Part shown: positions 1 through 64,000 of the stretch, one piece after another
How the letters are laid out: each line of letters begins with the position of its first letter
How positions within the stretch are numbered: position 1 is the stretch's first letter
The notes under the pieces: generated by a model
Seen by the model: the letters and a program-made list of their open reading frames with translations, nothing else
What the model was told of the DNA's origin: nothing
Database searches by the model: none
Assembly: GCA_964406075.1 (NCBI GenBank)
Contig: CAYOQI010000003.1
Coordinates: 140,718 to 204,717 of the forward strand
Direction: 5' to 3'
DNA from: an uncultured Pseudomonadales bacterium
Lineage (GTDB): Bacteria > Patescibacteriota > Microgenomatia > UBA1400 > PJMF01
Length of the DNA: 64,000 nucleotides
Made by a program: the position numbers and the translations under genes

Positions 1-755
1 TAAACGTGCTCATTTATCGTTCGATTCATGATGAATCACCAGTTGGTGGTCGTTCTAAGTGTCCATACTGTCACAAGCAAATAGCTTGGTATGACAACAT
101 TCCGCTTCTCTCATTCCTTATACTTCGTGGAAAATGTCGAAAATGTAAAAAACCAATCTCATGGCAGTATCCAGTGGTTGAACTGATTACGGGTTTACTG
201 TTTGTGTGGTGGTATTTAGGTGGTTTTTTTCTCTGGCAAGTATTTCAACTCCAGAACTTCCCACTGGTGGTGATTCAACCAATTTTCTGGCTACTCGTAG
301 GGATATTACTCCTGGTCATTTTCTTTACTGATTTACGATACATGATCATTCCTGATTACGCGGTTGGATCGTTATTTGGCTTAGCACTGCTCTATCGAAT
401 AACTCTAGTTTTATTTGAAAGTATGCAAGTCAAAGACTTTATGTTGGGATTACTTGGCATGGTATTGGCGGGAACGTTTTTCTTTTGTTTGTGGTATTTC
501 ACAAAAGGCAAAGGCATGGGATTTGGTGATGTGAAGTTTTCCCTGCCAATGGCGTTACTGGTTGGCTGGCCGAATATTTTCGTGACCGTGATGCTGTCTT
601 TTGTCCTTGGTGCAATTGTGGCTGTTATTTTTCTTTCGTTTGGAAAAAAGACACTCAAACAAACTATTCCCTTTGGACCATTCCTTGTCATTTCGACCTT
701 CATTTCTCTTGTGTATGGAGATGTTCTTCTTCAGTGGTATCTTGCTCTTCTTTGA
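1..755 (+). CDS. pilD: Prepilin peptidase (A24 family), 5'-truncated by the window edge
   Basis: The frame stays open to the window start, and codons at 3-8 read N-V, continuing the usual FLNV.IYR segment. Zinc-type CxxC pairs are present (CPYC..CRKC). The IIPDY and GMGFGDVKF aspartyl-protease motifs and multiple TM segments are also present. Confidence 0.85.
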   Translation, partial: NVLIYRSIHDESPVGGRSKCPYCHKQIAWYDNIPLLSFLILRGKCRKCKKPISWQYPVVELITGLLFVWWYLGGFFLWQVFQLQNFPLVVIQPIFWLLVGILLLVIFFTDLRYMIIPDYAVGSLFGLALLYRITLVLFESMQVKDFMLGLLGMVLAGTFFFCLWYFTKGKGMGFGDVKFSLPMALLVGWPNIFVTVMLSFVLGAIVAVIFLSFGKKTLKQTIPFGPFLVISTFISLVYGDVLLQWYLALL

Positions 756-874
756 TCCCCTACTTTGCAAAGCTTCGCGGGGTTTGTTGCATTTTTATCT
801 TTCTGTGTATTAAAAATAATGATTTGAACAGCTCTGGGCTTGATAGCAAGGACTGAAAACTGTATCTTTAGTAT

Positions 875-1780
875 ATGCGTGTTTTACGGTCGTTTATTTT
901 ATTCTTCCTGTTTATTATCCTAGTCAGTGTCAGTGGCTTTTTAATCGCTCGTGAGGTGTTGTTGGCTAAAGCAGCGTCAGATATTCGAACAGCAATACGA
1001 AGCATGGAAAAAGTAGCATACACACGCTCAGAGTATGCAAACGAATGTATCCGAAAAGGTGGAATCAGTGGGCAAAGCGTCTCTTCTGTAGAGCTTCGCT
1101 TTATGACAGAAAAAGAGTACCGAGTTGTTGCCGTGTGTGAGTACTTTCGCAATGAACCTATTTTTGTGACCTCGTATACACTTCCCCAATTTGTGGAAAA
1201 AATTCCAGGTGAGGCGGGTTTGATTTGGGATCCAACTGGAAAGAGTGGGATTCAACTCAGTATGTGGGGATTAGAAAAAACTATTATTTTAGACGGGACA
1301 GATTTCATCGTGCATCGTGGATTAAAAGAAATTGATGGCAATCGACCACCAGCTGTTTGCCAAGGGTTTGGATATACGTGTTGTGATGGTGTAACTGAAG
1401 TGGGTGTGGGTGAGGCGATGAGTGCCGCTGGTGATTGTCCAGAGAGTTGTTTTTTAAAGTGTGAATCGAGACCAGTCGTGCTTCGACTCTATAGTGATCC
1501 CCCACCAGATTTGCGTACAAAAATTACGACCATTTCTTCTGGCACAGAAGTATCTTTCTTTTATACGATTGATTCAGGCCAAGGAGAACAAGTTGATGTG
1601 ACAGTTGATTTTGGTGATGGTCAAAAGCAAGTGGTGTCAGAAGCTGAAGGTATTGTCACACACGCTTATCAGTGTGCAACAGCAGCATGTGAATATACCG
1701 CAACCGTTCAAGCTAGTGATGCGTTTGCTCGAAAAAGTGTGATCACCCCTGTCTCAAGCTTGTTAGTTCGAGTGCAATAA
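875..1780 (+). CDS. Membrane-anchored Cys-rich protein with a C-terminal PKD-like repeat
   Basis: It has an N-terminal TM helix (FILFFLFIILVSVSGFLIA) and a Cys cluster (CQGFGYTCCDG...CPESCFLKC). The VDVTVDFGDGQ motif is typical of PKD domains. The gene lies between pilD and the pilin genes. Confidence 0.5.
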   Translation: MRVLRSFILFFLFIILVSVSGFLIAREVLLAKAASDIRTAIRSMEKVAYTRSEYANECIRKGGISGQSVSSVELRFMTEKEYRVVAVCEYFRNEPIFVTSYTLPQFVEKIPGEAGLIWDPTGKSGIQLSMWGLEKTIILDGTDFIVHRGLKEIDGNRPPAVCQGFGYTCCDGVTEVGVGEAMSAAGDCPESCFLKCESRPVVLRLYSDPPPDLRTKITTISSGTEVSFFYTIDSGQGEQVDVTVDFGDGQKQVVSEAEGIVTHAYQCATAACEYTATVQASDAFARKSVITPVSSLLVRVQ

Positions 1781-1787
1781 GGAATAT

Positions 1788-2246
1788 ATGATAAAGAAAT
1801 TATTCGTTTTCAGATCAATGATTTTTAGATCCCAAAAAGGTTTTACCATGATTGAACTTTTGGTGGTGATGGCTGTTATTGGAATACTGTCCTCTATTGC
1901 CTATGCAGGTTTTGGGAATGTGCAACAGCGGGCACGAGATGGAAGAAGAAGATCTGACATGCAAACAATACAGCGAGGGTTTGAACAGTACTTTACCTTA
2001 GGAAATACATATGCGGCATGTTCAACTATGTTTAACAACACGAGTATTTTCCCACAAGGAGTACCACTAGATCCTATCAATACAGGTACCACAGTTTACT
2101 CTGCAGGACCAAGCTGTACAGCTTCTCCTAGTGTTGGATATTGTTATTGTTCCTTGTTAGAACGAGCAAATACTGGTAATTCTGGAGCCAACTGTGCGTA
2201 CTCTTCTGCCACAAAAAATTATTTTTGTGTGAGTCAGTTGCAGTAG
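1788..2246 (+). CDS. Type IV pilin-like protein
   Basis: Class III signal / N-methylation motif KGFTMIELLVVMAVIGIL. The true start may be the internal Met at 1818, which would give a short MIFRSQKG leader. The C-terminal half is Cys-containing. Confidence 0.8.
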   Translation: MIKKLFVFRSMIFRSQKGFTMIELLVVMAVIGILSSIAYAGFGNVQQRARDGRRRSDMQTIQRGFEQYFTLGNTYAACSTMFNNTSIFPQGVPLDPINTGTTVYSAGPSCTASPSVGYCYCSLLERANTGNSGANCAYSSATKNYFCVSQLQ

Positions 2247-2274
2247 TTATTAAAATGATACGTTTTTAATACAT

Positions 2275-2715
2275 ATGTTTAAAAATACTCAAAATCAAAA
2301 AGGATTCAGTCTGATTGAACTGTTAGTTGTCGTGATCATCATCATGACTCTGACTACGATAGCGGTTGTGAGTTATAGCACTACCAATCGAAATGCTCGA
2401 AATGGAAAACGACAAGCAGATATGGCTCAGGTTCGGTCTGCGCTTGAAGTTTATCGAGCGACCGTAGGTGTGTATCCAGCTTGGTCAGGGATGGGAGGAA
2501 CTGCCACAGCGGCCAACTTTAATACGCTCGTATCAACAACAGCGAGTCCGGCGTATTTAGGTCCGTATCTCGCCTCAACTGTGCTTGACCCAATTAATGA
2601 TACCAATTATTTTTATTCTTATCTCTCTCCCCGACCTGGAGGAGCAACAAGTACGTACCAACTTTGTTACTATTCAGAACCGTCAAGAACTCAAGTGTGT
2701 GTTTACAGTCCCTAA
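2275..2715 (+). CDS. Type IV pilin-like protein
   Basis: Prepilin motif QKGFSLIELLVVVIIIM after an 11-aa leader. Confidence 0.8.
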   Translation: MFKNTQNQKGFSLIELLVVVIIIMTLTTIAVVSYSTTNRNARNGKRQADMAQVRSALEVYRATVGVYPAWSGMGGTATAANFNTLVSTTASPAYLGPYLASTVLDPINDTNYFYSYLSPRPGGATSTYQLCYYSEPSRTQVCVYSP

Positions 2716-3229
2716 GCCGTTCCACCAGCGATCATCGGCACAATCAGGATTTACTCTGATTGAACTTTTGGTGGCGCTCAGCATTTTTCTCTTGTTAACA
2801 GGGATTGCGGCTGTCAATTATCGAACTTTTAATCAACGACAAGAACTTCAGCAGTCAGCTCGAAATATTCAAGAAGCGCTCCGGTTCGCACAAAAGAAAG
2901 CTCGAGTTGGTGAAAAACCAGCCGGCTGTGCAACTCCAGCGTATGTTGAGGGATATTCAGTCCGAGCAACAGCAACTGGTAATACCTTTCAAATATATGC
3001 AGAATGTCGAAATGGAGCGAGCGAAATAGATGTACCCGCCACAGATGTTGAAGCGTTAATTGGTCGAGTTCGGTTTGATATGGGAAGTAATTTTGCAGTG
3101 GTGTACAAAGTGTTAACTGGAGGTACAGATAATCCAGTAACAATTCGTTTGATAAATAACACCGTGATATATCAGTTTACTGTCAATCGTGGAGGAGAAA
3201 TCAGTGAAGGCAACTTTGTATCCAATTAA
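2699..3229 (+). CDS. Type IV pilin-like / pseudopilin protein (GTG start re-assigned)
   Basis: The ORF-track ORF 2585..3229 overlaps the previous pilin. An in-frame GTG at 2699 gives the leader VFTVPKPFHQRSSAQS followed by GFTLIELLVALSIFLL. Confidence 0.7.
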   Translation: MFTVPKPFHQRSSAQSGFTLIELLVALSIFLLLTGIAAVNYRTFNQRQELQQSARNIQEALRFAQKKARVGEKPAGCATPAYVEGYSVRATATGNTFQIYAECRNGASEIDVPATDVEALIGRVRFDMGSNFAVVYKVLTGGTDNPVTIRLINNTVIYQFTVNRGGEISEGNFVSN

Positions 3230-3743
3230 CTCTTATCAAGATAAGCATGTTTCTTCAGCCGGACAGTCACTGGTTGAAGTGATCGTGGCTGCAGCTGCAT
3301 TGGTGTTTGTTTTAGTTGCCGTTGTATCTGGTATGATTTTAGCTGTTCGCAACGCCAGTTTTTCCAATCGTCAAGCTCAAGCTACTAAACATACACAAGA
3401 AACGATAGAAATGTTTCGAAATTTTCAATTACTTCTTGGCTGGGAGGGCTTTCATCGGGAATTTGTCAATGATAGTGTCTCCACCAGTTTTTCTTATTGT
3501 TTGCCAGCAACTATTTCCCAGCCTGATCCTGAACTTGCTGCTACTGAATTCCATAATTTAGCTGCAGGTGAATGTGTTTCATCAAATTTTATTCCCGGCA
3601 CCCAATTTTTACGTCAAGTGAATGTACAACGTGGAACTGTAACTGAGCCAATTGAAATAGAAGTGATAGTCGTGTGGGCAGAAGGCGGACAAATGAACAC
3701 ATCCCGTAGTTCAGCAAATTTATACCCGAGATTTGAGAATTAG
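3204..3743 (+). CDS. Minor pilin-like protein
   Basis: Motif AGQSLVEVIVAAAALVFVLV (G-x-x-x-x-E plus a hydrophobic helix). GGAGG at 3191-3195 precedes GTG 3204. The ORF track starts at GTG 3189. Confidence 0.6.
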   Translation: MKATLYPINSYQDKHVSSAGQSLVEVIVAAAALVFVLVAVVSGMILAVRNASFSNRQAQATKHTQETIEMFRNFQLLLGWEGFHREFVNDSVSTSFSYCLPATISQPDPELAATEFHNLAAGECVSSNFIPGTQFLRQVNVQRGTVTEPIEIEVIVVWAEGGQMNTSRSSANLYPRFEN

Positions 3744-3769
3744 CTATTTATTCAGTTATTCGTATTCAC

Positions 3770-4309
3770 ATGGATTTTTTAAGAAAAAAAACTATTTTTT
3801 CAGGCGGTTTTACCATCATAGAAATGTTGATTGTTACGACATTGACGGTGCTGCTAGTTGTAACCGGCACTTCCCTGTTTTTGACGACAATTGTCGGTGG
3901 TGGTCGAGCAAATACATCAACAGTGGTAAAAACGAATGGTGATTACGCTTTGGGTCAAATGGAGTATTTGCTTCGAAATTCTATTGCGCTTGTCCCGCTC
4001 AATCCAGCTGATTTGACCAGTGCTTGTGCCGAAAATATGTCTCAGATCCGGCTGAAGTTAATTGATCAAGGGATTACTACTCTTTTCTCTGAGGCTGGGA
4101 AAATTGCTTCGAATTCTGGTATTTATCTCACTTCAGATTCGGTTCAACTGGTAAGCGGACCGGAGTTTGATTGTTCACGCAGTGCTGATCGCGCAATTAC
4201 AACCATTCGAATCTCTTTTACCCTGAGAAAAGGACAAGCTGGAACCGATAGATTAAGTGAAATTCAACAGCAAGCCTTCTCCACCTCAGTTACCGTCCGT
4301 AGCCAATAA
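3770..4309 (+). CDS. Minor pilin-like / pseudopilin protein
   Basis: Prepilin motif GGFTIIEMLIVTTLTVLLV. Confidence 0.7.
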   Translation: MDFLRKKTIFSGGFTIIEMLIVTTLTVLLVVTGTSLFLTTIVGGGRANTSTVVKTNGDYALGQMEYLLRNSIALVPLNPADLTSACAENMSQIRLKLIDQGITTLFSEAGKIASNSGIYLTSDSVQLVSGPEFDCSRSADRAITTIRISFTLRKGQAGTDRLSEIQQQAFSTSVTVRSQ

Positions 4310-4341
4310 TGACAGTTGTGTTGCTTTGATGTTAACTCTTT

Positions 4342-5214
4342 TTGAAATATTTTCTTCAAAATTCTGTGCCCGGTTGCATATCCATGAATACTTTCGTTAT
4401 ACTGGAGCATATGAAGATATTTTCTTCTTTTCTTTTTACTACCCACTCCTCTACTCCCTCACAATCTGGCCAAGCAGGCTTAATCATTTTGCTGTTAACT
4501 GTGGCTGTTTTAACTGTCGGAATTTCTGTCGCTTCTCGTACTACCACTGATGTGAAATTGTCTCGCCAGGAAGAAGAATCAAATAGAGTCTTTAATGAAG
4601 CTGAGTCTCAGATTGAAGAAATTCTTTCTCAAGATTTAAGTACTTTTCCCGCCGCAGGTTCTCAATCCCCTGCTCCTGGTGAAACAGTTGCAACGAACTA
4701 CACCATTGAGGAGTTACGAATCCTTGAAACTCAGCTGTTTGAAGGTGGCTCAGCTCAAGTAGATGTGACAGGTGCAACATTAGGAAATAATCTTAGAATT
4801 CGTTGGTCTCGCGAACAAGCATGTGGTCAAAATCCAGCATCACTGCTCGTGATGACATTCTCCAGAGATTCATCAGGCCAAGTAATTTCTCGTAGCCGTG
4901 GTTATCGTATCTGTGATCGTGGGGATAACTTTTTGACGGCAACATTACTCAGTGGTCAAACGTATCGAGGTGAAGTCACCCATCCTTTGCAAGCAGACGA
5001 TCAATATGTGAGAATAAAAACCCTCTACAACGATACTTCTCTGAGAGTTGAAGGAATTGGTTGGACGCTACCAATCCAGTACTACAAAATCCGATCCGTA
5101 GCGCAAAGTACGACTGGGAATGAAAGTCGAGCAGTCGAAGTAAATAGAACTAAGCCATCAGCTCCCTCAGTGTTTGATTTCGTGCTTTTTTCTGGGAGTT
5201 CAATTACAAAATGA
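4342..5214 (+). CDS. Pilus-associated protein with a prepilin-like hydrophobic N-terminus (no Glu5)
   Basis: Segment SGQAGLIILLLTVAVLTVGISVA near the N-terminus. It is the last gene of the pilin run before pilM. The start is uncertain, with alternative Mets at 4384 and 4414. Confidence 0.5.
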   Translation: MKYFLQNSVPGCISMNTFVILEHMKIFSSFLFTTHSSTPSQSGQAGLIILLLTVAVLTVGISVASRTTTDVKLSRQEEESNRVFNEAESQIEEILSQDLSTFPAAGSQSPAPGETVATNYTIEELRILETQLFEGGSAQVDVTGATLGNNLRIRWSREQACGQNPASLLVMTFSRDSSGQVISRSRGYRICDRGDNFLTATLLSGQTYRGEVTHPLQADDQYVRIKTLYNDTSLRVEGIGWTLPIQYYKIRSVAQSTTGNESRAVEVNRTKPSAPSVFDFVLFSGSSITK

Positions 5215-5230
5215 GATATAAAGGGTCCCT

Positions 5231-6241
5231 ATGAACGCAGTCGCCATCGATATCGGCACATATTCACTCAAAGCCGTCCATGCTAAAGGAGCTTCCAATG
5301 CTCCTCAAATTCAAAAAGTGATTGAAGCTCCAAATCATTTGGGTTTGACAGTTCCACTCGATGAAGTAAGTAAAGAGAAAATGGCTCAACAAGTTGACAC
5401 GCTTTTTTCTGATCACTCACTTCCTACTGGGGATGTTCGACTGGCATTACCGGAATCGTTGGTCTCCACGAAAGTAATTTCAATTCCAGTACTATCAGAT
5501 TCTGAGTTGGCGTCAGCTATTACTTGGCAAGCAGAACAACACATTCCTATTCCTAAAGAAGATCTGACTCTCGAGTATCAAGTGTTATACCGACCTGATC
5601 GAGGAGAAAAAGATACTCCGATGCGTGTCCTCTTGATTGGAGCACGAACTAGTATGGTTGAGAAATACATTAGTGTTTTTAACTCTCAAGGAATTGAACC
5701 AACCTATTTAGAAACGCAAACGATCTCTTTGATGAGAGTGGCTCGGGTTACTCCGACTGATCCTGTTACGATGCTGGTTCAATTTGGTTTTTCCACTCTG
5801 GATTGCAGTATTATCCGAGGTGGCGAACTTTCTTTTGTTTTTTCCTATCCAAATGGAGGTATTCTTTTCAATCGAGCTTTAGAAGGCACTCTCCAACTTC
5901 CAATTGCTCAGGCAGAAGAGTACAAGCGAACCTATGGATTGGATCCCCAATATTTTGAAGGCCGAGTCCAAGCTGCACTGCAACCTGTCCTTCAGTCATT
6001 TGTGGAGCAACTTCAAAAGGCTGCTCATTTTTACTCTCAACAATATCCGCAGGAAAAAGTTCAACGTATTTTGTTATCAGGTGGGTCTGCGCAACTTCCA
6101 GGACTTGTGCCATTTCTGGCATCAACGATGGGTATCGAAGTTTTACTCATTCAACCATTTGCGAATTTACAGGGTACATTACCACAAACAAATCATTCGA
6201 CTTTTTCGGTCAGTGTTGGTTTATTGGAACGTGGAGAATAA
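5231..6241 (+). CDS. pilM: Type IV pilus assembly protein PilM (actin-like ATPase fold)
   Basis: N-terminal AIDIGTYSLKAV phosphate-1 motif, a length of 336 aa, and a position directly upstream of PilN/PilO-like genes. Confidence 0.8.
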   Translation: MNAVAIDIGTYSLKAVHAKGASNAPQIQKVIEAPNHLGLTVPLDEVSKEKMAQQVDTLFSDHSLPTGDVRLALPESLVSTKVISIPVLSDSELASAITWQAEQHIPIPKEDLTLEYQVLYRPDRGEKDTPMRVLLIGARTSMVEKYISVFNSQGIEPTYLETQTISLMRVARVTPTDPVTMLVQFGFSTLDCSIIRGGELSFVFSYPNGGILFNRALEGTLQLPIAQAEEYKRTYGLDPQYFEGRVQAALQPVLQSFVEQLQKAAHFYSQQYPQEKVQRILLSGGSAQLPGLVPFLASTMGIEVLLIQPFANLQGTLPQTNHSTFSVSVGLLERGE

Positions 6242-6262
6242 CAGATATTTTAGACATTCAAC

Positions 6263-6853
6263 ATGGATACAACATCAATTAATTTTCTCAAGCAACGACA
6301 GAAGGCTCTGACAGCAGCAGTAGTGACCGACAGAAGGTATGTGGTGTGGATGTCATATCTACTCATTGGGGTAATTATTTTAGGTGTAATTGTGTTTGGA
6401 TTCGATTTCTTTTTACAGCGGAGTATTGGACGTGTGAATGCTCAACAAGATGAAATTGATATTGAGCTTCGTCAACAAAGTCAGATTGAAGAAACATATC
6501 TGCAATTAGCTGAAAAAGTAGGCGTGATTGATAAGATTTTGACCGGAAGAATAGAAAAAAGACAGACATTGCAGTACTTTACTTCCCTATTCCTAACAGA
6601 TGATATCGCATTGAAAGAGATTGGTTTTCAGTCATCTGAAGTTTTAGAATTTGTGATTGTTTCTTCAGATGTATTTACTCTCGAGCAAATACTTGATCAA
6701 CTCGAATCTGAAGAAGTCCAATCTCGATTTGCATCTTTGAGCACAACGGATCTTGCACGAAACACACAAGGACAATATTCGATGCGAGTAAGTGTAGGTT
6801 TAAAGAAAAATACACAACCCAGTCCACGGCCGACACTTGCACCGATAGAATAA
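6263..6853 (+). CDS. pilN: PilN-like bitopic pilus assembly protein
   Basis: A short cytoplasmic N-terminus, a single TM helix (VVWMSYLLIGVIILGVIVFGF), then a coiled-coil. Synteny after pilM supports the call. Confidence 0.6.
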   Translation: MDTTSINFLKQRQKALTAAVVTDRRYVVWMSYLLIGVIILGVIVFGFDFFLQRSIGRVNAQQDEIDIELRQQSQIEETYLQLAEKVGVIDKILTGRIEKRQTLQYFTSLFLTDDIALKEIGFQSSEVLEFVIVSSDVFTLEQILDQLESEEVQSRFASLSTTDLARNTQGQYSMRVSVGLKKNTQPSPRPTLAPIE

Positions 6854-6859
6854 TCACTT

Positions 6860-7666
6860 ATGGCACTTTTTGAAAAATCATCACAACCACCGACAAATTA
6901 CCGATTACTTTTGAGTACTCGAAGATATTTATTTGGTGCGATTGGCATGAGTGTGTTGAGTATGATTATCTTTTTCATGATCATTTTCCCTCGAATTCAA
7001 GGAGCTCAAGTGCATCGTCAGGAACTCCAGCTCCAGCAACAGCGTTTGAAAGACTCAACTGAAAAACTAACATTGTTGCAAAATGTTGACCAAACGGCAC
7101 TCTTTCAAGAACGAGCACGGATTGAGGCATTACTTCCTGCCTCGAAACCTTTACTCCCTTTAATTGCTCGCATGGAAAAACTATCCATCGACACGAATAT
7201 TATTGTCACCAGTTTTGAAGTCAGTCCGGGAGAATTATCTACAGAGAGTGCAGAGCTCAAAAAACAATCAACCAAAGCACAAGAAACTACCTCTGATACA
7301 GTTCTCAATCTGCCTCTAAATTTAACAATTTATGGATCAATAGAAAATATTTATCAATTTTTAGAAGGAATAGACACCTTGATTCCCATTGCTGATATTA
7401 CTGGTGTTTCACTTGCCACAACCCAAGTCTCTGAGATTCAGTCTGAGTCATCAGGAGTAAACCCCGTCTATGAAGCGAAGTTGTCACTCCAAGCGTATTA
7501 CTACTTAGCAAAACCAAAGTCTTCGAGTCAACAGCCTTTACCCAACGTTCAGCTTCGTCCAGATTTACTTGAAAAACTTCAAACTTTTGTAATTCCTGAA
7601 GCTCAGCCCAGTGATGCACTTCCACCTGAAATTTTGAATGGTGGAAAGCTGGATCTCTTTGAATAA
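6860..7666 (+). CDS. pilO: PilO-like bitopic pilus assembly protein
   Basis: A single TM helix followed by a coiled-coil (QELQLQQQRLKDSTEKL). Synteny after pilM-pilN supports the call. Confidence 0.5.
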   Translation: MALFEKSSQPPTNYRLLLSTRRYLFGAIGMSVLSMIIFFMIIFPRIQGAQVHRQELQLQQQRLKDSTEKLTLLQNVDQTALFQERARIEALLPASKPLLPLIARMEKLSIDTNIIVTSFEVSPGELSTESAELKKQSTKAQETTSDTVLNLPLNLTIYGSIENIYQFLEGIDTLIPIADITGVSLATTQVSEIQSESSGVNPVYEAKLSLQAYYYLAKPKSSSQQPLPNVQLRPDLLEKLQTFVIPEAQPSDALPPEILNGGKLDLFE

Positions 7667-7679
7667 ATGAAGTAAAAAA

Positions 7680-7700
7680 AAACTCCATGTTGTGGAGTTT
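7680..7700. terminator. Bidirectional hairpin terminator between convergent pilO and the KH-protein gene
   Basis: AAACTCCA-TGTTG-TGGAGTTT forms an 8-bp stem. It is flanked by an A-run upstream and a T-rich stretch downstream. Confidence 0.6.
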
Positions 7701-7744
7701 AAAATGCTTTTTGATTTCAAGTGCAAATGAATTAATAGTGAAAA

Positions 7745-8011
7745 TTACTCAGTTACAGTCGGTTCTTCCTGGGGAATTTCTTCTTCAATCAAAGAAATAA
7801 TCACTTTTCGTCCTTCTTTGAGTGCTCGAACTTTGGCAATTTGACGAATAGATTGGATGATTGCTCCGTGTTTTCCAATAACTTTTCCCATATCTTCTTG
7901 ATGGACTTTGAGGAGGAATTCGTCTCCGTCTGGACCTGATTCTTCAATTACATCGACATCTTCTGGGTGATCTACGAGATGAATAAGTAAGAAAGTCAGT
8001 AAATTTTTCAT
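7745..8011 (-). CDS. KH-domain RNA-binding protein (YlqC/UPF0109-like)
   Basis: The VIGKHGAIIQSIRQIAKV GxxG-type KH motif, a length of 88 aa, and the conserved position immediately after rpsP. Confidence 0.8.
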   Translation of the reverse strand: MKNLLTFLLIHLVDHPEDVDVIEESGPDGDEFLLKVHQEDMGKVIGKHGAIIQSIRQIAKVRALKEGRKVIISLIEEEIPQEEPTVTE

Positions 8012-8424
8012 TATGCTTGTGCTGGTTCAGCAGCTGGTGTTTCAGGTGTAGTTGTTTCTGTTTCAGCGACGGCTTCTACTGGTTTGGCTTCTTCTGCTTT
8101 AGGAGCTGGGTTGGCCGCAGCGTCTTTTTCAGCTTGAAGTTTGGCTTTTGCTTTTCGTGATAATGTTTTCTTGATTTCAAATGGTTTTCCAGCACGTACT
8201 CTCTCGGCTAAAGATGCGACGGTATCAGTGGGTTGTGCGCCTTTTTTGAGCCATGCATCGTATTCAGTTAAATCAAGTTGCAGAACCTTCGGCTGTTGGG
8301 TTGGAGCATAGTGTCCAATTGCAACAACATATCGTCCGTCCCGTTTGTCTTTTGCTTCATTGACGACGATTCTGTAATGTGGCTGATGTTTTTTTCCAAA
8401 ACGTGCAAGTTTGATTTTCAACAT
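8011..8424 (-). CDS. rpsP: 30S ribosomal protein S16 with an Ala/Glu/Lys/Pro-rich C-terminal extension
   Basis: N-terminus MLKIKLARFGKKHQPHYRIVV. Confidence 0.9.
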   Translation of the reverse strand: MLKIKLARFGKKHQPHYRIVVNEAKDKRDGRYVVAIGHYAPTQQPKVLQLDLTEYDAWLKKGAQPTDTVASLAERVRAGKPFEIKKTLSRKAKAKLQAEKDAAANPAPKAEEAKPVEAVAETETTTPETPAAEPAQA

Positions 8425-8528
8425 AATAAAAAAATTATTCTAATTGTAACGTTCTATCTTTCATTTATTGTAACGACTGAGATACAGGTGATGGGAAAAC
8501 ACTCACTTTTCTCGAGGCCTGAACTATA

Positions 8529-9197
8529 TCATTTTCTATCAAAATTCTCAAGTGCGAGTCTGGCCGCAGCTTGTTCAGCGCGTTGTTTACTACTTCCGGT
8601 GGCTTGTGCATACATTTTATCATCTACCCAAGCACCGACAGTAAAGATTTTTTCATGATCGGGACCTTCTTCACTCACCACTTTATAGTTGGGAGTTGAG
8701 AGCCCTTTTGCCTGGACAGTCTCTTGAAAAGTACTCTTATAATCTCGATGGAGACCATGTTCTTTAATATATTCAAACTTCGGAAATAAAATTTCAGCTA
8801 AAAAGTCGTATACCACATCAAACCCTTGATCTAAGTACAGTGCCCCAAGGACGGCTTCAAGCGCATCTGCCAGGAGTGAAATATTCGTTCGTCCCCCGCC
8901 GACCTCTTCCCCTTTACTCATAAATAACTGTTTACCAAGCTCCATTTCGGATGCAAGTTCAGCTAAAGTTCCAGTCTTCACTAAGGCTGATCTATACGCA
9001 GTCATCACCCCTTCAGGTTCATTTGGCAATGTGGAATACAAGAATTTGGTGGTACACAGCTCTAAGACGGCATCACCGAGAAATTCTAAGCGTTCATTTG
9101 ACTCGTCGGATTCAGAGATTTTCTCATTCATGGCACTACGATGTGTGAGTGCCTTCGTAAGTAAAGCAGGATTCTTAAATGAGGGAATGGTTACCAT
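8529..9197 (-). CDS. rnc: Ribonuclease III
   Basis: RNase III signature ERLEFLGDAVLEL and a C-terminal dsRBD (GPDHEKIFTVGAWV...KQRAEQAAA). Confidence 0.9.
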   Translation of the reverse strand: MVTIPSFKNPALLTKALTHRSAMNEKISESDESNERLEFLGDAVLELCTTKFLYSTLPNEPEGVMTAYRSALVKTGTLAELASEMELGKQLFMSKGEEVGGGRTNISLLADALEAVLGALYLDQGFDVVYDFLAEILFPKFEYIKEHGLHRDYKSTFQETVQAKGLSTPNYKVVSEEGPDHEKIFTVGAWVDDKMYAQATGSSKQRAEQAAARLALENFDRK

Positions 9198-9208
9198 AAT
9201 TCTTTTCT

Positions 9209-9487
9209 TTAAAATTCATACTCTTCCGAAATAACGGCCACAACATCAGTGACACTCTCGGCATCTTCTAAAATTTCCTTTTTCGCTTCAGATGAAAGTT
9301 CAATTTCTAAAACGTCTTGAACTCTACGCATAATCTTAATCAATTCAGCTCGACTGATTCCAAGATCCTCAACCAGATCAGCTTCTGGTCGAATATCTGT
9401 GATCACATTCCCAGTGATCTCTTCGATACTCTTTCGTAAAATACTATCGACGGTATCTGGCTGGTTTGTTGGTTGAGTTGTGGTCAT
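9209..9487 (-). CDS. Acyl-carrier-protein-like small acidic protein
   Basis: 92 aa and acidic. LVEDLGISRAELIKIM aligns by eye with the ACP LGxDSLDxVELVM phosphopantetheine site, and the Ser is retained. It lies next to rnc, as acpP does in many bacteria. Confidence 0.5.
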   Translation of the reverse strand: MTTTQPTNQPDTVDSILRKSIEEITGNVITDIRPEADLVEDLGISRAELIKIMRRVQDVLEIELSSEAKKEILEDAESVTDVVAVISEEYEF

Positions 9488-9535
9488 ATGCTCCCTTAGA
9501 ACCTACTGCATGAATTTCAAAATAGATTCTTAAAT

Positions 9536-9561
9536 CAAAAAAAGTGAATGATACATTCACT
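9536..9561 (-). terminator. Rho-independent terminator after nusB
   Basis: On the minus strand AGUGAAU-GUAUC-AUUCACU is followed by U7. Confidence 0.65.
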
Positions 9562-9588
9562 GTTTCTTCACCTTAATACACAATGTAC

Positions 9589-10038
9589 TTAGGAATCAAT
9601 AAGTAGTTTGCCCAATACACCGTTTACAAACTTCGCAGAATTGTCTGCGCCGTACTGTTTGGCCATTTCCACGGCTTCATTGACGAGGACTTTCTTGGGA
9701 GTTTTTTTGAGTCGACTTTCAAGAAGTACGGTTCGTAAAATTGCGAGGTCAACTTGATTCATCTGGTTAATTGGCCATTCAGGTGCAACTTTTTCAATTG
9801 AAGCATCAATATCAGCTTGATGTGATAAGAAATCCCGAATGTATTCGGAACTTTCTCCAGCATCTTGCTTATCTTTCAGTGCTTCATGGGCAAATAAGTG
9901 TTGCATGCGGAGGACTCTTTTTTCGTGTCGAGGATCTACTGTTGTCTGTTCTCCATCATCACTATCATTATCCGGAGTGTGAATATCTACATCTGGAGTA
10001 ATGACGGGCTGGGAAGACTGATCAGTGACATCAGGCAT
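9589..10038 (-). CDS. nusB: Transcription antitermination factor NusB (start re-assigned)
   Basis: C-terminal NusB signature [12 protein letters not shown]...[11 protein letters not shown]...[10 protein letters not shown]. The ATG at 10038 overlaps the bL32 stop (AATGCCTGA). The ORF-track start at 10077 would lie inside rpmF. Confidence 0.8.
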
Positions 10039-10198
10039 TAGCAGTGAGTTGTCCCAAAGCCTTTTTGATTTTGGCAATCAGGTTTTGCTTATGTAAAATA
10101 ATTTTTTGATGTTTTGGCTGGACAGTATCGAGCGCATCTTGTGAGCGTCTGCGACCTTTTCTTCCAGTTGAATGACGTCGTTTTGGCAGTGGTCCCAT
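10031..10198 (-). CDS. rpmF: 50S ribosomal protein L32 (55 aa, below the ORF-track cutoff)
   Basis: Manual translation gives [55 protein letters not shown]. The PKRR.S..R...RRS.DAL pattern is the bL32 N-terminal signature. Confidence 0.75.
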
Positions 10199-10254
10199 AA
10201 ATATCCTTCGGAATAAATTCCAGATTTTAATTTCAAAATTTACAAATAAAATAA

Positions 10255-10270
10255 AGAGGTGTTTACCTCT
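10255..10270 (-). terminator. Possible terminator after the 184-aa secreted-protein gene
   Basis: On the minus strand AGAGGU-AAAC-ACCUCU is followed by UUUAUUUUAUUU. Confidence 0.45.
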
Positions 10271-10376
10271 AGACCAGATTATAACTACTATTAGAAAATA
10301 GTAAACAGTTATCAGTTGATAGTTAGTCGTCGACAGCTTCTGTTGATTTTATCCCGAGAGCGCTGTAATAGTTCGA

Positions 10377-10931
10377 TTACTTCGCTTTTTTAAGTAAAAC
10401 GGCAAGCGCAATTCCACAAAGTATCATGCCAGTCATGACAAACACTTGTTGTGATCCCGTGGCAGCAAAGTCAGTAATGCTGAGGATTTCTCCCCCGATT
10501 CCAGTACTTGTCCCGGTTCCTGTTCCGCTTCCATTTTTACAATTAAAACGGGTGTTTTTGGTTAAATAGTTAGCGTCATCCAGCCCCCACAATTTTCCGT
10601 TGGCAACATGAATCCATCCTTGTTTTGTTAAAACCGTCACATCCGTTTCACTTAAATTGGTATATTTCCACCAGACAGTTTGAATTCCTTGACCTTCATC
10701 TTTTGGACAAAAACATTGGACGATTTGCCATTCGTTCATCTTATACACTGTGTCGTGACCAGAGTATTGTGCAGATTCTCCGACGATCCCGTGAATTCCT
10801 TCACTGTAATTGGCAATGACTTCTCCAGTGGGTGCGGTACAGGCAGAAAAAGCAGGTACATCGACGGCTTTGACTTGGACAGGAAGTAAGAAAAATGCAA
10901 TTAAAAATGCAGTTGCAATGAGTTTTTTCAT
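10377..10931 (-). CDS. Secreted protein with a signal peptide, a Gly/Thr linker and a C-terminal TM anchor
   Basis: Signal peptide MKKLIATAFLIAFFLLPVQVKA, a GSGTGTGTSTGIGG linker, and a C-terminal hydrophobic helix plus a basic tail (LLKKAK) that resembles a sorting signal. Confidence 0.5.
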   Translation of the reverse strand: MKKLIATAFLIAFFLLPVQVKAVDVPAFSACTAPTGEVIANYSEGIHGIVGESAQYSGHDTVYKMNEWQIVQCFCPKDEGQGIQTVWWKYTNLSETDVTVLTKQGWIHVANGKLWGLDDANYLTKNTRFNCKNGSGTGTGTSTGIGGEILSITDFAATGSQQVFVMTGMILCGIALAVLLKKAK

Positions 10932-11081
10932 TAAAGAAGTGTTTATTAAAAAGTTATTGAGATGGATTATATCACAAGAAAACCCGAATTAGTCGACTAA
11001 TGGACACGCAGTGTTTATGTGTGGAAAAATTAGCAATTCAATTGGAATTGCTTTTGTTAACTACAGTACAGGTGTTTGTGC

Positions 11082-12452
11082 TTATCGAGTGAAAAGATCG
11101 AAGAAGTTTTTCAGAAAACGTTGTACGATTCTGACCACTGATTCTGTAAATGCCAGAGGTTGTTGTTGCATATGAATAACGGCTGGTGCATCTTCAAATG
11201 TGGTGTTCTGCGAATAATATGTGGGTGCTGTAATGTGTAGCTCATCTTGAGATCGAAGATATGCAAGGGAAAAATTGCCTTCTTTATCTGTCTGTACAGT
11301 TTTGTATGCACTTTTTAAAATCACACCTTCAATAGGATCGCCACCAAAGTCCACTACTCTTCCGGAATACACTTGAGGACTGAAGTATTTTTTCAATACT
11401 TCTACTCCAGGTCGTGCCGTACCATTATCATTCCATAAAGCAGTAGATCCACCGACATTGACCCAGTAGTTCAAGCCAATTAAATCAGGTATTTTGGCCA
11501 GTTGTGATAATGATGTATCAATCCAAACTGCTTGCTCTTCCGGACTAAAATCACCATGTATATCAGGAATAGGCGCGCCATATTCCCCTAACATGACTTG
11601 ACCGCCACTGTGTCGTGCGTATTGGCGAGTATCTTGGGTTAATGTTTCTGGATCACGAACATAGTGATCGACAGTGATGACTCCACCGAGGGCTTTGGTA
11701 TTTTGAGGTGTCATGATCAATTCTGCTACATCACCATTCATTGAGTGTAAATTGTGCCTGACAGATTTTTTCATGTTTTTAAAAGCGACATCAGTTAGTT
11801 GGTACTCTTCAATCAAAAATTGTGCATGACCCTTTGCATCACCATTCATCCTTGGATCACCGGGGCCACCATTTTCACATTCTGGACAAGGTGTAAAAAG
11901 ATCACCATCCATAAACAGTTCTGGGTGGTTCTGTAAAAATTGGCCGAGTAAACGGGTATGTTCTTGCCTATTAATTGGAGCATAGCCAAACCATTCTTCC
12001 CAACCTGAAAAGTTTCCTCGAAACCAGATTTTAAGATTATGACTACGTGCGGAGTCTACCCAGAGTGCGAGTACTGGATAAAATTGTTCGTCATATGGTG
12101 TGCCAATGGCAACATGTGTTGCTCCAAGTTGTGCAATATCATTCATCTGTTTATCAATGACTGGGCGAAAAGTTGCAGGATCTTTTAAAATTTGTTCACT
12201 GCTGTCTCGAGAAATCTTCATGGTATCCACTGATTGAATTTCCCACCAGGTATTGGAAGTTGATGGATATGATGCGGAAACCATAGTGGTTGTTGTTAAT
12301 CCAAAGGAGAGCAAAAATGTTACGAGAATAAAGATGATTTTGATTGACACATCCAGATTATACCAGACGGAAGCCAATTGGCTAAATTTAGCAGTAATCT
12401 GTGTCATCATTATATGACTTTGACCATTGTTTGAGGAAAAGGAGTTAATCAA
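11082..12452 (-). CDS. Membrane-anchored putative glycoside-hydrolase-like protein with a C-terminal CarboxypepD_reg-like beta-sandwich
   Basis: An N-terminal TM helix. The central region looks TIM-barrel-like by eye only (weak support). The C-terminus YSGRVVDFGGDPIEGVILKS...TDKEGNFSL matches the carboxypeptidase-regulatory-like pattern. Confidence 0.4.
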   Translation of the reverse strand: MINSFSSNNGQSHIMMTQITAKFSQLASVWYNLDVSIKIIFILVTFLLSFGLTTTTMVSASYPSTSNTWWEIQSVDTMKISRDSSEQILKDPATFRPVIDKQMNDIAQLGATHVAIGTPYDEQFYPVLALWVDSARSHNLKIWFRGNFSGWEEWFGYAPINRQEHTRLLGQFLQNHPELFMDGDLFTPCPECENGGPGDPRMNGDAKGHAQFLIEEYQLTDVAFKNMKKSVRHNLHSMNGDVAELIMTPQNTKALGGVITVDHYVRDPETLTQDTRQYARHSGGQVMLGEYGAPIPDIHGDFSPEEQAVWIDTSLSQLAKIPDLIGLNYWVNVGGSTALWNDNGTARPGVEVLKKYFSPQVYSGRVVDFGGDPIEGVILKSAYKTVQTDKEGNFSLAYLRSQDELHITAPTYYSQNTTFEDAPAVIHMQQQPLAFTESVVRIVQRFLKNFFDLFTR

Positions 12453-12460
12453 CTTAAGAA

Positions 12461-14092
12461 CTATCTTTGTTTTGGTAAAGTTGGTTCAGTCTGTAATATA
12501 TCCATGTATTCCGGCTTCAACTGATAAATATCAGCGAAGGGATATGAGTTCATAAGTTCATACTTGTATAACGCTCCACTTTTTTTCACGAGTTTAAATG
12601 TCTGATCATTTTCGTCGTTGGTACGCATAATGATCCATCGTGCCCATCGATCAGGACTACTCGTTGCACTTTCCCAGTACGTTCCTGTCCCTTCGTGAAT
12701 GAACCGTTTCATTGGCAAGCCGGATGAGAAAATAATTGCGTCATGTGAAGCAGCAGAGATAAGGATGAAGCCTTTTTCATTTGAAGTATTGTCTCGTAAC
12801 CAACCAGACACTTCTGAAACATTTTTCTGACTTGATCCCACTCGCCCATCATCAATCGTCACCGCATCGGCACTCGTAAAGTGGAAGAAGGTAGTGAACA
12901 ACAGTAAGCCAATAATGACGATTCGTAGTGGTTTCAATCGATAAATCAAGTATCCAAGATATATAGCAATCGAGGGCATCATGGTAATTCCATACCGGAC
13001 GTTGAACCAAGTGTCTCCATTCAATCCTTGAACAAACAAGACAGAATGCCCTAAGTACAGAGCTAAGATATTAAAGAGCAACGGAGCAAGTAAAGCGGTT
13101 GTGGCAATCCGGGTTTGAATACTAATTTTTTTATCTAAAAGTAAGAGTCCGGCGCCAATACTCCCCAATAGTACTGAGAAAGTTCCCGAATTAAATATAA
13201 GTGCATACCAATACGTGATCAAAGAGATTCTCCAGTCACCCTTAGTAATAAGTACTCCCGCTTCATCGAGCTGAGTTTGTTGTGCGTGTGCTGAGTAAGG
13301 TCCGAAGGCGAAATACAGCGGATCTTTGAAAATAAGTGTGTTCCATAACAGCCAGAAAAATATTCCAAATCCTGCCAACGTACAGAAGAAAACGAATATA
13401 CCTTCTGATTTGCCCCAACCTTTTTTCTTCCATGCATGCCATACAATTAACACAGTTGAATAGAAGAACAAAAACCATCCATCGTATCGAATTAATGTTG
13501 ACAACATGACCCAGAATGCCGATCGAATCAAACTATAGAGTGATTGGTTTTGATGATAGTTGATCAGCTCATAGACACCAGCGGTCATGGTTGCGATTAA
13601 CAGCAACTCAGTCATAGCGGTTGATTGAAGGAAGAGAATGTTCAAATTCAGCACAAACATCAGGACACCAAAAATACGTCCAGAGATTGGGACATTGATT
13701 TTTTCCAAGATGCGATAAATGAGATATCCAGTTAATACAAAAGAGAACATGGATTGGAGTGCTCCGGATAATCCAGAGTGCCACATGAAGTCATTCCAGA
13801 TAGTCGGTACCATCAAAAGATGTGGTAATGGTAACCAAACACTTCCCAACTGAGCAAGTCCTGGTTTTAATCCTTCCACTACACGTCGTCCAATATTCAA
13901 GTGAGAACGGGCATCGTTGTACGCGAGGCCCAAACCATTGTCTAAGTAATAGAAAAAACAAAAGACAGAGATAACACTCATGATCAGAACAATCATGGGC
14001 AATGTGAAACGCTCAATCAATACTCCAAGAGATTCGTATCTTTTTTTCGACAGGGACAAAGTGATTATGGGGTTAAAAGAAGGTCTTTTCAT
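12461..14092 (-). CDS. Polytopic GT-C-type glycosyltransferase (PMT_2/ArnT-like)
   Basis: More than 10 predicted TM helices, an early loop with a conserved acidic/basic motif (AYNDARSH), and a soluble C-terminal domain. Confidence 0.5.
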   Translation of the reverse strand: MKRPSFNPIITLSLSKKRYESLGVLIERFTLPMIVLIMSVISVFCFFYYLDNGLGLAYNDARSHLNIGRRVVEGLKPGLAQLGSVWLPLPHLLMVPTIWNDFMWHSGLSGALQSMFSFVLTGYLIYRILEKINVPISGRIFGVLMFVLNLNILFLQSTAMTELLLIATMTAGVYELINYHQNQSLYSLIRSAFWVMLSTLIRYDGWFLFFYSTVLIVWHAWKKKGWGKSEGIFVFFCTLAGFGIFFWLLWNTLIFKDPLYFAFGPYSAHAQQTQLDEAGVLITKGDWRISLITYWYALIFNSGTFSVLLGSIGAGLLLLDKKISIQTRIATTALLAPLLFNILALYLGHSVLFVQGLNGDTWFNVRYGITMMPSIAIYLGYLIYRLKPLRIVIIGLLLFTTFFHFTSADAVTIDDGRVGSSQKNVSEVSGWLRDNTSNEKGFILISAASHDAIIFSSGLPMKRFIHEGTGTYWESATSSPDRWARWIIMRTNDENDQTFKLVKKSGALYKYELMNSYPFADIYQLKPEYMDILQTEPTLPKQR

Positions 14093-15732
14093 CGCTTTTG
14101 TCTATGAAAGTATGATCTGAAAGATCGTTTTCTATCTGTGATAAATAACTGTAATAAAAGTAGGAATGAGACTACACCAACCATGCTCATAATTCCAATT
14201 GCGAATTCCCAAGCTGAAACATATTTATATCCGATTGTTTGGAAAAAGAAAGATTTCGATCGATTATCATTTAGCATTTCCATGCCTCTAGTAAATGTGT
14301 AGCGTTGTCGAGTTCCAGTTAATTCTTCGAGCTCTAACACTTGTACTTTAGGTGGCATTCGATTAGTTGTTGTTGCACCAATTGTGTTGACGAATACAGA
14401 GAAACCACCTAATACAAGGATAAATATCAGGACAAAGAAGCTATGTCGATACTTTGTTATCAATATTGATATCCCGATACTTAAGATTGCGTATGCAGGA
14501 ATCAAATACCGAGAACCAAATGCCCATCCACCATATGGATCTCCCCACATGGAATACAGTAAGGTAATCACACCAACAAGCGCGATGAACAAACGATGAT
14601 ACTGAGGAAAGTCTTTCACTAAGAGCAAAATTCCAATAAAACCTAGGAGCAGCACTGGCGTATACATGATCATTCCTCTATCCGGACTGATCAAATGTGT
14701 ATACAAACCATTTGGGAGGTTTCGTGTTTTGAAAAAACTCAACGCTGATCGTCGTTCTTTTTCTTGTGGTTCTGTTGTTTTTTGTTCTTCAAGTTCACGT
14801 TGCATGTTTTGATCAGCAATATCAGCTGGTAAGCCTAAGAGTTGATTTAAGGAAACCGTCACATCGTCTGTTGCAGTTCCAGCCAGCTGAAATGGATTAC
14901 CGTACGATTTAAAATTGATGTGCATGAATCCAGCAAGTGGGATAGCCATGATAATGAATGTGAGAAATCCAAGCGGTTTGATGTTCAACTCAATTTTGTC
15001 TTTAATCTCTCTAAAAGAGATCATTCTTGTCAAACCAAAAATTCCAATCGGAAACATCATAAAGAAGTTAGGATTATCGAGCATAACTGAAAATGCACAC
15101 GCCAACCAAACATACAGCAAACTTTTCAGACTCTTCCATGTAATCAATACATAAATACTCGAAAGTATCAAAAAAGTAGAGATGTGATGTTGGTAGAGTG
15201 ACACTGCATAGGCAAAAGCTGGTGATGCAAAGAGGAATAGTAAACTTGCAATGGTCGCCGCAGCTGAATGTGCACCCAATTTCATTGCAATTTTTCGTAT
15301 CAACACCGCATTACAAATCGCAAAAAATGAAATAATGGCATATGTCCCTACTTGAGCGACGCCGAATGTTTTCCCAATAATGTATCCTGGCATAATGATG
15401 AATGAGAGTGCGGGTGCAAAGAGTGAAACAAATTGGCCATTGGAATATCCGACGTCAGGTGAAGCAAATCGAGCAATAGGTATTGAGAATTGGTACGAGC
15501 CATCTTCAACTAAAGAGTACATCAGTGCAAAACGACCACGTTCTGGTGAAAGTTCAAAAGGGCCTTCATCTTTCCACATGTTTTCATTGATGGTTGCAGT
15601 AGTTGGATTTCCAGGGATGCCTCTTAAAGATAAGGTGAAAATAATCGCGCAGAATGCAATGAGAGCAAGAATCGGAACAACAGATTTTAGAAATCTCATA
15701 ATTCCGCTAGTGATAGATCGTAGGTTAGGCAT
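14089..15732 (-). CDS. Polytopic GT-C-type glycosyltransferase (PMT_2/ArnT-like), second copy
   Basis: Many TM helices. A 4-nt overlap couples it translationally to the neighbouring gene. Confidence 0.5.
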   Translation of the reverse strand: MPNLRSITSGIMRFLKSVVPILALIAFCAIIFTLSLRGIPGNPTTATINENMWKDEGPFELSPERGRFALMYSLVEDGSYQFSIPIARFASPDVGYSNGQFVSLFAPALSFIIMPGYIIGKTFGVAQVGTYAIISFFAICNAVLIRKIAMKLGAHSAAATIASLLFLFASPAFAYAVSLYQHHISTFLILSSIYVLITWKSLKSLLYVWLACAFSVMLDNPNFFMMFPIGIFGLTRMISFREIKDKIELNIKPLGFLTFIIMAIPLAGFMHINFKSYGNPFQLAGTATDDVTVSLNQLLGLPADIADQNMQRELEEQKTTEPQEKERRSALSFFKTRNLPNGLYTHLISPDRGMIMYTPVLLLGFIGILLLVKDFPQYHRLFIALVGVITLLYSMWGDPYGGWAFGSRYLIPAYAILSIGISILITKYRHSFFVLIFILVLGGFSVFVNTIGATTTNRMPPKVQVLELEELTGTRQRYTFTRGMEMLNDNRSKSFFFQTIGYKYVSAWEFAIGIMSMVGVVSFLLLLQLFITDRKRSFRSYFHRQKR

Positions 15733-16822
15733 AGGTTTTTTCTTGTGACGATACCTGAGAAAAAGTTTTGAAAAGAAATTGATGATCTTTTGTAAACTTC
15801 TGAGGGAAAAGTACTTGCTTCCCTCTTCGAACAGCGTTAATAGCTTTCCACCACATCATAATAAATGGGTTACCTGAGTGATAAAGATTATATAAATAAA
15901 AATATTGTGGGGTGAACGCTTGTTTATACGCACTCACACCACCACCAAAGTCAAAAGTATCAACTCCATCATCCATCATATCCTCGAGAGAGTATTTTAA
16001 CATAATTTTCCCAGGCGAGAAGTTTCGATATGTAGCGAGATAAGAAGTCTGATATCCTACGACTTTGCTCCCATATCTGAGACAAAATCCATACACAAAA
16101 GGAATTTCGTCATAATACAGGAAATATATGACTACGAACTTTCTGCAATGTTTTAGCATTGTTCGATAGAAATCTATATTTTCTTGTTTTGAAAAAACGT
16201 CTTTGGCATGAAGTTTCTTTGCACTCTGTTGTTCAATTTCGAATATTTTTTCTAAATGATCTTCTAAGTTATCTTCTGCTGTGTACTTTTTAAAATGCAA
16301 GTGATCCTGATTTTCTTTCAGAATCGGCTTCATTTTTCTTCGCTGTGATCCAGACAAAAAGCGTAAAGGATCATTTTGAAAATCGATATATGGGTTAACT
16401 GAAATTAATGAAAAAAATAATTGAGGAAATACTTTCTTGAGTAAGGTTGTCGCTTTTTCATCAAGCGTTGTGATGTAAATATTTTTGTGAATAAATATTT
16501 GCTTAAAAAGACTTTTACATATTTCAGGATCATATTTTTCGATTAAAAAAGCAGTATCAACAATAAACTCATCACCCATTGGGACCCAAACGTTCACACC
16601 ATAACTACGACTGGGACAGAGTGGAAAGATTGCGACAAGCATCTCTTGGTCATAACATGCAAAGATTTCATAGCTTTCAATTTTCCCAGCTTCTTTGCTC
16701 GTGACGAACCACTCATACGAGTTAAATGCATTTGCATTTTCAGCTTTTGCCCATAGTTTTTTCCACTGTGCAATCAATGTTTTATCAATTTCTCGTAGTA
16801 TTTTTGTATGATATATACTCAT
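15725..16822 (-). CDS. CelD/FemAB-like (Acetyltransf_6, GNAT-related) acyl/aminoacyl transferase
   Basis: The C-terminal FDFGGGVSAYKQAF motif is characteristic of BioF2/CelD-like proteins. It is a paralog of the next gene. Confidence 0.55.
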   Translation of the reverse strand: MSIYHTKILREIDKTLIAQWKKLWAKAENANAFNSYEWFVTSKEAGKIESYEIFACYDQEMLVAIFPLCPSRSYGVNVWVPMGDEFIVDTAFLIEKYDPEICKSLFKQIFIHKNIYITTLDEKATTLLKKVFPQLFFSLISVNPYIDFQNDPLRFLSGSQRRKMKPILKENQDHLHFKKYTAEDNLEDHLEKIFEIEQQSAKKLHAKDVFSKQENIDFYRTMLKHCRKFVVIYFLYYDEIPFVYGFCLRYGSKVVGYQTSYLATYRNFSPGKIMLKYSLEDMMDDGVDTFDFGGGVSAYKQAFTPQYFYLYNLYHSGNPFIMMWWKAINAVRRGKQVLFPQKFTKDHQFLFKTFSQVSSQEKTYA

Positions 16823-17880
16823 AATCCAATCGTTTTTCTAATGCTACGGTAGACTGAATATACTCTGACATGTTTCTGAAGGGCATTGAAAATATAATCT
16901 CGTAACTGATAAATGACTTTGATATATATACGAATGAAGACGTTTTTTGTAATGACAACTTTATAGAGTTGATTGAATTCACTGGTTAATGTTCTTTTGA
17001 TGTAGTTGTCACCGGAACCATAATCAATTCGAGTTACATCTATTGTTGATAAATACTCAATGAGTTTCACTTCAAGCACCTTTCCAGGAGCATAGTCTCT
17101 GAAGTTTTCATCGAATGCAATCTGGCTTCCAAAGTAGGTCTTGCCAATCAAAAAACCCATTTCATATACAATCGGTTTTTCTTCAAAAGAAAGAATGTTA
17201 ATAAGTAAATACTTTTTAAAATACTTTGCGAGTGATTGATAAAATACTTGGGTTTGGTCATCTGAAAAAGCATTGTATCCTCTAGAAAATTTTCTGCTTT
17301 TGGCATCAATTTGAAAACAGGTCTCAAAGATTTCAGGATTTTCTCCCGTGAATGAAGTGAGATTGAATTTTTCTTCGACACTTTTCGCCTCACGCATGAG
17401 TCTTTTTCTCTTAGGAATGATTACTTTCCCTTTTTCATCTTTTTGAAAATCAAGATACAGATTAATACTGTAAGGTGTAACGGCAAGTGACGAAGTATGT
17501 GTTTTTAAACTAACAACGAGTGTCTCAGGAACGTTATCAAGAAATACGTGCCCAATTTCCAAAATATTTTCGGTTAACAGTTGCACAGCTTCATGATCTT
17601 CAGAGTCAAATAAAAATGGAGTACCACAGACGAAATCTCCAGGCGGTGTGGTATAAAAATTCACACCATACCTCTTCTCTTTGATGAGACCCGCTATTGC
17701 AACTAATTCCTCTTCTCGTTTAATCGCAATAATAACAAAATCTGTGTAGTGAAAGGCATCAAGTACTGATAAAAACCAATGTGGTGAATTTATGAAATTA
17801 GCTACGGAAGACTTTTTCCATAGCGATGACCACTCTGAAAGAAGTTTGGGTTCCAATGATGTATATATTGTTGCTTGCAT
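16819..17880 (-). CDS. CelD/FemAB-like (Acetyltransf_6) transferase, paralog
   Basis: It has the same architecture as the neighbour (IDYGSGDNYIKRTL motif, N-terminal W..LW motif) and a 4-nt overlap with it. Confidence 0.55.
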   Translation of the reverse strand: MQATIYTSLEPKLLSEWSSLWKKSSVANFINSPHWFLSVLDAFHYTDFVIIAIKREEELVAIAGLIKEKRYGVNFYTTPPGDFVCGTPFLFDSEDHEAVQLLTENILEIGHVFLDNVPETLVVSLKTHTSSLAVTPYSINLYLDFQKDEKGKVIIPKRKRLMREAKSVEEKFNLTSFTGENPEIFETCFQIDAKSRKFSRGYNAFSDDQTQVFYQSLAKYFKKYLLINILSFEEKPIVYEMGFLIGKTYFGSQIAFDENFRDYAPGKVLEVKLIEYLSTIDVTRIDYGSGDNYIKRTLTSEFNQLYKVVITKNVFIRIYIKVIYQLRDYIFNALQKHVRVYSVYRSIRKTIGL

Positions 17881-17882
17881 GA

Positions 17883-18647
17883 TTATTTTTTTGCGAAATA
17901 TACTTCTTTATGATCAGGTACTTTTCCATCGGGAAATAAACCTATGAATTGAGATGTATACATCTCAATACATTTCTTTTTCTTATCGATATTTGAATTC
18001 AATTCATAGCGTCGATATTCAGAAATATCTTCACCGTAATTATTTGTTCTAACGTTGTATGGAAAGTCTGAGTATAAGATCAAGTTATCAAATACTTCTT
18101 CACATACCTTTCGAACAATTTGATGATCAACATGATTTCCAATTCCATAAGGAGCAAGCACAACCACATTCTCTTTTTTCATTGATTGAAGCTTTGTTCT
18201 CAGTACATCCATCGCAGGGTCTGTATTTGATACTGAAGAAGTGATATGAAAACGATACGTGGGATAGACATGATTGAGTTCCGGAACAAATTTCCCGAAT
18301 AGTTGTTGTTGGCTTTTTCTTCTGAAAAGTGCATCTGAAATTCCGAGATTTTTTATTTCTTTCACTTTTATAAATGAAAGTGCTTTTTTATCTTCTTTTA
18401 ATCTTTTTTCAAATAAATCATTGGCATTACTTTCATTGTTTGAATCCTTTAAAAACTTCTTAGCTGAAAGAGTATATGGACCTTCATGAGCAGTCGTAAA
18501 CACATTGACGACACGTACATCCACTTTTCCTTCCAATGCCATCATCAACATGCCACAAGACAAAACTGCATCATCAAAATGAGGTGAAATAATAACGATC
18601 GATGATTTTTGTCTCAGAATTTTTGAGACAATATCTTTACTTTGCAT
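17883..18647 (-). CDS. PIG-L/LmbE-family N-acetylglucosaminyl deacetylase
   Basis: The ISPHFDDAVLSCG motif matches PH.DD of PIG-L, and a later GNHVDH metal motif is present. Confidence 0.75.
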   Translation of the reverse strand: MQSKDIVSKILRQKSSIVIISPHFDDAVLSCGMLMMALEGKVDVRVVNVFTTAHEGPYTLSAKKFLKDSNNESNANDLFEKRLKEDKKALSFIKVKEIKNLGISDALFRRKSQQQLFGKFVPELNHVYPTYRFHITSSVSNTDPAMDVLRTKLQSMKKENVVVLAPYGIGNHVDHQIVRKVCEEVFDNLILYSDFPYNVRTNNYGEDISEYRRYELNSNIDKKKKCIEMYTSQFIGLFPDGKVPDHKEVYFAKK

Positions 18648-19755
18648 AAACGATGTTTTTTTCTAAATAGACCTTGTATGACTTCACAACCTCATCCCAG
18701 GAAAACTTCTTTGCATACTGAATACCTTTTTTGGACATAACTGTTCTGAGTTTGATATCTTGAATCACTTCTTCGAGAGCACTAGACAATGCATTGATGT
18801 CATATGGATTCACTTTCTTTATCAAACTGTCTGATGCCCACTTGAGTCCTTCTATGTCAAAACTAATGACTGGTAATCCATAAGACATTGCTTCAAGCGC
18901 CACTAAAGAATACGTTTCGAATCTGGAAGGAACAGCAAGACAGACTGACTCTTTCAATAATCGTTTCTTTTCAAGCCCTTCGACTTTCCCTATGACCATA
19001 ATTTGTTTTTTCAGTTTTGAGGCTTTGATTAAGACTGAAAGTTTTTCTAACTCTGAAGGTACTCCGGAACCAGCAATCACGAGTTTATACGAACTTTTTG
19101 TGTGAAGAATAAATTTCTTGAAGGCTTGGATTAAGAGATCGATCCCCTTTTGATCAACTTCAATTCGACCAAGGTACAGAATTTGGCGTTTCTTTTTAAT
19201 TTTTAAATTATCTATTTCATTCACACCATTACTAATCACCTGACAGTTACAGGAAGGATTCACTGTATTCACTTTTTTTTGTATCAATGTGCTCGTTGCA
19301 ACGATGTGAGAATATTGTTTAATCCCAAATGATTCGATAAAACTAAAATCAAAACCGTATTTTCTTTTCATGTCTTCAGCAGCCAACATGTGCACTACTC
19401 CAATTACTGGTTTTTTGGTAAAGAGTGGTAAGAATGCAGTTGTAAAAGGTGGTGAGAAACTTTCAATCCAAATATCAAATTTCTTTGTCATACAGATAAA
19501 TGGAAGTATCATTTGAAAAATGAACATTCCAAGTTTCGGAGGAAGAAAACTGAAACCAATGCGTGAATATTTCACCCGATCAATAGTCTCATTTTTTATC
19601 CCAGAATGATTCCAACTGATGACGGTGACATTGTAAGTATCTAATAGTCGCTTGGCTAATTCGTGTGTTGCAATAGCACCACCACCTCCATAATAGGGGT
19701 TTTTGATATCATCGTAGGTCGAGATAATGATAGAGGGTTTCTTATTTTTTGGCAT
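18637..19755 (-). CDS. Glycosyltransferase family 4 (GT-B)
   Basis: C-terminal E-x7-E region (PSRFETYSLVALEAMSYGLPVI). Confidence 0.8.
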   Translation of the reverse strand: MPKNKKPSIIISTYDDIKNPYYGGGGAIATHELAKRLLDTYNVTVISWNHSGIKNETIDRVKYSRIGFSFLPPKLGMFIFQMILPFICMTKKFDIWIESFSPPFTTAFLPLFTKKPVIGVVHMLAAEDMKRKYGFDFSFIESFGIKQYSHIVATSTLIQKKVNTVNPSCNCQVISNGVNEIDNLKIKKKRQILYLGRIEVDQKGIDLLIQAFKKFILHTKSSYKLVIAGSGVPSELEKLSVLIKASKLKKQIMVIGKVEGLEKKRLLKESVCLAVPSRFETYSLVALEAMSYGLPVISFDIEGLKWASDSLIKKVNPYDINALSSALEEVIQDIKLRTVMSKKGIQYAKKFSWDEVVKSYKVYLEKNIVYAK

Positions 19756-20665
19756 GGAAAATTGGTTTCTTGGTGGACGTGACTATGTCCCAAATCGCAT
19801 TTGTATCTACATTTCCTGAAGGTCTGATTTTCATGTAGAGCGAGACAAGTAATGCCGGTATAGTGTAGAAAGGTTGCCAGCGAAAGCACTGAATAAGTCC
19901 TTTGATTTTGTATTTCAACGGAATGATATGTACGGTTTCAGAATTCACTCCTGTTATTTTTTCTAGTTCACTGTCTTTTTTTCCTAACGATCTTTTTAAA
20001 AACTTATTAAAGTCAGTCCAAGTACTAATTGGTTGTTGAAGTATTTCAGCATTTCGTGCATATCGAAAACCTTTGACCTTATCCACTACGAGAAAAAGGT
20101 AGAGATGCGGATCACTTAGATTCGTCGGAATATTTATTGTTTTTGCAAAGGACATTCGGAAAGCAGTTGCAGATGCATAAAAATTATTGGCATTATCATA
20201 ATCAGGCACGCTCCATCGGATGAAATCCCAGAGCACAAAATTGGTGTGAAGAATTTTTCCAATGAAACTTTTTGGTCGAAGTAAGACCTGATGTGCGGCC
20301 ACCATCATTGCTTTAGAATCTTTGAGGATTACTTCTGATAATCGATTTAAGAATTGTACGTTGGCCAATGCGATATCTGCATCCAAAACAACTAAGATAT
20401 CACTTGTACATTCTTTGAACATTTGATTCATTCGAAGATACTTACCTGCTTGTTTTTTGCCGATCTTTAATTTGATGATAGGGTTCTTCTTTTGAAGATT
20501 GCGAACAATCTCATGCGTCCGATCGGTGCTGGCATCAGAGTACACAATGATCTCTTTTAATGTGCAGAGCGTAGATTTTTGTTCAAGTAATGAACCCAAC
20601 ATTTCTCTGATGTTTTGTTCTTCATTAAAAGCTGGAATGGCGACGGTCAGAGTATTTTTTTTCAT
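19742..20665 (-). CDS. Glycosyltransferase family 2
   Basis: N-terminal VAIPAFNEEQNI and a DAD (DxD) motif in VVLDADIAL. Confidence 0.8.
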   Translation of the reverse strand: MKKNTLTVAIPAFNEEQNIREMLGSLLEQKSTLCTLKEIIVYSDASTDRTHEIVRNLQKKNPIIKLKIGKKQAGKYLRMNQMFKECTSDILVVLDADIALANVQFLNRLSEVILKDSKAMMVAAHQVLLRPKSFIGKILHTNFVLWDFIRWSVPDYDNANNFYASATAFRMSFAKTINIPTNLSDPHLYLFLVVDKVKGFRYARNAEILQQPISTWTDFNKFLKRSLGKKDSELEKITGVNSETVHIIPLKYKIKGLIQCFRWQPFYTIPALLVSLYMKIRPSGNVDTNAIWDIVTSTKKPIFHAKK

Positions 20666-20675
20666 AAAAAAAGCC

Positions 20676-21602
20676 TTACAACGAATGGGAAAACTTTGTA
20701 ATTTTGTTTAGATTTCCTTTAAATTGTCCTTTTTCTATTCCTAAAGAAGTTGAGACGAGAAAAGCATATATAACCAAGGCTTTGTATTGTTTTCGAGCAC
20801 TCCGACTGGAAAGTAGATTTTGAATATAATTTGAACTGAGAAAATTTTCACGAAATTCTTTTTCTTGCCACGTTGCTACGGTAACGTTGGCTATTTCCAT
20901 GAGTGGGTTTGTTAGTACTGATAATTGAAAATCAATAATGAAGATCTGTTGATTTTTTAACAGCACATTGTCAGCAAATCCCAAGTCTCGATGAACAAAA
21001 ATTGAATCTTGGTTTTTCAGTAATTCTGGTAAACCAAGATAAAAAGGAATAATCATCTTGATGATACTTTTGAGATTTATTACTCCACTGAGAACAACTT
21101 TCAGTAAGTAATAATGAAATCGTACAAACAATGGAAAAATTCCCAATTTCATAATGTTATGGGGTTCTTTTTTTAGGAATGGACTAAGCAGGTTGAAGTA
21201 CTGAATAACTCTCAACAGAACTTCGGATTTTTTATTTTGTGATTCATAATCTAAAATTGAACCTTCGATGTACTCAGTCAGAAGAAAAGCTTTTGTATCT
21301 GAAAGTTCCTGATGCACCATTTGAGGAATATTTATTTCAGGGAAAGTGGTTGTAATTTCAGTTGAATGCTTTTTATAGACAGATGAAAAACTTTTGTAGA
21401 CAGCGATCTCGTTCACAATCCATGTATAGTTTTGATCTTTATGTTCACCTGTCCAGAGTTTACAAAGATATTTTTTTTTGTTTGAATCTTCGTATAAAGC
21501 AAAGTGATACGCACTTCGTGGTGCCAAATCATGCAACACTTCGACTAACGTGTAGTGAGTAATACTCTTCGGAAATAAATCAGATTTAGTTGATTTTGTC
21601 AT
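20676..21602 (-). CDS. Aminoglycoside/choline-kinase-like phosphotransferase
   Basis: Catalytic loop VHRDLGFADNVLL followed by IIDFQLS, i.e. the HxDxxxxN...D pattern of the APH fold. Confidence 0.55.
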   Translation of the reverse strand: MTKSTKSDLFPKSITHYTLVEVLHDLAPRSAYHFALYEDSNKKKYLCKLWTGEHKDQNYTWIVNEIAVYKSFSSVYKKHSTEITTTFPEINIPQMVHQELSDTKAFLLTEYIEGSILDYESQNKKSEVLLRVIQYFNLLSPFLKKEPHNIMKLGIFPLFVRFHYYLLKVVLSGVINLKSIIKMIIPFYLGLPELLKNQDSIFVHRDLGFADNVLLKNQQIFIIDFQLSVLTNPLMEIANVTVATWQEKEFRENFLSSNYIQNLLSSRSARKQYKALVIYAFLVSTSLGIEKGQFKGNLNKITKFSHSL

Positions 21603-24600
21603 ACGCTTTGGCAGCTGAATTTGAAGCGTTCATGTAGACAGTCTGTTCTTTTTTTTCTTTGACTGATCTGAGGATGATACTTAACAGTAGTTGTCCACTT
21701 TTATTCCAACTAAATTCTTGTGCCCATTCAATAGCACTTTTACTCATTGATTTTCTTAATCGTGAGCTTTTAAACAGTAAATCAATAGCTTCTGCAAATG
21801 CTTTGCTATCGTTTACTTTGACCAATAAACCTGATTTTCCATGAGATACGGAATCTTGTAGGCCTTTTACTTTTGAGGCCACTACTGGTGTTCCAGAAGC
21901 GTTGGCTTCAATCACCGTGATTCCCCATCCTTCAATTGTGGATGGTTGAACAGCAACCCAACTTTTTGCAAAAAGTGTGGCTTTTTCTTTGTCTTCAATA
22001 TTCTGTAAAAATTTGACTGAGTTATTAATTTTCAATTGCTCTGCAAGCTTTTGTAAAGTTCTCAAACTTTCACCTGAACCTGCGATAGTGAATGTCGCTT
22101 TCGGAAAATTTTTCAAAACTAAAGCAAAGGCTTTTAATGCGATATCAATTCTTTTATATGGCTTCAATCGTCCGACATATACTAAAGAAGGTTCCACGGT
22201 TTTTTCTTTCGGGTGAAAAAGTGATTGATTGATACCAGGACTGATGACTTGAATTGAAGACCTCTCACCAAGTCCAAGGTCAAGAATTTCTTGCTTTGAT
22301 GATTCAGAAACCGTAATGATGTTGTGATGTTTATATAAGGAAGTCATCAAATCGCTTTCAATGATTGAAGCGATTTCAGACAGAGGGAATTTTAACTGAG
22401 ATCGAAATATTTCCTGATGCACGTGGTGAATCAACAAAAAGATTGGTTTTTTTACATACAGTGGTGTAAGAAATGGGATACCATTTTCACTGTCGATAAT
22501 GACGTCAAAGGTATTTCTGAATCTTAATACGTAATATAAAAACGCCCAAACGTAGACTGTATAGAATCCACCTCGACGAACTATTTGAATACCATCAATC
22601 ACTTCATTACGTGGATTTCTTCCGTCATTTCCGCAAAATATCGTAACTTTATGCCCTTGTCCAACGAACTCTTTTGCAATCTCATGAATGTACACTTCTG
22701 CTCCACCTGACCAGACATGTTTGATATCTCGCCAGTTGAAAATAAGAATACGATATGAATCTTTTTGTTCTAACGTTCGTGGTTGAAATTTTAATCGCCC
22801 GAATAAGAGATCTCCAAAGTCATAGAAATTTTGGAGGGGAGTTTTCAATTGTTTGTAATATACATGCAGTAACGACAGGATGACTAAGTTCAATGTCCCA
22901 CTAACACACATCGTAATAGTGACTTCAGTTAGCGAGTTATGAAAAAGCATTAATGCTATTACTTGGATGAGTGCAATAAAAAATGGTGCTACTGCGAAGA
23001 GATATTGTTTTTTAGCTAGATGAAATTGGACAATTGCTTGTGACAATGTATAGAGCAAAATACCAAAGCTGTAGAAAGGAAGCAGTGTTCGGACAGCATT
23101 AATCTTCACACCTAAAAATGCAGGTGCAAGTAAAGGCACCGCAAGTCCGAAAACAATAAATGCAATCGTACTTAAAGTTGTCGCCAACACAATTAGTTTT
23201 TTAAATATGTCATCAGATGAAAGCCCTTTGCCTTCTCTAAATGCGGTGATTGGGAGGATAAAACCAGTAATCAAACTGCCTGTAAAAAAGATCATTTTCC
23301 CCAGCAGTCCCATGATTCCATAAAGACCTGTATCTTCCAGACTCAAATAATGAGCAACGATAATGTTATCGAGACTGAAAAAAGCAATGGAAGATAGACT
23401 AGCAACCAACGTGAGTAAGAAGAATGTTTTTGGTAGTCGTAACTCCTTGTGAGGGACTGGGGCAATTTCACCTCTACGTGCAAAGAAATATGAGATAACT
23501 GTGACGCTAATGAATGCAATCGGAATACAGAGATATGCAAGATATTCAACTTGTGAAAAACCAAACAGTAACGCTGAGAGTAAACGAATCAGCGGTTGTG
23601 CGAGGGTGGTAATTGCAATTAGTCCAAAAGAGAGCGAGCCTTTTAAGTACCCTTGATTAATTGCCAACACTGCTCCCACCATCAAAATTGGACTGAAAAA
23701 CAACATTGGAAAAATAGAATCAAAACCGAAAAAATTAGTAGTGAATGGAAGTAAAATGAGCCAGATGATCGTGAGTATCGATGAGAAAAGCAGAAAACGA
23801 TTTTTTTGATACAGCCAAAAATTTCTAGCAGCACTTTGATTTACTTTTCCAAATAGAGTCGCAGCCTGATGATTAATGGTCATCGACAGTGCACCAGTAA
23901 AGATTGAAAAAATACTCAGGATACTCAGATAGGTATTAAAAATAGCAAAGTTAGTTAGATTTAGTGCATGACCGAGGAAAAAGTTTGTCCCCATGTTTAA
24001 AAAATTTGCAAGAATTGTGGCAATCACGAGTAACGTTCCAGTCCGGTACTTGCCCAGCATAATATCTCTAAATATTGTTTTAAAACTTCGCTTACGTTGT
24101 AATGTCTGTCGAAATTGAAAAAATTCTCTAATCTTCGTGAATGAAAAACCGAACAGTTTTGTTTTTTCGACTCGTTGTGTTTGTTCGCGAGCTTCTGTGA
24201 GTACGGCTGCTAATACTTCTTCGGTACCTGCTTCAAGTTCCTCTTTAATTTCTTCTTTCTTTAAATGCAGTCCATGAATAGTTTTTTCCCAGTAATGAGG
24301 TTTTACTATCAACTGATACAGAGCAATGATTGAAGCTACACTTACCATCAGCCAATAAATTGGAATCAAGAAAATCCACTTCATCAGTGCCCAGTGCTCT
24401 CTTTTGGCAACACCAATCATGTAGTAATAAATAAAGAGGAAATTTCCAAACAAGAGTGAAATGACCGCCATGTAGAAAACAATGGCGGGATAGAAGGTTT
24501 CAATGGTAGGTCCGACATACTGATAGAGTGCAAAGTATGAAATCGTCAACAACCACATGATAGGATTGATCAACATGAACGCGATTTTTCCACCGACAAT

Positions 24601-26448
24601 CAGTTGAAATAACAAGGCGTGAAGGCCATTTTTACGGAAAAAATACACAGGATTGCGCATGTGAATAAGGTAGGTTTGCATGTACCCTTTGATCCAGCGT
24701 GAGCGTTGTCTGAGCCAATTTTTCCAGTTACTGTTCGCCTCTTCTAAAGTAACAGAATCAATAATTGCTGTTTTAAATCCACGTTTGAACAGACGCACAC
24801 CCAGATCACAATCTTCTGTCACGTTAAACGGATCCCACCCTTTCAACGTCAGTAAGTCCTTTGTTTTAAAGTGATTACTCGTTCCACCAAGTGGAAGGGT
24901 TGTTTGAATGGTTTGTAATCCTGTTAGAACAACATCAAACCAGAGTGAATACTCAGCCGTGAAAAATCGAGTTAAAAGATTTTGATGAGGATTGTGGTAG
25001 TTCAGTTTAGCTTGTAAACAGACCACATTTTGTGGAACTTGCTGGAATCCCAGATACACTTTCTTTAATTGAAGTGGATCTGGAATATCTTCTGCGTCAT
25101 AAATAACCAAGTACTCCCCTTTTGCATGACTCAGTCCAAAATTACAAGCTTTCGGTTTGGTTTTTGGTTGAGAATCAGGAACGACTAATATTCTGAAATA
25201 CGAAGGTAAATTGAGTTTTTTGGCAACTTCGATTGTTTGTTTATCATCTTCTTCCAGCAACAACATGACATCGAGCTTGTTTTTTGGCCAATCCATTTTC
25301 TCTATCGCTTCTAAGAAATATGGAAGGATATTTGCTTCTTTGTATAAAGGACACATTATTGAATAAATGGGAAGGTCTTTGTCTTGGAGAGCTTGAATAC
25401 TTTCATCATTCGGAGAAATCTCTGGAGGAGAATGTAGACTTCTCATAATAATAAACAAATTAAAAATCACATCAATAAAATAAATGAAGCTGAGAACTGC
25501 GACGACAATTTTTAAGGTAGTGATAGGTCCAAGAATTAGTCCAAGAATCAAAGACATAAATACCATCAGAATGAAGAGTTGCTGGTGATTGGTGAATGTT
25601 TGTGCAGCAGAGAGATGAGGATGAAGTGTAGTATGGGTGATGAAACGCTTGTGGCGTTTGACGATTCCAGCTCCGAGCATTGATGTTGAATCGGGGCCAG
25701 ATACAGATTTTACCTGAGGAGCAAGCTTATACTTAATAGCTTGTCCACCAATTTCTGTTACTGATTGCCAGAGATTAATCTTTGATTGTCCTGATTTTCG
25801 TGGAGAAAAAGTAATTGGAACTTCCCCAATTTCGAAGTTTAAACCTCGAGAGGATTCGAGTAGCGGAATGTCGATTGTCCAACCAGAGACACTGTCTGAA
25901 TCGAGCTGTTCAATAATCTCTCTTCTAAAAACTTTTAATCCCGACTGAACATCACAAGTAAAACCAAACAGCAATCGACCAAAAATAAATTGAAATCCTT
26001 TACTCAGTAATACTCGGACCTTGGAATGATGGGATGAGACTCTTTTTGCTACTGCCATCCCCTTCTCTTTGGCAACTTCGAGTAATGCTGGAAGTGCTTC
26101 AGGAGGATACTCCAAATCTGCATCAATCATTCCGACGAATGGTGCGTTCCCTTGTTTAGCTCCTTGGATAATTGAGTAAGCTTTTCCAAGTCGGCCTTTT
26201 TTTCTGAGAACAGTTAATGGATACTTTTTAGAGAGTTGAAGTAAAACTTCATACGAATTATCGGTGGATTTATCATCAACAGCGATAACTGTATAGATTT
26301 TTTTATCATTCTGAAAAGCAATATCAATTCTCTTCAAAAGAGATGGGAGGGAGGGAGCTTCGTTTCTTACTGGAAGGATGATATCAATGACTGCGGGCAT
26401 ACACGGCAAACATAATTTGTGTATGTGGTCAAAAAAGAGCACAGACAC
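21586..26448 (-). CDS. 1620-aa fusion of a DPM1-like GT2, a processive membrane GT2 synthase, a MOP/Wzx-type flippase-like domain and a GT4
   Basis: aa ~20-240 carry ILPVRNE...DDKSTDNS...DADLEYP. aa ~360-700 carry CPLYKE...YDAEDIP...QRSRWIKG (Q-x-x-RW) with TM helices. aa ~790-1210 hold about 12 TM helices of the polysaccharide-biosynthesis type. aa ~1225-1600 carry GT4 with EGWGITVIEANASGTPVV. It is one uninterrupted ORF. Confidence 0.75.
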   Translation of the reverse strand: MSVLFFDHIHKLCLPCMPAVIDIILPVRNEAPSLPSLLKRIDIAFQNDKKIYTVIAVDDKSTDNSYEVLLQLSKKYPLTVLRKKGRLGKAYSIIQGAKQGNAPFVGMIDADLEYPPEALPALLEVAKEKGMAVAKRVSSHHSKVRVLLSKGFQFIFGRLLFGFTCDVQSGLKVFRREIIEQLDSDSVSGWTIDIPLLESSRGLNFEIGEVPITFSPRKSGQSKINLWQSVTEIGGQAIKYKLAPQVKSVSGPDSTSMLGAGIVKRHKRFITHTTLHPHLSAAQTFTNHQQLFILMVFMSLILGLILGPITTLKIVVAVLSFIYFIDVIFNLFIIMRSLHSPPEISPNDESIQALQDKDLPIYSIMCPLYKEANILPYFLEAIEKMDWPKNKLDVMLLLEEDDKQTIEVAKKLNLPSYFRILVVPDSQPKTKPKACNFGLSHAKGEYLVIYDAEDIPDPLQLKKVYLGFQQVPQNVVCLQAKLNYHNPHQNLLTRFFTAEYSLWFDVVLTGLQTIQTTLPLGGTSNHFKTKDLLTLKGWDPFNVTEDCDLGVRLFKRGFKTAIIDSVTLEEANSNWKNWLRQRSRWIKGYMQTYLIHMRNPVYFFRKNGLHALLFQLIVGGKIAFMLINPIMWLLTISYFALYQYVGPTIETFYPAIVFYMAVISLLFGNFLFIYYYMIGVAKREHWALMKWIFLIPIYWLMVSVASIIALYQLIVKPHYWEKTIHGLHLKKEEIKEELEAGTEEVLAAVLTEAREQTQRVEKTKLFGFSFTKIREFFQFRQTLQRKRSFKTIFRDIMLGKYRTGTLLVIATILANFLNMGTNFFLGHALNLTNFAIFNTYLSILSIFSIFTGALSMTINHQAATLFGKVNQSAARNFWLYQKNRFLLFSSILTIIWLILLPFTTNFFGFDSIFPMLFFSPILMVGAVLAINQGYLKGSLSFGLIAITTLAQPLIRLLSALLFGFSQVEYLAYLCIPIAFISVTVISYFFARRGEIAPVPHKELRLPKTFFLLTLVASLSSIAFFSLDNIIVAHYLSLEDTGLYGIMGLLGKMIFFTGSLITGFILPITAFREGKGLSSDDIFKKLIVLATTLSTIAFIVFGLAVPLLAPAFLGVKINAVRTLLPFYSFGILLYTLSQAIVQFHLAKKQYLFAVAPFFIALIQVIALMLFHNSLTEVTITMCVSGTLNLVILSLLHVYYKQLKTPLQNFYDFGDLLFGRLKFQPRTLEQKDSYRILIFNWRDIKHVWSGGAEVYIHEIAKEFVGQGHKVTIFCGNDGRNPRNEVIDGIQIVRRGGFYTVYVWAFLYYVLRFRNTFDVIIDSENGIPFLTPLYVKKPIFLLIHHVHQEIFRSQLKFPLSEIASIIESDLMTSLYKHHNIITVSESSKQEILDLGLGERSSIQVISPGINQSLFHPKEKTVEPSLVYVGRLKPYKRIDIALKAFALVLKNFPKATFTIAGSGESLRTLQKLAEQLKINNSVKFLQNIEDKEKATLFAKSWVAVQPSTIEGWGITVIEANASGTPVVASKVKGLQDSVSHGKSGLLVKVNDSKAFAEAIDLLFKSSRLRKSMSKSAIEWAQEFSWNKSGQLLLSIILRSVKEKKEQTVYMNASNSAAKAYDKIN

Positions 26449-26541
26449 GGCAAATTCTTGCTACTAATTTAGTATACTAAAGTGTTTTTTAATATCTGGG
26501 AATTATAACTCTCTTTATCCTGTAATCAAGCCCATAATACT

Positions 26542-28632
26542 TCAGTTAGCTGAAGTGGGTTGATCATGTCGATTCAGTGTGTGAAAGAGTGGAACGTAGC
26601 TTTTATCATTAATTAATGAGTCGCTGAAATATTTTGCGAGAGAAATGGCGTGTATATCAGTCCAATTTGCGAATCTAAGAGAGTCTTCACCATGCTGTTG
26701 TACTCCAAAAAGATTCCCAGCACCTCGGTTTTGAAGGTCTAAATCGGCTAATTTCTGGCCATCAGTAATTTTACAAAATTGCGATAAACGGTCATGAGAA
26801 TGTGTTTTGAGGTCCTCTTTGATGGGTAAAATACAGTAACCTTGTTGTCCCGCTCTTCCAACTCTTCCGCGTAACTGATGCAAACTGGCAAGACCAAATC
26901 GATTAGCATTTTCTATAATCATGGCACTCGCCTGAGGAAGGTCTACTCCAACTTCAACAATCGGTGTTGTAACGAGAAAATCTATTTTTTTATCATATAA
27001 ATCAGTGATGATTTTTTGTTTTTCAATATTTTTTTGTCTTCCATGTAGCAGCCCGAATTTTATTCCTTTCAGCATTGGATTTTTTTGTAAATCTTCATAT
27101 GTTTGCGTGGCAGCTGACACATTTTCCAAAGCTTGAGCATGTGAGGGATCGATAAAGGGACAAACGTACAGAGTTAAGAAATTACTTGAATCGTTTGAGC
27201 GATGTTTAATAATTTGATCATGAATCCATTTCCACATTTGTGCATTTTTGTTAGGTGTGACCAATTTTGTTATTGTAGGAATTCGGTTCGCTGGCAATTC
27301 AGTTAATTGAGATAATGATAAATGACCAAAAATACTTAACATCAAACTTCGAGGAATAGGTGTCGCTGTCATTGTCAGAATATGTGGACTGGGATGAAGT
27401 GATTCAGTGATCGCTCGTTGGGCAACACCAAATCGATGCTGTTCATCGAAGACAGTTAATCCGACTGGAATGTGACTTTGTTTTTTTATCTGATTGAGAA
27501 TGGCATGTGTTCCGATAAAAAAACTGGGTTGCGTTTGTTCGACAATACGTTGTTTATTTTTTGTTTGGGCTGTTATTAATTCACATGGAATATTGGGAAA
27601 GTATTTTTGAAGTGATTGAAAGTGTTGTTGAGCAACTAATTGTGTAGGAGCAATCAGACAAGCATGATATCCCGCTTGGCACGTGGCGTTCATTGCTACT
27701 CCAGCAACAATCGTTTTTCCTGAGCCGACATCGCCTAAGAGTAAACGATTCATCGGGATTTTATCTTGAATATCTTTGAGAATTTCTGAAATGACTTTAT
27801 GCTGAGAATTGGTGAGAGGAAATGGAAAGTCTTTAGGTTTGAATTGTTCGAATTCTTCTTCATGATACTTTGGAAAAATTGAGAGTGCGTCTTTTTTTGA
27901 TTGCCATTGTTTTTTGATTTTTTGAGAATGCTGAATTAATTCAATCAACTCCTCCACTGCCATGCGACGAAGTGATTTCTCTACATCACTCAGTTCATCG
28001 GGAAAATGAATTTTTTGAATTGATTCTGAAAATGGCAAAATAACGTCAGGATGTTTTTCCTTCAGAACTTCATACACTTTATCATCTTGTAATGGTTCTA
28101 AATTTTCTAACACATGATGAAGGATACTTCTTAATTTTCGAGGAGCGATACCAGATACTGTTGAATACTGAGGAACGAGCCTACGGGTGTGAATGGGTGC
28201 ATCAGATATCTCTTCGACAGTAGACTGTGTGAGCATGACTTTCTTTTTACTGAGCGTCAGTTTTCCACTGAATAAAAGAGTCTGAGTGGTATGAAGTTTT
28301 TGAAGAATATACTTTTGTCGAAACCACATAGCCGAAAGTTTTTTTCCACTGTCATCATTCAAAGTCGCAGTTTGAATATCTTTCCCACCCCAAAAAAACT
28401 GTGAGGCTTTTTCCACTTTGGCTTGAATCGTGACGAATGTATTTATCGGTGGATTTGCGAGTAACTCAGCAATTGTTAGAATTTTTGTTCGATCTTCGTA
28501 TCGAAGTGGTGTCCAAAGTATTAAATCCATTACACTGAAAATTTCAGCTGCATGAAAGTACTCAGCGGAAGATGGTCCGATCCCTTTTATTGTTGTAATT
28601 GGGTCAGAAAGTGAATACATCGTTACTTTCAT
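26542..28632 (-). CDS. recG: ATP-dependent DNA helicase RecG
   Basis: Wedge/OB N-terminus, Walker A GDVGSGKT, DEQHRFG, the helicase C motifs QLRGRVGR, and a length of 696 aa. Confidence 0.9.
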   Translation of the reverse strand: MKVTMYSLSDPITTIKGIGPSSAEYFHAAEIFSVMDLILWTPLRYEDRTKILTIAELLANPPINTFVTIQAKVEKASQFFWGGKDIQTATLNDDSGKKLSAMWFRQKYILQKLHTTQTLLFSGKLTLSKKKVMLTQSTVEEISDAPIHTRRLVPQYSTVSGIAPRKLRSILHHVLENLEPLQDDKVYEVLKEKHPDVILPFSESIQKIHFPDELSDVEKSLRRMAVEELIELIQHSQKIKKQWQSKKDALSIFPKYHEEEFEQFKPKDFPFPLTNSQHKVISEILKDIQDKIPMNRLLLGDVGSGKTIVAGVAMNATCQAGYHACLIAPTQLVAQQHFQSLQKYFPNIPCELITAQTKNKQRIVEQTQPSFFIGTHAILNQIKKQSHIPVGLTVFDEQHRFGVAQRAITESLHPSPHILTMTATPIPRSLMLSIFGHLSLSQLTELPANRIPTITKLVTPNKNAQMWKWIHDQIIKHRSNDSSNFLTLYVCPFIDPSHAQALENVSAATQTYEDLQKNPMLKGIKFGLLHGRQKNIEKQKIITDLYDKKIDFLVTTPIVEVGVDLPQASAMIIENANRFGLASLHQLRGRVGRAGQQGYCILPIKEDLKTHSHDRLSQFCKITDGQKLADLDLQNRGAGNLFGVQQHGEDSLRFANWTDIHAISLAKYFSDSLINDKSYVPLFHTLNRHDQPTSAN

Positions 28633-28830
28633 TTACAAAAGTGTGGAACTAAAACTTCAGATAAGTAAAAGTAGTCCGGATAAACTACTACCGATCATCC
28701 CAAGAATCATGAGAATTGCAAATATTTGCAGTAGTCTTTGGCGTGTTTTTTTTGACATAGATTGATCCGTCTTAAAATTGTTATGCTAATCCATGTGGTT
28801 CACATGATAATTTAGTTTTATGAAATTCCA

Positions 28831-28874
28831 GATCCTTCGTTTTCAGTGATTACACTTGAGCACTCAGGATGACA
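28831..28874 (-). repeat. Solo copy of a structured ~45-nt repeat (GUCAUCCUGAG-hairpin-CGAAGGAUC) abutting the tyrS stop codon
   Basis: The minus strand reads UAA|UGUCAUCCUGAGUGCUCAAGUGUAAUCACUGAAAACGAAGGAUC. It shares both termini and a covarying central hairpin with the copies at 36080 and 36438. Confidence 0.7.
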
Positions 28875-30779
28875 TTAGTTTGATTTAATTTGAAAGAATT
28901 TTCGCTTCCCCACTTTAACGACATCGAGATTTACGGCTGCTACTTTAAAGTATGGATCGTTTGGATGTTCTTTTTGTCTATTTTTATATGTTAACTCAAT
29001 TGCCCCTTGATCAATCAGTCGACGTAACTCAGATTTACTTGCTTTTGGCTGAATCTCGACAAGAAGTTCAAGCAAAGTCAGTGATTGATCCTTGAGTTTT
29101 ATAATTGGGATATCATCCGGAGCTTCTTTTTTCTGAACAGTTTTTTCAAAAAACTGAGCGGCGGCTAAGGCATCAGCTTGAGTGTGATACATCTTGGTGA
29201 TACTGAATGCCAACTTCTTTTTAAATATCAGTGGGTTCATTCCTTTTTCCATTTCCTCTTTCATTTTTTCGATTGAAGGCTGAGGCTCATCTGTTAATAC
29301 TGTGAAATACAACAGAATCATGTCATCAGAAATTGACATCAATTTCCCGTACATGTCGTTTGGAAGCGCAGTCAATGCGATAAAGTTTCCAAAGCTTTTA
29401 CTCATTTTCCGACCATCAGTTCCAGCAATAATTGGAGTTGTTAACACCCATTTTTCTCGATTATTAAAGCTTTTTTGAAGTTGTCGACCCATCATCATGT
29501 TAAAAGTCTGATCATTGCCACCAATCTCAAGATCAACATCCAGTGCAACAGAATCATAGCCTTGCAGTAACGGGTAAATAATTTCATGACCGAAAATCGG
29601 TAAATTATTTTTCAATCGATCCTGAAACATATCTCGTTCAATCAATTGTTGAACGGTTGTTTGTGCCAGCAACTTCACCATATCAACATATGTCAGCTTA
29701 TCGAGCCATTCACCGTTGTAGACAATCTTAATTTTTGAAAAATCTAGTATTTTAGCTGCTTGTTCTTTCCAATCTTTAAAATTATCAAGAATTGCTTGAT
29801 CCGTCAGCATCGGTCGACTACTATCTCTGCCTGTAGGATCGCCAATTCGTACCGTTCCATTTCCGACCAACAAGAAAACCTCATGACCGAGTTCGGCAAA
29901 TTGTTGGAGTTTCCTGAGTACTACTGAGTGACCAAGCGTGAGCAGTGAACCAGTGGGATCAATTCCTAAATACACTTTGATCTTCTTTTTTTTCATCAAC
30001 GTTCGCAACGCATTTTTGGTGGGAAGAACCTGTGTGACGCCGCGAGTTAAAACTTCTTCCAGACGCAAATCTTCTGGCGACAACTGAGTTTTTATGTCAA
30101 TCTCACACTCTGGTGATGTACGAGAGACGATAAACGATTCTACTTTTGCCCCAAAGTTTTTTTCTAAATCAGTTTTCACTTTTTGCATTAAATCAATTAA
30201 TTCTTGCTCTGGAATTCCATCGAACGTATCGATGGGAATGAAAATGGAGTTGGTTGTTTCTGTCACTGCGGATGTTTTACCTTGTCGCCAAATCCAGTTT
30301 CGAGTTAACACCGTTTTTCCACTGGAGTATGCGAAAAAATGCTCCTCCATAAATTCGGGAAATTCTTCTCCTCGTGCAAAAAACGCATCTTCAGTATTTG
30401 TTCTTCTAACTTCGATGTCATCTTCTAACCACTCGATATCATGGGCTCCAATCGGAACTGAATGTTGGATAGAAATGGCATTAAAGTAATCAACTAGAGG
30501 TGAAATTCTTGGGAGTTCTTTTTTCTCAGTCAGTCTTTCGAGTAATGCGACGTGAGACGGTTTCACTGTATTTGCCATCCCATGTTTAGTAAACGCTTCA
30601 GTCCATTCTTGAAATGGTCGATTTTGTACTGTCGGTAGTTGCTGAGATTGTTCGACTTCTTTTGTTAACTTCGCCACAAAAGATTGAGCTTTTTTTTGAT
30701 CAATTCTTGTAGCAACTAACACTCCAATTTTGTAATTGGGAAAAAGTTCAAAGATTTCTGGTGAGACTGAAAATTTCAT
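28875..30779 (-). CDS. tyrS: Tyrosyl-tRNA synthetase fused to an N-terminal B3/4 (PheRS-beta editing-like) domain
   Basis: The C-terminal ~380 aa carry DPTGSLLTLGH (HIGH-type), IGDPTGRDSSRP, KMSKS and a C-terminal S4-like segment (KSELRRLIDQGAI). The N-terminal ~240 aa carry PLVDYFNAISIQHSVPIGAHDIE, which resembles the B3/4 motif seen in this window's own PheT (VIDITNYITHELGHPCHAFDYD). Confidence 0.8.
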   Translation of the reverse strand: MKFSVSPEIFELFPNYKIGVLVATRIDQKKAQSFVAKLTKEVEQSQQLPTVQNRPFQEWTEAFTKHGMANTVKPSHVALLERLTEKKELPRISPLVDYFNAISIQHSVPIGAHDIEWLEDDIEVRRTNTEDAFFARGEEFPEFMEEHFFAYSSGKTVLTRNWIWRQGKTSAVTETTNSIFIPIDTFDGIPEQELIDLMQKVKTDLEKNFGAKVESFIVSRTSPECEIDIKTQLSPEDLRLEEVLTRGVTQVLPTKNALRTLMKKKKIKVYLGIDPTGSLLTLGHSVVLRKLQQFAELGHEVFLLVGNGTVRIGDPTGRDSSRPMLTDQAILDNFKDWKEQAAKILDFSKIKIVYNGEWLDKLTYVDMVKLLAQTTVQQLIERDMFQDRLKNNLPIFGHEIIYPLLQGYDSVALDVDLEIGGNDQTFNMMMGRQLQKSFNNREKWVLTTPIIAGTDGRKMSKSFGNFIALTALPNDMYGKLMSISDDMILLYFTVLTDEPQPSIEKMKEEMEKGMNPLIFKKKLAFSITKMYHTQADALAAAQFFEKTVQKKEAPDDIPIIKLKDQSLTLLELLVEIQPKASKSELRRLIDQGAIELTYKNRQKEHPNDPYFKVAAVNLDVVKVGKRKFFQIKSN

Positions 30780-30829
30780 ATGGCTCCTGTGATTGTATCG
30801 TATGTTTGTTTTTTTTAAACGAACTGGTT

Positions 30830-30888
30830 AATCCCGCTTGGGTACTTCGCTCTTCGCTGATTGTTCAGTGTGAAATTTCAGCGGGATT
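30830..30888 (-). other. Long-loop hairpin between phhA and tyrS
   Basis: AATCCCGCT at 30830-30838 pairs with AGCGGGATT at 30880-30888 (9 bp) around a 41-nt loop. Confidence 0.4.
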
Positions 30889-30904
30889 TCGAACTTATTT
30901 ATTT

Positions 30905-31612
30905 TTATATATAGTGCTCAATCCATTGTTCGAGTTGGTCTAGAGATTCCAGACAAAATATTTTGTCGTGAAACTCATGGTGAGACTCTTTCATTGCTCC
31001 GATCACCTCTGGATTGAATGGTTCAATTACTACCATCCCTGACATAACCCGTTGTGTCTCAGCAAAAGATGATGCGATGCCTGCTCCGAGAATTTTAAGT
31101 TCTGAATTCTCTTTAATCATGCCGAACTCCACTGTGAACCACCAAATATGTCCCAGTTTCTTTCTCAACAGAGGTGGTGCTTTGAGCATGACTTTTGAGT
31201 ACGTATCAATAATCCGAGAGAATTGGGTATCCATTAAAAATGGAAGATGTCCAAAGCTATCATGAAAAACATCAGGCATTGGCGTGTAATCTAAACTCTC
31301 TTGTGGTCTGATATATTGTGTGATCATAAAATGATGGCTAGCTAAAGTTTGAAACCATGATTGACCATCAGCAAAAACTGTTGAAGTCGGATTCAGTTGC
31401 CACTCTGTTTCATCCATAAAAACAGTATTCAACCGATCAAAATTTGGAATTTCTTTCAGATTAAGTTGCAATCTGTTTTGGCCTTTTAACCACAACGAAC
31501 TCCCCCATTTTTCCATCTGAGGAAGCTGTCGAGAAAATAATTTTTCCCAAGTTCCATTTTCTTGAGTACTCCATATTTTCCATGCTGAACTACTTTCGTT
31601 ATTTTTTTTCAT
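30905..31612 (-). CDS. phhA: Phenylalanine-4-hydroxylase (aromatic amino acid hydroxylase), start re-assigned
   Basis: PDVFHDSFGHLPFL (the 2-His iron motif) and WWFTVEFGMI (Glu ligand region). The ORF-track N-terminal extension runs through the upstream terminator, so Met at 31612 (MKKNNESS) is the likely start. Confidence 0.8.
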   Translation of the reverse strand: MKKNNESSSAWKIWSTQENGTWEKLFSRQLPQMEKWGSSLWLKGQNRLQLNLKEIPNFDRLNTVFMDETEWQLNPTSTVFADGQSWFQTLASHHFMITQYIRPQESLDYTPMPDVFHDSFGHLPFLMDTQFSRIIDTYSKVMLKAPPLLRKKLGHIWWFTVEFGMIKENSELKILGAGIASSFAETQRVMSGMVVIEPFNPEVIGAMKESHHEFHDKIFCLESLDQLEQWIEHYI

Positions 31613-31624
31613 ATTTTCCTTTTT

Positions 31625-31653
31625 AAAATAAAAAACCGCCTGAGATGGCGGTT
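31625..31653 (-). terminator. Rho-independent terminator
   Basis: On the minus strand AACCGCC-AUCUCA-GGCGGUU is followed by a U-run. Confidence 0.7.
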
Positions 31654-31755
31654 TAACAAACACAAAAACCCATCTCTTCAATACAAGAGTTGATAGTAGT
31701 AATACCCGGTAGTTCGAATGATCAGTTTATTCATCATATTTTTCGTTGTTATTGT

Positions 31756-32034
31756 TTATGCTGCTGTCTGCGCATCTTCTTGGCAATCTCTAGCTGAAAG
31801 TAACGATTTTTTAACAGCATATAGTTCGTTTAGTTTTTTAAATTCTATTAATCTTTGTTCTATTAAGGCGTTAATTCTTGGGGAAATTTCGTTTCGATAA
31901 CTCGTTGAATCTTTTGATTTTTCTTGAAACTCAATGCTTTTTAGCCAGGTCATATGTGCGTCCCAAACTGTTTCGCGCTGTGCTTCAATTAATCTAATTT
32001 CTAGATCGTTAGTAAGAAGTTTTTCATTTTGCAT
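31756..32034 (-). CDS. Hypothetical coiled-coil protein (92 aa)
   Basis: An ORF with no recognisable motif. A terminator lies downstream. Confidence 0.4.
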   Translation of the reverse strand: MQNEKLLTNDLEIRLIEAQRETVWDAHMTWLKSIEFQEKSKDSTSYRNEISPRINALIEQRLIEFKKLNELYAVKKSLLSARDCQEDAQTAA

Positions 32035-32267
32035 ATTTCCTTTTAAATAATTAATAGGTTGGTTTTTGTTTACTACGTTGATTGACCCTCTTTCATTCCA
32101 GATGTTGCACTGTTTTTATGTCTCACCCGCCGACGCTCTTGATATTTCATCATGATCATTAGTCATGACTGCATTCAGGTTACTTTGGCGGATTGTTCTT
32201 CTTATCTGACTTTTAATCAATCATTATCAAAATATTTTTCTTTCGGTCTAGAATTTCCACTAACACG

Positions 32268-32295
32268 AACAAAAAACCCCGACTTGGAGTCGGGG
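32268..32295 (-). terminator. Rho-independent terminator after the SIMPL gene
   Basis: On the minus strand CCCCGAC-UCCAA-GUCGGGG is followed by UUUUUUG. Confidence 0.75.
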
Positions 32296-32433
32296 TGTAA
32301 ATTTCAAAATGTAGACAATGAAACTACTTCCCTCCTCCTTCGAGGTTGTTAAACCAAAAATAATAGTAAAAAGAAGTAGGTCTCATAAGTTGAGTGAAAT
32401 TGTACTTAGTTTTTTCAATTTCGCAATAATTAA

Positions 32434-33204
32434 TTAGTATGTCTCATAGCTCAAAGTCACACCATATTGATAGGTCGTGGAACCTGCTTCAATTTCTGTT
32501 TCGCCTCGGCCTTCGACTTGAACAGCATCAAAGTTAGCGGGACCCTTCATCAGTGGTGAGAGGACGTCGACTTGTGATTCGTAGACATTTACTATTCTTC
32601 CGAGCTTCATTCCTGCTAAGCCAGCGAGTTCACTTGCGTTTTGTTGGGCCTTCGCGATTGCTTCCTGACGAGCTTGTTTTTTCACTTCGTCTTCTTTTTC
32701 AGGGCTAAGTTTTAAGCTAATACCTGAAACTTGATTGACTCCAGCTTGAGTGGCTTGGTCAATGACCTGATTGACGACTTCAAAATCTTTTACACTCACT
32801 CGAAGTGAGGTATTGACCATGTAGCCAATTACTCTTCGATTTGCGCTGGTGTAGTCATATTCTGGATAAACGCTGTAGTTTTCAGTTTTTATATCTTTTG
32901 AATCAATACCAAGTGCTTGAACTCTTTCTTTTACTGTATTAATTACTGTATTTGCATCAGTTTGAGCGGCAGAAATGGTTGGTTTTCGGATCTCAATACC
33001 TAAAGAAATTTCAGCTACGTCTGGAATTGTGACGATTTCACTTTCACCTTGTACATCAAAAGTAGATTGTTTTTGAGTAACGGTCTGATTCACCGCAAAA
33101 GGTAATGGGCCAACAATTTTTGTTGTTAATAGTAGTGCAACGACCGCTGCAGCCGAGACAACTGCCCCGACCAGTATAGGTGTAAGAAATGATTGGGAAT
33201 TCAT
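32434..33204 (-). CDS. SIMPL/DUF541-domain periplasmic protein
   Basis: An N-terminal TM/signal segment, then FDVQGESEIVTIPDVAEISLGIE...ENYSVYPEYDY, the typical DUF541 layout. Confidence 0.7.
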   Translation of the reverse strand: MNSQSFLTPILVGAVVSAAAVVALLLTTKIVGPLPFAVNQTVTQKQSTFDVQGESEIVTIPDVAEISLGIEIRKPTISAAQTDANTVINTVKERVQALGIDSKDIKTENYSVYPEYDYTSANRRVIGYMVNTSLRVSVKDFEVVNQVIDQATQAGVNQVSGISLKLSPEKEDEVKKQARQEAIAKAQQNASELAGLAGMKLGRIVNVYESQVDVLSPLMKGPANFDAVQVEGRGETEIEAGSTTYQYGVTLSYETY

Positions 33205-33345
33205 AGATCTCCTTTATCGACTATCTACTTTAAAAATCATTATAGTACTCAAGTTGATTGATTGACTAGTTGAACTCATGGTATCTCTAGATACGCCAAA
33301 TGATATGAAATACTTACAGTGCATCGATGGTCTCAATGATACAAT

Positions 33346-36069
33346 GTGTTGAGAGAAATTATGAATATTTTAAAACGTTCACCTTCTTGGAATCACCTGA
33401 CTACTCAGCGTGTTTCTCTTCGTGGTGCGGGACGTTTTCAACTGCCCCGAGATAAAAAGTTGTTTTTTCTTCGTACATTACGAACACTTGCCATTTTGAG
33501 TGTGGTTGGAAGTGTATTAGGAAGTTTTTTCCTCTTGGGAGCGTTCGCCTGGTATTCCAAAGATCTTCCTCAACCAGGGAAAGTGGTTCGTCGAGATGGT
33601 TTCAGTACCCAATTTTTTGACCGAAATGGAAAATTACTCTACGACGTGTTTGCTGATCAGCAACGTACACCTATTCAACTCAGTCAAATGACTGACTACA
33701 TGAAGCAAGCCACCGTCTCAACTGAAGACAAAGATTTTTACACGCATGCGGGTTTTGATCCACTGACTCCGGTGCGGATTGCCTACAACTATGTGTTTCG
33801 AGGAGGACGAGTAGTCGGAGGATCGACTTTGACTCAACAGTTAGTTAAGAATGCTCTGTTGACCAATGAACGAAGCATCAATCGAAAACTCAAAGAGTTT
33901 ATTCTCGCGATTCAGATTGAACGTCAATTTACCAAAGATCAAATTTTAGAAATGTATTTAAATGAGATTCCCTATGGTGGGCCAGCCATGGGAGTTCAAG
34001 CAGCATCACAAATGTATTTCAGTAAAGATGCCTCCCAACTTTCACTGGTCGAATCAGCAGTATTAGCCGGATTACCTCAACGACCAAGTGCGTATTCCCC
34101 GTTTATTGGAAAAAAGGATGATGATGGTGTACCTTTATGGAAGGTTCGAGCAATCGGAGTACTTCGACGTATGCGAGAAGATGGGCACATCTCGGCTGAT
34201 TTAGAAACTACTGCAATTACCGAGCTTGATTCTGTTGTTTTTGAACGCCAACGTACAGATATTAAAGCACCACATTTTGTGTTTTACGCTCGAGAACAAT
34301 TAGAGGACATGTATGGTGAAGGTGCAGTAGAAGGGACTGGATATAAAGTCACCACGACACTTGATCTAGATTTGCAACAATCAGCGGAAACCATTGTACA
34401 AGAAGAGCTGGAAAAAGTAGCAACATTAAATATTACCAATGGTGCAGTCGTTGCAATGGATCCAGATACCGGTGAAGTGCTCACTATGGTAGGAAGCAAA
34501 GATTACTTCAGTGAAGAAATTGATGGTAATTTCAATGTGGCAGTCAATGGTCTTCGTCAACCTGGTTCTTCGATCAAGCCGATCACGTATTTATTAGCAT
34601 TAAAAAATGGCATGACTCCCGCCACGATGCTGATCGATGTTCCAACTACATTCGCTGTCAATGAAGATCCGGTAAACAAACCATATGAACCAAAGAACTA
34701 CGATGGAAAGTACCGAGGTCCAGTTAGCTTGCGGAGTTCGCTTGGAAGTTCACTCAATATCCCGGCAGTCAAAATTTTAGGAAAATATGGTGTACAAAAC
34801 ATGTTAGGGCTTGCTTTTGATATGGGTTTCCCTACCCTTGAGCCAACCAAAGAAAACCTCAGTAAATTTGGCTTAGCAGTAACACTAGGTGGAGGTGAGA
34901 TTCATTTGATCGATACTACTAGTGCGTACAGTGCTTTTGCCAATGGTGGTCACAAAGTTTCTCCAGTCTCGATTCTTAAAGTCGAAGATCGTGATGGAAA
35001 AGTTCTTTTTGAAAATCGGCCTGTCCAAGGAAAAGAAGTGATGTCAAAAGGTGAAGCGTTTTTAATGAATAATATCTTAAGTGATAACTCTGCTCGATTG
35101 CTTGCCTTCGGCGCCAATTCTCTCCTGAATACGGGAAAACCAATCGCAGTCAAAACCGGAACCACCAATGATCAGAAAGATAACTGGACGATCGGTTGGA
35201 GTAAGACCACCATGGTAGGTGTTTGGGTTGGAAACAATGACAGTACTCCAATGAAATCAGTAGCTTCTGGTATCACGGGTGCCTCTCCTATTTGGCGACG
35301 AGTAATGTTTGAAGCAATTGCTCAAGGTCGTGAAACGCCTGAATGGGAAGTTCCCTCTGATGTGCAAGAAGTAGAAGTAGATGAGATCTCTGGGTATCCC
35401 GCACATAGCGAGTTTCCAAAGAGAAAAGAGTATGTCATCAAAGGTACACTCCCAAGTGGGAAAGACCCAATTCATAGCAAATTAAAGCTCTGTCGAGGAC
35501 AAAATAAACTTGCGTCAGAGATTCGTGTAGCTAAGGGTGATTTTGACGAAAAAGAGTTCATTGCTTTACGTGAAGAAGATCCAGTTAGTCAGGATGGAAA
35601 AAATCGTTGGCAAGATGGAATTAATGCTTGGGTTTCAGATAAAGAAGATAAGTACAAACCGCCGACCGAGTATTGTGATAATGGTGGAAGTCAGGATGTG
35701 TATATTCGCCTGCTCCAACCTGACGATAAGAAGACATTCCAAGGAGAAGATATTGATATCGAAGTTGATGCAGTAAGTGTTGACGGAATTGCTCGTGTTG
35801 AGATTTGGGTGGATGATCAGAAAAAAGAAACGCTTACTTCCCGTCCATATAAAACTCGGGTGAATTTGCCAAAAGGTCGATATGAGATTTATGCCAAAGC
35901 CAAAGATAATAAAGGAAAAGACGTAGAGACCGGAAAAATTCGTATCGGAACTGGGAATGAAAGCTGGGAAGAACCTACTCCAACCCCGTCTCCAACCAAT
36001 AGCCCGGAGCCTACAAATACTCCCACTCCTGGCCCAACACTCTTACCTACGATTCTTCCGAGTCCGTAA
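33346..36069 (+). CDS. Class A penicillin-binding protein (GT51 transglycosylase plus transpeptidase) with a C-terminal Ig-like domain and a Pro/Thr tail
   Basis: EDKDFYTHAGFD and GGSTLTQQLVKN (GT51). SSIKP (SxxK), SLN and KTGTTND (transpeptidase). The C-terminus has IEVDAVSVDGIARVEIWVDD followed by PTPTPSPTNSPEPTNTPTPGP. Confidence 0.9.
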   Translation: MLREIMNILKRSPSWNHLTTQRVSLRGAGRFQLPRDKKLFFLRTLRTLAILSVVGSVLGSFFLLGAFAWYSKDLPQPGKVVRRDGFSTQFFDRNGKLLYDVFADQQRTPIQLSQMTDYMKQATVSTEDKDFYTHAGFDPLTPVRIAYNYVFRGGRVVGGSTLTQQLVKNALLTNERSINRKLKEFILAIQIERQFTKDQILEMYLNEIPYGGPAMGVQAASQMYFSKDASQLSLVESAVLAGLPQRPSAYSPFIGKKDDDGVPLWKVRAIGVLRRMREDGHISADLETTAITELDSVVFERQRTDIKAPHFVFYAREQLEDMYGEGAVEGTGYKVTTTLDLDLQQSAETIVQEELEKVATLNITNGAVVAMDPDTGEVLTMVGSKDYFSEEIDGNFNVAVNGLRQPGSSIKPITYLLALKNGMTPATMLIDVPTTFAVNEDPVNKPYEPKNYDGKYRGPVSLRSSLGSSLNIPAVKILGKYGVQNMLGLAFDMGFPTLEPTKENLSKFGLAVTLGGGEIHLIDTTSAYSAFANGGHKVSPVSILKVEDRDGKVLFENRPVQGKEVMSKGEAFLMNNILSDNSARLLAFGANSLLNTGKPIAVKTGTTNDQKDNWTIGWSKTTMVGVWVGNNDSTPMKSVASGITGASPIWRRVMFEAIAQGRETPEWEVPSDVQEVEVDEISGYPAHSEFPKRKEYVIKGTLPSGKDPIHSKLKLCRGQNKLASEIRVAKGDFDEKEFIALREEDPVSQDGKNRWQDGINAWVSDKEDKYKPPTEYCDNGGSQDVYIRLLQPDDKKTFQGEDIDIEVDAVSVDGIARVEIWVDDQKKETLTSRPYKTRVNLPKGRYEIYAKAKDNKGKDVETGKIRIGTGNESWEEPTPTPSPTNSPEPTNTPTPGPTLLPTILPSP

Positions 36070-36079
36070 ATTATTTTTC

Positions 36080-36129
36080 TGTCATCCTGAGAATCCAAGT
36101 GCGATAGCACGTGGAACGAAGGATCCCGT
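36080..36129 (+). repeat. Structured repeat copy, 10 nt after the PBP stop; forms the left inverted repeat around the GIY-YIG gene
   Basis: TGTCATCCTGAGAATCCAAGTGCGATAGCACGTGGAACGAAGGATCCCGT. Its reverse-complement partner is at 36438-36485. Confidence 0.75.
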
Positions 36130-36143
36130 CGTATACTGAAACA

Positions 36144-36434
36144 ATGAGGAAAGCATACAGTGTGTATCTCATGACAAATCAACGACATACAGTTCTTTAC
36201 ATAGGGGTAACAAGTGAGTTAGTCGTACGAGTGTGGCAACATAAAGAGAAGTTTTTCGGAGGATTCACTGCCAAATACAATGTAGATAAGTTAGTTTACT
36301 ATGAAGACTGGGATAATCCTAAAGATGCAATAGCACGAGAAAAAGAAATAAAAGGATGGACGAGGAAGAAAAAAGAGAAATTGATTAATGATATGAATCC
36401 TGAATGGAGAGATTTATACGAAGAAATTCAATGA
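36144..36434 (+). CDS. GIY-YIG nuclease-superfamily protein (UPF0213/COG2827-like), start re-assigned
   Basis: YSVYLMTNQRHTVLYIGVTSELVVRVWQHK is the GIY-YIG motif, and a later REKEIKGW segment is present. The Met at 36144 avoids the repeat. Confidence 0.8.
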   Translation: MRKAYSVYLMTNQRHTVLYIGVTSELVVRVWQHKEKFFGGFTAKYNVDKLVYYEDWDNPKDAIAREKEIKGWTRKKKEKLINDMNPEWRDLYEEIQ

Positions 36435-36437
36435 TCA

Positions 36438-36485
36438 ACGGGATCCTTCGCTCCTGGTGATTACACCTGGATTCTCAGGATGACA
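36438..36485 (-). repeat. Structured repeat copy, 6 nt after the pheT stop; forms the right inverted repeat around the GIY-YIG gene
   Basis: The minus strand reads UGUCAUCCUGAGAAUCCAGGUGUAAUCACCAGGAGCGAAGGAUCCCGU. Confidence 0.75.
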
Positions 36486-36491
36486 AAGGAT

Positions 36492-38555
36492 TTACTTCAG
36501 TTCTCCCACTAATGAAGCTTGATGGATTTCCTCAACAGTTTTAACAATATTTGATCGGATGACAGACGCATCTTCAGCATTCAGTTGCTTATCAGGAGAA
36601 TACATTTGGATAGTTGCAGTTCCATTATATTGATAAAGGTCTTTTAAATTTACACTATATATTGATGGTACAGATTGGATTGTCTCAATTACTCTCTGAA
36701 CGTGTTCAGTTTTTGGAATTTTAAATGTTAAGTCTTCAATAATGGGTGTGAATTTCAGCTCTGATTGTACGGCTGGATATGTTTTGGCGTACTGAATCAC
36801 AGTTCTCCAATCTATATCAAACACAATGACTTCAGTGTCAGGAATAAAGATCATGTGTCCGAGTACATTATCACCAGCTTTGAGTTCGACTTCAGAATTA
36901 TTCTTGGTTGGTACATACTTCAGTTTAGGAAAGTGAAGTTTTTGAAATAATGCTTCGACCATACCTTTTAGATAGCGTTGATCACCCCTGGCGGTTAACG
37001 TGAGATGAAATTCCTCGTATGGCAAAATACTACTGTCTTTATCTCGTGATGCACTTTGTGATCGATAGGTTTTATCAACTTCTCGTCCCATTTCAGATGG
37101 AAGGTAGACATTAGCAAATTCAAAAACAGCCAGCTCTTTGTGCTGAGGATTTTTCTCTAAAACGGTCAAATGTTGCGACCACAAGGTTCTGCGAAGATAG
37201 ACGAGATCATCAGTTAAAGGATTTTTGAGTTTAATATGAGTTTGTTCAATATCAGTTGCAGACTCAGAAAATCCAGATAACACGTATCGGGACTCGAGCT
37301 CTGATTGGGCTTTGTTGATCAATGAGTAGGTGTAGACTTCGTATCCACCAAGTGTTGCCCAAAATTCTTTGACCATGTGTTCAAGATCAAAATTGTCCCG
37401 ATTTCGAATGGTAGGAATTTCTCCGGTCATCAATGTACTGGGAAGATTGTGATATCCGTAAATTCGTGCAACTTCTTCGACAATATCAGCCGGAATTTGA
37501 AGATCTGGGCGAAATGTTGGTGGAGTGACAATGTAGTTTTGTTCACCGAGTTCGACTGTACACCCTAAGTTTTCCAATATCGATTGGATCTGAGATGGTT
37601 TTATTTCAACTCCTAAGTATTGGAGAATGGTGGAATGCTTCACTTCTACTGACTGAAGTGACTTTTTTCCAGGAAAATCGTCATAGACTTCACTAGCGAT
37701 TTGTCCGCCCGTTAATTCTGTTAGTAACTCAACTCCGCGTTTAAGAATGTCTTCGGCAAGATGTGGATCAACATTTTTCTCAGACAATTGTGCTGCCACT
37801 GTTCGAATAGCATGAGTCATGGAGGCAAAGCGAACCTTCTTCGGATCCAAAGTCTCAAGCCAGAACAACACATTTTTTGTCTCATCGCCAATTGAAGTGT
37901 TGGCAGTCCCTTTAATAGCAGGTAAATCAATAATTTCACCTTGTTCGTTTTCAAAAACTATTTCGCCACCGACCGTAGTGAACTCAGTTCCATCAATGAT
38001 GGCAAACTTTTTTCCGGCTTCTGCAATTTTTACAATAATCTTTCCGCCAGTTGCCATAACTTTGTCATAATCAAATGCGTGACAAGGATGACCAAGCTCA
38101 TGAGTGATGTAGTTGGTGATATCAATCACACTATCGTGGACATTGACTCCAATTTGCTTCAAACGCTTTTGCATCCACTCAGGTGAAGGTCTTTTTTCTA
38201 CATTGGAAACGACTTGGCAAATGATGCGTTTGCACAATTCGGAATTATTTACAATTTCCGGCAGAGGTTTATTCTCAGAGGTCTGAGATTGAAGAGCTGA
38301 TAATTGTAACGGTTTTAATGTTGATGGTATTCCAGCCTCGGTCAAAATCACCGCTGCTTCTCGAGCTATTCCTCGAACTGACATACTATCGACTCGGTTC
38401 GTCGTAACTTCAATGTCGTAGACACTCTCCCCTTCTATCTCATGAATGCGTTCGACTGAGGGGCCGGACAAAGAAAGAAATTTTTGAATCTCTGCTTCAC
38501 TTGCCGAAGTTTCTAAATGTTCGAGTAACCAAGAATGTGGGATGAGGATGTTCAT
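36492..38555 (-). CDS. pheT: Phenylalanyl-tRNA synthetase beta subunit
   Basis: N-terminus MNILIPHSWLLEHL, the B3/4 motif VIDITNYITHELGHPCHAFD, a B5 region, and synteny after pheS. Confidence 0.9.
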   Translation of the reverse strand: MNILIPHSWLLEHLETSASEAEIQKFLSLSGPSVERIHEIEGESVYDIEVTTNRVDSMSVRGIAREAAVILTEAGIPSTLKPLQLSALQSQTSENKPLPEIVNNSELCKRIICQVVSNVEKRPSPEWMQKRLKQIGVNVHDSVIDITNYITHELGHPCHAFDYDKVMATGGKIIVKIAEAGKKFAIIDGTEFTTVGGEIVFENEQGEIIDLPAIKGTANTSIGDETKNVLFWLETLDPKKVRFASMTHAIRTVAAQLSEKNVDPHLAEDILKRGVELLTELTGGQIASEVYDDFPGKKSLQSVEVKHSTILQYLGVEIKPSQIQSILENLGCTVELGEQNYIVTPPTFRPDLQIPADIVEEVARIYGYHNLPSTLMTGEIPTIRNRDNFDLEHMVKEFWATLGGYEVYTYSLINKAQSELESRYVLSGFSESATDIEQTHIKLKNPLTDDLVYLRRTLWSQHLTVLEKNPQHKELAVFEFANVYLPSEMGREVDKTYRSQSASRDKDSSILPYEEFHLTLTARGDQRYLKGMVEALFQKLHFPKLKYVPTKNNSEVELKAGDNVLGHMIFIPDTEVIVFDIDWRTVIQYAKTYPAVQSELKFTPIIEDLTFKIPKTEHVQRVIETIQSVPSIYSVNLKDLYQYNGTATIQMYSPDKQLNAEDASVIRSNIVKTVEEIHQASLVGELK

Positions 38556-38561
38556 ATATGT

Positions 38562-39599
38562 TTAAAATTGTTCGAGTAAGCGTAAATCTCCGTTGTATAA
38601 CATGCGGATGTCATCGATGTGTAAATTCGGCTTGAGTGTGTACGTGCGTTCAATTCCCCAGCCAAAAGCAAAACCTGTGTATTCTTCTGGATCGATTCCT
38701 CCAGCTTTTAGGACATTGGGATGGACCATTCCTGCTCCACCGACTTCGTGCCAACCGGATTTACAGAAACGACATTTTTCACCATCTTCCAATTTTCCGG
38801 TTCCATCACAAATTGAACAAGAGAAGTCGACTTCAAAGGAAGGTTCAGTAAATTGAAAATGAAACGGTCGGATTCGAGATTTCGCTCCAGGTCCGTAGAA
38901 CTCTCGAGCGAAGTGATCAATTGTTCCTTTGAGATGTTGGATTGTGATGCCTTTATCTACTACTAAACCTTCGAATTGATGAAACATCGGTGTATGAGTT
39001 ACATCGGCTTGACGACGATAACAGCGGGCAATGTTGATCATCCGAATCGGTGGTTTTCCCAATCGTTCCATTTCGCGGACTTGTCCGTTGGACGTATGAG
39101 TTGATAGTACGATTTCTCCCAGCTGAGGATCTTTTGGCAGATCGACGAAGAAGGTTTCCCATTCATCCCGAGCAGGATGGTCAGGAGGCATATTCAAACT
39201 TTCAAACACATAGTAATCTCCATCAACTTCAGGATAGCGTGAACGAGTAAAACCAATGTGTTCAAAAATGTCAGTAATTTCTTTAATCGCCTGAGAAACA
39301 GGATGGACGTGTCCAATTTTTAAATCATAGCCAGGAATTGTGGGATCTGTTTTAAGTGGGTTCGTTGATTGAGTGGTCTGCTGAGAATTTATTTTTTGTT
39401 CAATTTTTTGTTTCAACTCATTTAACAGTTGTCCGGCCATTTTTTTGTCATCGACATCTTTGATGACTTTTGCCAATTCATTGAACTCACCTTTTTTACC
39501 AAGGTATTTGGTTTTTAATTCATCCTGAGTCCAGTTGGAATCAGCTTCAAGTGAGGTTAAAAGTTCTGCAATTTTTTGTTCGAGTTCTGGAAGTGTCAT
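38562..39599 (-). CDS. pheS: Phenylalanyl-tRNA synthetase alpha subunit (start at MTLPELEQ)
   Basis: Class II motifs: HPARDEWETFF, CYRRQADVTHTPMFHQFEG, GFAFGWGIERT. Confidence 0.9.
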   Translation of the reverse strand: MTLPELEQKIAELLTSLEADSNWTQDELKTKYLGKKGEFNELAKVIKDVDDKKMAGQLLNELKQKIEQKINSQQTTQSTNPLKTDPTIPGYDLKIGHVHPVSQAIKEITDIFEHIGFTRSRYPEVDGDYYVFESLNMPPDHPARDEWETFFVDLPKDPQLGEIVLSTHTSNGQVREMERLGKPPIRMINIARCYRRQADVTHTPMFHQFEGLVVDKGITIQHLKGTIDHFAREFYGPGAKSRIRPFHFQFTEPSFEVDFSCSICDGTGKLEDGEKCRFCKSGWHEVGGAGMVHPNVLKAGGIDPEEYTGFAFGWGIERTYTLKPNLHIDDIRMLYNGDLRLLEQF

Positions 39600-39606
39600 A
39601 AGTGTC

Positions 39607-39915
39607 TTAAATATTGTCGTTTTTGAGAAAATTATCAATGTTAAATTTAGCTAGTTGTAATAGTCTAAGATATTTTATATCGTTACGCTCGTTTATGCTT
39701 GCGTCAATATATAGAAAAATAAATAATTGACTCATCTCCTCAGGAGACAATTTTTCCAGTTGAGCGCTATCAGGGTAATCATTTGGAAAATTCTTTGGGG
39801 TTGAGACCCATGGATTGAGTTCTGTAATAAAACTACGAGTTTCAGCAAGTGTAATCCGAAGTTTGCTCCTGTCAGAATGCTTTTGGATAATATCTTTTAA
39901 TCTTAGTTTTTCCAT
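39607..39915 (-). CDS. Hypothetical protein (102 aa) heading the pheST transcription unit
   Basis: An ORF lying between a terminator (39928-39953) and the pheS start. No motif was recognised. Confidence 0.4.
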   Translation of the reverse strand: MEKLRLKDIIQKHSDRSKLRITLAETRSFITELNPWVSTPKNFPNDYPDSAQLEKLSPEEMSQLFIFLYIDASINERNDIKYLRLLQLAKFNIDNFLKNDNI

Positions 39916-39927
39916 AGTTGTTTTAAA

Positions 39928-39953
39928 TTAAAAAAGCCCCATCTGCTGGGGCT
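39928..39953 (-). terminator. Rho-independent terminator
   Basis: On the minus strand AGCCCCA-GCAGA-UGGGGCU is followed by UUUUUUAAUUU. Confidence 0.75.
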
Positions 39954-40101
39954 GAATATACAATTTCACCCCTACCGTTAAAGAGTGGTAAAAAAGAAAA
40001 AATAATTTTTGAAATACTGATTCATGTTAACTTTCTGATCTGAATTCTATCACAGGTTTACTGAGCGACAACTTCTAGTATTTTATTTGAAATTCAAACA
40101 A

Positions 40102-40338
40102 TTAAGTAAGATCCGAAACGCGATTGATTGTAAGACGACGTGGCGTTTTACCTCCGTCTGAAATCTCGACATCAATTGATCGATATTTGGGTTGACTTTC
40201 TCCAGCGAAATTTCCATCAGGTTGTGTATTGTATCGGCGTTTAACAACACCACGATACTTTTCCCCCTCAAATAGAACAGAAACTGCTTGGCCGACTATA
40301 AATCTTTTGAGTCCGTAATTTGAAGATCTTTCAACCAT
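40102..40338 (-). CDS. Small SH3/Tudor-like beta-barrel protein (third, divergent member of a tandem trio)
   Basis: 78 aa starting at MVERSS. F.VGQAVSVLFEGEKYRGVV resembles a Tudor/SH3-like strand pattern. A terminator follows it. Confidence 0.45.
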   Translation of the reverse strand: MVERSSNYGLKRFIVGQAVSVLFEGEKYRGVVKRRYNTQPDGNFAGESQPKYRSIDVEISDGGKTPRRLTINRVSDLT

Positions 40339-40342
40339 ATTT

Positions 40343-40564
40343 TTATGTATTCTTTCTTGGTCGAACGAGATCAGCAAGAGAAATTCCGATTCGTTCCTTG
40401 TTCACTGTCAATATTACTAATTCACCTTCAAAATCTCTGGTTGTACCTGCTACAGACCCTTCGTACCAATCTTGGCTTGTCCTATTTACTCTAAAGTAGA
40501 CCAGATTGTTCATCTGATACTCATGAAGAGGCTTGCTAGGTAGGTTTTCAATTATTTTTGTCAC
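40343..40564 (-). CDS. Small SH3/Tudor-like protein, paralog 2
   Basis: 73 aa. It shares the PL.EY.(I/M)..LV(W/Y) start and the (I/V)RPR(E/K)NT end with the upstream ORF. Confidence 0.5.
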   Translation of the reverse strand: MTKIIENLPSKPLHEYQMNNLVYFRVNRTSQDWYEGSVAGTTRDFEGELVILTVNKERIGISLADLVRPRKNT

Positions 40565-40566
40565 TT

Positions 40567-40800
40567 TTAGGTGTTTTCTCGAGGACGAATGAAATCTTCG
40601 CTTTTAATCCCAATAGGAAATGGAAATTTCTTAGTCTCTTCTTCATCCTCTGAATGAAAATTTATGACTAAGAATTTTTTTTCAGAATCATATTCTTTGG
40701 TGACAATTCCAGGCATTGGCTTTACCTCTGATGCAAGGGTGCACCATACTAAATCACCAATTTTATATTCTGGAAGTGGTTTGACATTTTCTGGCATCAC
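40567..40800 (-). CDS. Small SH3/Tudor-like protein, paralog 1
   Basis: 77 aa, with PLPEYKIGDLVWC...FIRPRENT. Confidence 0.5.
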   Translation of the reverse strand: MMPENVKPLPEYKIGDLVWCTLASEVKPMPGIVTKEYDSEKKFLVINFHSEDEEETKKFPFPIGIKSEDFIRPRENT

Positions 40801-40841
40801 AAAGCTTTCTGGACAGGAAGTTTTGTAAATGAGATGAACAG

Positions 40842-41198
40842 TTATTTGACTTGAACTTGTTTGATCAGTTGTTCAAAAGCAGCGAAATCACGAACAGCCA
40901 ACTCAGACAACATCTTGCGATCAAGCACGATATTAGCCTTTTTCAGGGCAGCCATGACGGTGGAATAATTGAGTTCAGGATCAACTTGTCGTACTGCAGC
41001 ATTGATACGAACGATCCAAAGTGTACGGAAGTTTCGTTTACGAAGCTTGCGTCCGATGAATGCATACTGTCCAGCATGCAAATCAGCCTCAGTCGCTCGT
41101 TTGATCAAGCGATTGTTGGTCATTCGGAAGCCTTTGGTGCGCTTCAGTAATTTTTTATGTGAGCGTCTTCGAACGACGCCAGTTTTGACACGTGCCAT
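40842..41198 (-). CDS. rplT: 50S ribosomal protein L20
   Basis: [24 protein letters not shown]... Confidence 0.95.
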
Positions 41199-41302
41199 AT
41201 ATGTAGGTAATAGGTGTCAAGCTATGTGCTTGATCTTGAATAACCTAGGGACCCTCCATTATATTTTTAATAAATTATTTGTTTTAAATTCTAAAAACAC
41301 TT

Positions 41303-41557
41303 TCAATGACGATCTCTTACTTTTGTCCAGTGTTCAACATCTTTTCTTGTAAATGTTGAAATGATTTCATCCTCATCAAGAAATTCAATTTTATTTGAGA
41401 GTACTCCAGTTGGGTTAATATCAGGATGTTCTGCTGCTACTTGAATAAGAGTTAACGCAATATCAACCCTTTTTGCTGGTGCATCAAACATGTGTATTTT
41501 TCCATCTGCATAGGTAACTCTTACCCCTGTGGCTCCCAATTCTGTTTTTCGTGTCAT
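41303..41557 (-). CDS. Hypothetical 84-aa protein inserted between rpmI and rplT
   Basis: ATG at 41557 lies 1 nt after the rpmI stop (41559-41561). The ORF-track version (to 41638) overlaps rpmI and is probably too long. Confidence 0.5.
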   Translation of the reverse strand: MTRKTELGATGVRVTYADGKIHMFDAPAKRVDIALTLIQVAAEHPDINPTGVLSNKIEFLDEDEIISTFTRKDVEHWTKVRDRH

Positions 41558-41558
41558 G

Positions 41559-41765
41559 TTAAATTCCCAACATGATTCGAATTCGTTTTGCCCATTTTCC
41601 GGTGACTTGTTTTGGAACTTTGGCAGCGCGAATTGCACTCTTGGATTTTCGACGACGTAAGTGACGCATGTTTTGGCTTCGGCGCATGATTTTACCTGTG
41701 CCGGTGACTTTGAATCGAGCCGCAGCTCCCTTACGTGTCTTCTGTTTTGTTTTTGATTTTGTCAT
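41559..41765 (-). CDS. rpmI: 50S ribosomal protein L35
   Basis: MTKSKTKQKTRKGAAARFKVTGTGKIMRR... Confidence 0.9.
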   Translation of the reverse strand: MTKSKTKQKTRKGAAARFKVTGTGKIMRRSQNMRHLRRRKSKSAIRAAKVPKQVTGKWAKRIRIMLGI

Positions 41766-41769
41766 AACG

Positions 41770-42351
41770 TTATGACTGCACGTCCGAAGACGAAACAGCT
41801 TCTCCTTGTGTTGTCGTACCAGTTGGTTGAGTCGAAGGCTTCTCTACAGATTTCTTCTTCTTGGCTGGCATGAGTTGAACAATAATTTTCTTTCCCAGTA
41901 ATCGAGCCTGGATTTCTACAGATGCAATTTCTTTCGTTTCCTCGATGATCCGATCGATCATCTTAAATCCAAACTCTTTTCGTGTGATTTCTCGACCTTT
42001 GAATTCGACATATGGTCGAACTTTATCACCATCTTCGATAAAAGCACGAATTTTTTTCATGCGCGAATCAAAATCTCCTTGTCCCATAAATGGTCGAAAA
42101 CGGAGTTCTTTGATTTCTTGCTTCTTGGCTTTTTTCTTTCCTTCAGCTTTGAGTTGATCGAGCTGATATTTGAACTTGGAAAAGTTGATAATCTTGGCTA
42201 CTGGAGGATCTGCATGCTCCGTGATCAAGATGACGTCTTTTCCGTTTTGTTGTGCTTGGGTAATGGCGTCAGTTTTAGACATGACATCCACTTGTTTTCC
42301 AAACTCATCAATAATGCGCAATGTCGGGTAGGGAATCTTATGATTCACCAA
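41770..42351 (-). CDS. infC: Translation initiation factor IF-3
   Basis: LRIIDEFGKQVDVMSKTDAITQAQQNGKDVILI..., KELRFRP, a C-terminal domain plus a basic tail, and synteny with rpmI-rplT. Confidence 0.9.
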   Translation of the reverse strand: MVNHKIPYPTLRIIDEFGKQVDVMSKTDAITQAQQNGKDVILITEHADPPVAKIINFSKFKYQLDQLKAEGKKKAKKQEIKELRFRPFMGQGDFDSRMKKIRAFIEDGDKVRPYVEFKGREITRKEFGFKMIDRIIEETKEIASVEIQARLLGKKIIVQLMPAKKKKSVEKPSTQPTGTTTQGEAVSSSDVQS

Positions 42352-42470
42352 AAAAAATTTCCTTGCGATTGGGACCTCCTGATAGTTGCAAATGTGTATG
42401 CAACGAGTATATCAGTTTTTTAAATTAAGAAAGTGAATTGTACCAGAGGAATTTAGGCATTGCAAGGTTT

Positions 42471-42517
42471 CCGCCAGAGGCGGATCCCACCAAAGGCGGG
42501 CAGGCAGCCTTGGGCTG
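42471..42517 (-). other. Cluster of three short GC-rich hairpins upstream of infC
   Basis: On the minus strand: CAGCC-CAA-GGCUG, CCCGCC-UUU-GGUGGG (which has a G-U pair only on this strand), and CCGCC-UCU-GGCGG. Confidence 0.4.
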
Positions 42518-42541
42518 ACAACTTGAGATTACAAACTTAGT

Positions 42542-43627
42542 CTAATATGAACATGCAGATGTGTCTGCAAAGAAATTTGATGAGAGTTGAGAATAATCGC
42601 TCAAGTCGACTATTCCATCTCGGGTGATATCAACATTACAGACATTATTCGTATCAGTATTTGAATTCAATGAAAAACGTCCAATATAGCTTTGTCCAGC
42701 AATATTATATGGTGGATTTGAGTTCACCCATTGGTGATCAAAGAGTTCAAATCCATATTCGGCATTTTCACTGAAATAATAGCTATCAATGGGTGTAATC
42801 ACTAATTGAGAAGCATTTTGTTCAAACATGGAGATTGGTATGTCACTACCATTTTTTGATAGACGAATACGAGTTTCGACTTGGTATGTTTGTCCATCTA
42901 CGTCATGCACAAACTCAAACACGAATTTTTTAGAATCATGGTCAACACTCACAATTCGATATTGAGTCAGCAGAAGCTGAGCGGGAGCTTGAACTTTTAG
43001 TGACTTCCCAGGTTGATTTTCATATACAACCCCTTTGTCTGTTCTCACACCAAAACTTGTTTGTCGGAAAGAAAAAAAAGAATTAAAAACTCGAAATCCC
43101 ACTCGACCTTGTTTACAGCCAAAAGTTTTAACTAACACAAAGTAATCACCTGTATATTCAGCAGTAAATTGTTGTCGTGTATCAGCAGTATTTAATTGGT
43201 TCCCATCTTTATCAAAAAGAATACTTCGAATATAACTACCCGCAGGCACAAGATCCATTTCATGAGCAAGAGTTTCAATTTTTTGCCCTACTAAGACAGG
43301 AATTCTGAAGACGGTTGCATAGCCGTCTCCCACAACTCCAACGCCATCTTCCTCAGGATTAAGAGGGACTACCAAAGGGGCATCCTGTAATTGAGTTGGA
43401 AGTATCGATATTCCTGTGAAAGCGGGTGCATCAATATTTTCCAATGTGACTTCTGTACTTGGACATGTCTGAGCACTTTGGGCAGAGACTTTCTCAGGTG
43501 AATTTTTTTGAAAAAAGAAAACAGTGGAAGAAATGATAATGAGCGAGAGTGTCGCAATGCTGAGGTACTTAAATGTGGAGGAAAACATACAACATCTAGT
43601 ATTGCAGAAAAAAGAGAAAGTGTGCAA
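42542..43627 (-). CDS. Secreted hypothetical protein with a dockerin-like C-terminus
   Basis: An N-terminal signal/TM segment (start possibly Met at 43588). The C-terminal DITRDGIVDLSDYSQL resembles a dockerin/EF-hand Ca-binding repeat. Confidence 0.45.
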   Translation of the reverse strand: MHTFSFFCNTRCCMFSSTFKYLSIATLSLIIISSTVFFFQKNSPEKVSAQSAQTCPSTEVTLENIDAPAFTGISILPTQLQDAPLVVPLNPEEDGVGVVGDGYATVFRIPVLVGQKIETLAHEMDLVPAGSYIRSILFDKDGNQLNTADTRQQFTAEYTGDYFVLVKTFGCKQGRVGFRVFNSFFSFRQTSFGVRTDKGVVYENQPGKSLKVQAPAQLLLTQYRIVSVDHDSKKFVFEFVHDVDGQTYQVETRIRLSKNGSDIPISMFEQNASQLVITPIDSYYFSENAEYGFELFDHQWVNSNPPYNIAGQSYIGRFSLNSNTDTNNVCNVDITRDGIVDLSDYSQLSSNFFADTSACSY

Positions 43628-44041
43628 TTAGGAATTAGCTGGCCATGGGTAGCTCATCATTTTTTCTAGTTCAACAATTTCTTCTTTGCCATTTTGATTA
43701 AAAAGAATGACTGTCATGGGGATTTTTGATCGACGGCTACTTTCATACAGAAGTTGTTTACACATATGACAAGGATTCGTTAATCCTTCTGATTTTTCCG
43801 TGCTGGTAATGGCAATGGCTACGATCTCACTTTCCCCATGAGCTGCAGCATGAGCCAACGTAGCTTGTTCGGCGTGAAGTGTTAAAGAATAGGTATCAGA
43901 AAAATACTGAGCTGAGGCGTAGATATTTCCTTTTTTTGTTAAAACTGCAGATGCGTACACGGTTTCGGCTCCGAGAGGATACGGATATTTGAGTTGGTCA
44001 GTGGCGGCTTGTTTGAGTTGAGATTTCAGAGTGTCGGTCAT
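43628..44041 (-). CDS. cdd: Cytidine deaminase (small homotetrameric type)
   Basis: The HAEQATL (H-A-E) and PCHMCKQLL (PCxxC) zinc motifs, and a length of 137 aa. Confidence 0.75.
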   Translation of the reverse strand: MTDTLKSQLKQAATDQLKYPYPLGAETVYASAVLTKKGNIYASAQYFSDTYSLTLHAEQATLAHAAAHGESEIVAIAITSTEKSEGLTNPCHMCKQLLYESSRRSKIPMTVILFNQNGKEEIVELEKMMSYPWPANS

Positions 44042-44766
44042 ATTTCTCTTAAAGAAGAAAACACTTTTTTTTGAACAGGATCGTCAATATCCATAAGGAA
44101 GACTCTTATCCGCCCATCAATGTTTATAAAAATTGTTTCACTTGATTCGCTGGGTATAGTAGGATCTGAATGATCAGATCGACTTTGTCTCACTACAAGA
44201 CCATCAAGTTTGCCAAATTCTAATTTTGAAAAAATTAAATCGTACTTGAAACCAATTTCTCGTAGACGAGTACTTTCAAGATTTAATAGTGATTGCATGT
44301 ATTCCAAAAACTTTTTATTTTGTTGATATTCTTCTGTTAATTCAAAATAGTAAGGATAACTATCTTGGCAACTGCCATTAGGGAAAGGATTCATACAAAA
44401 TCTACCTTTACCATGATATGACCAATCTGGTGGGTATCTGAGTTGAAAACCTAAAGTATCACCATCCTCAGTGGTTTCCCAGTTGGCAGGAACTGATTCT
44501 GGAGTAATAACTGCTGGCTCAATAGAAATAATAGCTTCCTTGAATCCAGATTCTTGAATTTGCTCAAATAAAGGTTTGTCATTTATTAATACTGAAGTAT
44601 CAGCAATCGGAGCTGCTGGAACGGAACTTTGAAGATTTGGAAAGAAAAAGGTTTTGGCAAAAACCATTGCAATCAAAATGAGAGTGGCACCGACCCCAGC
44701 AACACCTGCCCAAAAAGGAACTTGAGAAAAAATTGAATTTTGTGCAGTATTTTTTGCCATATACAT
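44038..44766 (-). CDS. Membrane-anchored hypothetical protein
   Basis: An N-terminal TM helix (VPFWAGVAGVGATLILIAMVFA). No other motif was recognised. Confidence 0.4.
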   Translation of the reverse strand: MYMAKNTAQNSIFSQVPFWAGVAGVGATLILIAMVFAKTFFFPNLQSSVPAAPIADTSVLINDKPLFEQIQESGFKEAIISIEPAVITPESVPANWETTEDGDTLGFQLRYPPDWSYHGKGRFCMNPFPNGSCQDSYPYYFELTEEYQQNKKFLEYMQSLLNLESTRLREIGFKYDLIFSKLEFGKLDGLVVRQSRSDHSDPTIPSESSETIFINIDGRIRVFLMDIDDPVQKKVFSSLREI

Positions 44767-44774
44767 TCATGATA

Positions 44775-45989
44775 TTACTTTTCGTTCTTGGTTGAATAGT
44801 ACTTCTTCCCCTTCAATTCCTCTGGTAATAAACTTTCCTCACTATACATTTCATACCCTTTTCCATAGTTTAATTCTTTCATCAATTTCGTTGGAGCATT
44901 TCTCAGATTCAAAGGAACTGGGAGATTTCCATACTTTTTTACATCCTCTAATGCTAAGAAATAGGCATCGTGGGCTGATCGATCTTTTTTCGCTTGAGCT
45001 AAGTAGGCGACTCCATGAGCGAGCATGATTTGAGCTTCAGGATAGCCAGTTTTATGAACAGCTTCAAACACTCCATTGGCTACTACTAAAGCTGTAGGTT
45101 GAGCCAAACCAATATCTTCACTGGCAAAAATAATCATTCGACGAGCAATGAATTTGGGATCTTCCCCACTATCCACCATTCGAGCCAAGTAATAGAGGGC
45201 GGCATCGACATTACTCGCTCTCATCGATTTGATAAAAGCTGAAATTGTGTTGTAGTGCTCCTCCCCGGCTTTGTCATAGCGAAGATGCTTCGATTGAAGT
45301 GTTTCTTTCAAAGTCTCGACTGTTAACTTCCCAAAAATGCGATGTGTTTGTTCAATAATTGTTAATGCTTGACGAGCATCTCCATTTGCAAATCGTGCCA
45401 GCCACTCTTTGGCCTCTTTATCCATTTTGATTTTCTTTTTCTGTGAAGAAGATAAAAATTCCAAAGCTTGTTCAATAATATGAAAGACTTCATCCTGAGT
45501 TAATTCACGTAGGGTAAAAACTCTGGTTCGTGACAAGAGCGGAGCGATCACTTCAAAACTGGGATTCTCAGTGGTTGCTCCAATCAGAATGAGTGTTCCA
45601 TCTTCCACATATGGAAGTAGAAAATCCTGCTGAGCTTTGTTGAATCGATGAATTTCATCGAGAAATAAAACCGGAGACTTCATACTCGAATTGAGCATTT
45701 GCTGAGGCGCGAGCGAGTCATCCACAATTTTGCGAACATCATCTTTCTTGGCACTGACGGCTGACAACTCCACATATGGATGATCAGTACTTTTGGCGAT
45801 GATTCTGGCCAAAGTCGTCTTCCCCACTCCCGGTGGTCCCCAAAAGATCATTGAGCTGAGTTGTTTTTGCTCAATCATTTTCCGAATTGGTTTTTCTGGA
45901 CCGACAAGATGAGTTTGACCAATATACTGATCGAGTGATTCTGGTCTCAGGAGTGATGCGAGTGGTTGGTAGACACCATTTTTTTCCAT
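44775..45989 (-). CDS. rarA: Replication-associated recombination protein A (MgsA/RarA AAA+ ATPase)
   Basis: [27 protein letters not shown], and a C-terminal MgsA domain ([27 protein letters not shown]). Confidence 0.9.
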
Positions 45990-46117
45990 TTTTTCTAGAG
46001 TAACAGAAATTTAATATTTGGGAAAGATTCGGATTATTTCACAATCACTGGCAGATAAATATATTTCAAAAAAAATGATACAATCACCTTCGTTCTTGAA
46101 AGAGATGAATTTTTAGC

Positions 46118-46191
<74 letters not shown>

Positions 46192-46310
46192 CATTTGAAA
46201 TCGGTTCTGACGAAGTCAGAGTAGATTTCAAATATTGATCACACGACGACTCGTGCCCGATCAAATGAACTCAAAAATTGAAGTTTTAAAATGTGAGTCT
46301 GACGAGGGTA

Positions 46311-46328
46311 AGTCGTGTCACCCCGACA
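46311..46328 (+). repeat. Perfect 18-nt direct duplicate of the tRNA-Pro 3' end
   Basis: AGTCGTGTCACCCCGACA occurs at 46176-46193 and again at 46311-46328. Confidence 0.85.
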
Positions 46329-46456
46329 CATATCGCGTTTTTGAGAGTTTAAAAACAGTTCTATAAGTTTCTTTTTAGTTTAAATTCCATTACGAAGGAT
46401 GTGTGAAAAATAAGTGTGGTTCAATCAGGGGTAGAGTAACAAAAGGATGACTAGTA

Positions 46457-47515
46457 CTAGTCAATATAAAGCCCAACTTCTCCAATACGAGGACCACCTT
46501 TGTATGCACTTTTGTACAAGCCATGAGTGTCAAGTAATCTCAAGTAGTGAAACTCCCCTTTTTCATCCCGATAACCTTCTGAAGCAAAATTGAATATCTT
46601 CATAAAATTATCTGGAACTTTATGTGAAAGCGCTCCGTAGATGCCATTTTCCCAGTGTTCATCTACTTCACTGTATCCATAGTAATCTTCTAGAAGTTTT
46701 TTGTCAGCTTCAGTAAAAACTTCAGATGGACTTGGGATACGATAGGCAGCCCATACATCGTCCGCTCCATAACGATGCATATTTTCAATTGCCCGTTTAC
46801 TAACAGCTACGGTAGCGGTTTTGATAGTGAGTTTTTTCCCGAGATTTCTTAGCTCTTTCAAGGGATAATTCATGTGTGCTCCAGAGTAACTTGAATCGTC
46901 ATACACAATGACTGTCGTACCATCTGGAATTTGATCTGTCATGTTGTGGAGGTCATCGACATCTGTAACAAGGCCGAGTAACTCCCCGTTTGCTACCATC
47001 GCTCTAACTGGTGCGAAAGCATCTGAACGCGCTATTTTACCCCCACTTTCGCCAACAAAAGTGGTCACAACTAGGGTAGGTCCTTGCGAAGCTGCATGCC
47101 TAATCTGTTCAACGATTTGACCTAAGCCTTTTTGGAAATGGGAGCGATCCACCACGTGAATTTCGGCTAAGATTTTTTCCAAGAGATTTTCGTCACGTCC
47201 CTGTGATCTCCAATTTTCCACAAATCTTTCGATGAGTTCTCCAGGCTGGAGTAGCTGACGCTCTTCTGATGGAATGTTGGCTATTTTTTCTGCCAGGGGA
47301 ATATGTTCCACTTCTTTTGCTTCCAAATGGGCCGGTTTTACTGTCTCAGATTGATCACGACGATGCATTTGTGCAATTGTCCTGATGAATTGTGCTAATC
47401 TGCCATGCATTGGTTCATAACCTTTTTTTTCTCCTGACATAAATACACCTCTTCGATTAGTACAATATTTTCCAATTAAGTGTACACTTACTCTAAGTAT
47501 AATTACATCAAACAC
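46457..47515 (-). CDS. Hypothetical protein with a PRTase-like nucleotide-binding motif
   Basis: GTTVIVYDDSSYSGAHM resembles the phosphoribosyltransferase PRPP loop (hydrophobic-hydrophobic-DD-x-x-x-SG). The start is possibly Met at 47440. Confidence 0.4.
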   Translation of the reverse strand: MFDVIILRVSVHLIGKYCTNRRGVFMSGEKKGYEPMHGRLAQFIRTIAQMHRRDQSETVKPAHLEAKEVEHIPLAEKIANIPSEERQLLQPGELIERFVENWRSQGRDENLLEKILAEIHVVDRSHFQKGLGQIVEQIRHAASQGPTLVVTTFVGESGGKIARSDAFAPVRAMVANGELLGLVTDVDDLHNMTDQIPDGTTVIVYDDSSYSGAHMNYPLKELRNLGKKLTIKTATVAVSKRAIENMHRYGADDVWAAYRIPSPSEVFTEADKKLLEDYYGYSEVDEHWENGIYGALSHKVPDNFMKIFNFASEGYRDEKGEFHYLRLLDTHGLYKSAYKGGPRIGEVGLYID

Positions 47516-47616
47516 ATAAAAAGTTATGGGACTCTTGATCTGGAAGCGAGTTATTATTTCATCCCACAGATCCGACAGCGTTTTTCTTCTCTAATCTAAA
47601 ATTTCCCTGAAAAAGT

Positions 47617-47652
47617 AAAAAAAAACCCCGCCTCGGGCGTACCGATGGCGGA
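47617..47652 (-). terminator. Rho-independent terminator
   Basis: On the minus strand CUCCGCC-(14 nt)-GGCGGGG is followed by U9. Confidence 0.6.
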
Positions 47653-47693
47653 GTCAATGACGATTAGCAATGAAGCGAATCGTCAGGCGGTGA

Positions 47694-47819
47694 TTATCGC
47701 GGATGCAGATAATCACCTGGTTGTGAGGGTCGAGGTTGATAGAGGAAAATCCTCCATCCCACGACGCTGATCACAATTAAAAAAAGCAAAACCCAAACTA
47801 AGGTTGTGCCGTCAGGCAT
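47694..47819 (-). CDS. Possible 41-aa single-TM peptide
   Basis: MPDGTTLVWVLLFLIVISVVGWRIFLYQPRP... The ORF is bracketed by two terminators. Its short length means only weak support. Confidence 0.3.
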   Translation of the reverse strand: MPDGTTLVWVLLFLIVISVVGWRIFLYQPRPSQPGDYLHPR

Positions 47820-47933
47820 TTTCTCTTCTCCATTTCTTAAATAAACTTCACTTTTTCGTCCTAAATTATACCACTTTCTCACCTTTTTCTCAAGTTATGG
47901 GTTGCTTAGTTAGCAAATTTCTATCTGGACATA

Positions 47934-47959
47934 CAAAAACCCCGTCTTGATAGACGGGG
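47934..47959 (-). terminator. Rho-independent terminator
   Basis: On the minus strand CCCCGUC-UAUCAA-GACGGGG is followed by UUUUUG. Confidence 0.75.
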
Positions 47960-48022
47960 AATTCATCGGTGTTTTTAACTTAATTATCCTTACCAATCAG
48001 ACTTACATCTGTTGGTCTTTCT

Positions 48023-48751
48023 TTAGTCTTGAAATTCGTTCAGTGTTTTTCGGACCATGGCTCCGATCCGAGCGTCCTCGGCGATAAGCTTAAATTCAGC
48101 CATGGTGCCGATGTAGTAATCAACTTCAGGATTCTCCTTAAGCCAAACGAGAATTTGATCAAGCCGGCTGTCCGGGTGAGCAAGTTGCCGAAGCTGAGAG
48201 GCTTCCTCTGCGAACATGACGACGATTTCTCCATGTCCCATCTCGGCGAGACGTGTGCGGATGTAGGCGAGGCGAGGGTCTTGTTCGGCTTTTTCCTGCT
48301 GAAGCTTCTCCAATTGGAGTCTCAGGTTCTCAGGGTCAAGCATTGTTCCTTCAACTATGTTTTGTTTACCAAATTGCTCAGGTTTTTCCTCACTCGGGGA
48401 TCCTGCGAGGAGTAGAACCAATTCATCAATAAATTTTTCCCAATTTAAATGGGGCAAATCTAATTTGATGTGAGGCAGGAGGTACAGCAGGATGCTGAGA
48501 ATGATAAGGGTTTGGATTGGTAATTCCAGAGTAAAGCTGTTAAGGAGTGAAGCCAACAGGATTAGGCCTGTGGCCTGTACAACAGCTTTTGTCCCATCCT
48601 TGACAATTTTCTCGATTTGCGGAGTCATGGTTTTCTCTTTCCTTTTCTTTCTTCTTTTTACCATTTTTACCGATGTGTTAAAAATCGTACGTACCCGAGA
48701 GATGCATAGTATGCATTCCCAAGTTCGTACAAGATGCGGGGATTTTAGCAT
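48023..48751 (-). CDS. Hypothetical membrane protein
   Basis: Two TM helices followed by an acidic coiled-coil. The start is possibly Met at 48628 (MTPQIEKIV). Confidence 0.4.
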   Translation of the reverse strand: MLKSPHLVRTWECILCISRVRTIFNTSVKMVKRRKKRKEKTMTPQIEKIVKDGTKAVVQATGLILLASLLNSFTLELPIQTLIILSILLYLLPHIKLDLPHLNWEKFIDELVLLLAGSPSEEKPEQFGKQNIVEGTMLDPENLRLQLEKLQQEKAEQDPRLAYIRTRLAEMGHGEIVVMFAEEASQLRQLAHPDSRLDQILVWLKENPEVDYYIGTMAEFKLIAEDARIGAMVRKTLNEFQD

Positions 48752-48834
48752 AACAAGGCATTAAAATCCATACTATGGGACTTAAATGTCTGTTTTCTGA
48801 GTTTCAGAGATAGTAGTACTGTATAATTTTCCTT

Positions 48835-49527
48835 ATGCCACGAAATATCAAAAAAAACACCCCACCATCTCCCAAAAAGGTTGAACCAAAAAAAGAAGTC
48901 ACCAAGAAAAAGACTGTCAAAAAAAAAGTTGAACCGCCTCTCTCTCCATCTGCTCAATACTCTCGGTCATTGATGTACATTTTTCCTGTTTTGATTGGCA
49001 TGTATTTTTTCGTTTCATTTTTCCTTGATAAACTATCAAACAAACCCGCCATTCGGGCATATTGTCAGGAAACGGAAACTTTTATCCAAGAGAACGCCTC
49101 GACATTCCCACATCTGTTCACTACTTGGTTTGATGAAGCCAAAAACTGTCAGGGTGATTCCACTTGTCAGGAAGAAGTTCAATCACGAATCATGACTTCG
49201 CTTGATGGCAAGGAATCACTTCCCTACTTTGAGTCGACCTATTTCATCCGTGCCAAATCAAATACTGAGATAGAAAAGTTATTTTTATCAGGAGAATGGA
49301 AAATGATTACCGTGACCAAAGATGAACGAAAAGTTCAAAAAGTGTTGGCACTTCTCCAAGGACGACATCGAAAAATTTGTGATCAAGGCTTCAAAACAGA
49401 TGGTCTGTATCCGAATATAGAAAGTATGACTTATTTACATGACATTTGGTCTGAGGCCGAGATTATTATTCCTGTCAAAGAAGATGGAAAAGTGATTGGG
49501 GCGGTTGTCAAAGCTTGGGGAGATTAA
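48835..49527 (+). CDS. Hypothetical membrane-anchored protein with a Lys-rich N-terminus
   Basis: A basic N-terminus (KKNTPPSPKKVEPKKEVTKKKTVKKK) followed by a TM helix. Confidence 0.4.
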   Translation: MPRNIKKNTPPSPKKVEPKKEVTKKKTVKKKVEPPLSPSAQYSRSLMYIFPVLIGMYFFVSFFLDKLSNKPAIRAYCQETETFIQENASTFPHLFTTWFDEAKNCQGDSTCQEEVQSRIMTSLDGKESLPYFESTYFIRAKSNTEIEKLFLSGEWKMITVTKDERKVQKVLALLQGRHRKICDQGFKTDGLYPNIESMTYLHDIWSEAEIIIPVKEDGKVIGAVVKAWGD

Positions 49528-49580
49528 TTTTTCTTTACTGCCAAATTTTCTCGAGTGTGGTAAAGTACTCACTTGTATAT

Positions 49581-49654
<74 letters not shown>

Positions 49655-49734
49655 CCCTTTTTGACTGATGCGCTTGTCCCGTCCAACGAAGTCAGGCGGG
49701 AAATCTCGAGCAGAGCGAAGATCCTCTGTGAGGG

Positions 49735-49748
49735 CGGCTGGACGCACC
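49735..49748 (+). repeat. Perfect 14-nt direct duplicate of the tRNA-Arg 3' end, followed by T7
   Basis: CGGCTGGACGCACC occurs at 49643-49656 and again at 49735-49748. Confidence 0.8.
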
Positions 49749-49807
49749 GTTTTTTTAAAGTTTAAAGAAAAATTCTTCACTAAAGAGTGATATAATTAAT
49801 CGAGAAT

Positions 49808-50482
49808 ATGTCAAACATTCAATTGGTACGTCGGCCGAAGGTGATCTTTTGTGATATTGATAAAACTCTTACATCAGAAGATATTTGGTATTTACTCACT
49901 ACTTCCCTCAATGGTGACCTCGAAATACATTTCCAACTCTACACAAAGTATGTCCGCAAACAAATTTCTTTTGAAGAAATGAAAAAAGGTTTGTTTGATA
50001 TGTGGAAAAAAGGATACGGTGGTCCTATTCCCAGAAAAGTTCTCGAAGATATTTTTTTCAAAGTGGAACTTCGTGGTGAAGCATTTGCCTTTTTTTCAGA
50101 TTTAAATTCTAAGGGGTATGAAGTTTGTTTAATTTCCAGCTATATGGATGTTTTTGTAAAACAGGTTGCTGAACGATTGCAGATTAAACATTGGTACGCC
50201 AATTCTCTTTTTCAATTTGATGAAAATGATAACTGGATTGATTACAAACAGGATACAGACGAAGCTGGTTTCAAGTTGCGAAAACTTGAAGACTTTTTGC
50301 AACGACACAAGATAGCTAAAGATGAGTGTTTGGTATTGGGTGGTGGCTATGAAGAGATGGAAGTGTTTCGACATTATCCTGGTGTCGCTGTAAATACAGA
50401 GTATGAGCCGTTGATTACATTAGCATGGAAAGAAATTAAGTACTTGCCCACTCTCCTCCAAATCCTCAATCAGTTTGAGTAA
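49808..50482 (+). CDS. HAD-superfamily hydrolase (phosphoserine-phosphatase-like subfamily IB)
   Basis: Motif I is FCDIDKTLT (DxDxT), with a later GGGYEEMEV region. Confidence 0.6.
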   Translation: MSNIQLVRRPKVIFCDIDKTLTSEDIWYLLTTSLNGDLEIHFQLYTKYVRKQISFEEMKKGLFDMWKKGYGGPIPRKVLEDIFFKVELRGEAFAFFSDLNSKGYEVCLISSYMDVFVKQVAERLQIKHWYANSLFQFDENDNWIDYKQDTDEAGFKLRKLEDFLQRHKIAKDECLVLGGGYEEMEVFRHYPGVAVNTEYEPLITLAWKEIKYLPTLLQILNQFE

Positions 50483-50517
50483 ACAGAATTGCTCTCATCT
50501 GGTATAATGCTCGACTT

Positions 50518-51312
50518 ATGTCTCACGAGATAAAACAACTAAGTGAATTTACAGACTTCGAAAATATTTTTCGAAATAAATTTATTACAGCGTTGATTTT
50601 TGATTTCGATAAAACAGTGATCGAAAATGATTCCTATCAAATTCTTTATGAACTGTTATCTGGTCAAGATGGTGAAGAGTTGTATCAGCAATTTCTGATT
50701 GATCAAAAGGAAATGAAATTTATCGATGCTCATCGAAAATTCGAGAATGGTGTTATAGATCTTTTAAGAAGTAAAGGTCTTGCCACCAGAGAGAATGTCA
50801 CAAATATAACAAAATATTTTGTCCTTAGAGAAGGAGTTGATCAAGTAATCAGTTTGGCTAAACAAGAGTTGGGAATGAGAGTGATTATCATTTCTGCAGG
50901 GATAAGTATCATAAGAAAATTTGTGGAAGATAAGCTTCCAGATGTAGATAAAGTATATACAAATACGGAATTTTTTTATGAACCAGTGGATAATGGTGGT
51001 CAGGTGTACAAGATGCATCAATATTCAGATTTTTCAAAATACAAAGTGGAACAGCTTATAGATGCAACAAAGTTATATAACTTCAAGCTAAGTGATGCAA
51101 TGATAATGGGAGACAGTGGATATGATACAGACATGGTTCAAGCAGTTCAGAATGAAGGTGGAATTGGTATTGCTGTAGCAACAAATAATATTGAGTTGAG
51201 AAGTGTGGCTATGGCAGAAATTGAGAGTTTTAATGAACTTCTTGAGTATTTAACGTTGTACAAGAATTACCTGAGGTCTAGAGAATTGCTTCCAAGACGG
51301 CGAGTCAGTTAG
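50518..51312 (+). CDS. HAD-superfamily hydrolase, second copy
   Basis: Motif I is IFDFDKTVI, and motif IV is GDSGYDTDM. Confidence 0.6.
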   Translation: MSHEIKQLSEFTDFENIFRNKFITALIFDFDKTVIENDSYQILYELLSGQDGEELYQQFLIDQKEMKFIDAHRKFENGVIDLLRSKGLATRENVTNITKYFVLREGVDQVISLAKQELGMRVIIISAGISIIRKFVEDKLPDVDKVYTNTEFFYEPVDNGGQVYKMHQYSDFSKYKVEQLIDATKLYNFKLSDAMIMGDSGYDTDMVQAVQNEGGIGIAVATNNIELRSVAMAEIESFNELLEYLTLYKNYLRSRELLPRRRVS

Positions 51313-51368
51313 TTTATAGATGTTTTTCTAGATTGATCAATTCTTCTCTGGTACAATAACTCTACTTT

Positions 51369-51446
51369 GGTGGTATTAGCTCAGTTGGTTAGAGCGTCGG
51401 TTTGTGGAACCGAAGGTCGCCGGTTCGAACCCGGTATACCACCCCA
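51369..51446 (+). tRNA. tRNA-His (anticodon GUG) with encoded G-1 and CCA
   Basis: G-1 plus acceptor GUGGUAU/AUACCAC, discriminator C, CCA. Anticodon arm UCGGU-UUGUGGA-ACCGA, T arm GCCGG-UUCGAAC-CCGGU. Confidence 0.9.
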
Positions 51447-51511
51447 AACACTTCATTTTTTATCTTAGAATGATTCCAAACAAAACTTGAGAGCCCTAAA
51501 GGAGTTATTGA

Positions 51512-54253
51512 ATGGAAGAAGAAAGAAAAAAACAGAAAGAGAGCGAGATTTCCCAAACTCTTGAATCTTTTAGTCGTGGTGAACGGAATGATTTCATCCG
51601 TATTGGGAAACGTTTAGCCGAATATCTTCACGAGAATAATATCCGTCGGATTGTTTTTTTGGATGCAGGGGCGCGATCTGCCTATCTTTGTCTCCTAGAA
51701 TCCTGGCATCGATTATATCCTCAAGAGACACATCCGGAAATTTACTTTATTAATCCACTGGGGCTAAATACCCAGGAGATGATGGATGATGTAGTGCCAC
51801 CAAAAAAACTGTCTCGTATTTCAGTGCTGAGTGCAAAACACGCAATGAATGAAGTTTCAGCTGAAGATTCGAAGAAAGGTGGAGAAACGACTCGTGCCGG
51901 GAGAACAAAAGTAGAGGTACAAGAAGAATTTGAGTCTACCTACCGTCAATTGACTAAAGATAAGGAGTCCTCTCTTTTAGTGTTTGATACATGCCAACAT
52001 ACTGGTTTGTCGACAGATCCTATACTTCGAACTTTAGAACAAATTGGATTCAAAGATGTGCAGCTTGGATTAGCTTCGCAAGTCAATGATCTCACAACAA
52101 CACAACCAGATTTTATAGCGCTGAAAGGTGAAGCCCACGGTCGTTGTTACCCTTTTGATAGAGAGAGTCTGATTAAAAAACGCTGGGACTCGGTTCTTTC
52201 TCTGCCTGTTACTTCTGCCAAAGAAAAACACAAAGGTATTGTTTTACGTCAAACAATTAAAAGAATTTTTGATGTTCAATGGGATGTGGTAGTAAAACCA
52301 GAGCCTGTAATGAAGTTAGAGCGTCTGGGCTTTCCGAATGAAACTGTGATTACTCGCCCACCAAGTGTAGATCTTTTTTATGCTGGAAAAGAATCAAATT
52401 CTTTTTTACCAACCGAAATTGCAACTCATCCAACATTGATCGAACAAGCGAGAGAACGACGGATAATTCACGCTCGTTTGCATAAAGTTTTTACGAAAAT
52501 TCCTGATGTGAGAATGGGTTGGAGTACCGCTTTAGAGCAAGGTTTGATCATAGAGGAAGATATTCAAGAGGTATATCAAGAATTATTGCGTTTTCTCCAA
52601 AGTGATCCCAACAATGCTCGTATCCTGCTTTACCTCCCATTTGAGATGCTACTTTCTAGCTCTGAATTAAATCATCTTGATGACAGCATTGGAACAGAAT
52701 TTCAGAAAATTTATCACCATAAATGGTTACGGTTGCTCTTTGAAAACGAGCCGAGAGTCAATTTTGTAGATGGAGATATTCCCGAAGTAGAACTTGGGAG
52801 AGGTGAGCCGGTTATTGTCCATAAAGCAGCTCATATGATTCCTGAACTTCTCTCCAAGAAATGGCTGAGTATTTCGTATGTCATTGCTATTTTAGAGATA
52901 GCTGAAGATGCAGGATTAGAAAGTGGGATTTTTGAGGGGTTGCAGGCGGCATATCGTCGGAATCTTTTAACAATAAGTGAGATTGATGCTCTTCGTCATT
53001 CTACGCGATCTACTGTAGTAGAGTTTGCTCATATGCTCGATTTAAAAAATTTAGGAAGTTCTGGCCCAATTGTTGAAGAAAAGCCACCTTTTCATCTTGA
53101 AACATTTTTAGCTGGTTTTGAGGAAGAACACCAACTCCATCAGGATATGTATAGTCAGGATTCCCCTTTTGTCCAACAAATGACGAAAGCTCGATATCGT
53201 TGGGAAAAAAAGGATCGTTATGAAAAACTATTGAATCAAGATGCGCTGAAACTTGTACCGGCGCTTCAGGATGATATTCTGGCAGTTCAGGATATTCTTC
53301 CTGATTCCGATCATGTAGATCAAGAAAGATTTTCTCGTTTACTCATAAAAAGTATTTTTTTGACCACAGAATCATTGGCCAATGAAAATAAAGATCAGGC
53401 AAAGACTTTTTTTGAAAAACATACGGCATTTTTGGAAAAAGCATGGAATGTTGAATCGCTCACTGTCCGAAACGACCTTTATAGTGGGTGGTCCCATCTT
53501 ATTCACCTAGACATTCTTGCACCTGATTATGTCCATCAATTTAATCTTCAGCTTCCAATTATCGATACACCTCAATCTGCTGATCTAGAGAAATTAGCAA
53601 AAAATGAATTGCAAGGAGTTCAACATGCACTTAAACTCATGGAAAGCGATGATGTTCTTCAACAAAACTTTTATCCAGTTTTTGTGTTGTGGGGATCAAG
53701 AATAAAAGGGTATCCGACTTTGGAATCTGATACAGATTTTATTGGTTTTCAAAAAGAAGCCACTGCGAATGATACTCGTTCAGTTGAAGATTCCGAGGCG
53801 ACAATTGCACAGGCTGTAGAAGGTAAAGATAGTTTATTGAAATTTTTAGTACAAGAAGAAAATGGTAAGTACAAGATTATGCACTTACCTACTCCAAAAG
53901 AAGGGTATATAAGTCCAACAGTTACTCAGCCTTTATTGGGAGCAGTGTGGATAGGAGATCAAGAAATAGTAAAAAAAATACAAGGATCAGTGATTGAAAG
54001 ATTTGTCAATTTAGAGCGATTTGGAGAAAAGAAGGAAGAAGTTCGATCACGATTATTACGAAATCTGGAAGGTGAAACTTTGCAAGCTCGTCTTCTCCAC
54101 CGTGGATATCGATTTTTCTATGCGGATCAAATACCAGCTGAAATAAAGCAAGAAAAAGCTATTGATGGAGATAGTGCGTTTTGGGATCCAGGGTACCGCA
54201 GAATGGCAAGCCAATTATTTCTCAGTCGGGTCTTTTTGCCAGATCTTAGTTAA
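51512..54253 (+). CDS. 913-aa orphan protein with an N-terminal PRTase-like motif and a C-terminal Pol-beta-type nucleotidyltransferase motif
   Basis: SLLVFDTCQHTGLS is PRPP-loop-like. LWGSRIKGYPTLESDTDFIGF matches the GS-x(n)-D-x-D minimal NTase signature. Confidence 0.45.
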   Translation: MEEERKKQKESEISQTLESFSRGERNDFIRIGKRLAEYLHENNIRRIVFLDAGARSAYLCLLESWHRLYPQETHPEIYFINPLGLNTQEMMDDVVPPKKLSRISVLSAKHAMNEVSAEDSKKGGETTRAGRTKVEVQEEFESTYRQLTKDKESSLLVFDTCQHTGLSTDPILRTLEQIGFKDVQLGLASQVNDLTTTQPDFIALKGEAHGRCYPFDRESLIKKRWDSVLSLPVTSAKEKHKGIVLRQTIKRIFDVQWDVVVKPEPVMKLERLGFPNETVITRPPSVDLFYAGKESNSFLPTEIATHPTLIEQARERRIIHARLHKVFTKIPDVRMGWSTALEQGLIIEEDIQEVYQELLRFLQSDPNNARILLYLPFEMLLSSSELNHLDDSIGTEFQKIYHHKWLRLLFENEPRVNFVDGDIPEVELGRGEPVIVHKAAHMIPELLSKKWLSISYVIAILEIAEDAGLESGIFEGLQAAYRRNLLTISEIDALRHSTRSTVVEFAHMLDLKNLGSSGPIVEEKPPFHLETFLAGFEEEHQLHQDMYSQDSPFVQQMTKARYRWEKKDRYEKLLNQDALKLVPALQDDILAVQDILPDSDHVDQERFSRLLIKSIFLTTESLANENKDQAKTFFEKHTAFLEKAWNVESLTVRNDLYSGWSHLIHLDILAPDYVHQFNLQLPIIDTPQSADLEKLAKNELQGVQHALKLMESDDVLQQNFYPVFVLWGSRIKGYPTLESDTDFIGFQKEATANDTRSVEDSEATIAQAVEGKDSLLKFLVQEENGKYKIMHLPTPKEGYISPTVTQPLLGAVWIGDQEIVKKIQGSVIERFVNLERFGEKKEEVRSRLLRNLEGETLQARLLHRGYRFFYADQIPAEIKQEKAIDGDSAFWDPGYRRMASQLFLSRVFLPDLS

Positions 54254-54259
54254 AATTTT

Positions 54260-54306
54260 CCTTTCGTCCTTTTGGACTCATCAGTAGAGATACACATCTC
54301 TAAAGG
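54260..54306 (-). ncRNA. Hammerhead ribozyme core (type III topology) with a very short stem III
   Basis: The minus strand reads CCUU|UAGAGAU-GUGU-AUCUCUA-CUGAUGA-GUCC-AAAA-GGAC-GAAA-GG. All invariant core nucleotides are present (C3-A9, G12-A14, A15.1/U16.1, H17=U). Stem I is 7 bp, stem II is 4 bp, and stem III is only 3 bp locally. Confidence 0.7.
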
Positions 54307-54340
54307 TTAGGGCAAGAGTTTTATCTCCTTCTTGCCCTAA
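54307..54340 (-). other. Perfect 11-bp hairpin immediately 5' of the hammerhead
   Basis: On the minus strand UUAGGGCAAGA-AGGAGAUAAAAC-UCUUGCCCUAA. Confidence 0.6.
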
Positions 54341-54357
54341 ATATACTATCAATACGA

Positions 54358-54786
54358 TTAATTCTGTTTGGCCCAGTCCATGAGGGTTTTTAAGATGCTC
54401 CCCATGCCTTTCACCAGCAGGTTGGCTTTACTGAGGAATGTTACATCATCCCCAAATAGAGCGTCTGCTAGTTCGACCAAATCGTCGATGCCTTTCACGC
54501 TCACCAAGTATCCGGCCCGCGCATCTTTAGTAAAGACGTTTGGCGGGGTGATCGCTCGGAGCAGTAGAACTTCCTGTGACGCAAATTGTTGCCAATCAAA
54601 ATCCGAATAGAACATATGTTCGTTCATCCGGTTTCGGTTTTGAATGAGCCACATTCCGATTCGGGCGACGCTTCCTTCACGCAGATTGCGCTCAGGAAGC
54701 ACGATTGAAAGGAAATCTGCCAAGAACTGGCTAGAGTTCGTCGTCGTGAAACCCATTGCCAGTGCCGGGCAGGCCCCCCTCTCCAA
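54358..54786 (-). CDS. Island orphan protein F (up to 142 aa)
   Basis: A high-GC ORF. The first two Mets overlap the end of gene E by 56 or 26 nt, and an alternative start at 54654 gives 98 aa. No motif was recognised. Confidence 0.45.
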   Translation of the reverse strand: MERGACPALAMGFTTTNSSQFLADFLSIVLPERNLREGSVARIGMWLIQNRNRMNEHMFYSDFDWQQFASQEVLLLRAITPPNVFTKDARAGYLVSVKGIDDLVELADALFGDDVTFLSKANLLVKGMGSILKTLMDWAKQN

Positions 54787-55777
54787 TGTTACGAGTGCGG
54801 CGGCGAGGCATGACTTCCGGGCGACGCGGCTGACGACTGAGCTGAACCTTCATAGTGGGCAATGCGCCCATACGGGCCGCCTGATTGTAAGCGGTAGTAG
54901 CAGCCGGGAATTCGCCGCGCAGCGCCAAACGTTTGACACCAGGTTTGATGTGATCGCGCAACCAGGCCAATTTGCTCTCATCCCCAGGGGTTACCTCACG
55001 GGTTTGAGTGGCGGCCAAGAAGACAACCTGACGAACATCGAGTGGAACGCCATTCCAGGAAATGCGGCCAGTGCCAATTCCACTCTTCGGTAGCGCCTGT
55101 GTTGGGTTCACCGGGTCGGCATCATAGATGCTTTGCGCATCGACGCCAACTTTGATGACTTCATAGCTGTTGCTATCAGGGTCATACCAGACACCATCCA
55201 CAGCAGGCGGAAAACCTTCTTCCAGTGACATGATATACGCCACTGTCTGTTCGGCGTTAACGCTACCATCATCATTGATGACTACGATAGGAGTACCCAG
55301 TCGACGTTCGATCTGCCCCATAACCAGGTAAGGCATGTTGCGGATCTTTGGACTGTATCCGCCGACGATCTGAGGAACTGGTAGCATTGAACTCATGTCG
55401 AAGTCGCCAGCACCAGCGCCCATCGCGCTGCCCATGTTGCCCATGAGCAAAAAGGTCATGAGTGTACCCTGATCCATACCCAGGGTGTTAGCATAGGAGC
55501 TAACCGCCGCCGGAGTTGGGTTTGCGCCTTCAGCAATTTCTTCTTCTGTGACTTGGTCGGTAGCTGGGACGGCTGGCATGTTGTAGTGGGAGACGATCTG
55601 AGCAGCCTTGATTGGTGTCAGCTTGACTTTGTGTTTGGCAACAGTCAACATTTCTGTGGTGACATGTTGCATACTTTCCGCGTCCTCTGCGCCCAGGGCT
55701 GCAATCGCATCGATTTGCGAGGCAGTTAACCCGAACATATTGGACAAGTCTTCCCGCAATTCATTCTTCATTGTCAT
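54731..55777 (-). CDS. Island orphan protein E (348 aa) with an Arg-rich C-terminal tail
   Basis: A long high-GC ORF. It has a Gly/Met/Ala low-complexity stretch and a C-terminal RQPRRPEVMPRRRTRN. No family was recognised. Confidence 0.55.
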   Translation of the reverse strand: MTMKNELREDLSNMFGLTASQIDAIAALGAEDAESMQHVTTEMLTVAKHKVKLTPIKAAQIVSHYNMPAVPATDQVTEEEIAEGANPTPAAVSSYANTLGMDQGTLMTFLLMGNMGSAMGAGAGDFDMSSMLPVPQIVGGYSPKIRNMPYLVMGQIERRLGTPIVVINDDGSVNAEQTVAYIMSLEEGFPPAVDGVWYDPDSNSYEVIKVGVDAQSIYDADPVNPTQALPKSGIGTGRISWNGVPLDVRQVVFLAATQTREVTPGDESKLAWLRDHIKPGVKRLALRGEFPAATTAYNQAARMGALPTMKVQLSRQPRRPEVMPRRRTRNIGEGGLPGTGNGFHDDEL

Positions 55778-55878
55778 GATACTGTTCCTTTGCCTTTCAT
55801 CACTTAGGATGTTATATTTTGCCCAAATGGGCGCTTCTTTTTGGTCAAGTGTGCCACCATCGCGAAATGCGTGACCTA

Positions 55879-55921
55879 TATGGTGCAGACTAAGGAAAAA
55901 TTATCCTCACTCTGCACCATA
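55879..55921 (-). promoter_or_regulatory. 11-bp perfect hairpin in the 5' leader of gene E
   Basis: TATGGTGCAGA at 55879-55889 pairs with TCTGCACCATA at 55911-55921. The 21-nt loop contains a nested AGGA/UCCU pair. Confidence 0.5.
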
Positions 55922-56080
55922 CAGATCTTAAAAAACTTTTTGTATTGATAGTATGAACAAGAATAATAACTGCTTATTTAGTTCGTAACGAACATAAGCC
56001 GATAGTATTCTTGGTTGTTAACGAGCTCTAATGCGAGCATTAGACCGTATAGTATAGCATTTTTATGCTATAAGATAAGT

Positions 56081-56155
56081 CTGTTCTCTTTCGTCCTTTA
56101 CTCTGCGTAATGCAGAGGGACTCATCAGTACGGATTTTATCCGTAGAGAGAGCAG
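56081..56155 (-). ncRNA. Hammerhead ribozyme, type III topology, complete
   Basis: The minus strand reads CUGCUCUCUC|UACGGAU-AAA-AUCCGUA-CUGAUGA-GUCC[CUCUGC-AUUAC-GCAGAG-UAAA]GGAC-GAAA-GAGAACAG. Stem III is 9 bp with one C/A mismatch, stem I is 7 bp, and stem II is extended. The cleavage triplet is CUC (NUH). Confidence 0.85.
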
Positions 56156-56296
56156 GGACGGTTGCTTGATCTTGGGGAAGTTCGAAGAAATAAGTGTCGT
56201 GTGACACTAGTCCAAACTCACCGATCAAGTCACCGTCTTCTCTTTCCGGGAGGAAAGAGCCTGCTTGCTATAAGTAAAGAGTGTTTTATTTTTTGA

Positions 56297-56662
56297 TTAG
56301 AAGCGTTCTATCACATTCCAGCGCATTTGCAGACTTCTCAGACTGCTTTGTTGAGCTTGATGATAAATTGCCAGGGCAGTGTATTCTGCGTCCGACGATT
56401 GCATTTCGAGGCTGCTGAAGATGCGTTGCATATACTCCAGGTGATTCGTTTTCTCTGCCGGATCGTACATTGTAAGCCCAGCATCAATTCGTTGAACCAT
56501 AGTCTCGTCTAAGCCAATCTGTTTGGCGAGGTTTTTGAGCAATAGTTGCTTCATGGTCTGATCCGGTCCAATTTGTGAAACCAGTGATTCTATCAAAGGA
56601 TCATTGGCATGAATCAGGAGGCGAAGTAAGTGGATGCGTTGTGCTAACGTTTGTGTTGACAT
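56297..56662 (-). CDS. Island orphan protein D (121 aa, helical)
   Basis: An ORF starting 15 nt after the PurA-like gene. No motif was recognised. Confidence 0.5.
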   Translation of the reverse strand: MSTQTLAQRIHLLRLLIHANDPLIESLVSQIGPDQTMKQLLLKNLAKQIGLDETMVQRIDAGLTMYDPAEKTNHLEYMQRIFSSLEMQSSDAEYTALAIYHQAQQSSLRSLQMRWNVIERF

Positions 56663-56677
56663 GAGATTTCCTCTTTC

Positions 56678-58114
56678 TTAGGTGAATAGATATTCGTAGC
56701 CAGGAACGACTTCCGCTTGTTTGACTTCGGGGCCATGACTAGTCATGACGACTGGAATTCCGATTTCGGCTTCGACTCTTTTTAAAAGAACTTGTTCGAG
56801 AGTTTCGGCTTTGGTCGGAGTGACATGCGTGATTACGGGTCGACAGTGATTTAGAAGTTGCGTTAAGCGCATCTGATGGGCCAAATGGGCATCATCGCGG
56901 GTATCAGGATGAACCCGAATAGCAACGATTCTTCCCTGCTTGATCACAAAATACTGATCGAGATCGTTGGGAACTTCACCGACAAATCGGTAGGCATTGC
57001 AAATGGGCCATTCGTCCCAACCCTCTAGATCATCAAGATGACTCATCGCGAACCCTTGGTACTCGTTCTGACCGTTTACACAGTCCATGCTGTACCGTAG
57101 AGCGACGAAATCAAGTGGACCAATCCGAAATGGACCGAGCCAACTTGTTTTATCATTGTCTCGATCTGGATCAATGGCATCACCGAAATCATCATCTTGT
57201 GTAACTAGCGGTCCATTTCCATGTCGATGTGCAAATGGCCGTAACGCTAAAATGCGAACGAAGCGATAACCCTTACCGACTTTACATGTCTGACGTAAAA
57301 TTTTGATCAGGGTAGCCCCGGTTGGATCAACTTGACTCACGTGTGGAGCAAAGCCGTAGTAAGGATGCAATAAAATTCCATGCGATCCTTCTACCACGAT
57401 ATTTCCGGCTGCTAAAATTGCTTGTTTGAATTCATTATCATTAATGATTCGAACCCATTCGGTAAGATTTTGCATTGTTCGTGCAGTTGCTTCAACGACA
57501 CTACTACTCCGTAACAATTCCATTTCTTCCCAGGCAGTTCCAATATCTTCAAGGTCAAATTCTCTGATTAAGGCTTCCGCCTGCTTCAGTTTCTGTTGAC
57601 GCACCTTTTCAATTCTTTTTGTTAAAAGTGCCAGATTTGAGAAATCACCTGCTCGGATTGCTAAGTCTGGGTAGGATTTGCTGTCGGAGATAGCTTCACC
57701 GACTCCCATTCCAACCGTTCCTTTTTTGGTTCCAGTTAAATCTCGAACCTTTTCTCGGAAACGACTGATCGCACCATGAAATGGTGTGATGGAAAGACAT
57801 CTGTGATGAATCTGAATTCGTGCGAACATATTCTCAGCAAGACCGAGTTGTTCAAGTTCCTCAGCCTCATCGAAAAGCAAAAATGGATCGATGACCATGC
57901 CTGCTAAGATTGTGTTTACATCAGGAAAAAAGCTGCCACTGCCGTAATGCGAAAAGGCGTGTGACAACCCGTTGGAAAGTACGTAATGAGAACCATTACA
58001 GCCCCCATATCGTACGACCGTTTTTGCATCGATAAGCTTGCAAGCTTCAGCAGCAAAACGGCCTTTGGTTTCTTGCCCCCAAAGTGGGCCGCCCATTGTT
58101 ACAATGATTGGCAT
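56678..58114 (-). CDS. Divergent adenylosuccinate-synthetase (PurA)-fold protein
   Basis: By-eye alignment to E. coli PurA gives these matches: GGPLWGQETKGR vs GTQWGDEGKGK; VVRYGGCNGSHYV vs VVRYQGGHNAGHT; KGTVGMGVGEA vs IGTTGRGIGPA; VEGSHGILLH vs FEGAQGTLLD; HRHGNGPLVT vs TRVGAGPFPT; MSHLDDLEG vs LTKLDVLDG; TSHGPE vs STGPDR. Confidence 0.7.
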   Translation of the reverse strand: MPIIVTMGGPLWGQETKGRFAAEACKLIDAKTVVRYGGCNGSHYVLSNGLSHAFSHYGSGSFFPDVNTILAGMVIDPFLLFDEAEELEQLGLAENMFARIQIHHRCLSITPFHGAISRFREKVRDLTGTKKGTVGMGVGEAISDSKSYPDLAIRAGDFSNLALLTKRIEKVRQQKLKQAEALIREFDLEDIGTAWEEMELLRSSSVVEATARTMQNLTEWVRIINDNEFKQAILAAGNIVVEGSHGILLHPYYGFAPHVSQVDPTGATLIKILRQTCKVGKGYRFVRILALRPFAHRHGNGPLVTQDDDFGDAIDPDRDNDKTSWLGPFRIGPLDFVALRYSMDCVNGQNEYQGFAMSHLDDLEGWDEWPICNAYRFVGEVPNDLDQYFVIKQGRIVAIRVHPDTRDDAHLAHQMRLTQLLNHCRPVITHVTPTKAETLEQVLLKRVEAEIGIPVVMTSHGPEVKQAEVVPGYEYLFT

Positions 58115-58148
58115 TGGCTTTTCCTTAGGAAATTAGAAGTGGGTCTCG

Positions 58149-58174
58149 ACATGTCGAGACCCACAGAACGAAAC
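58149..58174. promoter_or_regulatory. Perfect 26-nt palindrome between island genes B and C
   Basis: GTGGGTCTCGACATGTCGAGACCCAC is fully self-complementary. Confidence 0.6.
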
Positions 58175-58180
58175 GAAAGG

Positions 58181-59476
58181 TTAGAGTTGCTCCCACTCGA
58201 TATCATCGTCGTCGGCCAGATTATCTGGTGTTGTTGGCGATGATTGGATGTTGACTACTCCTGATTTCTTTTTGTGCGCCGAACCGACGACAGCGTCTGC
58301 GATCGACGTAAATTGAGTTACGAACTCGGATTTCGGGTCGGGTAACCCTTGCTCTTGCCAAGGTGTATACAGAGGATGATTGATGTCCCACTCATTGACC
58401 GGATGGTCAAATTCTGATCCCATCGCGGGATACTGAACTTTGGGTTGAGCGCCTCTTTCGACGTTAGCATCTACGATACACTTCACGATCCGTTGTGCGT
58501 CCGGTGCGCCCATCGAGTAGTTGGAGCCGCGTGTTGCAGTCATGATGAAGTCTGCGGTATTTGATTCAGTCGCGTCGCTGTTTTCTGTCCAATAGACGAC
58601 TGCGGCTTGCATAGCAGCGGTATACCGAGGATTGGGATTGTAGATTACATGACCTTTCCCTAATACTCGAGTCCACCAGGCATCAACCTGTGGTCTGTCA
58701 CGATGAACGTTGAAGAAAAATGTATGCATTTTCTTCCCAAGTTCTCGACCCAGCTCGACGGTTGCAATGTCGCTTTGAATATCTGCGCCGAGTTGCTGAC
58801 GAACTAACCATGCTTCTACGGTATTGCGTCCTTCTTGATCACTGATTAAAAAGCCATAAGGAAGAAGTCCATACCTGAGGCTCCAGGCTTCTGTTCGCCA
58901 CCACCACTGTGCCAATACAAGTTGACCTTCTTCGATGCCGTCTTTCCCGTCCATGCCGGGAATTAACAGCTTGTTCTGATCTAAGATTTTGTCCTCATCG
59001 GCCTCAATCATAGTAGCCAGAACAGCTACACTTCGGCCATAGGATAGTCGTCGGCCTTTCTCATCAGGATATGTATCGTCATCTCGGTCTTGGAACAGCA
59101 TGACATTAACCTGGTCGTTCTGATCGGGATGCACCACATGAGTGAAACCCACATATGACCCTGTTTGCCTGAATGATTCTTCATATTCCTTTTCAAATGA
59201 GTATGTTGAATCTACGGCCAGAGATGAATATCGAGCGACGCCATACTTCAGGGTGAATCGCCAAATAGCTTGCGTCTTATCGACTTCGTATGAGTTGCGC
59301 GAACTTCGTGGGCCACTGAGCGGATCGGCGAATTCGTGCAACTTGCCCGTGATTTGCACTTGTTGTTGAGCTTGTTGACTAATGTGAACGGCTCCACGGC
59401 TGGCGGCAGCAGAGGCTTTTTGTTCATAAGCCTTGCTGTTTACTTCCTTAGCGGTAGTACTTGTTGAACATGCCAC
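58181..59476 (-). CDS. Island orphan protein B (431 aa) with an acidic C-terminus
   Basis: A long high-GC ORF. It has a Trp-rich segment (QWWWRTEAW) and the C-terminus DDDDIEWEQL. No family was recognised. Confidence 0.55.
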   Translation of the reverse strand: MACSTSTTAKEVNSKAYEQKASAAASRGAVHISQQAQQQVQITGKLHEFADPLSGPRSSRNSYEVDKTQAIWRFTLKYGVARYSSLAVDSTYSFEKEYEESFRQTGSYVGFTHVVHPDQNDQVNVMLFQDRDDDTYPDEKGRRLSYGRSVAVLATMIEADEDKILDQNKLLIPGMDGKDGIEEGQLVLAQWWWRTEAWSLRYGLLPYGFLISDQEGRNTVEAWLVRQQLGADIQSDIATVELGRELGKKMHTFFFNVHRDRPQVDAWWTRVLGKGHVIYNPNPRYTAAMQAAVVYWTENSDATESNTADFIMTATRGSNYSMGAPDAQRIVKCIVDANVERGAQPKVQYPAMGSEFDHPVNEWDINHPLYTPWQEQGLPDPKSEFVTQFTSIADAVVGSAHKKKSGVVNIQSSPTTPDNLADDDDIEWEQL

Positions 59477-59497
59477 TTTCTCATACCTGCTTTCTAT

Positions 59498-60571
59498 TTA
59501 AATCGGATAGAGTTGAAATTCGTGAAATGGACGTTGCCAGTTACCTTCGTTGTTAATAAACTTCGGCCACGTGGCATCGCATAATTCGTAAAGGCGTTTA
59601 TGCTCTTGAAGAGCAGTTCCGCAATTACCCGATAAGATGTGTGTGAAATGGCGCGTGAAAATTTCGTACTGCGCCTCCGTCATAATATGTGAGTCATATG
59701 GAAGTGTTAACTTTCCGTCAGACCACATTCCGCCGGCAAACTGTACGTAGATCATCGCCGCTTGTTGTACTTCCCGCTTTTGTTGTTCCAGTGTCAAGTA
59801 ATCATGCTGTTTCGCGTATCTCCAATCAAAAATGATCGGAAGATGTTGCTTTCCAGCAATGAGAATGTTGGCTGGAGCGATGAATCCGTTGGTGATGTCC
59901 TTGCTATGAATCCAAGCTAGGATTTTGAGGAGTTTGCCGTCTAGCCAAGCTCCTCCTAGGTCACCTCGTTGTTTTTGCGTCAACAACCTACTGATAGGAT
60001 CGATTTGCGCCAATGTTTTGATAAACCTTGGATATGCCATGATAAACATAAAACGTCCATCAGGCATATGTTGTGTAGCGACAACTTCCGGAAAGAAAGA
60101 ATGATGGTAATATCGTTCTTCTTCAGGCAAGCTGTCATCCAAATCGAGCGACGCTTGACGGAGACCTTGCATGAGCGAGCTTTCATGCCGTAATGCTGCT
60201 GCATTGGCGACGATTTGTTCAATCGGAAGACTTTTAGTATCATCATCCGGTTGGTTCTTCGCAGACACCTTTGCAATGCCGAAACGACCATTAGGCAAAG
60301 AACAAACATAGAGTCGATAATTTTTATTAACAACCCACGGTCGTCCTGCGGTTGTGAGAAACATTTGGTATGTCTGTTTCCCTATTGTCACTGAAGTGTA
60401 TGGTTGTAGTTTCTTTCGAAACTCAGTAACTTGAGGGTCGCCAATTTCTGGGAGTCCTAGCGCAAGTTCTGCTAACCAAACAATTCCCTCACTTTCTATT
60501 TCTATCGGAGGTCCTGTCACTATCTTCTTACCTTTCGTTTGTCTAAATATCTTCTGTTTCTTTGTAACCAT
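59498..60571 (-). CDS. Island protein A: protein-kinase-like fold with non-canonical catalytic residues
   Basis: FGIAKV (a beta3 Lys-like segment), the catalytic-loop-like HSKDITNGFIAPANILI (the HxD position reads NGF) and PIIFDWRYA (the DFG position reads FDW). The start is taken at MVTKKQK (60571); the ORF track starts at 60637. Confidence 0.5.
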   Translation of the reverse strand: MVTKKQKIFRQTKGKKIVTGPPIEIESEGIVWLAELALGLPEIGDPQVTEFRKKLQPYTSVTIGKQTYQMFLTTAGRPWVVNKNYRLYVCSLPNGRFGIAKVSAKNQPDDDTKSLPIEQIVANAAALRHESSLMQGLRQASLDLDDSLPEEERYYHHSFFPEVVATQHMPDGRFMFIMAYPRFIKTLAQIDPISRLLTQKQRGDLGGAWLDGKLLKILAWIHSKDITNGFIAPANILIAGKQHLPIIFDWRYAKQHDYLTLEQQKREVQQAAMIYVQFAGGMWSDGKLTLPYDSHIMTEAQYEIFTRHFTHILSGNCGTALQEHKRLYELCDATWPKFINNEGNWQRPFHEFQLYPI

Positions 60572-60714
60572 GGCGAAAAAACAGCCACGTGTATGGACTA
60601 AAAATCCACACAATGTGACTGTCAATGCCATGGACACTCTTCACTTGTTAATGTACCCCCATAAGAAAGCAAATATGTCTGTGAAGACAAATAACTTTCG
60701 GATGGGTGTATACA

Positions 60715-60738
60715 TCTGAGTGTATTTATACACTCAGA
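60715..60738. promoter_or_regulatory. 10-bp perfect hairpin in the island/neighbour divergent intergenic region
   Basis: TCTGAGTGTA-TTTA-TACACTCAGA. Confidence 0.45.
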
Positions 60739-60972
60739 GATTCTTAATTCATCTTGCTTCCGCGAAAACGTAAAATTTTCGGATCAGCAATAAATGAATC
60801 GGAACTACCTACAATATGCAGACAGATCCCATTCATCAATCAATATAATTACGAGATCGAACATTATAAGTCTATAATGGCGTTTGGTAAATCCTGAGAA
60901 AGCTGAAAATAGAACAAAAAAAACCAGCTACAAAAAGGATTTATCATCCTCTCTGGCCGGTTATAAATACAA

Positions 60973-61022
60973 GTGTTCATTACTCAAGCAATTCCAATTC
61001 TTGAGTAACTTACGAGGAACAC
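60973..61022. promoter_or_regulatory. Nested hairpin in the divergent intergenic region
   Basis: The outer arms GTGTTC/GAACAC enclose TTACTCAAG-(11 nt)-CTTGAGTAA (9 bp). Confidence 0.4.
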
Positions 61023-61206
61023 TGTCAAGGCGATGTTGAGGCACACTATTAACTTGCGGGAATTTTATCAAATAGTTATTATTATTTCAAGTACCTAAAA
61101 ATCACATCCTAGTGTCTCAAGTTTTACCCAAGCATTTGATTTCAGGTTAACCTATCGTTTTCTCCTCATTTCGTAATTTCCTACTTTCACAGCTATAATA
61201 ACTTTA

Positions 61207-62067
61207 ATGGACAAAAAAGAAATCTCAAGACGTCGTTTTTTAAAAAAAATTGTTGGAGGATTTTTGGCTGGAGCAGCTGTTGCAGCGGGAGGAATTCGTT
61301 TGAGAGAAGGTATCACTTCCCAAGCAGAATCTTCTTCAGAACAGCCAAACATTTATGATACGCTTGCCAAACTGGAAACAGACTTCGCCTCTGGAAATAT
61401 GAATGCAGATGTACTAAGTCAAGACATAGCTAAGATCCTAGAAGTATTACCGCAACAGACTCAATTTATCTCTAACATCATGGTAAGCATAATGGATCTT
61501 CAAAACTCAAAATACGTTTTTAACATTTCCTATGATCGCAATACTACTGAAATACCTGGGAGTGTATTGCCAGATCTTTCCAACTCAAGCAACTTCGATT
61601 TTTTATTAAATACAAATGCTGAAGTAGTTAATGCTAACACCGGGCGGATCAACATGTTCAGAAACATCTATAGTAACCATTCAAACGGAGATATTGAGTA
61701 TTTTTCAGTACTTGGTTACCAGGTCAGGCAAACGGTACCCGCCACGATTACTTGTAACATGACAAATAGGTTTAACAATCAACCAGTGCATTGGTATGAA
61801 TATGAAGAAGTTTATGGGCAACCAGCCATGTACCGTTCTCATATTTATGATCTCGAAGGACAGCTTGTTGATGCTTCTGACTTGCCTAAAGATGTGTCTT
61901 ACATCCCGGTGAATGAGGATGCAGTGATTGCATATTTTGAAGCGGTGGATATTAATTTTCGTCGTGTTCTTTCAGGCAAAGAAATTTCAGACCCTGAGAT
62001 GTTTCCAGTTCCACCTAGTAAAATAAGTCCGGTCCCCGCAGGCGGTGAAGATGGACAAGTAACTTAA
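61207..62067 (+). CDS. Secreted hypothetical protein with a twin-arginine (Tat) signal
   Basis: The N-terminal SRRRFLKKIVGGFLAGAAVAAGG matches S-R-R-x-F-L-K plus a hydrophobic region. Confidence 0.55.
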   Translation: MDKKEISRRRFLKKIVGGFLAGAAVAAGGIRLREGITSQAESSSEQPNIYDTLAKLETDFASGNMNADVLSQDIAKILEVLPQQTQFISNIMVSIMDLQNSKYVFNISYDRNTTEIPGSVLPDLSNSSNFDFLLNTNAEVVNANTGRINMFRNIYSNHSNGDIEYFSVLGYQVRQTVPATITCNMTNRFNNQPVHWYEYEEVYGQPAMYRSHIYDLEGQLVDASDLPKDVSYIPVNEDAVIAYFEAVDINFRRVLSGKEISDPEMFPVPPSKISPVPAGGEDGQVT

Positions 62068-62072
62068 TAAAT

Positions 62073-62465
62073 ATGAACACAGATATCCAAACCTATAACA
62101 ACAATCTCTCCTCTTCCGATAAAGCAATTTGTGAATTGCTGGTAAAAGAAATTAACCACGGACTCCCCGAATCAGAAAGTAAAATTTGGCATGCTCACCC
62201 GGTGTGGTTTTTGGATGGCAATCCAATCGTCGGCTATAGTAAACAGAAGTTAGGGATCCGACTCATGTTCTGGAGTGGAACTGACTTTGATGAAGCAAAT
62301 CTCGAGCCTGGTACAGGTAAGTTCAAAGATGCGTCAATTTTTTATACAGATGTCTCTCAAATTGATACTGATGATCTCGCCCGCTGGTTACAGAAATCTA
62401 AAGTGATTCAGTGGGACTACCAACATATTGTGAAACGTAAAGGCAAATTAGAAAGACTGAAGTAA
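62073..62465 (+). CDS. DUF1801/YdhG-like domain protein
   Basis: 130 aa. The pattern KIWHAHPVWFLDGNPIVGYSKQKLGIRLMFWSG is typical of the YdhG-like fold. Confidence 0.5.
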   Translation: MNTDIQTYNNNLSSSDKAICELLVKEINHGLPESESKIWHAHPVWFLDGNPIVGYSKQKLGIRLMFWSGTDFDEANLEPGTGKFKDASIFYTDVSQIDTDDLARWLQKSKVIQWDYQHIVKRKGKLERLK

Positions 62466-62668
62466 GAATCATCTGTCCAAAGATGACAACTTAGCACAGG
62501 AAAGAATCTTGGGAGTTAAGACACCCTTCCCTATCGGATTTGTTAGAGTTGGAGATTTGCCAACTAAAGAGTAATTTCACCCTTTTGTGTTAACTATAGG
62601 TTTGCTCCGATATTTCGGATAATTTTCGTGTATACTGTATTCACGATATCCCCAAGATAGGTGAAAGT

Positions 62669-63823
62669 ATGATTAATACAGTGACTCTTGATGTTTTGGT
62701 CGTCTATTCTTCAGATACAGCAAAGAGTGCTTCGGTTGAAGATGCTCAAAGCAAACATCCATTTTTGCTCACTTCGAAAGCAGCGAATTATAATTTGTCG
62801 TATGCCTATTTTTTACAAAGATGTGAAAAGAAGGGGTTAATGGCAGGTTTTACGACGTCTGCAGACATCATTGGTCCGGGAAAGTGTAAGAGCTTTTGGA
62901 CATTTTCATCAGGAAAATGGAAAAAAATGCATAAGTCGGCTGAATCAACGTATATTTTTGATAAAGTTTCACCGACATCGCCTAAGAAAGCACAAGCAAG
63001 ACAATTGTTATTGTCTAGCAAAAAAGTTCGATCATTTAATAATGTAGAACTTTTGGATTTATTTTCAGACAAACATCTCACATATAAAAAGCTGTCGGCA
63101 TATTCGATCCCAACGACGGTTTTACGTTCACAGAAAGTACTTGATATAGAAAATGCTATTGAAAAGTTACGTACTATCATTCACTCACACCCACATTCAG
63201 CAGATTTTTCGAGTCAAATCATCTTAAAGGATCGGTTTGGAGCAGGTGGCAATCACGTGTATAAAATTGATCACAATTTCGTTCAAGAAATTAACGCAGT
63301 GATGACCAAAAATCCACGTATTCGTTTTATCATACAGCCGTTCTTGGCTTTTGATAAAGGTTTTTTATATAAAAACCGTCGAACATCAACGGACATTCGT
63401 CTCATTGTTCATAACAATACTGTATTACAGTGTTATATTCGAATGGCTAAAAAAACTGACTTCCGATGTAATGAGCACCAAGGTGGACAATTGGAGTATG
63501 TTACCCAGAAAGATATTCCTAACTCAATTCACATTGTTTCTCAGGAAATCATAAAAAAGTTAAACAAACCGGTCTCATTGTTTGCGATTGATTTTGTGAT
63601 CAGTAATAGTGGTAGACCTTATTTTCTCGAAGGCAATATTAACCCTGGTTTAGACTGGGATATTAATAAGAAATTAAATGAAAAAATGTCCAAGGAGTTG
63701 ATCCGAAGTATTGTGGACTCAATCGCTAGTGGAATCCACAAATTTAAACTACCTACTAAATTTCTACCTTTACCACAATATTCACCACTCTTGTTTAGTG
63801 GACATCCCACCTATCTTTCTTAG
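62669..63823 (+). CDS. ATP-grasp enzyme (RimK/glutathione-synthetase-like)
   Basis: ILKDRFGAGGNHVYKI is a Gly-rich ATP loop, and FAIDFVISNSGRPYFLEGNINPG is the Mg/ATP-binding C-terminal motif. Confidence 0.6.
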   Translation: MINTVTLDVLVVYSSDTAKSASVEDAQSKHPFLLTSKAANYNLSYAYFLQRCEKKGLMAGFTTSADIIGPGKCKSFWTFSSGKWKKMHKSAESTYIFDKVSPTSPKKAQARQLLLSSKKVRSFNNVELLDLFSDKHLTYKKLSAYSIPTTVLRSQKVLDIENAIEKLRTIIHSHPHSADFSSQIILKDRFGAGGNHVYKIDHNFVQEINAVMTKNPRIRFIIQPFLAFDKGFLYKNRRTSTDIRLIVHNNTVLQCYIRMAKKTDFRCNEHQGGQLEYVTQKDIPNSIHIVSQEIIKKLNKPVSLFAIDFVISNSGRPYFLEGNINPGLDWDINKKLNEKMSKELIRSIVDSIASGIHKFKLPTKFLPLPQYSPLLFSGHPTYLS

Positions 63824-63910
63824 TGTTTTTATTGGTTTATTTCATTTTGAGTAAATCATGTTCACGCTTCTATTCTCGCCTCTCTCCTCTTTACGGTATA
63901 TCATCATCGT

Positions 63911-64000
63911 ATGTCGAAAGAAAAAAATATTTTTCAGAATCCAGCTGTCAGACTTTTTCTGATTTTATTTTCTATTGGATTTCTCATCTCCAGTTCTTTT
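63911..64000 (+). CDS. Start of a membrane protein ORF running off the window end
   Basis: ATG at 63911 gives MSKEKNIFQNPAVRLFLILFSIGFLISSSF with no stop before the window end. Confidence 0.3.
   Translation, partial: MSKEKNIFQNPAVRLFLILFSIGFLISSSF

Follow-up and report, generated by a model that had tools for sequence, protein, structure and literature searches.

A GIY-YIG nuclease gene between inverted hairpin repeats in a Patescibacteria genome: a probable Ssn/SRM locus

Described systems and the locus in the window

The nuclease SsnA of Neisseria meningitidis and its NTS/SRM hairpin repeats were described by Chenal et al. (Nat Commun 2025; PMC11893778). SsnA binds the hairpin as single-stranded DNA only, neither as RNA nor as double-stranded DNA, and its cut falls a few nucleotides to the 5' side (PMC11893778). 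The published NTS reads C-GTC-ATTCCCGCG-MAV-GCGGGAAT-C-YRG, and experiments showed that the GTC matters for cutting and the C at the end for binding, while the Ssn homologs tested were just partially cross-specific (PMC11893778). The published SRM search pattern, HGTCWYN(0-2)YYVSBRHN(0-5)WNVSBRGN(0-2)RNCYNB, is a heuristic derived from 29 genomes and not a functional definition (PMC11893778).

The window analyzed here, meaning the whole 64-kb stretch of DNA taken from a Patescibacteria (CPR) genome, contains a locus that is very probably an Ssn/SRM system: an ssn gene between two inverted cognate DNA hairpins, with one dispersed solo copy of the hairpin after tyrS. The taxon was derived from homologs of TyrS, and each window protein that was looked up proved to be a singleton. 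It shares with the published system a single-domain GIY-YIG protein of ~95 aa that keeps the residues mutated in that study, inverted hairpin repeats on both sides of the gene, the repeat frame H-GTC-AT...AT-C-Y, and a motif spread over many phyla; as to further intergenic copies, the 64 kb contain one solo copy. It differs in its Patescibacteria (CPR) host and in several features of the repeat that are described below.

The REP/BIME (REPIN)-RAYT system has a similar layout, featuring a nuclease gene with an extragenic hairpin repeat in inverted orientation on either side, numerous copies without the gene, often as inverted doublets, and no target-site duplication. Recognition of the hairpin in single-stranded DNA would be a further likeness if the window protein behaves as SsnA does. 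The enzyme of that system is a Y1 HUH transposase of the IS200/IS605 type, whereas the gene bracketed here encodes a GIY-YIG nuclease, and membership in the REP/RAYT (IS200/IS605-related) group was rejected on this basis. REPs are also species-specific, in contrast to the window motif, whose termini are conserved across phyla.

Free-standing GIY-YIG homing endonucleases (I-TevI, Seg proteins) have the same catalytic domain and are likewise encoded by small, apparently inserted genes. The window protein differs from them in that it has no DNA-binding domain; its predicted target is a repeated hairpin in single-stranded DNA instead of a unique double-stranded homing site, and its gene would be flanked by its own target repeats. 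Literature searches for GIY-YIG genes with inverted repeats or mobile elements led to fungal mitogenomes, and those for GIY-YIG with REP/RAYT or YhbQ found nothing relevant.

The ssn cassette and its nuclease

The cassette occupies the gap between the convergent PBP (penicillin-binding protein) and pheT genes (Table 1), where copies 2 and 3 of the repeat form an inverted pair tightly flanking a GIY-YIG ORF of 96 codons. The original prediction missed both the inverted orientation of these two copies and the ORF between them; their position in sense, right after a stop codon, is accounted for by an inverted-repeat cassette that fills the gap between convergent genes. No inverted partner was found near the solo copy after tyrS, and a search for further degenerate copies in the 64-kb window found none.

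Table 1. Positions of the cassette, the repeat copies and the neighboring genes in the 64-kb window.
Feature	Position	Strand	Remarks
Whole cassette (SRM hairpin, ssn, inverted SRM hairpin)	36080..36485	+	outward-facing TGTCAT ends
Left SRM-type hairpin (copy 2)	36081..36125	+	GTC-ATCCT-GAG-(inner hairpin)-CGA-AGGAT-C; 18 nt 5' of the ssn ATG
ssn gene	36144..36434	+	96-aa single-domain GIY-YIG nuclease, SsnA homolog; Pfam PF01541, E = 1e-13
Right SRM-type hairpin (copy 3)	36442..36484	-	inverted relative to copy 2; 7 nt 3' of the ssn stop
Solo SRM-type hairpin (copy 1)	28831..28873	-	between the tyrS stop and the 33-aa small ORF
PBP gene	33346-36069	+	convergent with pheT; left of the cassette
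pheT	36492-38555	-	convergent with the PBP gene; right of the cassette; stop codon 36492-36494
Conserved small ORF, 33 aa	28657-28758	-	beside solo copy 1
tyrS stop codon	28875-28877		

Pfam PF01541 covers residues 5-78 of the 96-aa product, which has no other domain match. By tblastn, the protein matched a locus of N. gonorrhoeae with E = 1e-19, which lies within the limit of tblastn E < 1e-10 used as the homology criterion for Ssn by the authors of the published study (PMC11893778). The ORF at this locus encodes 94 aa with the Y6, Y17 and E64 of the published SsnA, and 8 canonical NTS copies lie in the sequence on its two sides. Aligned pairwise with this ortholog, which served as the reference in place of the N. 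meningitidis SsnA sequence itself, the window protein was 48% identical across a gap-free 90 aa (E = 1e-29).

The SsnA residues mutated in the published study comprise Y6 and Y17, the tyrosines of the GIY-YIG motif, and E64, a glutamate predicted to bind the cofactor (PMC11893778). Y8, Y19 and E66 of the window protein align with them; among 37 homologs, Y19 and E66 were invariant and Y8 was at least 90% conserved. NCBIfam contained no model for the window protein, and in the PDB only distant UPF0213 and UvrC domains were matched, with no solved structure of the cd10448/Ssn family.

On the strength of its homology with the Neisseria enzyme, the window protein would be expected to recognize the hairpin solely in single-stranded DNA, on the GTCAT...ATC strand, and to place its nick a few nucleotides to the 5' side of the motif. 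Recognition would need the outer palindrome, the GTC on its 5' side and the C directly after it, while the freely varying inner hairpin would occupy the position of the loop and be tolerated by the enzyme. We infer single-stranded DNA cleavage by analogy with SsnA, and candidate cellular roles are the restriction of incoming single-stranded DNA and/or the mobilization of the repeats.

Read in this way, the locus is one more ordinary case of the system described in 2025; being explained by that system, it is not a discovery in itself. It would provide an example of Ssn from a reduced Patescibacteria (CPR) genome. These bacteria probably rely on taking up DNA, so that a nuclease limiting the entry of single-stranded DNA could be of consequence to them. 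Every further pair of Ssn protein and motif is also a potential reagent for cutting single-stranded DNA at specific sites.

The hairpin repeat in the window and in other genomes

An exact search for GTCATCCTGAG-N(15-35)-CGAAGGATC returned exactly 3 matches in the window and 0 matches in 100 dinucleotide-preserving shuffles of it, confirming the three structured repeats with their sequences as originally written. The base directly 5' of each copy is a T, and the gap from the stop codon to this T is 0 nt for tyrS, 10 nt for the PBP gene and 6 nt for pheT, as in the predicted placement 0-10 nt after three stop codons. Folding with DNA parameters gave a single two-tier fold for all three copies, consisting of a 5-bp outer stem ATCCT/AGGAT, the GAG/CGA segment and a variable inner hairpin; the outer stem corresponds to the AUCCU/AGGAU pairing of the termini proposed earlier. 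Copy 2 folds at -9.6 kcal/mol (z = -3.5). All three copies read T-GTC-ATCCT...AGGAT-C-(T/C), that is, GTC, an AT...AT palindrome, C and then Y, and their 3' flanks are TGGAAT and CCGTCG/CCGTTG.

Within this frame, the window repeats depart from the NTS in several respects. Their outer stem ATCCT/AGGAT is followed by GAG/CGA, whereas the NTS stem ATTCCCGC/GCGGGAAT is all Watson-Crick; the GAG/CGA segment could form tandem G.A pairs, with invariant G.A/A.G at positions where the NTS has Watson-Crick pairs. A nested 4+3-4-bp hairpin (13-15 nt) replaces the short loop, and the repeats measure 43-45 nt as against 28 nt for the NTS. They also fall outside the published SRM pattern, which matched neither the three copies nor any other part of the window; as a positive control, our script for this pattern did find the NTS consensus, as well as NTS-type copies at three other loci (L161, L186, L221). 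The pattern misses the motif class GTCAT-YYY-GAG...CGA-RRR-ATC, often with a nested hairpin, and published censuses may therefore undercount such repeats. Literature searches with the motif sequence returned primers only and nothing describing the motif.

Homologous genes in other genomes are closely accompanied by the hairpin. It was present within 200 nt of the gene in 68 of 80 metagenomic homologs and on both sides in 46 of the 80, and its density dropped from 5.9 per kb close to the gene to 0.49 per kb at greater distance, as against 0.15 per kb in shuffles. Around these 80 genes, the closest hairpins mostly had the up(+)/down(-) arrangement of the window cassette, and canonical NTS-type copies adjoined some of the homologs (L161, L186). 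Across 71 distinct copies near homologous genes, the GTC and the trailing C were conserved at 93-99%, and the outer stem covaried, with C-G in 43 and T-A in 23 copies at one pair and T-A in 45 and C-G in 22 at another.

Exact repeat termini occurred in at least 120 species-representative genomes from many phyla, and 129 different interiors folded better than their shuffles (p = 2e-15); the flanking bases were T/C in 92-99% of 136 copies. Covariation was judged on these larger samples from other genomes, three window copies being too few to prove it, and they bear out the proposed selection on structure: two base pairs of the outer stem covary, and any hairpin may form the interior. Only 18% of the 136 copies lay inside genes, as compared with 81% coding sequence in these other genomes, where genes were called crudely.

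The association of gene and repeat is visible from the gene side only and not from motif-first sampling: an ssn gene was adjacent in just 2 of 120 motif-selected 8-kb loci. This count bears on the suggestion that the repeats are operators or other regulatory sites for the nuclease gene and that the solo copy is fortuitous, as most copies are far from any ssn gene; many, moreover, are doublets without a gene, and the cassette encodes no DNA-binding regulator. The spacing of 18 and 7 nt between the flanking copies and the gene ends would suit such sites, and regulation was among the initial hypotheses of the published study (PMC11893778). On balance, we give this suggestion scarcely any credence.

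Only marginally better is the standing of a role at the RNA level, in which the repeat would be a 3'-UTR hairpin that keeps the upstream mRNA stable, takes part in its processing or ends transcription, and which we consider highly improbable. The three window copies form stable hairpins and are all in sense to the gene that ends just upstream; REP hairpins protect upstream mRNA, and a passive REP-like protection is conceivable here. In the other genomes, however, the orientation relative to the nearby gene end was unbiased (43 sense and 41 antisense among 84 copies near gene 3' ends), and no stop-codon preference was detected among the 136 copies, the distance to the stop codon having a median of 81 nt and being 10 nt or less in 10 of 112 cases. 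No match to Rfam covariance models was obtained at the window copies, whether the gathering threshold or E <= 10 was applied, or at the repeats of ten other repeat-rich loci. The strictly conserved unpaired GTC and trailing C fit recognition of DNA by a protein, and SsnA does not bind the RNA form (PMC11893778).

Rho-independent terminators and 3'-UTR stabilizing hairpins are likewise found just past stop codons, which is the position of the repeat at three genes here; the window repeats differ from them in having no T-tract, in an orientation that, across the census, does not follow that of the upstream gene, in their conserved unpaired flanking bases, and in their association with a nuclease gene. 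Identity with intrinsic terminators was rejected, in line with the original prediction, since neither a T-run nor a terminator-like site follows any of the three copies. The census went against a stability or processing element in the 3'-UTR, through unbiased orientation and lack of stop preference, and upheld the expectation of covariation, together with an intergenic bias; the other roles suggested at the outset, a protein-recognition hairpin and the end of a small mobile element, pointed in the right direction.

Spread of the repeats and mobility of the cassette

Under the Ssn/SRM explanation, the repeats would be DNA-level elements that spread within genomes, chiefly as doublets joined tail to tail and sharply bounded by GTCAT on the outside, like the REP/REPIN sequences that accompany RAYT transposases. 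Insertion into intergenic DNA would account for the window copies being found just after stop codons. An inverted partner was located on the 3' side in 62 of 149 copies (median gap 31.5 nt) and on the 5' side in 10, and tail-to-tail doublets without a gene are common, with the geometry of the cassette and spacers of ~30 nt. Similarity between copies of one genome starts sharply at (T)GTCAT and extends inward, the outer flanks being unrelated, and the interiors are near-identical within a genome and different between genomes. Syntenic Patescibacteria contigs have neither the cassette nor the solo copy at the corresponding sites. The sharp outer boundaries, the strong bias of inverted partners toward the 3' side and the absence from syntenic relatives constitute descriptive evidence on the mobility of the cassette.

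These observations, along with the outward-facing inverted hairpin ends around the gene, would fit an autonomous IS-like element that uses the GIY-YIG single-stranded DNA nuclease as its transposase, with doublets and solo copies as non-autonomous MITE/REPIN-like derivatives. Such a reading extends the Ssn/SRM explanation without excluding it, and the idea of a mobile element was also raised by the authors of the Ssn study (PMC11893778). We regard it as possible, albeit unlikely on present evidence, since no target-site duplications are evident around the doublets and no polymorphism for presence or absence of the cassette was found between close strains. To our knowledge, moreover, known transposases include none of the GIY-YIG type, and a nuclease alone is not known to carry out strand transfer.

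A bolder form of this reading is somewhat more doubtful again: SRM-ssn-SRM cassettes and gene-less doublets would be active transposable elements with the ~95-aa GIY-YIG nuclease as their sole enzyme, and the GAG/CGA form would be a widespread subclass missed by the published pattern. If true, active SRM-ssn-SRM elements would amount to a mechanistically novel class of insertion sequence in prokaryotes. Against the reading as an IS-like element, two widely sampled identical Ssn proteins were each found in one fixed context across many samples, suggesting stable or domesticated genes.

Repeat copies and the nuclease cassette

A search for GTCATCCTGAG-N(15-35)-CGAAGGATC returned exactly three matches in the 64-kb window, and the same pattern had zero occurrences in 100 dinucleotide-preserving shuffles of it; relaxed single-terminus searches revealed no further paired copies in the window. 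The three copies of the original prediction are real, and their transcribed sequences match the window. Each is preceded by a T and, counted from this T, lies 0, 10 and 6 nt from the stop codons of tyrS, the penicillin-binding protein (PBP) gene and pheT, respectively, in agreement with the predicted 0–10 nt. Folding with DNA energy parameters produced a common structure comprising an outer stem ATCCT/AGGAT, GAG opposite CGA, and an inner hairpin whose stem varies among the copies. No terminator-like site was found at any of the three, bearing out the claim that they are not intrinsic terminators.

The prediction overlooked that copies 2 and 3 are inverted relative to each other and bracket a 96-codon ORF, with 18 nt between the end of copy 2 and the ATG and 7 nt between the stop codon and copy 3. 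The encoded protein contains a GIY-YIG nuclease domain (Pfam PF01541, E = 1e-13) and no other domain. Because inverted copies bracket this GIY-YIG-only ORF, we read the region as a compact cassette, which fills the gap between the convergent housekeeping genes PBP and pheT. Copy 1 is a solo element.

Features of the window discussed in the text (window coordinates)
Feature	Position	Strand	Basis or remark
33-aa hydrophobic small ORF (MSKKTRQRLLQIFAILMILGMIGSSLSGLLLLI)	28657-28758	-	between tyrS and recG
Repeat copy 1	28831-28873	-	GTCATCCTGAG-N(15-35)-CGAAGGATC pattern search
tyrS, tyrosyl-tRNA synthetase with N-terminal B3_4 domain	28875-30779	-	Pfam
Stacked sub-threshold Rfam sRNA matches	32262-32436	-	
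Terminator-like hairpin	32296-32276		ACCCCGACT...AGTCGGGGT, then T run
Class A penicillin-binding protein (PBP) gene	33346-36069	+	Pfam
Cassette: hairpin, nuclease gene, inverted hairpin	36080-36485		TGTCAT ends outward
Repeat copy 2	36081-36125	+	GTCATCCTGAG-N(15-35)-CGAAGGATC pattern search
GIY-YIG nuclease ORF (ssn)	36144-36434	+	Pfam
Repeat copy 3	36442-36484	-	GTCATCCTGAG-N(15-35)-CGAAGGATC pattern search
pheT	36492-38555	-	Pfam

Relationship to the Ssn/SRM system

Chenal et al. (Nat Commun 2025, PMC11893778) described the Ssn family (CDD cd10448), single-domain GIY-YIG proteins of ~94 aa. Hairpin repeats flank their genes; the general name for these repeats is SRM, and the Neisseria repeat (CGTCATTCCCGCGMAVGCGGGAATCYRG) is called NTS. 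N. meningitidis carries hundreds of NTS copies, 2% of them within genes. Its nuclease SsnA binds NTS only when the DNA is single-stranded; neither dsDNA nor RNA is bound, and the reverse strand is not bound either (PMC11893778). The cut falls a few nucleotides 5' to the motif, and in N. meningitidis the enzyme reduces transformation by NTS-containing DNA; loop identity is irrelevant and loop extension is tolerated (PMC11893778). The authors likened NTS-ssnA-NTS to an insertion sequence and to REP/RAYT (PMC11893778).

The window repeat, T-GTC-ATCCT...AGGAT-C-Y, has the same frame as NTS/SRM. By tblastn, the window protein matched an N. gonorrhoeae chromosome (E = 1e-19) at an ORF that is the SsnA ortholog, as it comprises 94 aa, carries Y6, Y17 and E64, the residues mutated in the published study (PMC11893778), and is flanked by eight canonical NTS copies. 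The chromosome is one of two 2.17-Mb N. gonorrhoeae chromosomes filed as plasmids in PLSDB (NZ_CP119142.1 and NZ_CP119140.1). Aligned pairwise, the two proteins were 48% identical across 90 residues, without gaps (E = 1e-29), and Y8, Y19 and E66 of the window protein aligned with Y6, Y17 and E64. NCBIfam held no model for the window nuclease, and its only PDB matches were distant UPF0213 and UvrC domains.

None of the window copies fits the degenerate SRM pattern of that study (PMC11893778); with the same script, the NTS consensus, the copies at the gonococcal locus and NTS-type copies flanking some metagenomic homologs (L161, L186, L197) do fit it. Two features set the window copies apart from NTS: GAG/CGA in place of the Watson-Crick pairs of NTS, and a nested hairpin in place of the loop. 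Since the pattern is a search heuristic derived from 29 genomes, we take the mismatch to mark a separate motif subclass and not to exclude the window form from SRM.

In the reverse direction, 80 metagenomic loci (alignment A1) were retrieved via the protein and scanned with a generic detector (GTC, a 5-nt stem starting [AT][CT], the reverse complement of the stem, and C). A hairpin lay within 200 nt of the ssn homolog in 68 of the 80 loci and on both sides in 46, with a density of 5.9 per kb close to the gene versus 0.49 farther away and 0.15 in shuffled sequence. The nearest hairpin was usually on the (+) strand upstream of the gene (42 versus 14) and on the (-) strand downstream of it (44 versus 14), which is the geometry of the window cassette. 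A fuzzy search of protein-fetched loci, permitting mismatches independently in each terminus, revealed covariation of the outer stem (C-G 43 / T-A 23 at one pair, T-A 45 / C-G 22 at another) and near-invariant G.A and A.G, leading GTC and trailing C. The window feature is best explained, with high confidence, as a further member of the Ssn/SRM system, and by homology its protein would recognize and cleave single-stranded DNA hairpins.

The commonest outer stem around the ssn homologs of L121-L200 was GTC-ATTGC-GAG (87 hits), versus ATCCT in the window; ATTCT, ATCCC and ATTCC also occurred, and the GAG...CGA module was common to all variants. Short-form copies (L131, L144, L153 and others) read GTCATYCTGAG-CGNAG-CGAAGRATC, with GCGNAGC at the centre. 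This is the sequence of d(GCGNAGC), a DNA mini-hairpin of very high stability, and it fits a DNA-level structure.

Distribution, placement and possible mobility of the repeat

An exact-termini scan using one genome per species yielded at least 120 loci in many phyla (Acidobacteriota, Chloroflexota, Patescibacteria, Firmicutes, Actinobacteria, Fibrobacter, Planctomycetota, Proteobacteria and others), with 136 copies among the matches listed. A GIY-YIG gene adjoined the repeat in only 2 of 120 loci among the matches listed; most copies are therefore gene-less. The base 5' of the motif was T in 77% and C in 22% of the 136 listed copies, and the 3' base T in 76% and C in 16%. The search left the interior unconstrained: once six copies with a partial repeat inside were dropped, the remaining 130 listed copies had 129 different interiors, and in 104 of the 130 the interior folded better than its own shuffles (Wilcoxon p = 2e-15).

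Crude gene calls, checked on the window, placed 24 (18%) of the 136 listed copies inside genes, versus 81% of the sequence being coding, so the repeat is strongly intergenic. The original prediction had proposed, among other candidate roles, a 3'-UTR RNA element placed in sense right after stop codons, to be checked by a census of orientation and distance. Among the matches listed, copies within 200 nt of a gene 3' end divided into 43 sense and 41 antisense, with no sense bias, and the distance to the stop codon had a median of 81 nt, being 10 nt or less in only 10 of 112; hence such placement is not a family property. In copies 2 and 3 it is a consequence of the cassette occupying the intergenic gap between two convergent genes. 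This census, the published lack of RNA binding (PMC11893778) and the absence of an Rfam match at the repeats, in the window and in ten repeat-rich loci elsewhere, argue against a dedicated 3'-UTR RNA role, leaving a passive hairpin effect on transcripts conceivable.

Copy pairs from the same genome had near-identical interiors; their similarity had an abrupt outer edge at (T)GTCAT, outside which the flanks were unrelated, and ran inward beyond CGAAGGATC. Among 149 detector hits with exact termini and sufficient flanking sequence (some copies were hit more than once), 62 had an inverted partner on the 3' side (median gap 31.5 nt), only 10 had one on the 5' side, and 69 were solo. Given this asymmetry and the sharp boundary, the unit that propagates is usually a doublet joined tail to tail, its GTCAT ends pointing outward, and the window cassette is such a doublet with a gene in its spacer. 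The inverted-doublet arrangement resembles REPIN/RAYT, which is supportive of mobility but not proof that the cassettes are transposable elements driven by the GIY-YIG nuclease. We consider that explanation doubtful. Two identical Ssn proteins, each sampled many times, each occurred in a single context, consistent with stable or domesticated genes. No target-site duplication was apparent around the doublets examined.

Loci of one population that share an identical ssn gene differ directly beyond its downstream repeat, where a ~770-nt segment with a 70-aa ORF is present or absent (L211 versus L215/L216/L218, about 3330-4170), and this difference may be a repeat-associated rearrangement.

Insertion sites and neighbouring genes

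The window has a GC content of about 40%; one syntenic contig is labelled Microgenomatia UBA1400, and TyrS homologs place the window in Patescibacteria. Relatives keep the gene order pheS-pheT, convergent PBP, SIMPL, tyrS, recG (TyrS 56–61% identical). Since the syntenic relatives examined have neither an ssn gene nor an SRM at either site, downstream of tyrS or in the pheT-PBP gap, both the cassette and the solo copy are lineage-specific insertions, the relatives being too distant for base-precise empty-site comparison. Two relatives carry other small accessory genes in this gap, which suggests a local hot spot for insertions: L225 (3959-4959) has a toxin-antitoxin-like combination of a Gp49/HigB-like gene and an HTH gene, together with a 118-aa ORF, and L226 (3342-3789) has a 113-aa ORF.

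A canonical Neisseria-type NTS (CGTCATTCCCGCGAAGGCGGGAATCCAG) lies within the called recG of a related Patescibacterium (L224, 5661-5688), a genic site unusual for this repeat. The B3_4 domain of the window TyrS is normally a PheT domain; the fusion recurs in sixteen homologs (51–64% identity), of which the one bearing a taxon name is labelled Patescibacteria. The solo repeat sits between tyrS and the 33-aa small ORF. Conservation of this ORF in the syntenic relatives L222 and L225 makes it a probable genuine gene for a small membrane protein. Several weak Rfam sRNA matches elsewhere in the window are stacked on a strong terminator-like hairpin, and this pile-up is most likely just an intrinsic terminator.

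Follow-up and report, generated by a model that had tools for sequence, protein, structure and literature searches.

The window analysed here, a stretch of DNA 64,000 nt in full length, carries on its minus strand at 54340-54260 what we identify, from its sequence and that of its relatives, as a genuine and evolutionarily conserved hammerhead, predicted to be self-cleaving. Taken as a whole, the locus is best explained as a functional type III hammerhead that cuts read-through RNA and leaves the upstream mRNA with a hairpin-protected end, a reading to which we assign a probability of about 0.75. The sequence reads as a perfect 11-bp hairpin that adjoins the 5' strand of stem III with a 0-nt gap and is followed by a hammerhead with a complete catalytic core and stems I, II and III of 7, 4 and 3 bp, respectively. 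The features of the element, in the order in which they are transcribed, are:

54307..54340, minus strand: upstream hairpin UUAGGGCAAGA-AGGAGAUAAAAC-UCUUGCCCUAA, with 11 perfect pairs and a 12-nt loop, present in both the MFE and the centroid structures
54306-54304, minus strand: 5' strand of stem III, C16.3-C16.2-U16.1 (from the sequence and the alignment to the class model R1)
54303, minus strand: cleavage-site nucleotide U17, in a CCU-U site (from the sequence and the R1 alignment)
54285..54302, minus strand: stem I, UAGAGAU-GUGU-AUCUCUA, 7 bp with a 4-nt loop, matching the class consensus U-GUGU-R
54278..54284, minus strand: core strand C3-U4-G5-A6-U7-G8-A9 (CUGAUGA), with zero deviation
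54266..54277, minus strand: stem II, GUCC-AAAA-GGAC, 4 bp with an A-rich tetraloop (class consensus NAAA)
54260..54265, minus strand: core G12-A13-A14 and 3' strand of stem III, A15.1-G15.2-G15.3 (GAAAGG; from the sequence and the R1 alignment)
54254..54259, minus strand: 3' tail AAAAUU, rich in A and U, which separates the ribozyme from the complement of the convergent gene's stop codon

The GAA of the core lies at 54265-54263 (GAAA at 54265-54262) and is followed by the GG at 54261-54260. Stem III consists only of the pairs A-U, G-C and G-C, the first of these (A15.1-U16.1) being A54262 with U54304, and further out A15.4 and A15.5 oppose A16.4 and A16.5, mismatches that are flagged as non-canonical in the model alignment. 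We searched for additional stem III pairing, both between the 3' tail AAAAUUUUAAC and the GUAUAU located 5' of the hairpin and in a register with a bulged UUUU, and found nothing convincing by eye, nor is any such pairing predicted by RNAfold. The topology is that of a three-way junction in which stems I and II are capped by loops, while stem III, built from the 5' and 3' ends, is open. Both loop 1 (U-GUGU-A) and loop 2 (AAAA) conform to the class consensus, U-G-N-G-U-R and NAAA, respectively. The cleavage triplet, CUU, obeys the NUH rule and position 17 is a non-G; the scissile bond is predicted to lie between 54303 and 54302, 3' of U17. The earlier note on this DNA had claimed a hammerhead next to convergent genes, its core intact, its stem III minimal and a perfect hairpin adjoining it, and this description is borne out base for base on the minus strand. 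The genes around the element, and a second hammerhead upstream, are:

51512..54253, plus strand: convergent 913-aa gene, with its stop codon at 54251-54253, 6 nt past the last paired base of the ribozyme
54358..54786, minus strand: 142-aa ORF (also called as 132 aa), the last of the minus-strand unit, with its stop codon at 54358-54360, 52 nt upstream of the ribozyme; syntenic in the orthologous loci L037 and L038
54731..55777, minus strand: 348-aa gene of a family widespread in Patescibacteria, which forms with the 142-aa gene the block between the two hammerheads
56081..56154, minus strand: second type III hammerhead, the partner of the focal one, located 5' of the 348-aa gene (38.4 bits with Rfam)

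The spacings to both stop codons claimed in that note hold, with the ORF stops at 54251-54253 on the plus strand and 54358-54360 on the minus strand, and the copy at 56.1 kb does have, by pattern as well as by model matches, the same core and the same GUCC/GGAC base of stem II, as had been stated; in this partner stem II is extended and stem III is longer. On the minus strand, the two hammerheads of the window (56081-56154 and 54254-54311), 1.8 kb apart, flank the 348-aa and 142-aa ORFs; the two-gene mRNA between them would measure about 1.85 kb, and the layout is repeated in L037 and L038. There is no gene on the same strand downstream of the focal ribozyme, and the same is true of both orthologues.

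Searches of Pfam, PHROGs, NCBIfam and PDB sequences gave no match for the 913-, 348-, 142- and 121-aa proteins. The 348-aa protein has 115 homologues, whose named sources are mostly Parcubacteria, Ryanbacteria and Pacebacteria; no viral relatives of it were found in IMG/VR, and blastn of 53000-58200 against a phage collection gave no match. The window also encodes PilM, glycosyltransferases, TyrRS, a clamp loader and tRNAs. A jumbo phage, which had been suspected from the tRNAs, the TyrRS and the clamp loader, was dropped as the source in view of PilM, the glycosyltransferases, the CPR-named homologues and the presence of rpsB-tsf beside the orthologous locus, within about 2 kb of it in L038. 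The DNA most likely comes from a chromosome of Patescibacteria (CPR).

The earlier note had proposed scoring the element with hammerhead covariance models, and both Rfam and a class model were used for this. At gathering thresholds, Rfam reports only three tRNAs in the whole window. In E-value mode over 53500-57000 (3.5 kb), Rfam Hammerhead_3 matches the focal site with 25.7 bits (E = 0.02), as a local match that does not include stem III, and the partner at 56083-56153 with 38.4 bits (E = 5e-6), at full length; both scores are lower than the gathering threshold of 48.5 bits. The class model R1, which was built without the focal locus, gives the focal copy 69.3 bits (E ~1e-18), in the middle of the range of the listed class members, which score about 57 to 79 bits. 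The R1 seeds were chosen by the focal locus's own 23-mer, and independent evidence therefore comes from the orthologues and, within the element, from stems I and III and the UH site. When applied to 29 clear class copies from 18 CPR loci, the Rfam threshold caught one and missed 28, and we consider that the failure of the focal copy at this threshold says more about the seed alignment than about the focal RNA. A filter-free scan of the window with R1 gave no hammerheads besides the two, the next match having 14 bits and a broken core and stem II.

The possibility that the element resembles the hammerhead consensus by chance was weighed against these results. The bare pattern CUGAUGA-N-GAAA is found five times in the window versus 3.2 expected, which is no enrichment, and together with the Rfam score under the gathering threshold this is what a chance match could look like. 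Nonetheless, the focal copy has the complete motif, including the UH site, stem II and a stem I of 7 bp that carries the class loop, its class model E-value is about 1e-18, and it is conserved in the orthologues. This conservation, with compensatory changes, rules out chance resemblance, to which we give a negligible probability.

The orthologous loci are L037 and L038, where the two relatives of the 913-aa protein, both distant (42% identical) and the only ones found, are encoded. In both loci a long gene converges on a minus-strand unit that comprises a small gene, a 350-aa gene and, beyond a gap, a PurA-like gene, and in both of them a hammerhead is kept in the tail-to-tail convergent spacer; orthologues of the partner hammerhead are also present (L037, 6070-6143; L038, 6956-7013). 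In L038 the hairpin GGGCGGAU-loop-AUCCGCCC is followed by CU-GUCU-C, the scissile bond, the same stem I, core and stem II, and then GAAA-GACA, giving a stem III of 5 bp (UGUCU/AGACA) and a CUC site. The 41 nt from stem I through GAAA-G are identical between the focal copy and L038, whereas the spacer outside the ribozyme is barely alignable. In L037 a 16-bp hairpin is followed by AACCU-U, the scissile bond, a stem I that differs in one base, and GAAA-GGUU at the 3' side. Here stem III has 5 bp (AACCU/AGGUU), owing to a UU in the 3' tail where the focal copy has A15.4-A15.5, and the site is CCUU, with U17 as in the focal copy; stem II carries a two-hairpin insertion of about 51 nt. The changes in stem III between the focal copy (CCU/AGG) and the L038 and L037 versions are compensatory, and the upstream hairpin retains its position and pairing in the orthologues with a different sequence.

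Beyond these loci, the focal element can be placed by its sequence in a large class of short-stem-III hammerheads, which abound in Patescibacteria (CPR) genomes and phage-like contigs. IMG/VR has 36 contigs with the exact 23-mer CUGAUGAGUCCAAAAGGACGAAA, which comprises the core and stem II, and GTDB genomes have at least 120 stretches with it, compared with about 0.02 expected by arithmetic in 596 Gb. Among the matches listed, 97 of the 108 taxon-named GTDB stretches (90%) are from Patescibacteria. By record titles, 62 of the listed stretches are from Saccharibacteria, 35 from other CPR lineages and 11 carry non-CPR names; these shares rest on the 108 named stretches, the 12 others among the matches listed having no names. 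After removal of duplicates, 152 listed copies have the type III layout. Stem I has 7 bp in 129 of these 152, with a loop that is mostly GUGU or GAGU after an invariant U. The contiguous stem III has a mode of 5 bp, with 3 bp or fewer in 7/152, and the cleavage site is NUC in 78% and NUU in 14% of the listed copies. Most of them lie 20-70 nt upstream of a start codon, and about 21 of the 118 listed genome copies are in a tail-to-tail context, according to crude ORF calls. With copies before start codons and copies at the ends of units, the class serves both leader and trailer positions.

To examine pairing in the class we used a gap-free alignment (A1) of 107 listed copies, from which the focal locus and its orthologues were left out. 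Copies had been selected for a paired stem I, and the query dictated the core and stem II, so stem III is the only free test in A1. Its positions are paired in 100% (16.2), 98% (16.3) and 97% (16.4) of the 107 copies, with up to six pair types, and in 71% at 16.5, falling to background farther out. The covariation score of stem III is 0.654; shuffled controls give 0.17 and slid partners no more than 0.12. Stem III therefore has four conserved pairs in the class, the fourth of which (16.4-15.4), kept by 97% of the copies, is A.A in the focal one. In class members found without the 23-mer, stem II also covaries (GUCC/GGAC, GCUC/GAGC, GGCU/AGCC, GUCA/UGAC and GCCG/CGGC), with loop 2 kept as NAAA and a core that varies only at N7. 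Covariation, which the earlier note had suggested looking for in homologous loci, is thus observed as compensatory changes in L037 and L038 and, class-wide, in stems I and III as well as in stem II.

The focal copy is in some respects an extreme member of the class, since among the 152 listed copies its stem III falls in the lowest 5% and its U17 is a minority site. In addition, its MFE structure is an inactive conformer, in which U17 and U1.1 pair with A14 and A13 and stem III is extended into the core (CCUUU/AAAGG). These features, and the insertion in stem II of L037, from which the locus can be seen to tolerate disruptive changes, are what would be expected of a decaying or inactive relic, once active but crippled by the loss of the fourth stem III pair and by U17, too recently to have decayed further. 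We find this unlikely. Core, stem I and stem II are all intact, and the 41-nt body is the same as in L038 despite the 42% identity of the flanking protein and the unalignable spacer. The CCUU site with U17 is common to L037, which indicates that it is old and has been retained. The predicted cost of reaching the active secondary structure is 1.4 kcal/mol (rank 58 of 149 listed copies), which is better than the class median of 2.1, and nearest-neighbour thermodynamics do not mark the focal copy as handicapped. The option of a decaying copy, raised in the earlier note, is strongly opposed by the orthologues, where the ribozyme is in place next to proteins of 42% identity and the changes in stem III and in the hairpin are compensatory. 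The concern that the focal copy may be weakly active is fair, given the absent fourth stem III pair and U17. In general hammerhead biochemistry, sites with U17 cleave more slowly.

The functional reading also draws on the hairpin, which is coupled to the ribozyme throughout the class. A hairpin of -7 kcal/mol or lower is found within 60 nt upstream in 106/152 listed copies (about 70%), and 80% of those 106 hairpins end 4-7 nt 5' of the cleavage site. Almost all copies of the viral subset show this coupling, as do about 58% of the listed genome copies; an abutting hairpin is absent in about 30-40% of the listed class copies, and hence is not obligatory. The median MFE of the 40 nt immediately upstream of the listed copies is -9.4 kcal/mol, compared with -5.1 kcal/mol for shuffled upstream sequence, -7.0 kcal/mol for 40 nt taken 120 nt further upstream and -2.0 kcal/mol for the 40 nt downstream. 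A short stem III and an abutting hairpin are weakly associated (65% vs 44%, Fisher p = 0.016), in a comparison that ignores relatedness and is partly confounded by geometry. The focal copy, with three stem III pairs and a 4-nt tail, is at the short end of the class. As the hairpin is coupled class-wide, the feature that had been singled out at the focal locus is the class norm.

It could be argued that the hairpin is an independent, two-way 3'-end structure, a terminator or stabiliser, that is close to the ribozyme only incidentally, and that most transcripts end before the ribozyme is made. Its stem, a perfect palindrome situated between two stop codons, can form whichever strand is transcribed, and bacterial operons are known to use stem-loops in 3' UTRs for stabilisation (PMC8219983). 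However, the terminator scan made no call at the focal hairpin, which has a U-tract on neither strand (CCUUUAGAG follows it on the minus and AUAUACUAUC on the plus strand), and the class-wide end of the hairpin at 4-7 nt from the cleavage site in 80% of cases does not fit an incidental proximity. The coupling is also observed inside same-strand operons, where a terminator would be counter-productive, and the orthologues keep hairpin and ribozyme together. An independent hairpin is accordingly rather unlikely in our assessment; the focal hairpin may nevertheless also serve the plus-strand 913-aa gene.

In the preferred reading, that of a ribozyme acting together with its hairpin, transcription that continues beyond the 142-aa gene would produce an RNA in which the 11-bp hairpin, stem I and stem II fold, and the three stem III pairs would then form beside the hairpin, which probably stacks on them before cleavage. 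The ribozyme would cut itself between U54303 and U54302 during transcription. The upstream product would be the mRNA of the 348-aa and 142-aa genes, ending in the hairpin and a 4-nt CCUU tail with a 2',3'-cyclic phosphate, and this hairpin-capped 3' end should withstand 3' exonucleases. As only three pairs would hold the upstream product to the ribozyme, we propose that it is released fast and is not re-ligated. The downstream product would be read-through RNA antisense to the 913-aa gene, with the ribozyme body, bearing a 5'-OH, at its start. Together, the focal and the 56.1-kb ribozymes would delimit the two-gene mRNA of about 1.85 kb. Since no gene follows on the same strand, in the focal locus or in the orthologues, the usual leader role of the class would not apply to this copy, and the most economical role is definition of the 3' end and removal of read-through antisense RNA, which may in turn affect the convergent gene.

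Of the three options considered in the earlier note for the short stem III, help from the adjacent hairpin through coaxial stacking fits best, given the positional coupling in the 152 listed copies, in which a short stem III is normal, and the abutting hairpin may compensate for the three-pair stem III. Another of these options was a dimer. More broadly, the copy could be active only with a partner, either as a double hammerhead or as a hybrid with the 56.1-kb copy that would circularise the 1.85-kb RNA. A short closed helix III is known to drive dimeric cleavage in type I hammerheads (PMC6155905), the focal stem III is very short, and the window has two same-orientation copies on one transcript. 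The focal stem III is instead open and lacks a short palindromic closing loop, the copies are 1.8 kb apart rather than in tandem, and type III hammerheads cleave efficiently as monomers (PMC6155905). The hybrid hammerhead and circularisation between the ribozymes were rejected because the stem III strands lack complementarity, both in L038 and in the window, where AGAGAAC on the 3' side of the 56.1-kb copy would have to pair with AACCU on the 5' side of the focal one. Dependence on a dimer or a trans partner is thus very unlikely.

Among self-cleaving RNAs, hammerheads form the best-known family, to which the focal element adds a new member; as a single locus it is no surprise. Its core is identical to that of the type III hammerheads (RF00008, clan CL00010; sTRSV and viroids), with which it also shares the U16.1-A15.1 pair, the NUH site, and an open stem III beside capped stems I and II; conservation of the small loops on stems I and II is what a putative loop-loop tertiary contact would predict. 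In contrast to the sTRSV and viroid hammerheads, it is encoded in a bacterial chromosome and not in a circular RNA replicon, and relative to RF00008 it differs in stem III, which has 3 bp in the focal copy and 4-5 bp in the class, and in the stable 5' hairpin that abuts it. The avocado and newt type of double hammerheads (ASBVd and the newt satellite) also have a very short helix III, but theirs is closed and tandem copies build one long helix III, neither of which occurs at the focal locus. RiboJ-type synthetic insulators join a hammerhead to a designed hairpin and, after cleavage, provide defined, context-independent mRNA ends. The RiboJ hairpin is 3' of the ribozyme and exposes the ribosome-binding site, whereas the focal hairpin is 5' and stays on the upstream product. 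A 2010 study is said to have been the first to report bacterial hammerheads of types I and III.

The gene setting also has precedents. Prophage hammerheads that flank short gene blocks have been shown experimentally to cleave polycistronic RNA, and the published gene-flanking hammerheads are mostly of type II and found in prophages near integrases (PMC3088659). The clusters of Perreault et al. 2011 have the same layout, with two same-orientation hammerheads around a block of one or two genes in a longer unit, and the same proposed role, conversion of a polycistronic RNA into gene-length mRNAs. Unlike these, the focal locus is among cellular genes and is conserved across diverged CPR relatives, and the focal copy is at the end of its unit, opposite a convergent gene, instead of before a gene. 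The logic of an intergenic cut with a protective upstream stem-loop is the same as in the processing and stabilisation of bacterial operon RNA (PMC4423207, PMC8219983). In contrast to that endonuclease processing, the RNA is here proposed to cut itself, 4-7 nt from the hairpin, leaving 2',3'-cyclic phosphate and 5'-OH ends in place of RNase products.

Hammerheads have been known in bacterial intergenic regions and phages since 2010-2011, and their biological role there has been called open (PMC6155905). In an incomplete coverage of the literature we found no work linking hammerheads to Patescibacteria or Saccharibacteria, and no description of the concentration of the class in Patescibacteria, of the 5' hairpin at a fixed distance or of the near invisibility of the class to the Rfam threshold. 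The CPR-wide module of hairpin and hammerhead may therefore be previously undescribed, which we offer as a lead and not as a claim of priority. Features that look defective at one locus, the minimal stem III and the adjoining hairpin, turn out to be a recurrent and positionally coupled design, concentrated in Patescibacteria, a group whose RNA metabolism is almost unstudied. The focal copy, conserved at an operon end that no gene follows, lends itself to a clean test of a role in forming and protecting 3' ends.

More tentatively, CPR and phage-like contigs could possess a dedicated "hairpin-hammerhead punctuation" system, in which type III hammerheads with a short stem III would be present in great number, nearly all of them scoring under the Rfam threshold, and in which cleavage would leave a hairpin with a 4-7-nt tail upstream and a structured leader with a 5'-OH downstream. 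We consider such a system possible but still doubtful. If it exists, much of the operon processing and 3'-end definition in these reduced genomes would be carried out by the RNA itself, in place of the RNases and terminators used elsewhere, and the focal copy, with no gene after it, would exemplify 3'-end formation in its pure form. Other CPR relatives carry a hammerhead directly before the PurA-like gene, with the ribosome-binding site overlapped by the 3' strand of stem III.

At its gathering threshold, the Rfam Hammerhead_3 model detected one of the 29 hammerheads recognized by the covariance model of the class, R1, in 18 CPR (Patescibacteria) loci (L042...L121), and nearly all of them will therefore be overlooked by routine annotation of CPR genomes.

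In 12 copies of the class, a common motif, CUGCUUGU(C), stands just 5' of stem III, and these copies lack an abutting hairpin like that of the focal ribozyme (window 54260-54306, minus strand). The majority of them come from Saccharibacteria-named records.

CUGCUUGU(C), located 8-12 nt 5' of the cleavage site: L047, L048, L072, L082, L098, L109, L121, L133, L144, L153, L155, L160

The shared motif points to a subfamily whose 5' neighbour differs, or else to a repeated element. Stem I of the focal copy (UAGAGAUGUGUAUCUCUA) is found again, without any change, in unrelated contigs (L158, L162/L164/L166 and L163/L165), in which the sequences of stem II or stem III differ; this recurrence is a hint that the ribozyme unit has spread horizontally, or that this stem I sequence is favoured.

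Two further hammerheads vary by insertion, one in a relative and one in the window.

L037, 4109-4211, minus strand: orthologue of the focal ribozyme
Window 56081-56154, minus strand: partner type III hammerhead

The L037 orthologue carries an insertion of about 51 nt, with two A/U-rich hairpins, in stem II between positions 10.2 and 10.3; this insertion may represent either a small element that entered there or a regulatory addition. Despite this insertion, its core, stem I and 5-bp stem III are all intact. The partner has an inserted hairpin (CUCUGC-AUUAC-GCAGAG) in loop 2 and retains a UAAA bulge, the corresponding site in the focal copy being AAAA. Its stem III (five pairs, a mismatch and three pairs) is longer than that of the focal copy, no hairpin abuts it, and a terminator-like hairpin (56208-56193) lies about 40 nt upstream.

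Other hammerheads lie directly 5' of a PurA-like gene in CPR relatives.

L168, 6203-6266, plus strand: hammerhead
L169/L170, 6102-6176, plus strand: hammerhead
L167, 6146-6203, plus strand: hammerhead
Window 56678-58114, minus strand: divergent adenylosuccinate-synthetase-like protein, 478 aa

The Shine-Dalgarno region is overlapped by the 3' strand of stem III in both L168 (GAAAGGGAUCC) and L169 (GAAAGGUUU), and this strand lies directly next to the AUG; once the RNA is cleaved and the product released, the ribosome-binding site could therefore become accessible. The 478-aa protein scores 124 bits against TIGR00184 (cutoff 395 bits) and is conserved in many CPR genomes beside uncharacterised proteins of about 340-370 aa, in varying gene order; in the window, its partner in this cluster is encoded at 54731-55777 (minus strand).

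Two other window genes were also noted.

28875-30779, minus strand: tyrosyl-tRNA synthetase ORF
21586-26448, minus strand: 1620-aa ORF with GtrB-like and GT4-type glycosyltransferase regions

The synthetase ORF has an N-terminal extension of about 240 aa without a family match, and the 1620-aa ORF is separate from it.

Follow-up and report, generated by a model that had tools for sequence, protein, structure and literature searches.

The window, by which we mean the whole 64,000-nt stretch of DNA that was analysed, carries on its minus strand a block of genes (54358-60637) with a G+C content of 0.45-0.49, compared with 0.37-0.41 around it, and this block runs towards a convergent gene on the plus strand. 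We refer to these genes, with the evidence for each, as follows.

59498-60637, minus strand: gene A, kinase-like (phrog_3043)
58181-59476, minus strand: gene B, from cassette synteny
56678-58114, minus strand: gene C, adenylosuccinate-synthetase-like (PurA-like; Pfam PF00709, 1.3e-40; phrog_1211)
56297-56662, minus strand: gene D, present in this window only
54731-55777, minus strand: gene E, 348 amino acids, the gene tracked by the ribozymes described below
54358-54756, minus strand: gene F, 132 amino acids (gene call in L001; tblastn in related loci)
51512-54253, plus strand: gene G, 913 amino acids, convergent and last of the cassette (tblastn synteny in nearly all loci)

Searches of Pfam, PHROGs, NCBIfam and PADLOC for a function of this cassette gave the PurA-like and kinase-like assignments and nothing further. 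Gene C scored 124 bits against the NCBIfam purA model, far below its cut-off of 396, and sequence searches of the PDB with A, B and G gave no match. The protein encoded by E has an N-terminal SAM/HhH-like domain (with a SAM_TNK Pfam match in some homologues) and an arginine-rich C-terminal tail; its AF2 model (pLDDT 85) gave no significant Foldseek match in the PDB, and the named ones among its 115 database homologues come mostly from Parcubacteria, Ryanbacteria, Pacebacteria and similar MAGs. The last 26 nt of E are shared with gene F, which is restricted to a subset of the cassettes, with tblastn matches in L006, L013, L015, L031, L040, L048 and L051. A weak Polbeta nucleotidyltransferase Pfam match was seen in the L052 homologue of G.

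The window is part of a cellular genome, resembling those of the tiny bacteria of the candidate phyla radiation (CPR). Its genes include RecG, TyrRS, PheT, a class A PBP and MgsA together with three tRNAs, and in related loci the cassette adjoins ribosomal and further housekeeping genes, ribosomal proteins and RF-1 being among the housekeeping genes of the window and its relatives. By mapping the window proteins onto the loci around E homologues, we found the cassette in Roizman-, Falkow-, Ryan-, Shapiro-, Sungii-, Paceibacterota and Saccharibacteria genomes. The commonest gene order is A-B-C-E(-F) and the second is B-E-C, while L040 has A-B-E-F-C; all converge on G. The original prediction had spoken of an 'island', and for this we would substitute a conserved chromosomal cassette of CPR bacteria, which is not a phage island. 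A phage origin was rejected, because blastn gave no match in the phage collection, viral contigs contained no E homologue and the window carries housekeeping genes; the PHROG matches for A and C did not alter that rejection.

Between genes D and E lies a non-coding gap of 519 nt (55778-56296), in agreement with the figure of about 520 nt given previously, and within it, ending 303 nt upstream of the start of E, is a type III hammerhead at 56081-56155 on the minus strand (HH-a), identified from its sequence, a match to RF00008, its minimum free energy (MFE) fold and orthologous copies. Read on the minus strand from 56155 to 56081, the sequence is CUGCUCUCUC UACGGAUAAAAUCCGUA CUGAUGA GUCC CUCUGCAUUACGCAGAG UAAA GGAC GAAA GAGAACAG, and its elements are the following.

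56155-56147, minus strand: 5' strand of stem III, CUGCUCUCU
56146, minus strand: C17
56145-56129, minus strand: stem I, UACGGAU/AUCCGUA, 7 bp, loop AAA
56128-56122, minus strand: core C3UGAUGA9 (CUGAUGA)
56121-56118 and 56096-56093, minus strand: stem II, GUCC/GGAC, 4 bp
56117-56112 and 56106-56101, minus strand: distal helix of stem II, CUCUGC/GCAGAG, 6 bp
56100-56097, minus strand: UAAA bulge on the 3' side of stem II
56092-56090, minus strand: G12A13A14
56089 and 56088-56081, minus strand: 3' strand of stem III, A15.1 followed by GAGAACAG

The order of strands, from the 5' strand of stem III through C17, the stem I hairpin, the core, the stem II hairpin and GAA to the 3' strand of stem III, is that of the type III topology, in which stems I and II are capped by loops and both ends lie in stem III. 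Stem III comprises nine positions, one of which is a C/A mismatch; A15.1 (56089) is paired with U16.1 (56147), and H17 is C, i.e. not G. The pairs flanking the core, G10.1 (56121) with C11.1 (56093) and U1.1 (56145) with A2.1 (56129), are Watson-Crick pairs, as the rejection criteria of Perreault et al. (2011, PMC3088659) require at N10.1-N11.1 and N1.1-N2.1. Cleavage is predicted between 56146 and 56145. The sequence in the original prediction is the exact reverse complement of 56081-56155, and the core, topology, three helices and cleavage site that it claimed all stand, every invariant position having been located.

With the type III hammerheads of RF00008 (clan CL00010), HH-a shares C3 U4 G5 A6 N7 G8 A9, G12 A13 A14 and A15.1-U16.1, with C as its H17, and also the three-way junction with stems I and II closed by loops and stem III open. 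It differs from the RF00008 type in the 19-nt insertion in stem II, which forms the second helix with its UAAA bulge, and in its host, a CPR-like bacterium rather than a viroid, satellite, plant or phage. The RAGATH-1 hammerhead (RF03152) has the CUGAUGA...GAAA core in common with HH-a, but membership of that family was rejected: HH-a scored only 16.7 bits with that model (cut-off 56.3; E = 3.5), and the helices that the alignment imposes are not its own.

The RF00008 (Hammerhead_3) covariance model aligned to HH-a over all of its positions, 1-54 of 54, with a score of 38.4 bits and E values of 6.8e-7 (local) and 9.7e-5 (64 kb, both strands, all 4227 Rfam families). The original prediction was to be given up if no hammerhead covariance model matched significantly; at E of about 1e-4 window-wide it survives this check, though with a score below the Rfam gathering score of 48.5 bits, which is an annotation threshold and not a structural requirement. 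We attribute the shortfall mainly to the 19-nt insertion in stem II and the mismatch in stem III. As a consequence, HH-a is overlooked by a default Rfam scan and in routine annotation; such a scan of the window listed the three tRNAs and nothing else. The MFE fold of the 75-nt HH-a is the hammerhead secondary structure (-26.2 kcal/mol), and a competing alternative fold appears once a few flanking bases are added, which is not unusual. Judged by its sequence and predicted structure, HH-a is a genuine and complete type III hammerhead, which falls short of the Rfam annotation threshold only. The score below that threshold would fit a chance match or a decaying relic, inactive or without consequence; an E value of about 1e-4 in an independent curated model argues against either, as does the family evidence given below.

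Fast hammerhead cleavage at physiological Mg2+ requires a tertiary contact between stems I and II. In HH-a, the candidates for such a contact are loop I, which is A-rich (AAA), and the stem II bulge (UAAA), and A-rich loops or bulges are seen again in the relatives of HH-a.

The original prediction treated HH-a as a lone element, and here it has to be extended, because we found a second hammerhead (HH-b) of the same sense 1.85 kb away, so that the two bracket E-F. HH-b, identified from its RF00008 match and from loops held in common with its relatives, is accompanied by a hairpin.

54260-54306, minus strand: HH-b, type III hammerhead
54307-54340, minus strand: perfect 11-bp hairpin, UUAGGGCAAGA...UCUUGCCCUAA, from an inverted-repeat search and fold

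The sequence of HH-b is CCU-U17/UAGAGAU-GUGU-AUCUCUA-CUGAUGA-GUCC-AAAA-GGAC-GAA-AGG, where the slash marks the predicted cleavage site between 54303 and 54302. The core is perfect, but stem III has only 3 bp, and the RF00008 match (54302-54263; 25.7 bits; E = 0.37 window-wide and 0.0017 locally) does not include it. The loops, GUGU and AAAA, are identical to those of copies in L002, L003, L031, L048 and L052. HH-b was among the six training sequences of the cassette model R1 described below, and its R1 score is therefore not independent evidence. It follows the F stop codon at a distance of 52 nt, and 7 nt separate it from that of the convergent gene G. The hairpin abuts the 5' strand of the HH-b stem III; once HH-b had cleaved, it would be the terminal structure at the 3' end of the E-F RNA, and it could stack on the short stem III. 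A long hairpin lies 0-1 nt 5' of stem III of the downstream hammerhead in the window, L013, L031, L048 and L057, and every downstream hammerhead with an intact stem III is preceded by one.

A descriptor scan gave type III hammerheads adjoining E in L002, L003, L005 and L013, and a covariance model (R1) was built from six cassette hammerhead sequences. Against 445 kb of cassette loci, R1 gave 14 matches with E <= 8e-6, those in L051 and L052 among them, and none between there and E = 10; on added loci it gave three more, in L056, L057 and the viral contig L053, which is unrelated to the cassette. Altogether, 13 of about 45 distinct cassettes carry hammerheads, 16 in number; each lies on the sense strand and borders E or E-F, in one of three placements.

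Upstream of E: the window, L013, L040, L051
Downstream of E-F: the window, L013, L031, L040, L048, L057
Between E and C (second gene order): L002, L003, L005, L009, L052, L056

Both ribozymes are present around E-F in the window, L013 and L040, and L040 keeps the bracket although its E-F lies between B and C, not after C. The original prediction was restricted to one copy, and the relatives allow its helices to be judged by covariation. In an alignment of 14 sequences, 91.4% of the cells in the paired columns are paired, compared with 29-54% when the partners are slid; compensatory changes occur at 11 of 17 pairs, and the covariation score was reached by none of 500 shuffles. We note that this alignment was fitted with the model, which favours the structure, and that eight of its 14 sequences lay outside the R1 training set. 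RNAalifold returned the same three helices, with compensatory changes at 9 of 15 pairs, and such changes are present in all three helices. The CUGAUGA motif is invariant across the family alignment except at N7 and in one copy with C for U4, and in a four-locus alignment of the intergenic region between C or B and E it is in the ribozyme that the invariant columns cluster, the flanks having diverged.

These results bear on the view that HH-a is a chance match or a relic. In its favour, the hammerhead is absent from most cassettes (about 70%), which indicates that the ribozyme is dispensable for the cassette, and sister copies show defects: the downstream copy in L013 has U4 changed to C and that in L040 lacks stem III. 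However, 15 of the 16 cassette copies retain every one of the 13 invariant core positions, in spite of E proteins that are only 45-65% identical and flanks that cannot be aligned, and the compensatory changes in all three helices point the same way. We therefore regard this explanation as very unlikely for HH-a, giving it next to no weight, and as more plausible for some of the downstream copies, which, in view of the 3-bp stem III of HH-b and the defects in L013 and L040, may be weak or dead.

None of 12 relatives in 10 of the scanned loci reached the RF00008 gathering score, and neither the window nor 15 related loci gave a match to another ribozyme or RNA family at its gathering score. As this case shows, the true hammerheads of an entire lineage lie under the Rfam gathering score and are thereby invisible to routine annotation. 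Among viral contigs, the pattern of stem II and UAAA bulge in HH-a had no match, and a generic HH-b core pattern matched one unrelated contig, L053; the minimal core is therefore not specific to the cassette, as expected for hammerheads.

The untranslated regions on either side of E-F contain a long-range inverted repeat, and a conserved leader lies upstream of HH-a.

56160-56290, minus strand: conserved leader, from an alignment of two sequences only, the window and L040
55942-55954, minus strand: 5'-UTR arm of the inverted repeat, AUACUAUCAAUAC
54343-54355, minus strand: 3'-UTR arm, GUAUUGAUAGUAU, 3 nt past the F stop codon

The two arms are complementary at 13 of 13 positions, a length reached by none of 200 shuffles, and the 11-mer within them has no exact copies in the window other than these two. 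The same 11-mer pair is present in L040. L051 has the version ACGCUAUCGAU / AUCGAUAGCGU, with three compensatory substitutions; L057 has a 13-mer whose variable half covaries; and L013, L006 and L015 have unrelated 10-mers at both of the corresponding places. Because covarying or different repeat sequences occupy the same places across these loci, the comparison favours, without proving, an RNA-RNA pairing rather than a fixed protein-binding site.

The leader (about 150 nt in the comparison of the window with L040) has two hairpins, 56259-56240 and 56208-56193, between conserved single-stranded blocks, and in both the sequence differs between the two loci while the pairing is retained. The 56208-56193 hairpin with its U-rich tail, between D and HH-a, was called as terminator-like. 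A search of the minus strand between D and E gave no convincing sigma-70-like promoter site, and the conserved TTGTTCATACTAT block, inspected by eye, does not fit a -35/-10 spacing. Given the terminator-like hairpin in front of it, HH-a may have as its substrate a read-through transcript, or else a leader from a promoter that the search did not find.

Taking these features together, we consider it very likely that HH-a is a functional self-cleaving hammerhead in a cassette of a CPR-type chromosome and that it serves in excising the E-F mRNA as a processing device; most of the weight of this statement falls on HH-a being a real self-cleaving hammerhead, the role in processing or stability being less secure. 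Transcripts of the cassette strand that reach 56155 would fold into HH-a and cut themselves after C17 (56146), and a cut of the polycistronic RNA between D and E in this way is plausible. The upstream RNA would keep a 2',3'-cyclic phosphate, and the downstream E-F RNA would begin with a 5'-OH, its first 65 nt forming a compact ribozyme body. HH-b, past F and just short of the end of the convergent gene G, would make the second cut (between 54303 and 54302), leaving the E-F RNA with a 3' end of the 11-bp hairpin and CCUU (to U17) bearing a cyclic phosphate, and would also sever read-through antisense to G. The product would be a discrete E-F mRNA with structured, non-canonical ends, whose UTRs could pair via the 13-nt inverted repeat, and the stability and dosage of E-F would be uncoupled from those of the neighbouring genes. 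To judge from the arrangement of these elements, the most likely role of the ribozymes is to release the E-F mRNA, with defined and protected ends, from a longer RNA.

How a 5'-OH affects the stability of an mRNA varies between organisms; it is destabilizing in those in which RNase J1 acts, as with glmS in Bacillus. The glmS ribozyme cleaves itself in the leader to give a 5'-OH mRNA whose stability is unlike that of the primary transcript. HH-a would work by a similar cleavage in the leader, although it belongs to a different ribozyme class; we saw no sign of a ligand for HH-a, and in the E-F arrangement a second ribozyme would set the 3' end.

To our knowledge, the role of most bacterial hammerheads is unknown, and the known examples adjoin varying prophage genes. 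The gene-specific placement found here, with its natural present and absent variants and two gene orders, offers a handle on that role.

Clustered hammerheads that flank single genes or short blocks in polycistronic RNAs of bacterial prophages have been described by Perreault et al. (2011, PMC3088659), who found that they cleaved in vitro, and one of them in E. coli. Those clusters and the window are alike in having several same-sense hammerheads around one or two genes in a longer transcription unit, and alike in the role proposed, namely processing into gene-length mRNAs. In the published clusters, however, the flanked genes 'are not constant' and the setting is one of prophages and integrases (PMC3088659), whereas here the hammerheads stay with one gene (E or E-F) across many CPR lineages, rearranged gene orders included, in a cassette that is conserved and chromosomal, and are joined by the 3' hairpin and the UTR inverted repeat; no prophage or integrase neighbourhood was found in the window or the related loci. 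The kind of hammerhead is a familiar one, and the clustered flanking of genes has been known since 2011. For the recurrent link to E or E-F in a CPR chromosomal cassette, our search of the literature gave no published description, and it found no paper linking hammerheads with adenylosuccinate synthetase paralogues, CPR or Patescibacteria.

The same bracket could instead serve to excise the E-F RNA for circularization, the UTR panhandle bringing the ends near one another and an RtcB-type ligase or reversal of the hammerhead reaction joining them; the product would be a circular, exonuclease-resistant mRNA, a natural analogue of retrozyme RNAs and of circular RNAs designed with flanking ribozymes. 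Ends with a 5'-OH and a 2',3'-cyclic phosphate are substrates of RtcB, and the ends made by the hammerheads would be of this kind. Same-sense hammerheads bracket E-F in three loci, a covarying complementarity of 10-13 nt joins the 5' and 3' UTRs, and Perreault et al. (PMC3088659) raised circularization as a possibility for clustered bacterial hammerheads, although they did not detect circles. On the other hand, the arms of the repeat are not terminal, being set inwards from the cleavage sites by about 190 nt and 40 nt, and in L051 and L006 the repeat is present with no ribozyme downstream. Religation of the RNA through a hybrid hammerhead was also tried and fails in the window, where the 5' strand of the HH-b stem III pairs with only 2 bases of the HH-a 3' strand, and in L040 (none); it is possible only in L013 (5 bp). 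The comparison with retrozymes and twister-flanked 'Tornado' RNAs leads to the same point: two flanking self-cleaving ribozymes and complementarity between the ends are common to both, but in E-F the complementary stretches lie inwards of the ends, the window does not allow the hybrid hammerhead, the RNA between the ribozymes is bacterial, 1.8 kb long and protein-coding, and there is no evidence of circles. We consequently think circularization unlikely.

A broader form of this idea would take HH-a and HH-b, the 3' hairpin and the covarying UTR panhandle as a dedicated RNA-excision module that yields an end-joined (circular) or closed-loop E-F messenger and has moved as a unit within the cassette. 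We regard this as improbable; if it were true, bacteria would have a natural circular or panhandle mRNA that codes for protein and is made by ribozymes. The accessory features (the 3' hairpin, the UTR panhandle and, in one subfamily, a Shine-Dalgarno sequence in stem III) lead to testable predictions on mRNA ends and dosage.

This last feature raises the possibility that the ribozyme acts as a switch for expression or translation of the next gene, with stem III hiding the ribosome-binding site until cleavage frees the short 5' strand. As a general explanation we hold it to be quite remote, because it is inapplicable to the window, where HH-a ends 303 nt before E and HH-b has no downstream gene on its strand; it may hold for the subfamily with a hammerhead between E and C only. 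In these loci of B-E-hammerhead-C order (L003, L005, L009, L052 and L056), a purine-rich GAAAGG(G)A, made up of the core and the 3' strand of stem III, is placed 1-8 nt ahead of the C start codon, and it is the sole Shine-Dalgarno-like sequence at those junctions.

The ribozyme upstream of gene E (hammerhead #1) lies within a cassette of six to seven genes, conserved in many phyla of the candidate phyla radiation (CPR) bacteria, whose members include a kinase-like protein (A), B, a paralogue of adenylosuccinate synthetase (C), a protein with a SAM/HhH region and an arginine tail (E), F and the convergent gene G, which encodes 913 residues with a possible Polbeta nucleotidyltransferase domain. 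In the window, genes A–F have a G+C content of 0.45-0.49, higher than that of G and the flanks (0.37-0.41).

51512-60637: cassette of six to seven genes

At five related loci the hammerhead separates E from the PurA-like gene C, and the 3' strand of its stem III, GAAAGG(G)A, is placed 1-8 nt ahead of the start codon of C.

L003, 7280-7291: stem III 3' strand near the start of C
L005, 7255-7271: the same
L009, 6165-6180: the same
L052, 5237-5253: the same
L056, 5150-5162: the same

This motif looks like the Shine–Dalgarno sequence of gene C; if so, stem III would sequester it until the predicted cleavage.

A perfect inverted repeat joins the untranslated regions of E and F.

55942-55954 and 54343-54355: arms of the 13-nt repeat, in the 5' UTR of E and directly past the stop codon of F, respectively

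Conserved or covarying counterparts were found at three related loci (L040, L051 and L057), and three others (L013, L006 and L015) carry different 10-mers at the same two sites; this pattern suggests an RNA panhandle between the 5' UTR and the 3' UTR. In L057 the E homologue also has, within its 5' UTR, a long tandem array of the heptamer TTAATTC (620-725), which follows the UTR repeat arm and precedes the start codon, with an inverted partner run, (GAATTAA)n, just ahead of the array.

Behind gene F lie a second hammerhead, with a perfect core and a stem III of just 3 bp, and an abutting hairpin.

54260-54306, minus strand: type III hammerhead #2, right behind F; the stop codon of the convergent gene G is 7 nt away
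54307-54340, minus strand: 11-bp hairpin immediately before the ribozyme

A type III hammerhead in a viral contig (IMGVR_UViG_3300027816_000524, 6563-6622) shares its stem II, GUCC-AAAA-GGAC, with hammerhead #2; this contig lacks all of the cassette genes.

Upstream of hammerhead #1 is a leader common to two loci.

56160-56290, minus strand: leader of approximately 150 nt; counterpart in L040, 3510-3647

Between these two examples the single-stranded blocks are conserved and both hairpins covary, the second (56208-56193) being followed by a U-rich tail; the leader could act as a terminator with some read-through or, alternatively, represent an RNA motif that has gone unrecognised.

Elsewhere in the window, 28875-30779 (minus strand) encodes a tyrosyl-tRNA synthetase of 634 residues (Pfam tRNA-synt_1b, 1e-65) that is an unusual fusion: its N-terminal B3/4 domain (B3_4, 1.8e-20) has the same fold as the editing domain of PheRS beta. 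The sub-threshold Rfam match to 'Plastid-ycf2 5UTR' antisense to a tRNA gene at 49581-49655 (44.4 bits; cut-off 65.7) is almost certainly artefactual and due to tRNA-like sequence within the Rfam model.
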